A DNA stretch of 64,000 nt from Paraspadella gotoi (Eukaryota; Animalia; Chaetognatha), in NCBI GenBank assembly GCA_051294375.1, contig JBJCIZ010000239.1, forward strand, positions 4,345,834-4,409,833, read 5' to 3'. The notes below the pieces were generated by a model. That model did no database searches and was not told where the DNA came from. It saw only the letters and a list, made by a program, of their open reading frames with translations. The position numbers and the translations under genes are program-made. Of the stretch, positions 1-64,000 are shown one piece after another; the stretch's first letter is position 1, and every line of letters begins with the position of its first letter.

Positions 1-829
1 AAAAGATGTCTGCACAAAATATATATTTTTTAAAAATATTTTTATGATAAGTAGGTCTAAAATAAGAAAAACTATAAAAAATCATCATCATCATCTTTCG
101 ATGATTTTATCTTTTTTTAAAATTTTTATTGAGAAAACGTAATAATTTTTAAAAGCTGTAATTATATTTCTTGTTTATCTTTATATGCTTTATCAGAATC
201 CCTCATTTATTTATATAGTAATAAAATAATTTTAATTAAGCTAGTACCCTCAGAAAAAAGAATTTTTGACTAAAAATATTTTAATACTATGCTTATGATA
301 GATTATTTCAACGCAGTATACATTAGCATTTAAATTTTATCGGCTATGGCTAATACAAAATATAATTCTATTTTCGAGATTTTGATCTTTAAAAACTTTT
401 TCTAAATATTTACAACACAATGAAAAAAAAGGAAAATAACACAATGATATTTTGATCATTGGTGGGTAAAAAATAAGAAAAACTATTAATAATCTTCATC
501 ATCATCTTTTAATGATTTTATTACTTTTTCTTAATTTTGACCAAGATAACATAAGAATTTTCAAAAGTTATATTTATATTTTTTAATTATGCTCTATCAG
601 AATACATCAAAAAATTTAAGGTAGATTGAAAAAATTATCATTACATAGTAATATTGTAATTTTTATAGCAACAATAAAAGCTTTAAAATTTACATGTTTT
701 TAAAAAAAATTATTTTTTTACCAAAGATTTGAACCCCCGCACAAAGGCCCGATTGTAAGCCCCACCCTTTAAATTTTCCTAACTCCGATCTAGCCGATCT
801 AGCCGCCCCTTTTGATTTTCATCTTAGTA

Positions 830-969
830 GAAATAAGTTTGAATTTATTTGCAACAACGATTTTATTAGTACATAAGGACGTACATGTTTCGGCTTTAGT
901 TACAAGCCTTCTTCAGCGTCATAGAAAAATTGTTTGTGAACTTTCACAAATCATTTGTGCAAAGGAAAA

Positions 970-1041
<72 letters not shown>

Positions 1042-1160
1042 GAGACAGAGAGAGGGCAAAGTTTCCAACACAGAGTTGAGAAAAAGAATAGTGGTCAGAT
1101 GTGAGGACAGGTCAAGGTGAAGACAGATTGAGTTAGACTGTGAAAAGAAATTAAGTGGTG
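830..1160 (-). mobile_element. Non-autonomous Penelope-like fragment with (CT)n tracts and terminal hammerhead
   Basis: Shares ACCTGTCCTCACATCTGACC, (CT)n and the hammerhead end with copies at ~53170-53420 and ~27380-27680. Confidence 0.6.
878..920 (-). ncRNA. Minimal type I hammerhead ribozyme
   Basis: Minus strand reads GACG-CUGAAGA-A-GGCUU-guaacua-AAGCC-GAAAC-AU-GUA-CGUC: core intact, stem I GACG/CGUC, stem II GGCUU/AAGCC, palindromic stem III ACAUGU, GUA cleavage triplet. Confidence 0.8.
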
Positions 1161-1516
1161 AAAATTTTTGAGAGAGAGACAGAGAGAGAGAGAGAGAGAA
1201 AAGAAAAAAGGAACATTAGTAACTTCTAATCCAAACACAACGAAAAGAAAGGAAATTCGCTATGATTTTCATCTTATAGTAGATTTCTACCTATGGCGCA
1301 GAGTCCCGACTCTTCCAATCAAGCCAAAGACCAAGCTGTCCAACAAGCTTCCTTCCAAGCTTCCTTCCAAGCTTCCTCTCGCCCTGCCGACCGAGCTAAC
1401 GAGGGGAAGAGGGATGGATTGACGACGAGAACGACCAATCAAATGCTTGTTCGAAGGAAGCTTACCTACGATCAAGCAAAAAGGCTATGCGTTAATGGTA
1501 AGGGTTAGGGGAGGGA

Positions 1517-1571
<55 letters not shown>

Positions 1572-2258
1572 AAAAAAGAGGAACTAAAGAAAAGAAAAGA
1601 TGTATCAATTACTTTTAAATTTGTTAAATTGGTTAAAAAATATTTAATTATAAGAGAAAAATTATATTCTTATCTTTAAATGTTATTTCTTTTCTTTTTA
1701 AAAAGGAATCATGATTATTTTTTCTTATTTGCATTAACGTGATTATTTTTAATTTTTATTTTTACTAAAGACAAAAACGATATTAATATTATTGATTACA
1801 AAAAACAGTAACGGTTCTATTAACAGTTACGTGATTTTTTTTGAAACAAAACAAATAACATTTTTAAAACGTAAAATAAAAGAAAACAGAAACGTTATAA
1901 AAACATTACAAGTGTATTATATGGTGTTAAACAACAAAATTAAAAACGTTATTAATGCAGAAAAATTCAAAGTAATACAATATGTAAATGAGATTAAATA
2001 ACTCACTATCATTTCCCCCTCGAGGCGGAGGCGACCCTCACCTCGGCAAAGCTTCGGTCGACGACGCACTCGAGAAATTTCTGCCCTTGCTGACCGAGTG
2101 CCCGGCGGGCTCGCGACCCCCGCCCATGATCAATTGGAAGATGCAGCCTCTTCATTCGGTTCAACGGGGCAACCAAGTTTGGATGAAAGTCATCTACTAT
2201 GGCTCTACCATTTCAATACCGAGTAGGAAGAGAGAGAGAGAGATACAAAAAAAAGTGC

Positions 2259-2293
<35 letters not shown>

Positions 2294-2339
2294 TGAGAGA
2301 GAGAGAGAGAGTGCGTTTATAACTTTATTGATCGTAAAT

Positions 2340-2600
2340 TAGCTAATTTGAAAATGGGACAACCAATTCAAAAATTATCAATTCATTTAATAAATAAGCT
2401 AACTTGCCCCTGAATTTTGACAGGCTTTGGTGGTTTAAGGCCTCCATCACTCTCACAAGATATCTACATAGCACGACCCTACAAGTTTTCAATCAAGACT
2501 CTTTCACAGTCTGGTTTATTCACTCCCAGAGTATCTGGTTTCCCTATCAATGAAGTGGTATATTATTTCAAAGTATATTTAAATTGCACGTAAAAGGATC
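2340..2600. repeat. Dispersed repeat family C (probable LINE 3' fragment)
   Basis: AATAAATAAGCTA..GGACAGGCTTTGGTGGTTTAAGGCCTCCATCACTC recurs at 52510-52740, 52830-52898, 18180-18290 and 55240-55370. Confidence 0.6.
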
Positions 2601-5522
2601 ACTGCCTAATGTATCAGACCTCTGAATAATGAACTCCACACTACCTGACTATAGGTACAGCTGATACAAAAAAAACCAAACTATTCATGTTTTTGTTAGA
2701 AAAGCCATCTTGCCGTTCTAGACTCGAGGCTATACACTAGGGTGAAGTGAAAGTTTGGAATCAAAATTTAGCAGTTATATTTTGAAAACGATCATATTAG
2801 TAAATACTGATCTGTAGTTATATTTTTTTACATATATAATAGCCCAGTCAGCTTATTTTGTATATAATACATTATATAGATTCCTCTATAATTTTTTTAT
2901 TTTGTCAGAACGTTTTACTCCTTTATTTTTCCATTTTTTTGACACGCTAAACGTTTCTCTGATTACGCAAAATATCATGTAAGAAATATAAAAATTAATA
3001 TAACCAATAGTTAGTTATTATATCTCGAATAGATGGAAAAAAAACCTCGTTTAAAATTCGATCGGAAGTGGGGTAACTAAGGCTTACCAATGCATCCTCC
3101 ACACTGATCGTTCTCTAAATAATTTTTTTTTATTTAATCATTTGAAAGGGAAAAAAAGAAAATTCAAATGCAGGTTGCAGAAAGAGTATAATAATCTGGA
3201 CATACTGACACAATAATCATGACCTTTTATGTCTTGTGAAATGGGGGCAGTAAAGAAACCTAAAAAATTCGATCATTAAGTCAGTCAATGAACCCTTTCC
3301 AATTGGCTATTCCGCGAAATTTTTTTTCTTAATTAAAATGGATGATAAATAATAGAATTAAATTCCTAGTATAAAGGTTGTATATTTAAAAGAAAATTAT
3401 CAATACAAAATAAACACAATAATGTCTTGCTTTGTCAAATATGTTGCCAGCTATGTAATTTTTAAAAATTTTATAATGATAAACAAAGCAGTGTGTCAAG
3501 CTTTTTGTTTGCAGTTAAAGATAAAGAAAAATGACGATTTTTTTTTCACGAGAGAAGAAGGTAGACATCCAGACTGTTTATATCAAGCTGAATACATTTT
3601 ATATATTATCATTTTTAATATTTTAAAAAGACATTTTATCAAGCTATTACAACAATTTGTGCTTGTTTTTTACTTTAACTGAAAAATACAAGCAAATTTA
3701 TGCAGTTAAAAAAAATTTAATGGTAATCAAAATGTAATTTAGCCTTTCCTATTTCAAATTACAAAAAAAAAATAAAAAAATTCATATGCCTTCATTGAAA
3801 TTTTTAATGCAAAAAACTGTTATACTTTTAACCCTAATTTAACAAAAGCTGTGTAAATAATTATGGATAAAATATAATAAAAACTGATTTTAGAAAGATG
3901 TCCCATGATTAGGGCTTTAATTTGATACCATGCCCACCTTGCTATCTTTTTTCTTTCAAAAGTTATTCAAGAAAATAACTTTTTTTACCATTAAAGAACT
4001 AAGGATTTGAACTACGCAGTACAAATCTTTGTTAAATAAAAATTTCGGCAAAGCAGGAGTATCTCACTTAATTCTATTGGTACAATACTTAAATTTTAAT
4101 ATAAAACTTGAAGAAAAATTTTTTGTCATCCAGAGACATGTCACTTTCAGTTGTACCCATCGCAATGAGTTCATTTATGGTAAATGCTTGAAGAAATCAG
4201 CGAAACGTTTTCTCTTTTTTTTAAATAGTTAGTACTAGCGCGTCAGAAATCTTTAGAGAAACTTGAAAATTTTATTCTGATAAATTTGGTCTTTTAAGGC
4301 TTACGTTTATGACCATATCTTGGAAACTATTGCAAGAATTTTAAAACGGTTTTTTGCAAGTGAATATTGACATCATCCTCCAGGGGTTGGCATAAAAATA
4401 TATAAAAAAATTAATTAAAATTAGCTCTCCTATGAGGTATCTACATTATATAATGTCAAAATTTCAAAATAGTTATTTTTAAATTGCAAGAACAGATTCA
4501 GATTTTTCGTAAAAAGTTAATAAAAAAAATATAAATCTTTTTTAAAAATTATATCATTATATAGGTTAAAATTATAAAAAACTATATTTTTAAGCTGGAA
4601 ATTAAAAATTGCCATTTTAAATATAGTTTTTTTTATATTTTTAACCAACTTAATGAAAGAATTTTTAAAAAGAATAATTCTTTTTAATATCAACTTTTTG
4701 CAAGGAATCCAAATCCGTTCTTAAAATTTAAAAATATATATTTTGAAATTTTAGCTTATTATATACTTTTTATTATATATAAATATAGCTCACTGGTGCC
4801 CACTAATGTATAAAATAAAAAAAATAAATTTACCAAAGTATTTTTATTGGCTTTTATTTTCATATTTTATAAGCTAAATTTTAATTTTATAAAATTTAAT
4901 TATTTTCACATCACTCTACTATACTCATCTGATTCGCTTTTAAATCCACCCCACTTCCCCCCTGGTCAATCAAGAGATTTCCACGAGCATTATCTTCGGC
5001 TATGGAAGCGACCTATCCCTGTATTTAACTCAGATCGATCTCAATCTACATTTGCCGCTCTACCGTCTTAATTTCAGGAGGTAAATTATATTTATTGTTA
5101 TTATTATTTATTATTATTATTTTATTCATTTGGTCTGATAAAAATGGCGAACAAAATGAAACACCGTTTTTTCCACCACTAAATCTTTGCAAAATCACGA
5201 TTTTTCCACCACTTCCCTTTATTCCACCACTTCTTTTATTCCACCACTTCTGCTTTTGACTCGCTTTCAAGCAACCCTTCATCTCATTAACCCACATTTT
5301 CCACCACCCCACCCACATTTTTCCACCTCCCCCCAATTTTCCACCACCAACCTTCCTTCTATTCCAGAACTTCAGCCTTCGACTCGCCCGCCAACCACCC
5401 CGGAGACGTCCCTCTTCTCTTAGACGAGTTACCTCTTTCCGCCAAAACGAAAGATGGGGTCAGCGTCACCGACGCCCTCGTCGACGCTTACGGAAACATG
5501 ACGGGTGTGAAGGCGAATTGTG

Positions 5523-6179
5523 GGCTCTCTTTTCCCAGAGTGCCCCATTTCTGTTTGTTGATCCCAGAATTTTAATTTTAATCTTAATTTTTTACTATTG
5601 TCGACTAAAATCTATCAACAGTTTACCAGCAGCAATTTGTGTAGGAGGCAAGTGATTCGCCTCCCAACCCAAAGGTTCGGGGTTCTAACCTGGTGGTTGC
5701 TCTTAGCAGTTAAAAAGGACGGGGCGCTTAACCCGCCATTAACCCGCCATTAACCCGCCATTAACCCGCCATTAATCCGCTTGTAATACGGTGTTACAGC
5801 CTTATCCAAAAGCTCAGGGATTGTTTTTATGAACGGTTCTGTCATTAACAATAAATACCGTTTCTTCATTACCTAAATATATTTTTGACCTTGTAAACTA
5901 AACCTTGAGCTTATTTTTTTAACTTTAATCCTAAACCTTAACCCTAACTTCATCCTAAACCCTTATCCTTAATTTTTAGTCCTGACCTTTAACGCTAAAT
6001 GTTAATCCTTTACCTAAATCCTTAACCCTAATCACGAACCAAATCCCTTACCTTAAACACTAGCCTAATCTGTAGTCTGATCATCCACCTCCGATGTAAT
6101 ATTTAAATTTTAATTTTAAAAAAATTAACCGAATTCCCAAAATTAAAATAAATCGGGGCGTTCTAGAGAAAATAAAGCC
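5523..6179. mobile_element. Telomeric-repeat MITE (GG...CC TIRs, ~8-bp TSD) with nested SINE-A
   Basis: TIRs GGCTCTCTTTTCCCAGAGTGCCCCATTTC / AAATCGGGGCGTTCTAGAGAAAATAAAGCC; flanks GAATTGTG / GAATTGTA; internal degenerate CCCTAA repeats. Confidence 0.75.
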
Positions 6180-7488
6180 GAATTGTAGAAGGGGGGATTA
6201 GGAGCCCATTGCCGCCTTCTTTTCCAAAACCTCCCAGTTTCAACTTAAATTTTAAGTTTGAAGTTAGCGATTATGATTAGGGATTAGGTTACAATTAGGG
6301 ATAAGGGTTAAGACTTAAACTCAACTTTCAGATAAGGATTATAGGTAAGGGTTATATGTAAATTTAAGGATTAAGAATCTATATGGGGTGCTTTAAAAAA
6401 TTTTAAAGATTTGAGGGCCATAATCGGTTTTTGGGGAAGGAAAAATAAAATGTTATTATCATCGGGAAGACAATTGTTTGACTGACGAACGAATGAATAA
6501 ATGAATCTATAAGTGATTGAAGGAAGGAAGAAAGAATGTATTATTTAATTTCTAAATTTATCAAATATTTAATGAATGATAAAATTAATGAAAAAAAAAA
6601 AGTTTCCTTTTTAATTGATTCCAGCGAAAGAACTAACTAATTTGCACATCGGCAACAAAGAGATATCCCTCGTAAATTATCAACATCATGATAAGATTAG
6701 AGGGATTGGATATTTGGCAGAAAAGTAAGTTCCTCTTTTTGATGACTTTTTTTCTCATGCTGATTCAATGGATTTAATATTCCATAGTGTATTAAAATCC
6801 GCCAGACTCCTTCGCTATTTTTTTTTGGCCCTCCTGTAAGACAAGCTCATGTCGCATTCATTATCGATAACCTTATAACTTGGTCAAAGTAAGGTTTAAA
6901 AATTATTTGGGTCCCTTTAAAAAAATGTTTAACACCATTGTATTGTATTCTTACGTGATATTTAACCATAATTTTTTGAAAATGTTTAACCCTATCCTTA
7001 ACCCTTAACCGAAAGCCTAACCATTATCGTTTACCCAATTTCTTATCCTATTTCGTTAACTTACCCTGTGGCTCATTGTGTAGACGCGTCAGCTCATGAT
7101 CCATGATAGTCCCCGGATCGGTCCCCTATGATACCTACCCTGCGGGAAGCGAGAGGACGGCCGTAAACCACCTCGTGGGCATGGAAAACTTTCAAGACCC
7201 CTTCCATTGCTGTTAAAGAAGTTGCGAATAGCCATTTTCAGCCCACTTGGTCCCTTATCTGCCTCATCCACAAGCTAACCTACTTTGTTAAACTTTTTTC
7301 AAGAAAAATATTATATTATAACAATTTAATTTCGATCTTTTTACCTCCTTCGATTTTCATCCCAGCGAAACGAAAAGCGTAACGAGTTTTTGGTTATCTC
7401 AAGATCCCCAAACCCAGAGAATGTCATTCTGCAACGTTGATCAAGTCTTGAAGGATATGAACATCGAATTTTATTAATGACGTCGTCG

Positions 7489-7521
<33 letters not shown>

Positions 7522-7909
7522 GCGTTACCATCCGAAACTATATAGTATTTAGTAATCGTACCATCTTAGCGAATCCGAAAATAAAGGAAAACAAATTTAG
7601 GTGCTGGAAAATTATCTTTTGAGTAAATTATTAATGAAAAAAAAAAAATTTGAAAAACTATTTATTGAATTAAAAAAGGATAATTTACGATGGGATTTTC
7701 TAATCATAAGAAATACAATTCGTGGGAATGTTTTTAAAGTGAGAGCTGCAGACTAACCATAATTTAATGCTTTTAATTAAAAAAAAAAATTATTATCTTT
7801 TTGATTATGCGCGATGAAAGAAAGGAAAAACGATTAAAAGTAGAAAATAGTTTGTTTGAGTTTTTTTTTTAAAGAGAAGCCAGTTAGGTTGATAGGGAAT
7901 ATTTTTAAG

Positions 7910-7953
<44 letters not shown>

Positions 7954-8539
7954 TCGTCTCTCTCTCTCTCTCTCTCCCTCCCGCGCCGTAGTCGGAACGG
8001 TCCTTGCAAAAGAGTGACAAAGCCGGTTAAACTTCCGGAAACATGCTTATTGCTTAGCTGCCTACTGTCGAATTCTAAGTTCCGATAAGTCAGGGCAACA
8101 CGGTGTAAATATCTCCCATACCAAACGGACACGAACTGTGTAAGATGGGCGTTCTGGGAAAATAGGGCTTTTTTGTTGCCCATATATTTCAAAAGCGCCT
8201 CATTTCTGTTCTTTAGTCCCTGAACTTAATTATAACCCCGATATTTAACTTAATCTGAAACTACTAATACTAATACTAATCCCTAATCCACTAATCCCTA
8301 ATCTTCAGCCTCGTCTTTATGACTGAGCTGGCGAAATCATCTCATTACAAACGTGCATCCCGGGTTCAATCCCTTGGCATCCCCGCTTTAGTTAAAATGT
8401 AACGGAGCCGGTCTAATCATGCCTTACTTTTCTGGTAACGCTCCATACTCGCTTGCTCGCCCGCTCTCACTATGGCAATAAGATCAACACCTTCTCTCAG
8501 ACGTTTTTTTCAGTAAGTAAGTAAATTAAATTAAGTTAT

Positions 8540-8750
8540 ATGGTGGACTAAAATCCAGCCATTGGTGCCGGAGGCAATTCATTCGTCTCCCAACCCAAAG
8601 GTCCGGGGTTCTAGCCCGGTGGCCGCCTAGCAGTAAAGAGGGACGGGGCGCTTAACCCGCCTGTAACACGGTGTTACAGCTTGATCCGAAGCTCAGGGAC
8701 TGCTTGAATGGTTCTGTCGCTAACATATATAAATAATTACTGTCTCTTCA
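8540..8750 (+). mobile_element. SINE-A, tRNA-derived (~235 bp)
   Basis: TGGTGGACTAAAATCC.. head, tRNA-like block with B-box GGTTCTAGCCC, hairpin CTGTAACACGGTGTTACAG, ends CTCTTCA. Other copies at 5598, 28424, 33397, 41660/42075 (-), 56200, 61342 and 62629. Confidence 0.8.
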
Positions 8751-9456
8751 GCTAATTCTTTATCAAATACTTAACCTCGATCTTTATTTAAAACCCGGTA
8801 AAAAAAAGAAGAAAAAAATTAAATAAATCTCTCGAATTTACCATCAGACATCCCCGGGAAATTACCATGTTGTCCACAGATTCCCGATGTCCATTTTGAG
8901 TATAAAACCCGAGAGATGTCGCTTCTCTGCCAATTTGATCTTTTTAACGGAACGAAAGTATTAAACTAAACTAATTCTTAATTCTTCGTCTTTATCTCAA
9001 ATTAATTCTCGATACACAACGAAAAAGAAAGAATCTTCACAATACTTAATACATAATATTTTAATTCGGTCGACGTTGAATAATTTTGTTTTCTAATTTC
9101 TAAAAAAATAACTAAAAAAACTAACAAATGCTTAAATATGAAATTCAAAACGAATTACTAAATAAAAACAAAAACAAATCCGAAACTACATATTAAACCC
9201 AAAATATTTTACATAAACTCAAAAAAAAAAATTTAAAGCATAAAGATAAATAGAGATTAAAAGGAATACTTAAAATAAATGAGAAAAAAAACCCAAGTAA
9301 AAATTACAAAGCAAATAAATAACTAAATATATTTTTAAAAAATAAAGAAACTAGCGAGTAATTAATTAAATAAACTAACGAATAAACGATTAATAAATGA
9401 TAAAAAATAATTAAATAAATACGTAAATAAATTAATACAAAATCAAAACTCCCAAA

Positions 9457-10108
9457 ATGTCGAAAAATCCACGCGTTAAGTGGACGAAACCTTCCGCTCG
9501 CTGTTCATGCATCCTCGTCGTCGTCGTCGTCGTCGCCGTTCTCGCCGGCGTCATCGCTTCCCTAAAACTGACGGCACTCTTATCCGAAACCGCACCGTTT
9601 CCGTTCCTAATTCTTAATTTTAATATATTTTTATGTTTATATGTTTATATGTTTGTATGTTTATAATAAACATATAATATATTTTTTTAAATGCTTCGTC
9701 CAAGCTTGATGCGATCTCTTACCCTTATCCTTGATTCTTATCCCTAATTCCTTACCTTAATCTCAAACCCTAATCCTTAACCCTAATCCCTGACCCTAAT
9801 TCATCTTCCTTAACCTTAATTCTTCATCCTTAACCACTAACCTAAAAATCAAGCATAAAAAAAAAATAATAATTCTGAATTTAAACTGAAATCGGTCGGT
9901 TTTCGGAAAAGATGGCCAAATCGTCGACGTCGCCGATTCTAAAAACAATGCCGACGAATGAGCTCGAGGAACGGGCGGCGACGGCGGCGCTTCTGAAATC
10001 GCCGGTGGAAGCGGCGCCGATTTCTGTCCAGGAGAAGACGCCGACAACGACGATGGCGACGACGACAGAGCTAAGCGAGTTTTCCACCGATGGTTCGTTG
10101 ATTGATTT

Positions 10109-10163
<55 letters not shown>

Positions 10164-11032
10164 GATTTAATTTATTTATTTATTTATTTATTTATTTATA
10201 CGTTAATTCATTGAAAAAAGGATGGAGGTCTTAAACCACCATAGCCCGACCAAATGAACGAATGAATGGATAATTTTTATATCTATTGTACAAATTTCGA
10301 AATGTTAAAAAAAAAAGCGTGGAGACATGTGTAGTGACTTGTATTTTAAATTTGAAGTTGCTCAATGTTGTCGGGTATTGTTATAAGTCTATATAAGCAT
10401 GACATCTTCAGTCTTGACCCGGTGAGTAATACCATCAGCTCATGACCATTAGGTACCGGGATCGATCCCCAATGGTATCTGCCCTGCGGGAAGCGTGGGG
10501 ACGGCCGTAAACCGCCTTGTGGGCGTGGAAAACCCTGAAGCCTGGTTCCAAGCCCAGGACCCGTTAGAGATGTTGCGGACAGCACTCATCGGCTCACTTA
10601 GCGCCTTATTTGGATTTATATTGTATAATTTGTATAAGTATTGTATGGTATAAGTTTAATAATTACGATTATGTTCATTTCCGTTTCATAGACATTCTCG
10701 GTAGATTAAGAGGAGGAAGAGGAAGAGCAATAAAGAGGCGGGGGAGGAGGAAGAGGAGGAGGAGGGGAAAGTCGGGTAAGCAAGAGAGAGAGAGAGAGAA
10801 AGAAAATAAAAGAAGAAAGATAGAAAGAAAGAACGACAGAAAGAGTAGAGTTAGCAATGGTAAAAGAAACAAGAAAGAGAGAAAGAAAAAAAGAAAGAGA
10901 GAAAGAAAATAAAGGGAAAAAAATGTAAAAAACAAAAGATAATACATGAAATAAAAGGGAAAAAATGAGAAAAATAGAAATAAAGATAAAAAAACGAGAG
11001 AAAAAAGAAAAAAAAGAACCTTTTAACTTAGA

Positions 11033-11085
<53 letters not shown>

Positions 11086-12101
11086 GAAGTCGCGGCGTTC
11101 CAACTCCGCGGAGCCGTGATCACGAAATGCTCGGGTCCGCAGAAATACTCCGATGACACGGGACAGAAGGTTAAATGCGAGGGTCCACCGCCGAGGACGA
11201 GAATGGAGGAGGATCCGATACTTATCAGGGACTGGAAGGTAATAGAGATCAATCAATCAATCAATCTATCCGTCAATCAATCAATCAATCGATTGATTAA
11301 TACCGCGAAGGAAAAATAAAAACTGACGCGGATCACATTTATTCAAAAATTTAAAAAAAAATGTAAAAATATTACATCGAGATAATTTAAGTTTGTGTCG
11401 GTTGAAAAAGTTGTGTTTCATTTATATACAATACAATGCAAAAGAAAATTAATTAATTCCTGTAACCTGTAACCTGTTCCGCCTTACTACGTAGTACGTA
11501 ATGTTGATCAACGTAAATCGTGTTCGCTCATCGTCGAGCACTGTCGTTCGTCAGCGATCAACGAACCTCGTCGTGCATTCCTCTTTCATACGGAATATAA
11601 TGTCTTCTAACGACATCCGTGTCATGGAAGAAAAAAAAAGAACTAGAAAAGAAATGTTTTAATATCCTTGTGAGTAGTGGTGGCGAAAAAAGAGGAACTA
11701 AAAATGGATATAAAAAATCTTAAAAGCATAAGGATCAAGCCATGATGATAGTCATTCATTGATGCGATGAATCATTCAATCATCGATAAAAATCTGCACA
11801 AAGAGAGCAGCACTATTTAGCAGTGATTGAGGTGATAAAAGAATGATAATAAAATTATAATAAATCAAATCAAATCAATCAATTAATCAACCAACCAAAC
11901 AATCGATTTAATCAGTCAACCAAACAACTAATCAACCAAATCAATTAATCAAGGATTCAATCAATCAATCAATCGAACGTAGGGCCGAGTGGGAAATGGC
12001 TTCTCTTTTCAAGACGGAATCGTCGTCGTTAAGAATCCAGGATTTTATTACGGATTCGTGGACTATCATTTCCTACGAGTCGGACAACGCTGCAAGTTTC
12101 A

Positions 12102-12165
<64 letters not shown>

Positions 12166-12655
12166 GGTTAAGTTTTAAAATTAAGTTAAAAAATTTAAAA
12201 AAATTGTTTTAATAATTAAAAAGGATTTGGGTGAGATATTTAAGTTAATGGAGGCGCTTCTAAAAATAAAAACAAAATTAACGATATATGGATAATTTTT
12301 ATATTGGTTGTGCCAATTTCATAATCTCTTTCCTCTCTCTCCCTCTCCCACTCTCTCCCACTCTCTCGCTCTCCCACTCCCTCCCTTCCCCCTTCACTGC
12401 CTCCCTCCCTCCATCACACAGCTCCGTTTCCACCGTTCCGACCGCCAGCTCGGCCCGCCACTCATCTGCTATTCCGAAACGCCCGGCTTGGCCAGAGAGA
12501 ACAGGGATTACTGGACGCCCTGTTACAGGGCTTTTTTGCGATATTTCCAACCGGGCGATCGGATCAGAGTGGAATACAAGCAGACGTCCGATTGCTCGGG
12601 AGATGTTCTCGTTCCGCTGCGCCATTCGAGATTCGGGATGTTTTTCGTGGGTTAG
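9457..12655 (+). CDS. TNF-superfamily ligand 1 (type II membrane protein, Thr-rich stalk, C-terminal TNF homology domain)
   Basis: Exons 9457-9573 (or -9654), 9912-10092, 11087-11238, 11983-12102, 12422-12655. TM ILVVVVVVAVLAGVIA; THD motifs AAFQL, W, NGFSFQDGIVVVKNPGFYY, FQPGDRIRV, SRFGMFFVG*. Confidence 0.85.
9573..9917. mobile_element. Telomeric-repeat MITE copy forming TNF1 intron 1
   Basis: Decayed TIRs GGCACTCTTATCCGAAACCGCACCGTTTC / GAAATCGGTCGGTTTTCGGAAAAGATGGCC; internal CCCTAA-like repeats; flanks AAACTGAC / AAATCGTC. Confidence 0.75.
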
Positions 12656-13732
12656 ATTTTGTAAGGCGCTATTTTCCGATAGCGTCTTATTGTTTTTTAA
12701 AATGTTTTTTTTCGGGGTCGATTTTCTAATTGTTTCCCCCTAAAACTGGGGTATAAAATAAGTATAGAGTATGTAAAATATTATGCCTCGCCATTTTGTC
12801 TTTTTCTTCTCTCACCCAACTTTTATTTTTGACCGTACATAAACTGTCCCCACGCGTTCAGCCAAAACCTTTTCTGGTTATTTTGTCGGACTTTTGTCGT
12901 TCCCTATGTCGTAATTTTGCGAGACTTAAGATAATTATTTAGTTAGTTTTTTTGACAATCTATAAGTAGAATTGTCCATCATCAACTACAGTTTTACAGG
13001 ATTATTTATAAGTTATTTCACAGAGTACATTGAACTATAACTGGTATTAAATGTGATTCAAATGTGGCCAAAATTTTAATTCTGATAACTTATCTTTCAT
13101 TTTATTATTGAAATAAAAAAATAATAAAAATATAAAAGCAATAATTAAAAAAAACAGTGCCTAAAAACTAGTATAAAATTGGTACAACCAATAAAATATT
13201 AGATTTTTATTTTATAAATAAGCTAACTTATCTCTGGTTTTTTAAAATATTTATAAATATTCTGCAAAAATAGAATCTGAGAAATATTAATTGGTTTCAA
13301 ATAAAATTTTAATTTTAGTATAAATCTAGCTGATAAAAAAAAATATTTTTTTTTGATCTGTCCTTATATAATTTTTTATTTGATAGGATCGGATTGAAAT
13401 TAAAATTTGATTAAAATACTTGCTAAAAAAAGTTAATAATAAAAAAATAATATAAAAGCTATTGAATTTTATTGGATAACATTAATACAGAATTATAGAA
13501 TCTCAAATATAAAACTTATTTTCCAAAAGCTCCCATTTTGGATTAAATTTATAATTAAGAAAGGTTTTCATAATTTAAATATAAGGTATGGGGTTATAGT
13601 TATGGATTATATTATGGGTTAAAGATTCGTGTTAAGGATTAAGTTAAGGTTATGTTTTAAAGTTATAAAGATTAGGCTCAGGAACAGAAATGGGCCGCTT
13701 TTGGAAAATAGTTCTCAGAAATGTTCATCGTT

Positions 13733-15124
13733 TTAGGATTCAGGACCGGACTGATAATCCTCCAAACCGTACTCGAAATGTTTGTTGAAAGTCACGCGGA
13801 GTTTCGTCCACGCGATGTCGCATCTGTCGTTGGCGAAAAAAAAACAAAAGATCAAACGCGGGATAAAAATATTATAAAATATATATAAATAATCAAATAA
13901 AAATAAAATATAAAAAAACCCCAAATATTTCAAATTAAATAGCTTTTGAGCTTTGCTTTCCATAATGAAAATGAGAGAAAAAAAAGTTTGATGGAACCTT
14001 CCTTGTATTTCAAGGAAACTGATTTTATATTTTAACCTATGATGAAGTCAAAAGCCTTTTAAATATCGCGACTTTCTCAAATAAACTGATTAACTTATAA
14101 GAAGAGTTTTATTTATTTTCTAAAAAAACATTTAATTTGAAACTACAAATCTTGCTTTAATGAAGTCTCGGAAAAAAATTACATAAACTAAATATTCTTT
14201 AGATAAATTCATAATTAATGGAATATAATAGTTTAATGCGATATAGTTTTTTATTTCTGTTAGAGGGCTACTAATTCTCTACCCTGGTGGCATAAGAGCA
14301 TGCATTCCCTGTTCCTACCAAGTGCCCTTAGAGACACTCTATTACAAATGTGTCCCATATCTGTTTTAGTCATCGAATAAAATCAATCAGCCAATAAATC
14401 AGTCGTGGTAGTCGTTTGTTTTCGTCGTCGTCGTCATCGATGTTGTCATCTTCGTCGTTCGTCGTTCGTCTTCGTCGTTCGTCGTCGTCTCTCACTTTTC
14501 GTCGTCGTCGTCATCTTCCTGTCGTTCGTCGCGTCGTTCTTCACTTTTCGTCGTCGTCGGGGCACTTGTCGTCGTCATCTGTCGTTCGTCGTCATCTCTC
14601 ACTTTCGTCTGTCGTCGTCGTCGTCGGTCTTCTCACTTTTCGTCGTCGTCGTCGTCATCCTCGTTCGTCTCGTCATCTCTCACCTTTTCGTCGTCGTCGT
14701 CGTTCTGTCGTTCGTCTGTCACTCTTCACTTTTGTCTCGTCGTCGTTCGTCGTTTCGTCGTCGTCTCTCACTTTTCGTCGTTCGTCGCTTCTGTTGTCGT
14801 CTTCTCTTTGTCCTCGTCGTCCCGTTCGTCTGTCGTCTGCGTCTCTCACTTTTCTGTCGTCTCGTCTCTCACTTTTCGTCTGTCGTCGTCGTCTGTCGTC
14901 GTCTCTCACTTTTCGTCGTCGTCGTCGTCTCTCACTTTTCGTCATCGTCGTCGTCGTCGTCGTCGTTCTCTCACTTTTCGTCGTCGTCGTCGTCGTCGTC
15001 GTCGTCTCTTCACTTTTCGTCCCAAGTTGAATTAAATTCTTTGATCGACTTTGACATGGCGACGAGGAAGATGGACATGTCGCCTTGCTGGACTCCCATG
15101 CGCGCATGGTCGTAGCTGTAAGGA

Positions 15125-15203
<79 letters not shown>

Positions 15204-15330
15204 AAGAAAGAATAAAGAGAAAGAAAGAAAAAAGAAAGATAGAGATACAGAGAGAGATAAAGAGAGTAAAAACAAAAGAAAGAAAGAAAGACAGAAGAGA
15301 GGTAGAGAGATTGAGAAAGAGAGAGAGAGA

Positions 15331-15370
<40 letters not shown>

Positions 15371-15392
15371 AATAAATAAAGAATGAAAGACA

Positions 15393-15439
<47 letters not shown>

Positions 15440-15799
15440 ATAAAAGAAAGAAAGAAAAAAAAGAAAGAAAGAAAAAAGAAAGATAGAGACACAGAGAGAG
15501 ATAAAGAGAGTAAAAACAAAGAAAGAGAGAAAGACAGAGAGGAGAGGTAGAGAGATGGAGAAAGAGAGAGAGAGAGAGAGAAATAAAGAATGAAAGACAG
15601 ATAGAAAGAGAGAGAGAGAGAGAGAGAGATAGAGAGAGAGAGAGGGAAAGAGAGAGAGTTTTTATATCGGTTATGTTTTTGAAAAAAATTCGCTCCTTTT
15701 AATTCTTACCCCATTATTCTTATCTGCTCTATCAAGTAAGACGTGTCGTCCATGTTCTCCAGCACTTTGTCCAGTACGACATGGAGCTGGAGAGAGAGA

Positions 15800-15831
<32 letters not shown>

Positions 15832-18019
15832 TGATAATGGTGATGAAGATGATAGAAAAGCTTTTGAAAATTATTATAACTAAATATTGAACAAAACGAC
15901 ACGAACTAATGAACTAAAGAAATGAATGAACAAACGAATGAACGAACGAAGGGAACTAACAAACGAATGAACGAACGAATGAACGAAAAACAAACAAACG
16001 AATGAAAAAAGGGAAGAAAAAAACGAATGAACGAATTAACAAACAAATGCACAAAAAACAAATAATGAACGAACGAACAAACAAATGAACGAATAAATGA
16101 ACAAAATCAAAACGAATGAGAGATCCAACAAACGGATGAATGAAAGTACGAATGCTGAAGAAGAAGACTTATATCGCAACGGTAGTGTTTATTGAAGAAA
16201 AGTCCCTGGCCGGAATAGTATTAGAAAAGAAGGAAGTTAGTAGAACTCGAGAAACGCGGAGAGTGGACTGAAAAGGAACGGATCCTCGGGAGAGGGAGGG
16301 GAAGAGGAGGATGAGGATCGAGGAATGAACAAAGGAAATGAACAAACAAATGAAGGAACAAATGAACAAAACCAAACGAACCAACGATCGAACTACCGAA
16401 CAAAAGAACGAAAAAAAAACAAACAAAAAAAAAAAAAAAACAAAGGGAACGAATGAAGGAACGAAGGAACGAACTAACGGAACGAACTCCCCTTCTCTCT
16501 CTTACGTGATGATTATGTTTGTGAGATCGAATGTGTCTCATAGCTTCTTCGACGCTTTTGCTGTTCTGTGTGTAGTAGAACCTGACACGTGGCGACGCAC
16601 GTGGCCGCCCGGGGGGGGGATTTAAGTAAAGAATAAATCGGCCGTATTTTCGGAAAGCGCTCCCATTTCAGCTTTTAAATCAAAATTTGGTAATTTTTTT
16701 TTTTGGGGGGGGGGCTCGCTTTTTTCCCTGCGTGCCTCATTTTTTATTTGTCCGTACCAGAATTTAATTTTAATCTTAAAATTTAACATGTATGCGTTTA
16801 TATTTTATAAATTTATAAACCAATCCCTAACCTTTAACCCTAAACGCCGGTCTCTAACTCAAATCTCAAACCGTAATCACAAACATCGTCTTTAACCTTA
16901 ATCACTGTGAGAATTGTCGCTTATTCTCATGCTAGGGCGGACTAACATCTAATGTTTCGCCCGTAACGAATCGTCTCATCCTTAGGAAACTCGTAAAAAC
17001 GACGTTTCTCCGGGCAAAAGACAAAAGAAAATGGCCGTAAAAATATTGGACCAAAAAGGGAAGGGAAAAGCGCGACATGAGGCGAAATATCTTTCATACT
17101 CACCTAATCCTTAACCTTAACCTTTAATTCCGAATTGAAGATAAAAATGGGGCGCTCTGGGAAAATAAGGCCATTCTCTCACGCATCCATAACTTCTCCG
17201 TCACCTCTCCATCATGTCCGGCGACAGCGAGAAGAAAGTTTCGAAGAGATTATTGCCGAATTGCTCGGGGTCTATTGCGATGTTTGGCGCCCATGTCGAC
17301 CGGATCAGATTTCGTTCCTTTTCGTTTTTTTTTTTTGGGGGGGATATAAGGCGGGGGGGGAACGGGGGGGGAGAGGAAGGGGAGGGGTGGGGGGGGGAGA
17401 GTAGAACGTAGCGCGGCGGAGGGGTGTTGATAAGAATGTTTAAAACTATTTGCTATATTTATATTGATTTGCTTTACCCATCTTTACTTTACCCATCTGC
17501 GATTTCATCTCTCCCCATCGGCAATTCAAACTTTATCCATCTGCTATTCCAACTCTCCACATCTGCAATTCAATCTTTATCTATCTGCTATTCCATCTCT
17601 CCCCATCTGTAATTCAATCATAATCAATCTGCTATTCCATCTCTCCCCATCTACCATTCAAACTTCACCCATCTACTATTCCATCTCTCCCTATCTGCAA
17701 TTCAGTCTTTATCCATCTGCTATTCCAATTCTCCACATCTGCAATTCAATCTTTATCCATCTGCTTTTCTAACTTATCCCAATATTTTCTATCTGCAATT
17801 CCATCTATCCTCAATCTCTTCTCATCTTTAATTCCATCTCACTACTATCCACAATTTCATCTCTCCCAATCTGCACTTCCACCTCTTTCCATCTGCAATT
17901 CCATCACACCTCATCTTCAATTCCATCTCTACCACATCTGCAATTCACCTCTGACTCATTTGGGTAAGAGGATCTGGATCGTCGAGTCCCTTGTCGCTTT
18001 TGCAACAAGAGTTGCCCAT
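13733..18019 (-). CDS. Globin with N-terminal acylation signal (globin X-like architecture)
   Basis: Exons 18019-17949, 17317-17205, 16581-16506, 15786-15710, 15115-15014, 13823-13733: MGNSCC..DPLTQMSQRERNLIRSTW..FFSLSPDMMERF(CD1)..KH(E7)..MGYDH(F8)ARMGV..AWTKL. The first junction is one G short of frame. Confidence 0.85.
14405..15020. repeat. (GTC)n/CTCACTTTTC minisatellite in globin intron 5
   Basis: About 14 units of CTCTCACTTTTCGTCGTC with variable GTC runs. Confidence 0.9.
16639..17172. mobile_element. Telomeric-repeat MITE in globin intron 2
   Basis: GGCCGTATTTTCGGAAAGCGCTCCCATTT ... AAATGGGGCGCTCTGGGAAAATAAGGCC with CCCTAA-like interior. Confidence 0.7.
17480..17948. repeat. ~41-bp minisatellite in globin intron 1
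   Basis: Tandem CCATCTGCTATTCCATCTCTCCCCATCTGCAATTCAATCTT-like units. Confidence 0.85.
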
Positions 18020-20026
18020 ACAGGGTGGCTCATGAACGAGGCGCGATGAGGCTGACGTTAAACAGCGAGTACCGAACGAGGTGCGCTTTGGGGTAACGAT
18101 GAAAGTTGTTTATCATTAAAACTCTTTAACGCCCAACGTAAATTTCAAAGAAAATATTGATCTTGAGTCATTCACAGTATTATTAAATATTTATCCATTC
18201 GTTTAATAAATAAGCTGTACTGCCTACTGACTTTGGACAGGCGTTGGTGTGTTAAGTCCTCGATCATTCTTACAAGATATAATTACATCGTCAGATTATC
18301 AAGTGATACAATATTTCTTTAACTGCCTCAACTTTATTAGATCAGTTTTGATATTAGTACAACCTATACAAAAATAATCCATTTATCCAATAACCAATCT
18401 TCCCCGTAGCCCCGATTCAGACATATTGTCCATCCTCAGTCGACATTATTCGTAAATGTTACAAAGCAGAGACTGCTTAAATTTGTACATTTTCCGAGTA
18501 TAATGTCAACATAAAAGGACACCGCATGGGGCGCAGTATGGTGACCCTCCCCCCAAAAAAACCCATTTTTTAGGTAATTTTTAAATGTTACCCTTTTGGA
18601 GATTCCCCCAAGGGGAATGAAAACATTTCTTCCCCTAGGAGAGAAATCTACTGGCGACGGTATATATCACATTTTCTTAATTGAATACCTGTATTTTGTT
18701 ATCCGCGGTAGCACATAATTACCTTCGCTGCGATCAAACGCCAAATAAAATAAACAATGATAATAAAAATAAAAATTATTTAAATAACTAAATAATTCTT
18801 CAAAAAAGGTTTAAAAAAATGTTAATCGTCTTTTTTGGGAAGATTATACATTTAGAATAATTATTTTTTTTTTAAAGAGAAACACAACATTTTAAAACAC
18901 AATTTTTTTTAAAAGAATTAAGCGAGGCGCAGATTTTGCCGGATTCTTGTAATCCAGTTACATTTTCCAATACAAAATTTAACGTTTAACAAATTTATAG
19001 GAAGATATGAAGATATATATATTTAAAAATCCTTTGTTTTTATTTATTTCCCAATAGTCAAATGAACATAGCAATCCAATTTTACGTTTAATGTTTAACA
19101 AATTTATAGGAAGATATGGAAATATAATTTTAAAAATATATTTGTAAAAATCCTTTGTTTTTACTTCTCTCCCAGGGCGCTTTAATCAATAGTCAAATGA
19201 ACATAGCAATCCAATTTTACGTTCAAATAGACAGACAGACCGAACGATGAAAAAAAAATACTTATTAAGTCTCTCCGCGAGTACTCGCGAATCGCGACGC
19301 AACTATGAATAGTTAACTCGATATATATATATATATATATATTTTCATCTCTTTTGTCTTTTGTTCGTCTCTTCGTTGTTATAAAAATGAAAGTTCCGGT
19401 CGGCGCGACATCTAACCGAAACTCGCAGCGGAAGAATCTTTTGTTTCGAAAATCGGGAATTCCAAGAAATTCCTTGTATTCTCTTGCGTTGTCTATTTTT
19501 ATTTAAAATTTTAAATCACTATTTTTTTTTGGTTTTGTTACTTTTAAAATAAAATAACGAAACTAATAATATGAATAAGATCGAAATGTAAGTAAAAAAA
19601 AAACAAAAAACAAAAAAAAAACGAAAAAAAACGACGAGCTCAAATTCTCGGCTCTCTTTTACCAAAGCGAGCCCCATTTTTTTTTAACCTTTATTCCAGC
19701 CTAAATATGATCTTAATCATTTATCTTAAACCTTAGTCCCTAACAAGAATCCCTAACCCTAATCGCTAACCTTAATTACTTTACAATTTGAGGATGACAC
19801 TCAATGACATCGCGAGGACGAACGACGACAAAATGATGAGAGGAATTTGTGTCATTTAAAAAGAAATGACGTCATCGGTGAAATCTTTTATTCATGAACT
19901 TGAAAACCGTCATTGCGAAATTGTCCGAAACTGATAATAGGACGAATTCTACGATGACGATGATGAAGATGATGACGCGTTTTCTTTCCCCCCCCCTCTC
20001 TCTCTCTCTCTCTCCTCCTCTCTCTT

Positions 20027-20064
<38 letters not shown>

Positions 20065-20299
20065 TCCTCTTCTTTTTACACAAAGTTCTGTTACCAGGTT
20101 ACATAAGAAGGGAACTACTGTGTTATATTTTGGAGTTTTACTTCAATCAACAAAAAAAAATTTAAAAATATTTTTTTATATCTCCCTCTCTCTCTCTTTC
20201 TCTCTTTCTCTCTCTCTCACTCTTTCACTCTCTCTCCATTTTTCTTTTGACACCAAGTTCTGTACCAGGTTACAAAGGGGGAACTACTGTGTTTATTTT

Positions 20300-20348
<49 letters not shown>

Positions 20349-20869
20349 GTTTAAAGAATGTTGTTTATAAGTAACAGAAAGATAGAGAAAGAGGGAAGAA
20401 ATATGTCATCATCATCTTCATCATCGTCATCGTGGAATTCTCTCTCTCTCCCTCTTTCTTTTGACACCAAGTTCTGTACCAGGTTACAAAGGGGGAACTA
20501 CTGTGTTTATTTTTGGAGAGAGAGAGAGAGAGGGAGATATAAAACAAGTTTGAGCAAACAATGTCAGATCTGCCCACGATCATTATCGGTAATTAATTAA
20601 TTAATTATTAATTATTTATTAATAATTAATTCAAGTTAATTAATTATTTAATTAATTAATAATTTATTTATTCAGGTTTATTATTTAATTAATTAGGCAA
20701 TTAATTAATTAATTAATTTGATCCAAAATGTATGATTTGATTGATTAATTGACTGATTAATTAATTATTGATTAATTAATTGACTGATTAATTAACTGAT
20801 TAATTGTTTGATTAATTAATACATCTTGCATTTACATTTAAAATAAAAAGAAAAAGAAACATCATCAAT

Positions 20870-21365
20870 TAGTGAAACAGGTTCTTTGTTTTTTCCATTT
20901 AAACTCATTTCCACTCAAACGATTCCTTCGAAACTTGATTTCCAGTTTAATTACACACCTTTCTACCCAAATACAAAATTTCAAGTCAATCGCTCCTTCC
21001 ACTTATGAGTAATTGGTGTTCAAATAGTAAAATATATTTTTTTGTTTTTTCCATTTAAACTCATTTCCACTCGGACGATTCCATCAAAACTTCATATCCA
21101 GCTCAATCACACACTTCCCTACCCACATACAAAATTTCATTCCAATCCATCCATCCAATCACGAGTAATTGGTGTTTTTTGCTAAGGTGGGACGGACAGA
21201 TGGACAGACAGACGGACGGATGGACATTGTTTATTTTGCAAAATTTATCATAATTCGATTTTCTGACATGATATAAGTGAATGCCCGACAAGATTGAGGG
21301 GGCGGACTGACGGACCGACAAAGTGAATTATAGAGTCGGGATCTGCTGAAAGCAGATCCGACTAA
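20870..21365. mobile_element. DINE/HINE-like (Helentron-associated) element
   Basis: (GACG/GACA)n microsatellite, internal direct repeat, terminal hairpin AGTCGGGATCTGCT-GAA-AGCAGATCCGACT next to an A run. Similar architecture at 32065-32320 and 19225-19305. Confidence 0.55.
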
Positions 21366-22877
21366 AAATATTTTTAAATTTTTTTTGTTGATTGAAGTAA
21401 AACACCAAAAATTTAAAAGAAATCATTACATCGTCCTATTGGACGATTACTATTGGGAATAGTATTATGACAATATCATATGGATGTGCTCATCTACGTT
21501 CTTTCATTTATCTTGATGTAGATTATGTAATGTCACGTCATGTTCGACCGCGAATCACAACCTTGTGATTCGTGAGTCCTGACATTTTTGGGTTTTTCAC
21601 GATTTGTCCTTTAAAAATGGGGAAAAACTTTGACAAAAACATTTGGCTATTTTTGTGAAATTGACCTGGTGGAAAAGGACAGGTTGGAAAGAGAGAGGAA
21701 GGAGATAGAGAGAGAGAGAGAAAGAGAGAGGAGGGAGCGGGGAGAGAGGGAGAGAAGAAAAAGGAGAAAGGAGGGAGGAGAGAGGAAAGAGAAGGGAGAG
21801 AGGGAGGAAGAGAGAAAGAGAGAGTAAAGAGTGAGAGAGGAGGGAGAAGAGAAGAAGGAGAAGGGAGAGAGGAGAGAGGAAGAAAAAAGAGAAAGAGAGA
21901 ATAGAGAGTGAGAGAGGAGGGAGAAGAGAAGAAAGAGAAAAGAGACAGACGAGAGGAAGGAAAGAGAGAAAGAGAGAGGAGAGAGTGAGAGAGGAGGGAG
22001 AAGAGAGGAAAGAGGAGGGAGAGAGGAGAGAGGGAGAGGAAAGAGAATGGAGAGAGAAGAGAGGGAGGAAAGAGAGAAAGAGAGAGTGAGAGAGGAGGGA
22101 GAAGAGAGGAAAGAGCGAGGGAGAGAATGGATGAGAGGGAGAGGAAAGAGAATGGAGAGAGAAGAGAGGGAGGAAAGAGAGAAAGAGAGAGTGAGAGAGG
22201 TGGGAGAAGAGAGGAAAGAGAATGGAGAGAGGAGAGAGAAGAGAGCCAAGAAAGTAAGGAGCCGAACTCGTCCCGTGATTCCTCCGACCGAGTTCTATAT
22301 TCCCCGCTCCCCCCCAATCATTCATTTTGCGATGATGAAACATTTGACGACGCGAAAAAAACCGACGGAGGAAAAGAAAGTAAAAGAAAGTATAAAAATG
22401 CGAAGAGAGAGACGGAGAGAAAAATGCGAAGAGAGAGACGGAGACAAAAATTGTAAAATCGAAAAAAAAAAAAAAAACCAAAAGCGACCAGAGAAGAAAA
22501 ATTTAAAAGAAATCCAACCAACCACGCTTTGTCACCTTTTTGTCACCAAAAAAAAAAAATAATCATTTTTAACCTTAAAAAGGAAAGAAAAAATCGACGA
22601 AGTAATAATCAATAAATAAAATCATTTCAAAGCAACCAAAAAAAAAATAGTTTTACCAAAAAGAAGTATAAAACATCCAAAAAAAAAATAAAATTTTTTT
22701 AAAAATTGCGCGTTCACAAAAAAAAAAGAAAATTAATTAAAAAAAGGACCGAAAAACCGCGAAAAACGAAGAAAATAAAGGAGAAAAAAATATAAATTAA
22801 AAAAAATAATAATAAACTAAAACAAATATATTAAAAACTAAATATAAAGAATAAAAAAGAAAGTAATCCCGAGAAAA

Positions 22878-25574
<2,697 letters not shown>

Positions 25575-27400
25575 GATCTTGGCGCGCGGTGGACAACAAC
25601 GGCGACAACGACGACGAAGATAACGACGATAACGACGATAACGACCTGCAAAGACGACCCACCCCTTCAACCACTATCATAAATTTGACCTTACCCACTA
25701 CTTACAACTACTTACAACTACTACTACTACCACTACCACCACTTCTAGTACTACTATTACTACTACTACTACTACACACTACTTACAACTACCTTAACTA
25801 AGTAATTGATTAATTAAATAACTTATCATCTGATTAGATTCCTGCCGCTAAATGATCGAGAGCAGATCCGGCTTTGTTCCTCAAACTTGCTTAATATTAT
25901 ATACTTGCTTAGTCTGTATTTCTTATTTATTTATAATATGCTTTATCACATTACTTGGTAAAGCTAAGAACACTTTATTTATAGTATGCTTTATTTTATT
26001 TCTGAGTATGGCTTCATTTGCTTGTTTTTTTCTTGTGCTAGTCGTGGTTCGCCTTTTTTCATGGTACGTTATTTAGTATTAATTCTAACGAACCATTAAT
26101 ATTATGAACAAGCATTAGTGCCGCTTGCATTATTTTTACAACGCTCCTTAGACGTAGTATTTACATGTTTCTAAACCTATTTATTTATTATTTAGAGATA
26201 ATCCAAATCTATTTCTACAAGTCCCCGAGGTGTTTTGACTAGTGGTGAATGTGGCTTTTGTCACTAAGGCGTAGTAAAATTTCTAAATTTAACTTTAATT
26301 AAAATTCTAAAAGTGAGGAACGAACAACATTATACTAATGAACATTTATGTAATAAAAAAATTATAATAATTTTTACAATTTACGCAGTAAGCCATATTT
26401 ATACTAGTACTAATCCAATAAATGTTAAAATTTCAAAACAGTTTTTTCTAAGATTTTTTTTTCAGATTTGGATTCGTCATAAAAAGTTGATAAAAAGAAA
26501 TATAACTCTTTTTGATAAATTCCTTTATTAAGTGGGTCAAAAATTAGAAAAAGCTATATTTTAAGCTGAAAATTAATAAGTATTTTTTATTTTTTTTATT
26601 TATTTATTATTTGAGGCTGCATTGGTTGTATTGGAAATATTTTATTAACGATCTCGTTGGCGCTTGTTAGATTATTTGAAAGCTTTTGAAGATCGTTTTC
26701 CCTTCAAAGAAAAATTATTTTACAAAATTATTACTTATGTAAATATATCTTTATTTTTAATTCGGATTTTAAATCATAATCCTTCTTTTGGGGATCTGAA
26801 AATAAATCAGAGTAAAAACAAATTTTCAATGAATTGACTTTATGAAAATAAAAAAAAATAATAGTGGGAACAATTATCTAGTCATGTACTGTTTTAGTTT
26901 TACACAGTCATAGCTCAAAATATATCTCTAGGTATAACATCTTGTTATGATTTATTTTTAGAGAAAGAATGAGAAGGAGAGAGAGAGACAGAGAAAAAAA
27001 GAGAGATAGAAAGAGAGAGAGACAGAGAGAGAGAGAGATGAAAACCCGGTTTGTCGAGAAGACAAAAATGTCAAGGATTTTTCATTTTTAGTTTTTCAAG
27101 ATTAAAACAAATCGAAGTTCGACCTTCAGATTTCTTACATTAAAAGAAAAAAAATTGGCTTTTTTGGATTTATTTTTCTTAATCTCTCGACTTTCTTTTT
27201 CTTATTTTCACTAACTCTTTCACTTAACTCTTTCACTTACCTATCACTCAATCTCTCCACTTTCCCTTTCATCTAAATTTCACTTCTTTAATTTAAATTA
27301 ACTTATTTTGTTTAGTTTATCTTTAAGTTTGTCTACAAATTTATTCTTTTTACTTTTGTAGTACATTAACTATGTATTGCTTCACCAAATGCTAACCTCT

Positions 27401-27460
<60 letters not shown>

Positions 27461-27990
27461 TTACAAATTTAATTTCTTTTCCCTCACCTTCTCTCTCTCT
27501 CTCTTTTCCCCCAACTTAACCTGTCCTCACATTTCACCACTGTCCTGTCTCACATCTTTGTTGGAAAATTTCCTTCCCTCTCTCTCTATCTCTCTCTTTC
27601 TCTCTCTCTCTCTCAAAGGTTATTTTGGTAAATCAAAAATATGAAATTGTCAAAGCGCTAAACGTTGTAAAAAGACTGTCTTTATTTCAAACTCAATTGA
27701 AAACACAACCTAAAGACAGAATTTTCGCAAAAAAATATAGATTAAAAATATTTTGTGAAATCCTTTTTTTTCCCTGTGTTTTTAGGTTGAGAAAAAGTTT
27801 GAATTGGATTCAACAACGATTTATTTTTAAAATTTGAAATTCAAGTTTCTATCAGCACTTGAATTAAAGATGAAACATGTCCACTATTTTAAAATTAAAT
27901 CGTTGTTGAATCCAATTCAAACTTTTTTCTCAGATGAAAAATACAGAATTTAAAATAATATACTTTTTGTTTTAGGAAAAAAAAAAAAAG

Positions 27991-29791
27991 ATGAAATATT
28001 TTGTCTTCTTCTTATTTGTTCTGTTGGCGGCAAAGACAGCTTCAATAAATGAGGTAATAATCTAACAGAGGGATAACAATTCACAAATTAATCTGCTACA
28101 ATAATAATAATGAAAATAACAATAACATTAACAATAATAATAATAAAAGTAATTCTTACGGCCCATTTTTCTAATGATTTCTTTAATATTTATTCTCTTT
28201 TTTAAAAAATTAACTTACCTTTAGGAATCTCAGCCTCTTCGTTCTCGTCTCATTTCGTTTCTGATGAAAAAAAATGAGAATTTGGAGGAAAAACAGGAAT
28301 CGAAAGTAAAAAGAAGCTTAAACATTTTAATCATTTTTATTTGTAAAATCGGTACTAGTAAAAGATTATTCATTCTTTAACTAACCTCTTAAACAAGCCT
28401 ATCTTTATTTATTATATGAGCTATTATGGTGGACTAAAATCCACCAACGGTTCATCAACGGCCATTGGTGCAGGAGGCAATTCATTCGCCACCCAATCCA
28501 AAGGTCCGGGGTTCTAGCCCGGTGGTCGCCTAGTTAAGAGGGGCGGGGTGCTTAACCCGCCTGTAACTCGGTGTTACAGCCTGATCCGAAGCACAGGGAC
28601 TGCTTATATTGAACGTCACTAACTCATAACAATAATTACTCTCTTCACTATCTTCGGTCCGCCTATAGTGGGACTTTCTCACAGTTTAGTTAAATAACTT
28701 CCTTATCAATAAATATGTATCATATTTTTCCCACTGTTTCAATGTAAAAAAGTCATAATTAATTTATTAAACAAACTATCTTACCTCTGGGTAGTCAAAC
28801 AATTAACTTTGGATGCCTAACGTCATTCTGAAAACTTTTAACATGTAGTCGGGCATTGCCTAGGTTCACCCCGCCTATAAGGCTAAGCATTAAGGTGGGT
28901 TAAATTTGATCCCTTTTTATCATTAGAAGTTCTGTCATATAAAATTCATTTGTCCATCATATACTTAATCAATATTTACTATTATTTATTATTAATAAGT
29001 ATTTAAATATTTATAAATGCATAGTCAATGAAAACTTTTTTTGTAAAAATTTTATTTTTTAAGAACGGATTCAGATAGCCCATAAAAAGTTGTCCCCCAC
29101 AAAGTATAATGCGTTTTTCAATATTTCGATGATAAGGGAAAAACCCTTAAAAATCATCATCATCATCATCATACCATAATTTTTATAGTTTTTGCTAATT
29201 TTAACCAGTAAAACATAACTATTTGGAATTTCTTGTAATAGTATTTATTTATTTTTCCAAGCTCTACCCGAACCCGTTTTTAAAAATTCTAAATTTGAAA
29301 TATAAAATTTTTATGATTTATAGTAATACAATAAACTTTAAATGCTTCTATGTTATTAACGATACATAAAATCTTAATTTTTTTTAAATTTCGTTATCCC
29401 ACAGGGATACTTTAATGTTATTTATATGACAGAACTCTTAGTTTTTACCTTGTTCCGCCTTACAAAGCATAGCATTTTCAGTTGTGATCCTGAGATCTTG
29501 GTTCCAAGTTCAGGACCCGTACCATGCAAGAGGGGTTAAAGAAGTTGCGGATCGTCCTCTTTATTCCACTTAGCACCTCATCCACAAACACTATATCTTT
29601 TATTTCTTAGACAATAAACAAACTATTCTACACATTCATTGCTTTATGCTTTCCTTTTTTCCCACGTGCAGAGATCGTGCCAGGGTTTATTGTGGAAGTG
29701 CGGCCCAGGGAAACCTCCTTGCTGTTGCAATTTGGTCTGCGTGGATTTTTGGGGGATGCATTGCCAAGTCTCTTGGGGAAAAAACTGTTGA
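27991..29791 (+). CDS. Secreted cysteine-knot (ICK) toxin-like peptide precursor, 87 aa
   Basis: Exons 27991-28053 (signal MKYFVFFLFVLLAAKTAS), 28225-28305 (propeptide ..EEKQESK), 29672-29791 (R-SCQGLLWKCGPGKPPCCCNLVCVDFWGMHCQVSWGKNC*). All junctions are phase-0 GT-AG. Confidence 0.85.
28890..29462. mobile_element. AT-rich ~570-bp MITE with TAAGGCGG...CCGCCTTA termini (Kolobok-like, tentative)
   Basis: Related copies at 51250-51796 and 58189-58795 (nested in a sister element 57701-58929), plus fragments at 1-700 and 62365. This copy splits a SINE-B. Confidence 0.6.
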
Positions 29792-30178
29792 GAAAAGACT
29801 TGGATGTTGTGGAGGGAAATTTAAAGCCTGTTCATCACAATATCAAATCGAAAAATGGTTATATTCATTATGACGAAATAAAATCGAGTTTGAACAAACG
29901 TGTAAAGGTTAACCATTATAAGCTACCAAAAAAAATCGAGTAAAAGTCATAAAACAAAAACAGAAGGAAATGTTAATGAAATAAACTTTACGAAAAGAGT
30001 GTCAATTGTAATTGTTGAAGAGACATCACGTGCACAGGAGATAGTAGTTTAGTTTAGTATAGGCGATTTACAAGTGCATTTTTTTATTTGCCTATATTTC
30101 GATTCTAATGGACGAATCATTTTTCAGTGTAGTAGAAAGCGAAAATAACATAAACAGTCAGAGAGAAAGTAAGGGAGA

Positions 30179-30216
<38 letters not shown>

Positions 30217-31178
30217 CAAAATACAAAAGAATCATCAGGACAGAGATACAAAAGAGCAAAGATGACTAAGCCCTGGCCCCTCCCTACATGATACGGTGGT
30301 ATCTCAATTAAGTGTTTTCATCTTTTTTAAAAGTGGGTTCCATGCATCTGTCCGGACATAGTTAATCTTCATTGAGCCCCTTTCCCGGGCAAATAAAAAA
30401 AAATGCACTTGTAAATAAATAAATAAAAAAAGTTGGAATTGAGCATCAAGTTTTTTAACATGAATATGGCCGGGACATATCTTAGGTTTAGTCTTTTTTT
30501 AAACAAGCGATACTAAACTTTGTAGCCTTTCCTCAGTCTGGTTCTTTTAACTGCTACCCTGCCGAATCCTGTCAAAGGATAGTCCTCTCACTATATTCCT
30601 GACCCGGCCCGCTCTTCCTATTACCTTCCCCTCCTGACCCTTTTCAAAACATTTACCCCTCACCATATCCCTTCCCTGCCCTGGTCCTTAAATTCCCTTA
30701 TTGACCCATGTCAAAGCCTAGTCCCCTCGTTGAATTCCTTCCCCAGCTTGATCTTCCCCCTTCCCTTCCCGCCAGCCTTTTTCTAAAGCCTAATCCCCTC
30801 ACTATATCCCTTCCCTGTCCTGGTCCTTATATTCCTTTTCTGCCCGGTCCCCTCGTCACATCCCTTCCCCTTTGCCACCCCGAGTCTTTCTCCTCCCTTC
30901 CCTCTCGACCCCTTTATTAAGAAAGCCTAAATCCCCTTCTACTATATCCTTCCCTGTCCTGGTCCTTATTATTCTTTTCTGCCCAGTCCCCTCGTCACAT
31001 CCCGTCCCCATTCCACCCCGAGTCTTTCTCCTCCCTTCCCTCTCGATCCCTTTATTCAAAAGCTAATCCCTTCCCCCGGCATTAGATTCCTTTCCGACCT
31101 ATTCAGAAGCCTGATCCCCCCATCACTATAATCCTTCTCCCATCCCCGATCTTCTCTTCCCTTCCCCCTTTTTTTTCC

Positions 31179-40742
<9,564 letters not shown>

Positions 40743-41785
40743 ATAAAAAGATACACGATCTTCAATTCGTATGTATTTCCATTTTGTCTCATTGAATTTT
40801 ATCGAAATAGAGAGATACTGTAGAATTGTCGATACTGGAAATGAAAATTTAAAAAAAAAATGTTTTCGTTACACAAGATTTTTTTTTTATCCTGCATTCG
40901 CTATTTTCTTTTCTTTCTTTTTTTTTTGTTGAAAATTGTTTATCTTTAGGATTTAGTTCTGGGGAGAGAATTTTTGTTTTGTCCCGTCACGTCGGGGCGA
41001 CGCTCAATTCGGTTATTTATTGTAATATTATACACAAAAGTTTAAATCTAGGAAAAATGGCATATGCTTCATGGTCGAGGTGCTAATTTTATTATTTGGA
41101 AGCGAAATTTATATTCAAAGAATTAATTCAAATCAAATTAATTAAAGCGAGAAAACACAATAATCGAATTCGTTCCTCATATTCTACAATTTGTTGATGT
41201 TATTGATTAGACGTGTTTAATGAAATGAATTTTTTTTTTAAATTTTGCAATTGACTGAACTAATACAGTCGCTCTACACGACAACAATGTAGCCGAGAAC
41301 TGTGAATGCAAAATCAAATACTAGTGAAAGTAAAAGAAAAAAAAACAAACTTACGGGATAGATCGAATTGTTTGTTTGTGTTTGTCGTGTTTTTTAAGCT
41401 AAAAGTAATTCTTGAATTTAATTCTGTCTTCGAATTCTCATTTGCATTTGACTGGCGATTCTATTCGAGGAAAATTTAGAAAAACCAAATATGCAAGACA
41501 ATTGGACAGAACAAGTCACCCGGTCACGGGAGTTCTACTTTATGATTTCGTTACATTAAAATGTGTTATTAAATTGTTACAACCGATATAAAACTATGTA
41601 TTTCATTCAACAACTGTGTTGCAGGACTTAAGGACTCTGACTGGAAGCTAGTTTTTGAAGAGAGAGTAAAGATTGTTATGTGTTAGTGACAGTCCCTGAG
41701 CTTCGGATCAGGCTGTAACACCGTGTAACAGGCGGGTTTAGCCGTTCGTCCCTCTTAAATGCTAGGCGACCATCGAGGTAGAACT

Positions 41786-42067
41786 GTAGTCGGGCATTGC
41801 CTAGGTTCACCCCGCCTAGAAACATGATGCTTTCAGTTGTGACCCGGTGGCTCATTGAGTAAAGCCATCAGCTCATGACCACTAGGTACCGCGTTCAATC
41901 CCACACGGTACCTACTCTGCGGGAAGCGTGAGGACGGCCGTAAGCCGCCTTGGGGGCATGGCAAACCCTCAAGCCTGGTTCCAAGCCAGGGACCCGTTCC
42001 ATGGCTGCTAGAGGGGGTTATAGAAGTTACGGACAGTCATCTTCAGCCCACGTAGCGCCTTATCCAC
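41786..42067 (+). mobile_element. SINE-B, tRNA-derived (~280 bp), inserted in a SINE-A
   Basis: tRNA-like block CCCGGTGGCTCATTGAGTAAAGCCATCAGCTCATGACC..GTTCAATCCC; flanked by AGAACT direct repeats. Other copies at 7060, 10400, 28846/29475, 33139 (-), 49785 (-), 54060 and 63790. Confidence 0.8.
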
Positions 42068-42593
42068 AGAACTTACGGACCTTGGGAGCGATGACTTGCC
42101 TCCGCACCAATGGCCGCTGTATGAACGGATTGGTGGATTTTGTTAGTTGGTTTAATGAACTGTTTCGACAATATTAGATTGGGAAAAGCTTTGTTATACT
42201 GCGCACTGGCATCAAAATAGGATTGGACTGCTGTGGAATCGGTACAATTAAACTAATTTTTTTAATTTCAGTTGTTGTGAAAAAATCGATAGTTTTTTAA
42301 TCGACAACCCGCTGATATGATACAGGGTGCTCGAAAGCGGGATTTAATCTCAAAGCTTAACGGAAAACTGTTTTACATTGTACATTGTACATTGAACTCC
42401 CGCTCGATAAAAAGGAATACTTACTGTTTAGAAAACCGATGTATACATTACATTTTTAATCACTGGCGGATAAAATTTTCCACTGGTCAACAAACCTTCT
42501 TGTTTACATTTTATTATAAATTTAGTTTCATTGAATAAAAAAAAAGAGATATCTACCGTCAAGGAATTACGAGAAAAGAAGAGAGAACAGAAG

Positions 42594-42665
<72 letters not shown>

Positions 42666-43437
42666 TGTAAAGTAGTAATTAATGGAGTATTGATTGGTCT
42701 CTTTAATGGAGGCTTTTAGGAAGAAGATACTTTTTTGTTTTTCGTAAATGTGTACAATTTTTTTTTTTAAATAAATGCAAAATATGACGCTTTCCTACCG
42801 AGCCAGCCGATGAAGACTAAACTTGTCCGTATAGTTGTTTAATAAACCAAAAACAAAACAAACAAGAATAAATAAGTAAAAAAATAAAACACAAATGGCC
42901 AAAATGATGTATGAAATGTCAACATAAAAAAATTAATATGAGCGAGACAAAAAATAAATTATAAAAGGATAAATCATAAAATAAAATATTAAAAAAGTAA
43001 AAAAAAAATATAAAGAAAGTTTAACAAAATAACAAACCATGAAAGCTAAAAGAAAAAAAAACCTAACAAATAAAACAAAGATAAACAAGACATCAAAGGA
43101 TAAAAGAAAGAAAAAAACACAATAAAAAACAAAGACAAAAAAGATATAAGAAAAAAATACACATAGGTAAATACAAGTTAAATTCAATAAAGGACAACAA
43201 AAAAAAACATTAAAGTAAATCGATAAAGATCGATCATTGTATAAAAAATCCATCTTGCCTTCAGATTTCAAACGGTCTGCGATACAATTTACAAAACCTG
43301 TAATTCATGTAATTCATAACTAACACTTTTTTTTTTACAAAACCTGTAATTCATGTAATTTATAACTAACACTTTAGAGTGTTTTTGGCTTCTCCATTAC
43401 TCTAGATAAAAAAAAAAACCGTCTGATGTTCAGAATG

Positions 43438-43446
43438 NNNNNNNNN
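43438..43446. other. Assembly gap (Ns)
   Basis: Run of n characters. Confidence 0.99.
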
Positions 43447-43468
43447 NGGGATAGCGTTTTCGTTGTTT

Positions 43469-43946
43469 TGTTACGAAGAGAAAGGTGGAACCCAAAACTC
43501 GAAAACATCCGCGCCGCAGTGCGTTTGTTTGTGTTTGTGTCGCGTCACGATCGATTAGAATGGCTTCCCGAGTGAGCATCTCGCCGTCACGTGTTATGAA
43601 TTAAGTGATAAATAAATTTCGAACGCCATTTAAATATTAGTTCGTTATCACTAGAGCGAGTTTGAGCAAATAATGTAGGATCTACCGGCGATAATTCAGC
43701 GGTAAGCAGCTCATCGTAGATGGAATCCGAACCAAAAATGGAATCGAATCCACGACTCGGATAAAATCTACCGAGGACTCTCTGATTGGTTGAATTATCG
43801 TCGGAATCGAGCCAACGAGAAGACGGGCTTCATTCCATCGCGAAAACGAGCCCGTGTTGTAGAGCCGATTGTAGAGTATAAATACCTGACCATTTTGTAT
43901 TGAATCCATTTTGTCTCAAATTCTGACACCGTCTTTGCTTGTAACT
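43469..43946 (+). mobile_element. Possible solo LTR
   Basis: Begins TGTTAC, ends GTAAC(T), has an internal TATAAATA and higher complexity than its flanks. No second copy in the window. Confidence 0.3.
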
Positions 43947-44775
43947 TTTCTGAGAATGAAATCCAATTTTGGTTTCATGTTGAAATCTCTGTCTACTTAC
44001 TTAAATGTGGTGGCAGGAGTGGAATCGACAAACCACCACTCCAAGAAGAAAAAGCCAGCCTCAACCACCTCAGCCAGATGTTAAGTCGTAATAAACCTTA
44101 CAACATCTTGCATTCTTACAAAACAGACCGACAAAAAAATAATGAATTGAATAGTTTGTGATTTTAAATGCTGATGGAGACTGGAAAACCTGTGTGTCTG
44201 ATTTTTAATAAATCATTTGTTGTTAAATCTAAAAGTATCGTTTCTCTCCTAAAGTTTTTCGAGTTAAAACTTATAGGAAATAAAAATTTCAGGGTTGAAA
44301 AGAAAAATAGCAAAAGAGCGATGATCTGGCCTATAAACCTCGAAATATATTAATAAAAAAAAATTTTGCACGCTTGCAAGACATTATAATAACTAATAAA
44401 TGTTAAAGAATTTAAAATATTTGTCTCAATTTTTAAAAAAATTTAGTTTAAAATTGAATTATCAAATAAGAGGGTAAAAATATTGCAAAAAATGCTTTTG
44501 GATGGCAAGCGCATGATGTGAAGTATTATCAATTTGCCTATTGGTCGATTCCATCTGGCTCTTGACCAATCAGATAGCAGTATTCAATTTTTGGTGATTT
44601 CTCCCCGAGTCAATGATCCGAGTCGGTCCGGTTTCGTTTGATTCCATCTTTTGAGTTTCTAGATCTTCTGTAATGGGAACATAAACGTCAGGGACTTTTC
44701 CAACTAATGAAAGAAATAGATATTAATCACAGTCCATCAGTTAAGTTTTGACAAATCTTTTCATTTCTCTCCCAT

Positions 44776-45335
44776 TTGAAATCAAAAGTGAACGGGACGC
44801 GTGTCGCTTGGATAGTTTCGCGCAGCAAATCCCCCAGTCGTCGGGAAGACTACGTCCGTAAAGTGAAGGCGTTTTTCCCTATCGACATTTACGGCAAATG
44901 CGGTCCACTCGAATGTCCCCCGATCGAAAACGGTCGATTGCCTAAAATCTGTGAATTCTTACTTCTTCTACTTGTCCTTCGACTTGTCCATCCGTCTGTC
45001 GCGACGACATAACCGAAAAGCTCTGGGTCGTGATGGCGTCAACACGATTGGTGCCCATCTTCTTCGGAGGCGGCCACCACGAAACAGACTTCCCGCCCAA
45101 CTCTTTCATCGACGCCCGGAAGGTCTCTCCGAAGGAACTCGCGGAGTATCTCAAACTGCTCGTCAAACGAGACCATCTCTACCGAAGATATCATCTGTGG
45201 AGGAAAGACTAAGAAATTCATTTAGGCCGGACGAATAAGGAACATCGTTTTTGTCGAATGTGCGCGGCTTTGAGCGATGAGGGTTTGACGCCAAAGTTCG
45301 TACGAGAACGTTTGGGATTGGTGGACGAATCGTAA
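44776..45335 (+). pseudogene. alpha-1,3-fucosyltransferase (GT10) intronless C-terminal remnant
   Basis: VAWIVS..RREDYV..IDIYGKCG / YFFYLSFD / SVCRDDITEKLW..LVPIFFGG..PPNSFID..LAEYL..YHLWRK lie in three frames, with stops. Confidence 0.85.
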
Positions 45336-45539
45336 ATGAATTTGAGTCTTTCGATATTGATTATTAGTACTAATTTATATTTTTGAATTAATCAGTATTG
45401 TTTTGAGACAGCTGTTACAACCAAAAATGGTAATCATGTCTGTCACACTTGCTTAAAATATTTTTTTTAAATAATACTACTTTTATTTTAAATTTCTCAA
45501 TAATTATTTTGTTCCCGAGAGAAGATCCGGCTCAAAACG

Positions 45540-45650
<111 letters not shown>

Positions 45651-45752
45651 TGAACCCTTTTAAACTTCTTTTTAATCAAATTAAACTCTACCTTAAAAAA
45701 AATGATATTAATGAAACAAAAAAACAGAGATCGAAAAAACAAAAAACAAAGA

Positions 45753-46077
45753 ATGAATATTTTCGAGATTTCGTTCCTCTTCGTTTTTTCAATTCCGGCA
45801 TCGTCGGCAAATCCGGCAACCGAGATGCCGACTAATCCGCCCGACGGATTTTTCCTTTCGCCGGAAAATTCAAGCCTCTTGCATTTATCGGTTTGGGACG
45901 GGATCCGGCCGCAGGAATACGTCAACGGGACCATGATACAAGTATGAGGGGAAAAAGAGAGAGAAGGGCGCTATTTTCCGGAAGCATCTCGTTTACGTTT
46001 ATAATTCCTGAACTTAATTTTGACCGAAACTTTAACCATATCCTTAACCAATTTCTTTTGTGAGAGAGAGAGAGAAG

Positions 46078-46122
<45 letters not shown>

Positions 46123-46683
46123 GGAGTCACACCTACTTCTGATTACGCATTTCATTTTTTTTACTTCTAGGAAGTACCCGTCTCTATCTATAGACACCAC
46201 GACTTATCCAGGTTGGCCTTATTTTCGAAAAAACTCTCAAGTACAGATTAAATTTTGAATTAAAGTTTAACAAGGTAAGAGGTTTAGTTTTAAGATTACG
46301 GTTAGTCCGTACTAGGGATTAAGTTAAGACTAGTGCTGCAGTTAAGACTAGAGCTGCAGTTAAGACTAGTGCTGCAATTAAGACTAGTGCTGCAGTTAAG
46401 ACTAGTGCTGCAGTTAAGACTAGTGTCGCCTAAAATGATTCTTGCTGCAAACCAGATTATTCCTGCAAATAAAATCCTTATCGCAAATAAGATTCTTGCT
46501 GCAAAAACAAAAACAATTATTGCTTCCAGTAACATTCTTGCTGCGAAGAAGAATCTTGCTACAAAAAAAGATTTTTGCTGTTTTTGTCATAGGATTCGCG
46601 ACTGCATCGTTTTAAAATCGGGAAGAGTGCAATGCAGGATGAAGCAGAGGGAATGTCGAAGCGTCGACGAATCCAGGACCGAA

Positions 46684-46748
<65 letters not shown>

Positions 46749-48034
46749 TGTCAAAAACTCCCCACTTTCGTTTCAATGCCTTTCACACTTATTACATTAA
46801 AACAGAATGACGCCTCGTCCAAAACTCCGGACTGTCGTCTCATTGGCTTTCACACTTATTACATTAAAACAGAATGACGCCTCGTCCAAAACTCCGCACT
46901 GTCGTCTCATTGGCTTTCACCATAGTTCCGTTGTGCGAAATTTCCAAGGGTCCCTCGAACGATTGGGTGTCGCTCATGGTCAGAAGTAAGTCACAATTTC
47001 ATTTGACATCAAAACAACGAAAACGAACGAGAGGAAATTTTGTATTGTTTAATTTTGTTTAAGCCAAATTCATCTCAGCTCTACATGTACACTGCATTGA
47101 TCTCTCATCTTTGCTTTATTTCTAGTCGTGCACACTCATCTCAGATTTATTTTCATAGTTGTATTATTGTCTCTGCTTTTTTCCCAGTCTCATCTCTCAT
47201 CTCCACTTTATATTCAGCCATGTACTCTAATCTCTGCTTTATTCCCATTCTCGTGCTCACATCTATGCTTTATTTTCATTCTCTTGCTCTTATATCTGCT
47301 TTATTTTCATTCTCGTGCTCTCATCTCTTTTATTCCCAGTCTCTTGCTCTCATCTCCGCTTTATTCCCAGTCTCTTACTCTTATCTCTGCTTTATTCCCA
47401 GTCGCGTGATCTCGTCTCTGCTTTATTCGCACTCTCGTGCTCTCATCTCTGCTTTATTCCCAGTCTCGTGCTCTTCCCAAACTCGAATCGAGTGTCGACG
47501 CCAAATTCCGTCCATTGTTCCGACTCCGCCATCTAGTAGGTAAACTGATTTCAAAATTGTATTGTTCTCCGCCATCTAGTATGTTTTTAGTTTTTGTTTT
47601 TGTTTTTTTGTAACGAGCTATAAATCGTGGCATTAAATGTATTAAATGTAATAAAGCTTTTAATACTTCCTTATATCCGAGTAATCATGCATTTCTTTAG
47701 TTAATCTGAGGTAAACAACGATTAGATGTACCGTAATTAATAAAATACAATAAATAAACGATCACTTAATTACTTTTTCTATCCCTCGTTCATAGACGTC
47801 TTTTGTTTTTCTTTTTTCGCTCCCCCGTCCCAAAGGGAAGAGCAGCGACCTCGCGCGTATCAATGCTTTAACGACATCGAAGACATAAGAGCATCTTCGA
47901 GATTGGACGGGGCGACTGGAGCGAGAATGGCCGTCGATCGAAGGTAAGGATTTTTTTTTGGGGGGGGGGCTCTGTTTTCGGAGAGCGCTTCGTTTTGGTT
48001 TTTTTTTAATTCAGGAACTTAATTTGTTACCAAA

Positions 48035-48123
<89 letters not shown>

Positions 48124-48764
48124 GTCTGTCTATCTGTCTATCTATCTAATCTATATATCATTCAATCACTTATTCCAACATTACAAATCATTCCTATTCG
48201 ATCAAAAAAATAAAGAGACGATCACAGCGAATGGGTCTCCGCACGCCAATCGGTCGCCGACTTCAAACCCTCGACACTCGACGTCTTCTTCCGTCGGAAC
48301 CACACCGTCTCCTACTTCTCCTTCAAGACGTCATCCTCCGGACTCGGGATCAACGACGCCCCCACGCGGTTCCATCTGTTGGTGATTATCTTTTTTTTTC
48401 TATTCTTTTTTTGTGCATTCTTTAATATACTTATACAGATACTTATACTTTAATAATCTTTTGATTTGACAATCAATTGATGTATTAAATTTATTAAATC
48501 AATTGATTTGTCGGTTGGTCTTATCATTTTTCTTTATTTATTGATTTAGTTATTTATCTATTCATTGAATTATCTGTTCCAAAATGTATTTAGTTTTTTT
48601 TTATTTCATTGATCAATTCGTTCCTTCATTCGTTTATTAATTCATTCATTCAATCATTCATTCCTTCATTAATTCATTCATTCTTTCTTAGAGTATAAGT
48701 TATACTTTCTTTTGCTTAAACTAAATTAAATGCCGTATAATAATAATAATTCTCTCTATCTTTC

Positions 48765-48851
<87 letters not shown>

Positions 48852-49097
48852 CCCTCTGTCCCCCCTAAAGGGATGCGCTTCCGCCTGCCACTCTCCTTCG
48901 GCCTCTTGGCTTTCTCTCGCCTCCTTTCGACGCGCCTTTTCGCCTCGACCACGGAGCGACGAACCTTCGCCGTGCCGTCCGGGCTTCGGGCGGCCTTTCG
49001 CGTCTACCGGCTGCGGTTGGAACGGGCCGGATGGATGGACCAAGGGCTGGCGTGGGGCTTCTTCGCCCTGAGGGGATTGACGTTTTGCGGGGAATGA
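45753..49097 (+). CDS. Secreted protein with C-terminal F5/8-type-C (galactose-binding-like) domain; frameshift in last exon
   Basis: Exons 45753-45941, 46171-46211, 46593-46685, 46926-46985, 47836-47943, 48228-48381, 48871-49097 are phase-consistent. Signal-like N-terminus; DAPTRFHLLG..W then (shifted frame) AAFRVYRLRL..LRGLTFCG. Confidence 0.6.
46317..46425. repeat. 18-bp tandem repeat x6
   Basis: (AGTTAAGACTAGTGCTGC)n. Confidence 0.9.
46788..46921. repeat. ~66-bp tandem duplication next to an acceptor
   Basis: CACACTTATTACATTAAAACAGAATGACGCCTCGTCCAAAACTCCG..GGCTTT occurs twice. Confidence 0.9.
47090..47480. repeat. ~32-bp minisatellite
   Basis: Units CTCATCTCTGCTTTATTCCCAGTCTCGTGCT. Confidence 0.85.
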
Positions 49098-49923
49098 AGA
49101 ATAATGGGGGGCGTGGGGTTTGAAAGAGAAGGGGTAGGGGAGGGAGGGTTAATTGTGGGGGCCCTCTTTTCCTGAAGCGCCCCATTTCAAGTTAAATTAA
49201 AAATTATTTTGAGTTATTAAACTCTATCGGATTACTTTTTTTTTGGAGCTAAAAATCTTTTAGTCAATACAAGTCCCTTCGGAGGCTTGGGTTCGAATCC
49301 ACCACATTTAAGGAAAAAACTCAAGGATTTCTTGGGCGAAATCAAATACGAAATTTCATTTTTAGTTTAAAGGTGAGGGTGAGACGCACGCAGGAGTCTC
49401 GATCAATGCTAATGAAACTAAGGAAAGCTAAGTCTTTTTATATCTGAGAGAGAGGATCAGAGGCAAGAGTGATTTTGATAGTTCCATAGTTCCTGCACGC
49501 TGATTGGTCGATTCCGGTTCCATCTCGACTAATCATGGTTTGGCGATTCTCTGATCCGGTTTCGCTTTTGGTGAGGCTGATACTCCTGCGATGATACAAT
49601 AAAAAAAAAAACATTCCCAAATTAAAAGTAATGAACGAAACTTGTTTTTCTTTTTCCAATCATCGAAAGCTACGTACAAATTTGGTAAGAAATTCTAGCA
49701 CATCATTTCTCGTATATTTCGACCATAGTTTAATTAAAATATGACTAATATAATTAATATATTTCGACCATAGCCAAACTTCTTCAACCCCCTGGAACTG
49801 GTCCAGGACTTGAAACCAGGCTTGAGGGTTTTCAAAGCCCCCGAGGCGGTTTACGGCCGTCGATACGCTTCCCGCGGGGTAAGTAGCATTAAAGATCGAT
49901 CCTTGTACCTAATTGTCATTAAC

Positions 49924-49974
<51 letters not shown>

Positions 49975-50843
49975 CGATGATGACGATGATGACGATGACT
50001 GAAGGTGTCACTTTCACAGGCCGGGTGAACTTCTTGCAAAGCCCGTCGACAAATGTACAATGAAAAATGGTAAAAGAAAATAAATTAAGGAAAAAAGAAA
50101 AAGAATAAAGATCCATTGATATTTCTCTGGCAACTCGTTCCGGAATTCTCAAAGTTTCTCAATAAATAACTGGTTTAATGATTTAATTTTTTTACCTCTC
50201 AACTTTTCCACACGGGTTGAGAATGCAGCCAATTTCGATAGGTTGTTTCTTGCGGATGAAAAATCGTGTAGCTCAAGAGAAATTATTTTAACACGCTTTT
50301 TTTGTCAAATTGAATGAATAATTAATTTTTGTTTATGGTTTTGAAGTAAAATAACTGAGATCCCTCTTCTCATTACGTTATAAAATTATACAATGAATAT
50401 AAAATTAAATCCAATATATAGTGAAATATATTAAACTTTTACATTCATTTTTTAAATTTAATCCAATTTAGTCTAACATAGTAATTTCTTGCAATTTTCC
50501 ATTAGACAACACTCCTAATGTTTTTTTTAAATTAAAGCATAAACATTTAAATTATAAACGTGCATCAACGCACTTTTTTTTTTCTTCGAGTTAAAAAGGA
50601 AAAAAAAAATTAATTGGACAATTTTAATTTTTTTGCTTTATGATCGCGAGAGGGGATTTTCAATTTTTTTTGGAACTTCTATTTATCAATAAAAAAAATT
50701 ATTACATACGTACATGTATGTCATCCCGGAAAGACATAAACGACATTTTTTGGAATATATTCGATTATATATAATTTTCATTTTACAACTTATCAACTTA
50801 TTCAGTGTTAACAGTAACATTCTGAAAACTTGGAGGCTTCATC

Positions 50844-53800
50844 ATGAGTTCGGAAAGCGAAAGAAAACAACATCCAAAAAGAAAACAAAGTCAAGCGACC
50901 TACGATAAAACACAGAGGTAAAAACCATGAGTTTCAAAAATTGATTCATGGTGCAGAGGTCTGACTTAAAAAAAGATTTTTTTTTAATCTAAAATAGAAA
51001 AAAGATACATGCGTTTCATTTCGAATAGAGAACGAATGATTCAGTATATTTGTAGGCATCCAACGAAACTATGGCAAAACAAGGTAAAACTTAACGAGAA
51101 TGATATTTCAATAAAAAAAATTAAAAAAACACAGAAAAAAAACTAAGATTATTCTCAAAAATTTTTTTTGAACAGTAAATCTTACAAATAAAGTTTTTCC
51201 GACGCTGGTTAAATGTAATGTAATGTAATGTAATCAACTAAACTGCTTAGTAAGGCGGGCCAGAATTGAATATTTTTTAACTTTTATTTTTATCCTTTTA
51301 CATCCAAATTGACTTATGGTGTTAGATTTTGATTAAATTCATATTCCTCATGCATGGAAGCATTTTAATATTTAACAATATATAAGAAATACTTAAAAAA
51401 ATTTTTTTTGGAACATTTGATTTTTAAAAATTTTGATGATAAATGGTTTTAAATTTTAAAAAACCTAAAAAAATCATGATCATTATCTCATTTAATAAAT
51501 TTGATAGTTTTTGTCAATTTTTATAGACAAATTATTAAAATTTCAAAAAGTTTTAATAATAACCTTCATCTAACTTTTCAAACTTTATCAGAATCGGATA
51601 AAAAAAAATTAAAATTTACCCCCAAAAATTTTTAACATTATACAGTATTTGGATAATATAAAATAGCATTCATGGGTTTAACTATAAGATAAATCTAAAT
51701 TTTTTTTTTATTTTCATCTTTAATAAACACTTTAATAAACAATATTCATACCGGACTTCTGTTATAGTTTATAGTTTATAACCTATTCCGCCTTACTGCT
51801 CAGTTGTATTACTAATGTGTTTTGTAGTACAAGTTTAGTAGCATTATAGTCGTAGTACAAATGGACATGAATTTGCAATTTTTTTCAAAAGCGATCTGCC
51901 ACCAAAGGATGGAGCCAGAGCTTGGGTCACCACTGCCGCCTTTTTCCTCATAATTTTTCTCAACTTTGGCAATGCTCGTCTTCTTGGGATGTTTTTCGAA
52001 GAATGGCGAACAGAATTCGGAGTTCCAAGAAGTCAGTCGTCGTGGATGACCGCCACAGGTCAGATTTGACTCAAGTTCGACGTGATATGACATGACGCGA
52101 AATGACATGACTACAATAACTTTCTTGCAATTCAGCCCGCGACTTTATTTTCGTTCATACAAAGTTTAAGAATCAAGATCTTCACCGAGCCATACAGTGA
52201 TAATTTAGTAAAATGTTACCCAGTACGCATCCATGTATATTCACAATTGCGATTATCACCCTCGCGACCCTCGTATCCTCTTCAGCCTTTCTCATGATCG
52301 GTTTGGGATCGCCCATGGCCACGTTTCTCTTCGGCATCTTGCCACCGTCAACCGTCGTATTTTTGGCGGGAATTCTGACATCGGCGGGGTTCGTCGGATT
52401 GTCTTTCGTGGAATCCTTTGCTGGCATGGTCGTTATGGTGAGCGTACGGTTAGTACTGGCGATGTAGATGTCATCATAGATACCTAATATATCATTTTTA
52501 ATGTTATGAAATTGGTACAACCAATATAAAAATTATCCATTCATTTAATAAATAAGCTATCTTGCCCCTGACTTTGGACAGGCTTTGGTGGTTTAAGGCC
52601 TCCATCACTCTTACAAGATAATGACATAGCAGGTCCCTGCAAGCTTTCAATCAAGACTCTCTCACAGTCTCGTTTATTCACTCCCAGAGTACCTGGCTTC
52701 CCTATCAATGAAGTGGAAAATATTTCAAAGAATGTTTCAATTGTATGAAAAGACCACTCCCTTAAGTATTAGATCGGGGAATACTTATTGTACTCCGCAC
52801 TAGCATCAAAATACAAGGAGCTGAATTTTATGAAATTGGTACAACCAATATAAAAATTATCCATTCATTTAATAAATAAGCTATCTTGCCCCTGACTTAT
52901 GTTAACGATAGTAGTGTTTAAGGAAAATCCTTAATTATTGTTCTAAAAACGTTCATCTTGAATATAATTTTATAAACAACTATATTTTGATAAAAAGGTC
53001 ATGATTTGAGTCTAAATTTTTATCAAAATAAGATTTACTACAGTGAATCGCTACAGCTTTTCTGTTTGAGCGTGGCAACAAAAATTTTGTAGTTTAAAAA
53101 AAGTTGGTCCTTATTTTCCGAGAACGCCCAATTTTATCTTAAATTTGAGGGATTATTTATCCCAGTTGTTTCTCTCTCTCTCTCTAACAAGTTTCACTTC
53201 TTTTCACAACTCACTCAATCTGTCATCACCTTCAACCTGTCCTCACATCTGACCACTATTCTGTCTCACCACTTTGTTAGAAAACTTTTACCCTCTCTCT
53301 CTCTCACTCTTCTTTTGTACAAAATTTTTAATGATTGTCAAAAGCTGATGAAGGCTTGAAAATAGCAAGCCGAAACAAGTCCGTCTTTCTTAAAAAATAA
53401 AATCGTTATAAAATTTTCAAAATTTTGCTTTCTCTAATCTTAAATTTCGAAATAAGTTAATTTCTAGAGTTCAAGATTAAGTTAAAGGTTGGGGTTAAGG
53501 ATAAAGTTATGATTAAGGTTAAGATTAAGATTAAGGTTAATGATTATTGATTAAGGTTATTGATTAAGGTTTAGGATATGGTTTGTGAAAAAGGTTAAAG
53601 ATTTAGGTTAGGGATTAAAGGTTTAGGGTTTTGGATTAAAGTTAAAAATTAAGGATAAAGGCTTAGAGTTAAGGTTCAGGATTAGTTTATGGTTAGGAAT
53701 TAGTATGAGGAATTAGGGTTAAAGATTTGTTTATAAGTTTAAAAAATATTTAGGTTAAATGTTAAAGTTAAAATTAAATTTTGGAAAAAAAAACAAAAAA

Positions 53801-56800
53801 AACGAGCAGAAATCGGAGACTCTCGGCAAAGAGTGCCAAAAGTTCTCACCCATCCCCCCCTCCGCTATTCGCGCCAGAATCTCTTGACTTTCACCGGATC
53901 AGGAATCATCATCACGACGACCTACATCTGCGTAAGCCAGTGGAGCGACAAGTATCGACCAATGACGATCGGCTTTGGGAACATGGGTTCGCCCGTAGCG
54001 GGAATGGCGTTGCCGCGCCTCTTTGAATTTCTCAAATTGGAGTTCGGTTGGAGAGGGTGAGTTGTGATCCTGTGGGTCATTGAGTAAAGCCGTCTGCTCG
54101 TGACCGCTAGGGGTACTAGATTGGCGGGTCGAATGAGGAGTTAGGGAATTTTGCAGGGTGGTGCTTATAATTTGAGCCTTTGTGGGGCCGGGGGTTCAAT
54201 ACCTACCCGGTGTTTAAACTTTGAGAAGCGTAAGGACGGCCGTATATCGCTTTGGGAGCGTGTAAAAACCCTGAAGCCTGATTGCAAGCCCAGTTCCATG
54301 GCTGGTAGAAGTGGTTAAAAAAAGTTGTGGATAGTCATATTCATCCCACTTAGCGCCATATCCACGCTGGCGTGGATTTTCACGCGATAATCTGAAAACG
54401 CATCCACATTGTGGATTCCACAAAAAAAGTCATTGCGGCGCAATAGCTTAAACTTGACGGTTTTTTTTAGTACTCGGTCGGTCAGTCCCACTGACATTTC
54501 AAAAGCTTATAAAACAAAAGATCTTTAACTTTCCCTTAGTTGCTCTTTTGTCATTTTTCCTGACAGGGAAAGACCCTCGAATATAAACGACTGCTAGCGC
54601 TACCTTTTGTTTAAAAAAAAAAGACGGAATTCCGATGCAGTGCGTATCGAACGCTCATCGAGTAGTCACGGGACCAAGTGATAAAACAGTCACCGCGGCG
54701 TCACAAATTGGAATTACAGTTCTTGTTTTTTTTTCGTTTTTTTTTTTTTTTTTTGCACATCAGCGTGTTCTTCGTCGCCGGCGGCCTCTTCCTCAACAAC
54801 TGCGTCGCCGCGTTGCTGCTGCGTCGATATCCCACGCCGCCGAAAACCGGCTCCGCGGCGGCGGCGTCCAAAGCGCCGAGATTCGATCTTTCCATCTTTC
54901 GGCTCAACTTGTTCCTCTTCTTGCCAATTTATTGCCTGCTCCATTTGGGCTGCATGAACGGGTTCTTGGCCTTTCAGCCATCGATGGCCACGGAGTTAGG
55001 ATTGAGCGATACGGACAAAGCCAACGTTCTTATTTGTTTAGGTATATATAAATAAATAAATATATTAATAAATAAAAATTTAAATAAATAAATATAGATA
55101 GCGATAAAGTTTTTTAAAAAATGTGGACAAATGTCGTAATAATTATTCAATGCCATAATTGTCAAAGCGATGCTGGTAAATATTGTAAAAACAATTTTAT
55201 TAAATTAGCCTTCCCAATATCCCAATATCTGTAAATATATTCTTTTATTCACTAAATACATAAGCTATCTTGCCTCCTCCATCCCTCTTACAAGATAATA
55301 ATAACAGATAACCCTGCAACCTTTCAAACGTGACTCTATCAACTAATATAACAACCTTCCCATCAATAAACAGTTACAATGTTTTCTATAAATAGTTTTC
55401 GAAATAATAAAATTTCCATCGCCTTTGTGATCTTTGAATCCAAGGCACCTCGGATCTGATCGCTCGTCTCGTCCTCTCTCTTTTGGTCACGTGGCCCCGC
55501 GTACGACGCCATCTTGCGTGGCTTCTCTTTCTCAACGAACTCTTGATGGCGCTGGGGTCGTTATGGGTCGGATTCGCCACCGATTTTGGAACCCTCGTTG
55601 GGGGCAGGTGCGTCTCTCTCTCTGTGTCTCTGTATCTCTTATCTCCCTCTATCTTTTTGATAATTACATCTACACATGTATATCGATTGATTAAAAATAA
55701 TTACTTTTATGGTTAATGATTAAGAATCAGGGTTAGAGATTATTTTTTTAATTTTTTTAAATTTTTAATACCAAAAACAGTATTTACATAATTAAAAACA
55801 GTAACAGTGTTAGAGGGTAACAGGGTTAGAGATTATTTTTTTTTAAATGGTAAAACTTGTATTTTCTTCGTGGTTAGTTATTAGGCGTTAGGTATTTGGG
55901 TTAGTGATGAGGGTTAGGGATAAGTCTAGGTATTAACTAATTGTTAAAGTCAACAAAAATAAAAGAAAGACAAGAAAATGAAAGAGATGCTTTGTACGCA
56001 ATTTTAAAGGATTTAATATAGGAGGGGATATTTGCCTGAGAAAGATAAGTACATAACTAAGTACTAGGAGGTTCAGTGTAAACAGTTTGAAATGATTATC
56101 TACTATATGCAAATGAGATTGATGAAATCTCAATCTCATTTAGTATTATTCTAAGAATCTATCTCTTACATTTAACACAGGCAGTGACTATAGTCTGGTC
56201 AAAGATTGTATGGTTAATATCCACGAGCTGTTTACAGCGGTTATTGGTGCAGGAGGCAAGTCATTTGCCTCCCATCCAAAATGTTTGGCCGAATTGCAGT
56301 TAAGAGGGACGGAGTACGTAACCCGCCTGGTAACAAGATGTTTCTGCCTGATTCAAAGTTCATGGATTGCTTATATTGAACGGTTCTATCACTAACTCGT
56401 AATAATCTTTCTATCTCTTCGATGCCCTCTATAAATTAGTCGCCGGAGCAGTAAATCTCGAAGCCACCCCGTCACGGCTATCATTTTTGACAAAACCGAG
56501 TTACTAATTACCCGAGTCATCTCGTGGGTTCATTGACTGACTATTCCGGTTCTCTGGTTAAACGGGACTTGGACCGGTTTAATCAATAATCATGCCAGTG
56601 ACATGAAGCAGAGCGCCAAAGGAAAAATGAAGGGGCCAAAGCCTGTACATAAGCTGTCGGGCGTCTCGGATGAAAGATTCAATCTTACTGGTTTTTTAGT
56701 CAGATTTTTTAAAATTGCTGAAAAAGTTATGAACCACTGAGCTGTCTGTCGGCTCTTGTTTACATATATGGCCCGATTTAAAAGTTTATAAAATAAAAAT

Positions 56801-57535
56801 ATAATTTTTTCTGAAGTAAATTCTTACTGTTCTTACTGTTTCGACAATTAAATATACAACTTTCGGCCTTATTTTCCCAGAACGCTCCATTTCATCTAAA
56901 ATTCTCAATTATATAGGTTAATTTTTTGAATAAAAGAATAGATTAAAGGTTAAGGTTTAAGATTAGGTCAGGGATTAAATTACTGATTCAGGTTAGGTAT
57001 AAGGATAGTGATTAGGGTTAGGGATAAAGGTTTTGGTTAGAAGGATTAAGTATTAGGGTCATAGGTTTAAAAATATATTTAGATTAAACTTCCGATTTAA
57101 AAAAGGATTATGGAACAAAAACGGGGCCCCTTTGGTTAAAAAGGAAAGCCCAACTCACTCTACGCCCCTCATTCCCCCCCATTCAGCATCGTCTTTGGCC
57201 TCTCCTACGGTGGATGGTACGTCTTCTTTTTCTCCTTCCTCGCCGAAGTAGCGACTCCGCGTCAACTTCCCGTGGCGGTAGGGGCGTGCTACACGGGCGG
57301 CGGGATGTCCTCCCTGCTGATCCCGCCTTTCGCCGGCTTCATTTCCGACAGCGTTGGACAATACACGGTAGTCTTCTACTTTTTCGCTGCGCTGCTCGTT
57401 TTTGCTGCAGCCACGCTGATCTTTGTGGTTTTCCTGCAGCGGAAGCGGGATCAGTATAGACATAGGGTCAAGGAAATCGCGTTGAGCTTTATAGACGCTC
57501 TCGCGCTGAAAGACGGAGAGGTTCTTTTGAAATAA
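50844..57535 (+). CDS. Monocarboxylate-transporter family (SLC16-like) MFS transporter
   Basis: Exons 50844-50917, 51892-52058, 52286-52437, 53878-54056, 54764-55041, 55445-55607, 57187-57535. Motifs PPKDGARAW, SQWSDKYRP, EFGWRG, LNNCVAALLLR, PPFAGFISD; about 12 hydrophobic segments. Confidence 0.92.
53106..53837. mobile_element. Telomeric-repeat MITE carrying a nested hammerhead element
   Basis: TIRs at both ends, AAAAGTT flanks, TTAGGG-like interior; Penelope-like insert at ~53170-53420. Confidence 0.7.
53341..53385 (+). ncRNA. Degenerate hammerhead ribozyme copy
   Basis: CUGAUGA-A-GGCUUG-aaaauag-CAAGCC-GAAAC-AA-GUC-CGUC; the 5' arm of stem I is mutated. Confidence 0.6.
56865..57150. mobile_element. 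Telomeric-repeat MITE
   Basis: GGCCTTATTTTCCCAGAACGCTCCATTTC ... AAAGCC; flanks CAACTTTC / CAACTCAC. Confidence 0.75.
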
Positions 57536-60149
57536 AAAAAACGATAGACGAATTATTATTTTTTCCATTTAAATTACTCCTAACAACTCGGGAATCGGAA
57601 GTACTACATTATAATTTTTTTTGCAAAAAAACTATTACATATTCTTAATACTAATAGTATAATATTAAAAATAAAAATAAAGGAAAACGGACATGCTTAA
57701 TAAGGCGTAGTAAATTTTCTAAATTTAACTTTAATTAAAATTCTAAAAGTGAGGAACGAACAACATTATATTAATGAACATTTATGTAATAAAAAAATTT
57801 ATAATAAATTTTACAATTTACGCAGTAGGCCATATTTATACTAGTACTAAACCAATAAATGTTAAAATTTCAAAACAGTTTTTTGTAAGATTTTTTTGCA
57901 GATTTGGATTCGTCATAAAAAGTTGATAAATAGAAATATAACTCTTTTTGAAAAATTCCTTCATTAAATGGGTTAAAAATGAGAAAAAGCTATATTTTAA
58001 TCTGAAAATTAACTTTTTCCACATTAAATATAGTTTTTTTTTAAATTTTTAACCCACTTAATGAAAGAATTTTTAAAAATGAGTTATATTTTCTTTTGTC
58101 AACTTTTTACGAGGAATTCAAATCTGCAATCAAAATTAAGAAAAGCCTATTTTGAAATATTTCGATTTTATAAGGTTAGTACTATATATTAAGGCGGGTC
58201 AAAATTGAACACTTTTTTTTATAACTTTTAATTCTCTCAAAAAATTCCTTTTTTTCCTTCTATTACTAAACGATTTTCAATGTAACTTTTTGAATTAGTT
58301 CATTGGGTTGTTGCACTGAAGCTTTTAAATATTTATTAATATATAACAAATGACAAAATTTTTTTTAAAAAAATTGTTTTTAAGAACGGATTCCTATAGA
58401 GCTTGAAAAGTTAAATGAAAGTTATTACTACAATTTTTAAAATTTTGACAAGAAATTGGTTAAAAACAGAAAAAACGTTAAAAAATCATCATCATCATCA
58501 TCATTGGCTGAATTTTATAGTTTTTTAAAATTTTTATCATAAAACAAAAAAATTTTAAAATTTTGTATTAATAACCTTCAACTAACTTTTAAGAGCTCTA
58601 TCAGAATCCATTAAAAAAATTCAAAATTCAAAAAAAATTTTTAACTTTATATAGTAATAAAATAATCTTTAAATGCTTCGCGTGCGCTTATTAATAAGAT
58701 AATTTTTTAAAATTATTTTTATTTTCATATTCTCTAACAGTCACTTTATCATTATTTATTTGAGAGAACTTCTAGTTTTCAACTGTTCCGGCCTACTATA
58801 TATAAATATAGCTTACTGCGAAAATAAAAAAACATAAAATTAATTTTTTTTACAAATTAATGTTCACTGATGGTATGTTGTTCATAATTGACTTTTAGAA
58901 TTTTCGTATGTAACTTTCACTACGCCTTAATGCTTAAGTTTTTACATTTATATATTATTTAAAAAAATAAATTTTAAACATAAAAAGTATTTTTGGACAA
59001 TATAAACTTATCTTCATTATCGTAATGTCAGTTATGTGTCGTATGCCAAAAAGAAAAAAAACATCGCTTTTTGGCTTCACAGTGGTGTTTAAAATCTTTT
59101 CCCTTCTGTTATTGCCTTTAATTTCTCTGTGGTATTCATCATTTATCATTTGTGCTGTTTACCTATATCACTTTTGTTGTTTTATCTGCTATTATTAATA
59201 ATCTTACCCAATCTCATAATTTACAATCTTGGAATTATTTCACACATTATTTTTCTTTACCTCTGACATAAAAAATAAAAAGTATCAACTAATCATGATT
59301 TTTATTTTGAATTGCTCATTTCCATGGGTATTATTAGTTAAGATAACAGTTAACTATAAGTTAGAAAATATATAATAGTTTTTTATTGTATTATTTTTAA
59401 TATTTTATTAAGTTCAAAAAAGTTTTTCTGCTTTTGTCTTAGTTACTAAAAAATATAATTTTTTTTCATAAAATCGGGAACAATTTAAAAGCTGCATAAG
59501 TTTTAAAAACACTGCCAATGCAGCAACTAAACTAATTATCTAGTTAAAGTTATATAAGCAAAAACTTTTAATTTGTACAAGGTTTATTTTTGGTCACAAA
59601 CAAAGGTAAAAAACCGATATATTTAACAATATATGAAAACATTCGGAAATAAAAAAATCATTATCATTAACAAAAACATGGTCAAGTAGCATAACAAAGG
59701 GTGTTAGTAAATCAAGTTTAATTTGAGAACATTAGTTATCCTAAGCTAATGGGTATATAAAACTGGCTCCATTAGAAATGTATAATAAATGAATGAAAAA
59801 AAATGTAAAAACAGCAGAGGAAAAACAATAATATTTATTTTGCAAATCATAAAACTGCAATCCGCAATTTTTAAAAACAAGCATCTTGATATTTATTACG
59901 TATCTGTAAAGTATTAAATAAATTAACCAAATATAAACTGAAATAAGCTACATTAACTCTCTGAATCATTTGCACATTATAATTCTCATGGTACAACATC
60001 AAACTATTAATCATAATGATGCAGTTATACCAGTTTAGAGCTTACAAAATGTTAGTGGTATAGACTAACAGATAGAAAGATCAACCTGGAGACTAAAGTG
60101 TAGCTTATAAAGAGCAGCGTTTGTTTCGGCGTGAAATGTTCAAATATTC

Positions 60150-60416
60150 AGCCTTATTTTCCTAAAACGACCAATTTCATCTCAAATTTGGAATTCAGCT
60201 ACTTTTTATATATAAAGATTAGGTTAGTATTGGGGATTAAGGTTATGGACGAAGGTTTGAGGTTAGGTTTAAAGATTAGGGATTAGGGTTGTCGATTAGA
60301 TTAGGGATAAGGATTGGGTTATAAGTTTGGTACCAGATTATAATTAAATATTAATGTATAAAATTAAGTTTATGGATTAAAGGAACAGAAATGGGGCGCT
60401 TAGGGTAAAAAGAGCC
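60150..60416. mobile_element. Telomeric-repeat MITE
   Basis: TIR pair and TTAGGG-like interior; ends 23 nt from the kelch stop codon. Confidence 0.75.
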
Positions 60417-60439
60417 CAAGGTTCATCGTTTTCTCCAAT

Positions 60440-61847
60440 TCAAGTCGCGATCTTGATTTGTGCCAAATAACTCGGATGCGTCGTCCTGTTAAGATCGATA
60501 AATCCACCGAGACAAACGAAGCTCTTTGCGACGGCTTTCCGCGACATCGGAACGGCCGCGTGGCAGAAAAGGCCGCTTGGGTGAGTGGAGGGATCGATGG
60601 CGTCGTCTGCTCGATCTTCTTCGTCCAATCCGGAGGCTAGGATAGATTATTGAATGGATAATTTCTATATTGGTAGTACCAATTTCATACCATATCTTAT
60701 ATTTCATATATATATTTCATTTATATATTCTATATATATCAAAATAGATATAAGTTGAGTGATTTAAAACAAAATATTTTTTTTTACTGTTTTTTACAAA
60801 TTTGTAGTTGTCCAATATTAATATTAGTATTTTCTTTACAGTATTATACTCTTAAATTCAAACATTTTTTGCAATTTTTATCTTTTTTTTTAAAGCAGAT
60901 TTAAATTTTTAAACTTTTCTTAATATATTTTTCTTTCTTTTTCATAGGTTTCAGAATTTGAGATAAGAAAAGTTTTCTTTGTTTTCACAACGAAGTTTTA
61001 ATGTAAAAATAACAGACATGTTTCTTAAACGTTTCTTAAATTTTAGTGATGAAGGTCTGAAATTTAAGACCGAATCATGTCTGGGATTTTTTTTATTAAA
61101 ACTTCGTTGTTTAAAAAAGAAGAAAACTTTTCTTATCTCAAACTTTTCTTAAGTATGTTTATGGTATTCTTATTTTTATGCCGCGACACATTGATTTAAA
61201 TGTGAAATATATATATTTATATGAATCACAAAAGGCTAAAGTTTCTTAATATCTAAATTTTATTTTTCGATTCTTACATTAAAAAACCGAAAAATAACTG
61301 GAAAGTAACCGCGACACTTTATTTTTCCATCATGGTATCTTTATGGTGGACTAAAATCCACCAATCGTTCATCAGCGGCCATTGGTGCCGGAGGCAAGTC
61401 ATTTGCCTCCCAACCCAAAGGTCTGGAGTTCTAGCCCGGTGGTCGCCTAGCAGTTAAGAGGGGCGGGGCGCTTAACCCGCCTGTAACATGGTGTTACAGC
61501 CTGATCCGAAGCTCAGGGACTGCTTATATTGAACAGATGTGTCACTAACACATAACAATAATTTCTGTCTCTTCAGTTTTCAATAATAAAAATAAAAAAG
61601 TGAAAGATTTTACTTTATTATTGATGATAAAGACATAATTTTTTAAAACATATTTATATATATTATTTAACTTTATACAGATAATAATATAGTATTATTT
61701 TAATTTTTATTGTTTGATAAAGATATTATCATTGTATTGTAATCCTTTCTGTTATCATAAATATTAAATAAATGCAATTTTTTGCTGTGGTTCTGCGGAC
61801 AACATGAAAAAAGAATATTTTTTGGGGTATATTAGATAAATATATAT

Positions 61848-61915
<68 letters not shown>

Positions 61916-63038
61916 TATTATTATAATTATCATCATCATCATCACCACTTCCTAACCGGTCAATTCCTCCGGCAGCGGGTCGCACTCTTCCCAAGCGTCT
62001 TCCTCCGGATCGTAGAGCGCCGTTTGAGCGGATAGGGCGCCGTCGCCGGTAACGCCGCCGACGAGGACGAGCCGATTTCCGGCGTCGCCCGAAATCGGAG
62101 TGAGGCTGTGATGGCAGAGGCCGAAGGGGGCGCCGGAATTGACGAGGCGTTGCCAGGAGGAAGGGGAGGAGGAGGAGGAGGAGGAGGAGGAGGGGAGATC
62201 CAGGAGGAAGAAATCGTCCAAGATTTGATCGTCGCACAGACCGGCGTGGATAAAGACCTTAATAATAATGAATAATAAATCAATAATTAGTAATAAATAA
62301 ATAAATAAATACTGAATAATTAATAAATAAGTGATAACAATCTTTTAAACTTCTTCTAATCATTAAGGCGGTCTAAATTTTTTTTATTTTTTAGAATTTT
62401 AAAAAAAATTTATCCATCTATTATACTACTAAATCTATTTGTACCAATACCTTTGAAGTTTATTGTTGGTACTAGCATAAGTTTTCTATATAATATTATG
62501 GTTAAAATTGTTATTTAAAAATTTAATTATGTTTCTAAAAGAATATATATAAACACAAAAAAATGGCATAATTCTGCCATCATTAATTTTTTAGGTTTAT
62601 CAATCAATCAATTAATCAAATCAATCAACTATGGTGGACTAAAATCCACCAACCGTTCATCAGCAGCCATTGGTGCCGGAGGCAAGTCATTCGCCTCCCA
62701 ACTCAAAGATCCGGGGTTCAAGCCCAGTGGTCGTCTAGCAGTTAAGAGGGACGGGGTGCTTAACTCGCCTGTAACATGGTGTTACAGCCTGATCCGAAGC
62801 TCAGGGACTGCTTATATTGAACGGTTCTGTCACTAACACATAACAATAATTACTGTCTCTTCACAACCTTGTTCTTCAATTTGGCGACGGCGAAATTTGC
62901 TCTCGGCGAGGGTGGCGTGCCAACCGTTGGGTGAGCTCGAAAAGAATTTTCCCTTTTATCGAACTCCAGAAGCTGATTGGTCAGATAGAAACGACGAATC
63001 TTCGATGAACGCAACCAATCACCGTCTCGGATTTCACC
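60440..63038 (-). CDS. Kelch-domain protein, last three exons (5' partial)
   Basis: Exons 63038-62868, 62257-61957, 60636-60440. Motifs GTPPSPRANFA, VFIHAG, CHHSLT..LVLVGG..YDPEEDAW, CHAAV..CLGG. Confidence 0.88.
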
Positions 63039-64000
63039 CTGAATCGCGCGTTTCAAGGGGGGAATTCTTTCAATATGAGCGAAAGTTTTATAAAGTACAG
63101 TTAAATTACTTTTTTGTAGTTTTGCTTTAGGGTTTTGTTTTTTTTTATTCAAAAAATGTTAATTTTAAATTTAAAGTCGTACAAAAATTTATTAACTCCA
63201 TAAAATTGTTAAGAAAGAGCTCGTGGCGGTATTATATCACTCTGTCTCACATACAATTTCATTCATCCAATCCCAATGGCTTAGTGGGGAAAGGCACCAT
63301 CCCAACAGTAGATTCTACCGATAGTCCAAACGACATTTTGGCTCTGTTTTTTCAGAGAACCGCGTTCATGTTTCTTTATCAAAAAAATTAATTTTAATTT
63401 TAGAAAGGAGTTAAATAAATATTGATTTATTTACAACAACAATGGTAGGGTTTTAAAAGGTAAATAAATCTATATTTAATTTACTCTCGTCTAATCTCAA
63501 GCGCAACAAACTGTAAGAAATTATACAATTTACAACCTCATCCTATACCCTTAACCTTTGTCCCTAACTTCTAACTAACCCCCTAACTTCTAACTAACCC
63601 GAATTCCTAACCATAATATTAACCCTAATCCTTAACCTTAATCAATAACATAATCCTTTGACTAATCCCTAATATTAACGTAATCTTAAACTTTAAAAAA
63701 CCCATAAATTTAAGTTGAAATGGGGCGTTCTAGAAAAATAAGGCTTTTAAGGTCTCTAACGCCAACAGGTGAGATAACCCTGTAGCAAGTTCACCCCGCC
63801 TTGTGACCCGGTGGCTCATCGAGTTATACCATCAGCTCAAGACCGTAAGGACGGCCATAAACCGCTCGAGGGAGCCTGGAAAACCCTCAAGACCCGTTCC
63901 ATAGCTGCCAGAGGGGGGCTCAGAAGTTCTGGATAATAGTCTTCAAGCCAACCTCACGCCTTATCCACAACCTTACTCTGCCCACGCAACCTGCCGTTAT

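What the first reader, a model, noticed from the sequence alone, without database searches (positions are those of the whole stretch)
9565..9925. A transposon that became an intron inside a TNF coding exon (introner-like intron gain)
Seen: the whole gap between the TM exon and the stalk exon of TNF1 is one MITE (9573-9917). Both flanking duplications (AAACTGAC, AAATCGTC) start on a codon boundary, so removing the element plus one TSD restores a continuous ORF (..SLKSSTSPILK..). The only usable acceptor (AAAG|ATG, 9911) lies inside the right TIR. The phase-0 donors that keep the TM intact (ACG|GCACTC 9574, or TTT|GTATGT 9655) lie inside the element. The rest of the gene is intact although the copy is decayed, and paralogue TNF2 has no intron here. 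Inference: the element is spliced out using its own sites, adding about 5 codons, so this family can generate introns.
Basis: partly seen in the sequence, partly recalled or inferred. Interest (0 to 1): 0.85.

Follow-up and report, generated by a model that had tools for sequence, protein, structure and literature searches.

The report
Old transposon inside intact TNF exon
A decayed 345-base jumping element interrupts what was likely one coding exon of an otherwise intact, partly spliced TNF-like animal gene; it is likely cut out of the RNA, perhaps guided by a hairpin its ends are predicted to form, but no RNA join across it was found and its family does not look like an intron maker.

Summary
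The anatomy holds. A 345-bp MITE (9573-9917) of an abundant family with 8-bp target duplications sits between the membrane anchor and stalk of a TNF-like gene. Removing it plus one duplication gives an open 262-codon frame.

The insertion looks old: duplication 5/8, no sister copy at 98% in deep DNA, no empty site seen. Yet the gene is intact and its exons 4-5 are spliced in RNA, so simulations favour a living gene.

All nine in-element donors up to the first stop score below 25 of 25 local donors, 9911 is not the only acceptor (10031 is better), and both proposed sites lie in a predicted stem. No RNA junction crosses the element, but the 5' mRNA was not captured and a spliced antisense RNA overlaps the gene. 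None of six other two-ended copies forms an intron, so this is not an introner.

New: this copy's ends pair better than expected (rank 1 of 169). That points to hairpin-guided excision (SOS splicing, 0.36) over cryptic spliceosomal splicing (0.27 in all) or a dead gene (0.27). The scan noted similar MITE-in-exon cases in other genomes.

The parts
9457..9564 (+). TNF1 coding start: basic N-terminal tail and membrane anchor (first half of the likely original exon 1)
   Evidence: open frame, GC3 0.67, 19-residue hydropathy up to 3.2
9565..9572 (+). left 8-bp target-site duplication, phase 0
   Evidence: family duplication is 8 bp; this pair matches 5 of 8
9573..9917 (+). non-autonomous terminal-inverted-repeat element (MITE), 345 bp
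   Evidence: ends match the family; one unbroken DNA contig at depth 97, no differences, no sister at 98%
9573..9638 (+). left arm of the predicted RNA stem; holds the GC donor candidate 9574
   Evidence: 47 arm-to-arm pairs with probability above 0.5; fold z -4.26
9626..9665 (+). 8-bp tandem repeat inside the element, holding GT candidates 9635, 9643, 9651, 9655, 9659; first in-frame stop at 9664-9666
9716..9846 (+). degenerate 13-bp repeat tract, shared with other family copies
9851..9917 (+). right arm of the predicted RNA stem; holds the AAG acceptor candidate (9911) and an in-frame ATG (9912)
9918..9925 (+). right 8-bp target-site duplication, phase 0
9918..10092 (+).
   Evidence: open, GC3 0.71, 24 of 30 NCN codons end in G; acceptor scores; donor not confirmed in RNA
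11087..11238 (+). TNF1 exon 3 (predicted)
   Evidence: open frame and GT-AG borders; sense junctions not seen in RNA
11983..12102 (+). TNF1 exon 4, start of the TNF-like domain
   Evidence: Pfam PF00229 E 0.0047, below the curated cut-off; spliced to exon 5 in run X5
12422..12655 (+). TNF1 exon 5 to the stop codon
   Evidence: ESM Atlas look-alikes carry C1q or TNF families at 0.86-0.91, a lead only; spliced to exon 4
11092..12008 (-). spliced antisense transcript over TNF1 exon 3, intron 3 and exon 4; introns 11978-11607 and 11473-11232 or 11466-11232; true ends unknown
   Evidence: three CT..AC joints in X5, GT-AG on the minus strand; longest ATG frame 48 codons
22878..25575 (+). TNF2, distant paralogue used for comparison (five predicted exons)
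   Evidence: 254-codon open model, weak blastp match to TNF1

Best explanation
A decayed 345-bp MITE sits between the membrane-anchor and stalk codons of an otherwise intact TNF-like gene; it likely landed long ago in a single exon, and the gene likely survives because the element's ends, predicted to fold into a long hairpin, would guide its imprecise removal from the mRNA (SOS-type or hybrid excision). The insertion point is in the unstructured stalk, so small scars would be tolerated, and about 3 in 10 possible cut pairs near the stem keep the frame open. Shown: the element, the duplication rule, the open frame after removal, splicing of exons 4-5, and no good spliceosomal donor. Inferred: the age, that the gene is alive, that the element is removed, and the hairpin route. 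Removal by any RNA-level route is put at about 0.63; this route at 0.36.
For: Age: duplication 5 of 8; both ends 21% and 30% from the leave-one-out majority, within the 9-45% range of 27 ends; flat single-contig depth over the element at 98% in DNA run X2 and single-contig depth over 9570-9723 at 90% in X7. Survival: a dead gene stays intact with probability 0.10 at 5% divergence and 0.01 at 10% with no indels, less with indels. The joint chance of an intact dead gene and 3 of 8 duplication mismatches never exceeds 0.004 in 21 settings, against 0.17-0.37 for the mismatches alone at 10-15%. Both halves of the split exon keep a coding signature. Exon 4-5 is spliced precisely in X5. Against the spliceosome: all nine in-element donor candidates up to the first stop score below 25 of 25 local donors, and the 9574, 9655 and 9911 sites are 60-86% paired. 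For the hairpin: after removing end-specific effects, this copy's pair ranks 1 of 169 first-by-second end combinations at 30, 40, 50 and 60 nt (z about -3.5), while the 5 other own pairs rank 16-149. It shares 5 near-private 5-mers, the most of 169 pairs. 828 of 2809 cut pairs near the stem are in frame and open. SOS splicing excises exonic DNA transposons by ITR pairing, imprecisely, and rescues genes hit in poorly conserved regions (PMC12779559).
Against: No junction across the element in any of 6 runs laid. In the RNA data set both element borders are covered by unspliced contigs, though these also retain intron 2 and may be antisense or precursor RNA. The stem is imperfect: 30 of 41 identical, longest perfect run 7; how perfect an ITR must be is stated as unknown in the paper. 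The good pairing may only mark a subfamily with symmetric ends or local templated repair; related motifs occur in other copies, and the intronic copy 16714-17172 also folds arm to arm (32 expected pairs). By alignment score the pair ranks 2-3 of 169, not 1. The element's first 30 codons are open up to a phase-0 GTATGT, which suits a spliceosomal route. The paper says such alleles are usually purged. SOS factors could not be looked for in this organism (no genome).
Confidence: 0.36

Rival explanations
1. The gene is dead or crippled: transcripts keep the element, stop at 9664 after 69 codons, and the frame has not yet decayed.
For: Every RNA contig over the element borders is unspliced; sense exon 2-3 and 3-4 junctions were not seen either. 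No good donor has evolved. A paralogue lies nearby. Symmetric ends would fit a younger subfamily.
Against: Needs a narrow age: intact with probability 0.38 at 2% divergence, but then 3 of 8 duplication mismatches have probability 0.003; joint at most 0.004. No sister copy at 98%. Exon 4-5 is spliced. The simulation assumes neutral, independent changes and a once-perfect duplication.
Confidence: 0.27
2. The spliceosome removes most of the element using weak cryptic sites other than the reader's main pair, most likely GT 9655 (or 9643) to AAG 9911 or CAG 10031, making part of the element exonic.
For: The element's first 30 codons are open in frame; 2 of 12 other first-type ends are open that far in the same frame, one of them itself read as coding. 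9655 matches 4 of 6 intronic donor positions, inside the 3-6 range of true donors. No AG lies between 9853 and 9911. Local donors are tolerant, with RNA-confirmed GTT starts. These pairs give open frames of 250-294 codons.
Against: 9655 has T at -1, seen in 0 of 25 local donors, and is 67% paired. It would add a second hydrophobic stretch (19-residue mean up to 1.9) that could flip the TNF domain inward (inference). Acceptor 9911 is 86% paired. Use of 10031 would make 9918-10031 intronic, yet it keeps 17 of 19 NCG codons. No junction seen.
Confidence: 0.22
3. Translation bypasses the element: a shorter protein starts at ATG 9912 from an internal promoter, trans-splicing or re-initiation, without the membrane anchor.
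For: ATG 9912 is in frame, has A at -3 and G at +4 (that this is a strong context is recalled), and is present in 1 of 13 second-type ends.
Against: The anchor exon is still open and coding-like. A TNF-like protein with no anchor or signal peptide would not reach the surface (established knowledge, recalled). No 5' end could be read from contigs.
Confidence: 0.07
4. One reading: spliceosomal removal from GC 9574 to AAG 9911, adding five codons, by a family that generates introns (introner).
For: The frame works (267 aa). The geometry echoes an Aureococcus introner that adds 12 bp from an 8-bp duplication plus 4 element bases (10.1101/2022.06.06.494994). An AAG acceptor (48871) and a GC donor (32877) may exist elsewhere in the window (uncertain, left out of the model).
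Against: The GC donor matches 3 of 9 positions and scores below all 25 true donors even when scored as GT. 0 of 26 kept acceptors have A at -3. Both sites are in the stem. 0 of 6 other two-ended copies form an intron; the other in-exon copy (5523-6179) appears to be read through to a new stop. Introners are reported as efficiently spliced, while RNA contigs here are unspliced.
Confidence: 0.05

Closest known systems
SOS splicing targets (Zhao et al. 2025, PMC12779559; seen: parts 1, 2 and 4 of 13 and passages; supplements not read)
   Same: DNA-transposon inverted repeats inside an exon, no good GU-AG sites, insertion in a poorly conserved region. The paper's endogenous targets include non-autonomous elements, one in the presumed pseudogene wago-2.
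   Different: Excision and its factors are untested here. The stem is imperfect and old, the host is not a nematode or human cell line as far as known (taxon not determined), and the allele looks fixed in a mid-gene coding exon.
Introners, especially the Aureococcus type carrying both splice sites and adding 12 bp (Gozashti et al. 2022, 10.1101/2022.06.06.494994, parts 1-2 of 5 read; Gozashti et al. 2025, PMC12130899, six passages; Mikina et al. 2024, PMC11282704, part 1 of 5)
   Same: MITE with inverted ends and an 8-bp duplication in a coding exon, frame-preserving geometry, insertion near genes. Animal introners are already reported (sea urchin, a tunicate, copepods).
   Different: One copy only, decayed; other copies are not introns; splice signals are weak and not conserved across the family; splicing not shown.
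Transposon insertions removed by cryptic spliceosomal sites (AKAP-17-independent GU-AG Tc1 splices in PMC12779559; older Tc1 and maize Ds cases recalled, not read)
   Same: Weak sites in or near the element would restore a frame with a scar.
   Different: Those are recent laboratory alleles; this one looks old and fixed.
TNF-family type II membrane ligands
   Same: N-terminal anchor, stalk, C-terminal domain with weak Pfam TNF and Atlas C1q/TNF resemblance.
   Different: No hit reaches a curated cut-off; no relative found in three sequence searches of the TNF-domain exons (searches gave none or repeat noise).

Membership tests
MITE (non-autonomous TIR DNA element) | terminal inverted repeats | tested here: met
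   30 of 41 identical between arms, 47 predicted pairs
MITE (non-autonomous TIR DNA element) | fixed-length target-site duplication | tested here: met
   8 bp, pooled 0.75 over 5 pairs; this copy 5 of 8
MITE (non-autonomous TIR DNA element) | short, non-coding, many dispersed copies | tested here: met
   345 bp; 27 ends aligned in 64 kb
MITE (non-autonomous TIR DNA element) | superfamily set by a partner transposase | not testable with these tools
   no genome held; GG ends with an 8-bp duplication recall Merlin, Mutator or hAT types (recalled)
Introner | several introns of similar sequence whose similarity reaches both splice boundaries | tested here: not met
   0 of 6 other two-ended copies has both ends at splice junctions in hand-annotated genes; window only, not the genome
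Introner | element carries or co-opts working splice sites | tested here: inconclusive
   in-frame pairs exist but donors score below 25 of 25 local sites; small hand-picked model
Introner | element is spliced out of the mRNA | tested here: inconclusive
   no junction in 6 runs laid; 5' sense mRNA not captured
Introner | empty site in an orthologue or allele | tested here: inconclusive
SOS splicing target | inverted repeats able to pair within an exonic RNA | tested here: met
   predicted only: z -4.26; 47.7-49.1 expected arm pairs in three contexts
SOS splicing target | multiple imprecise, mostly non-GU-AG excision sites near the repeats | tested here: inconclusive
   no excised form seen; contigs drop rare variants
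SOS splicing target | dependence on AKAP17A, CAAP1 and RTCB | not testable with these tools
   needs a genome and experiments
TNF ligand family | type II membrane anchor near the N-terminus | tested here: met
   hydropathy up to 3.2 after a basic tail
TNF ligand family | C-terminal TNF homology domain | tested here: inconclusive
   PF00229 E 0.0047, 17.3 bits against a cut-off of 23, on exon 4 alone; exon 5 no Pfam hit; Atlas C1q/TNF leads; whole domain not scanned or folded

The most novel reading that the evidence does not exclude
This is a natural, fixed, old transposon insertion in a protein-coding exon that an animal gene has carried for a long evolutionary time as a spliceosome-independent 'hairpin intron': selection has kept the two ends complementary so that SOS splicing removes it, instead of building GT-AG sites. 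It would show that SOS splicing can protect a gene permanently and is a route to a new class of intron.
Probability: 0.2. Interest if true: 0.85.

Novelty: new member of a known kind. Interest (0 to 1): 0.45.

Why it matters
A single transposon-derived intron in an animal would be a further example of a known process. The sharper point is that the discoverers of SOS splicing leave open whether it protects genes over evolutionary time and what repeat quality it needs (PMC12779559). This locus offers a cheap test: an old, apparently fixed exonic MITE with poor splice sites and unusually well-paired ends in an intact gene. One RT-PCR with long-read sequencing separates precise spliceosomal, imprecise hairpin-guided and no removal. 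Six literature searches listed no fixed coding-exon case of this sort beyond wago-2, but the library lacks most subscription journals.

Tried and rejected
No whole genome is held, so no genome-wide count of introns or subfamilies was possible.

No RNA holder is on record. X5 was shown to hold spliced RNA only by laying it. X5 and X6 gave identical records and count as one data set. X7, X8 and X9 are unspliced at intron 4 and look DNA-like here. 6 of 11 listed runs were laid (X2, X5-X9); X1, X3, X4, X10 and X11 were not. The uncovered stretch 9604-9769 in X5 is no evidence.

Protein searches: exon 5 gave no hit among longer proteins, two repeat-rich noise hits and one spurious PDB hit; exon 4 gave none in PDB. 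A transporter exon used to place the taxon gave none, so the organism stays an unnamed animal. Rfam found 0 families in 8000-13500. The first Pfam scan had exons 5 of TNF1 in the wrong frame and was repeated.

A 6- or 7-bp duplication with an extra terminal base was considered and rejected. CpG decay as the reason for this copy's better pairing was rejected because the window shows no CpG depletion (observed/expected 1.08). An older intron at this site was rejected: no GT or AG lies just outside the element and the flanks are coding-like. An alternative upstream anchor exon was looked for by eye in 8000-9450 and not found.

Splice model: 25 donors from 24 of 32 regions and 26 acceptors from 34 regions were kept by hand; 8 and 8 were dropped as uncertain, among them a possible GC donor (32877) and a possible AAG acceptor (48871). 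Only 4 donors and 3 acceptors are RNA-confirmed, and two donors are identical 9-mers. A stricter test for a strong in-phase donor (5 of 6 intronic matches) was not met by this copy and was met by 1 of 36 other copy-frame combinations.

Earlier findings by place and by sequence returned nothing.

Full report
The observation. The window is from an animal genome of undetermined taxon; no assembly is held. A coding stretch with a basic tail and a valine-rich anchor starts at 9457 and runs into a 345-bp AT-rich element at 9573-9917. A GC-rich, threonine/alanine-rich stalk resumes at 9918. The element's ends belong to a family with 14 first-type and 13 second-type ends aligned in the window. Five clean two-ended copies fix the duplication at 8 bp: pooled identity 0.75 at k=8 against 0.10-0.38 at other lengths. 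Two other end pairs show no duplication and were left out. This copy's pair matches 5 of 8, about a 5% chance event alone. Both duplications begin in phase 0, and removing the element plus one of them gives 262 open codons across four exons; keeping it stops translation at 9664 after 69 codons. The TNF label is probable, not proven: Pfam TNF at E 0.0047 on exon 4, below cut-off, C1q/TNF look-alikes for exon 5, and no sequence relatives.

Age and state of the insertion. The two ends differ from the leave-one-out majority by 21% and 30%, in the 9-45% range of the family; subfamily structure may inflate this. In DNA run X2 one contig crosses the element at depth 97 with no differences, no branch and no extra depth at 98% likeness, so there is no near-identical sister and no empty allele there; X2's study may be the window's source. 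X5/X6 bridge both borders, X7 the left one, X8 the right one by 30 letters, and X9 has no cover. At 90% likeness X7's depth over 9570-9723 equals its single contig. No empty-site joint is among the 15 of 34 joints shown or the 4 of 4. The allele therefore looks old and common or fixed.

Is the gene alive? Both halves of the split exon keep a coding signature (GC3 0.67 and 0.71; 24 of 30 NCN codons in the stalk end in G). In unbiased simulations a dead gene stays intact with probability 0.38, 0.10 and 0.01 at 2, 5 and 10% divergence without indels, and less with them. The chance of 3 or more duplication mismatches is 0.003, 0.035 and 0.17 at the same points, so the joint value never exceeds 0.004 in 21 settings (an AT-biased version is harsher). 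This favours a gene under selection since the insertion, on the assumption of a once-perfect duplication and neutral change.

RNA. No holder is on record as RNA, but one X5 contig aligns to 11979-12094 and 12419 onward with exactly five letters between, which removes the GT-AG intron 12103-12421 precisely. So the 3' part of TNF1 is transcribed and spliced. The same run holds three CT..AC joints, GT-AG introns on the minus strand, from an antisense transcript over exons 3-4. X5 contigs 9292-9603 and 9770-10087 cross both element borders unspliced, but the second appears to run on into intron 2 (its extra 40 letters add no depth at exon 3), and sense exon 2-3 and 3-4 junctions are absent too. 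These contigs are therefore not mature sense mRNA. The RNA neither shows nor excludes removal; contigs drop rare forms.

I built a small model from 25 donors and 26 acceptors picked by hand in the window, dropping 8 and 8 uncertain regions, among them a possible GC donor and a possible AAG acceptor. All nine in-element donor candidates up to the first stop score below every true donor. The GC at 9574 matches 3 of 9 majority positions; 9655 matches 4 of 9, all intronic, at the bottom of the true range. Donor 9655 would add a second hydrophobic stretch. In favour of a spliceosomal route, the element's first 30 codons are open up to 9655, which 2 of 12 other ends match in that frame, and no AG lies between 9853 and 9911.

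The family is not an introner on this sample. Of 6 other two-ended copies none has both ends at splice junctions. The family does favour exon edges: 9 of 18 ends measured lie within 65 bp of a hand-picked splice site or stop codon (no formal null). One other copy (5523-6179) sits in a last coding exon four codons before the old stop and appears to supply a new tail by read-through. An occasional mid-exon hit is thus expected without any intron-making design. Introners are defined as groups of similar introns with similarity reaching both boundaries and are usually efficiently spliced (10.1101/2022.06.06.494994, parts 1-2 of 5); animal cases are already known (PMC12130899, passages).

A different route. 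SOS splicing removes exonic DNA transposons from C. elegans and human mRNAs through pairing of their inverted repeats, imprecisely, mostly off GU-AG sites, and rescues genes hit in poorly conserved regions; hybrid and spliceosomal back-ups exist (PMC12779559, parts 1, 2, 4 of 13 and passages; supplements not read and may bear on repeat quality). I set up the pairing test after seeing that paper's listing. The element folds arm to arm (z -4.26) with 47 pairs above 0.5 probability, burying sites 9574, 9655 and 9911. After removing end-specific effects, this copy's own pair ranks 1 of 169 combinations by duplex energy at four lengths (2-3 by alignment score), whereas five other own pairs rank 16-149. 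It also shares the most near-private 5-mers. Of 2809 cut pairs near the stem, 828 keep an open frame. Against this: the stem is imperfect (longest perfect run 7), an intronic copy also folds arm to arm, and a subfamily with symmetric ends or templated repair would give the same pattern without selection.

Verdict. The element and its frame-restoring geometry are real. A dead or crippled gene is 0.27 and a bypass start 0.07. These odds are my judgement, not computed. It is a new member of a known kind, unproven, but a good test case for whether SOS splicing can protect a gene over evolutionary time. Similar MITE-in-exon cases were noted by this scan in other genomes; they are unchecked notes and were not used as support. 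Labels for neighbouring genes (ENaC-like, transporter, kelch, lectin-like) are by eye and from recall.

Noticed in passing
11092-12008, minus strand: Spliced antisense transcript over TNF1 exons 3-4 with two alternative donors 7 nt apart and no long frame; it may extend over the element and the TNF1 promoter.
   Followed up: partly
5523-6179: A second family copy inside a last coding exon, four codons before the old stop; read-through gives a 17-codon element-derived tail. It also holds a nested repeat at about 5600-5830 seen elsewhere in the window (8540-8740).
   Followed up: partly
ends at 6212, 13717, 16640, 17172, 35817, 40248, 47968, 53837, 57150: The family clusters within 10-65 bp of splice sites or stop codons (9 of 18 ends measured). 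Two copies (17172, 35817) begin exactly 10 bp into an intron, that is GT plus eight bases.
   Followed up: partly
5515-5522, 9565-9572, 53099-53106, 56857-56864, 60142-60149: The 8-bp targets look loosely palindromic (about RAAnnTTC), suggesting a target preference.
   Followed up: no
16582-17182: An intron of a minus-strand gene made almost wholly of two family copies; the complete copy also folds arm to arm.
   Followed up: partly
32877 (minus) and 48871 (plus): Possible GC donor in the ENaC-like gene and possible AAG acceptor after a long pyrimidine tract; unverified.
   Followed up: no
11978, 11473, 11466 (minus); 10093, 33763, 35827: Donors with T or C at +3 are common here; three are RNA-confirmed.
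   Followed up: partly
22878-25575: TNF2 shares the phase-1 first intron with TNF1 but has an extra intron and a different last-intron phase; both anchors are encoded by GTC triplet runs.
   Followed up: partly
10340-10650, 11713-11778, 12188-12341: Very high-copy interspersed repeats inside TNF1 introns (depth in the thousands); the first recurs at about 33200, 41800 and 49800 and looks SINE-like by eye.
   Followed up: no
8901-8907: TATA-like box about 550 bp upstream of the TNF1 ATG, by eye.
   Followed up: no
14400-15030: Long degenerate TCG-rich tandem tract that opens frames of over 200 codons on both strands; probably a repeat, not a gene.
   Followed up: no
12820-13007: Two contig versions differing at about 15 letters cover the region behind the TNF1 stop in X5, X6 and X8: a divergent allele or a repeat.
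   Followed up: no
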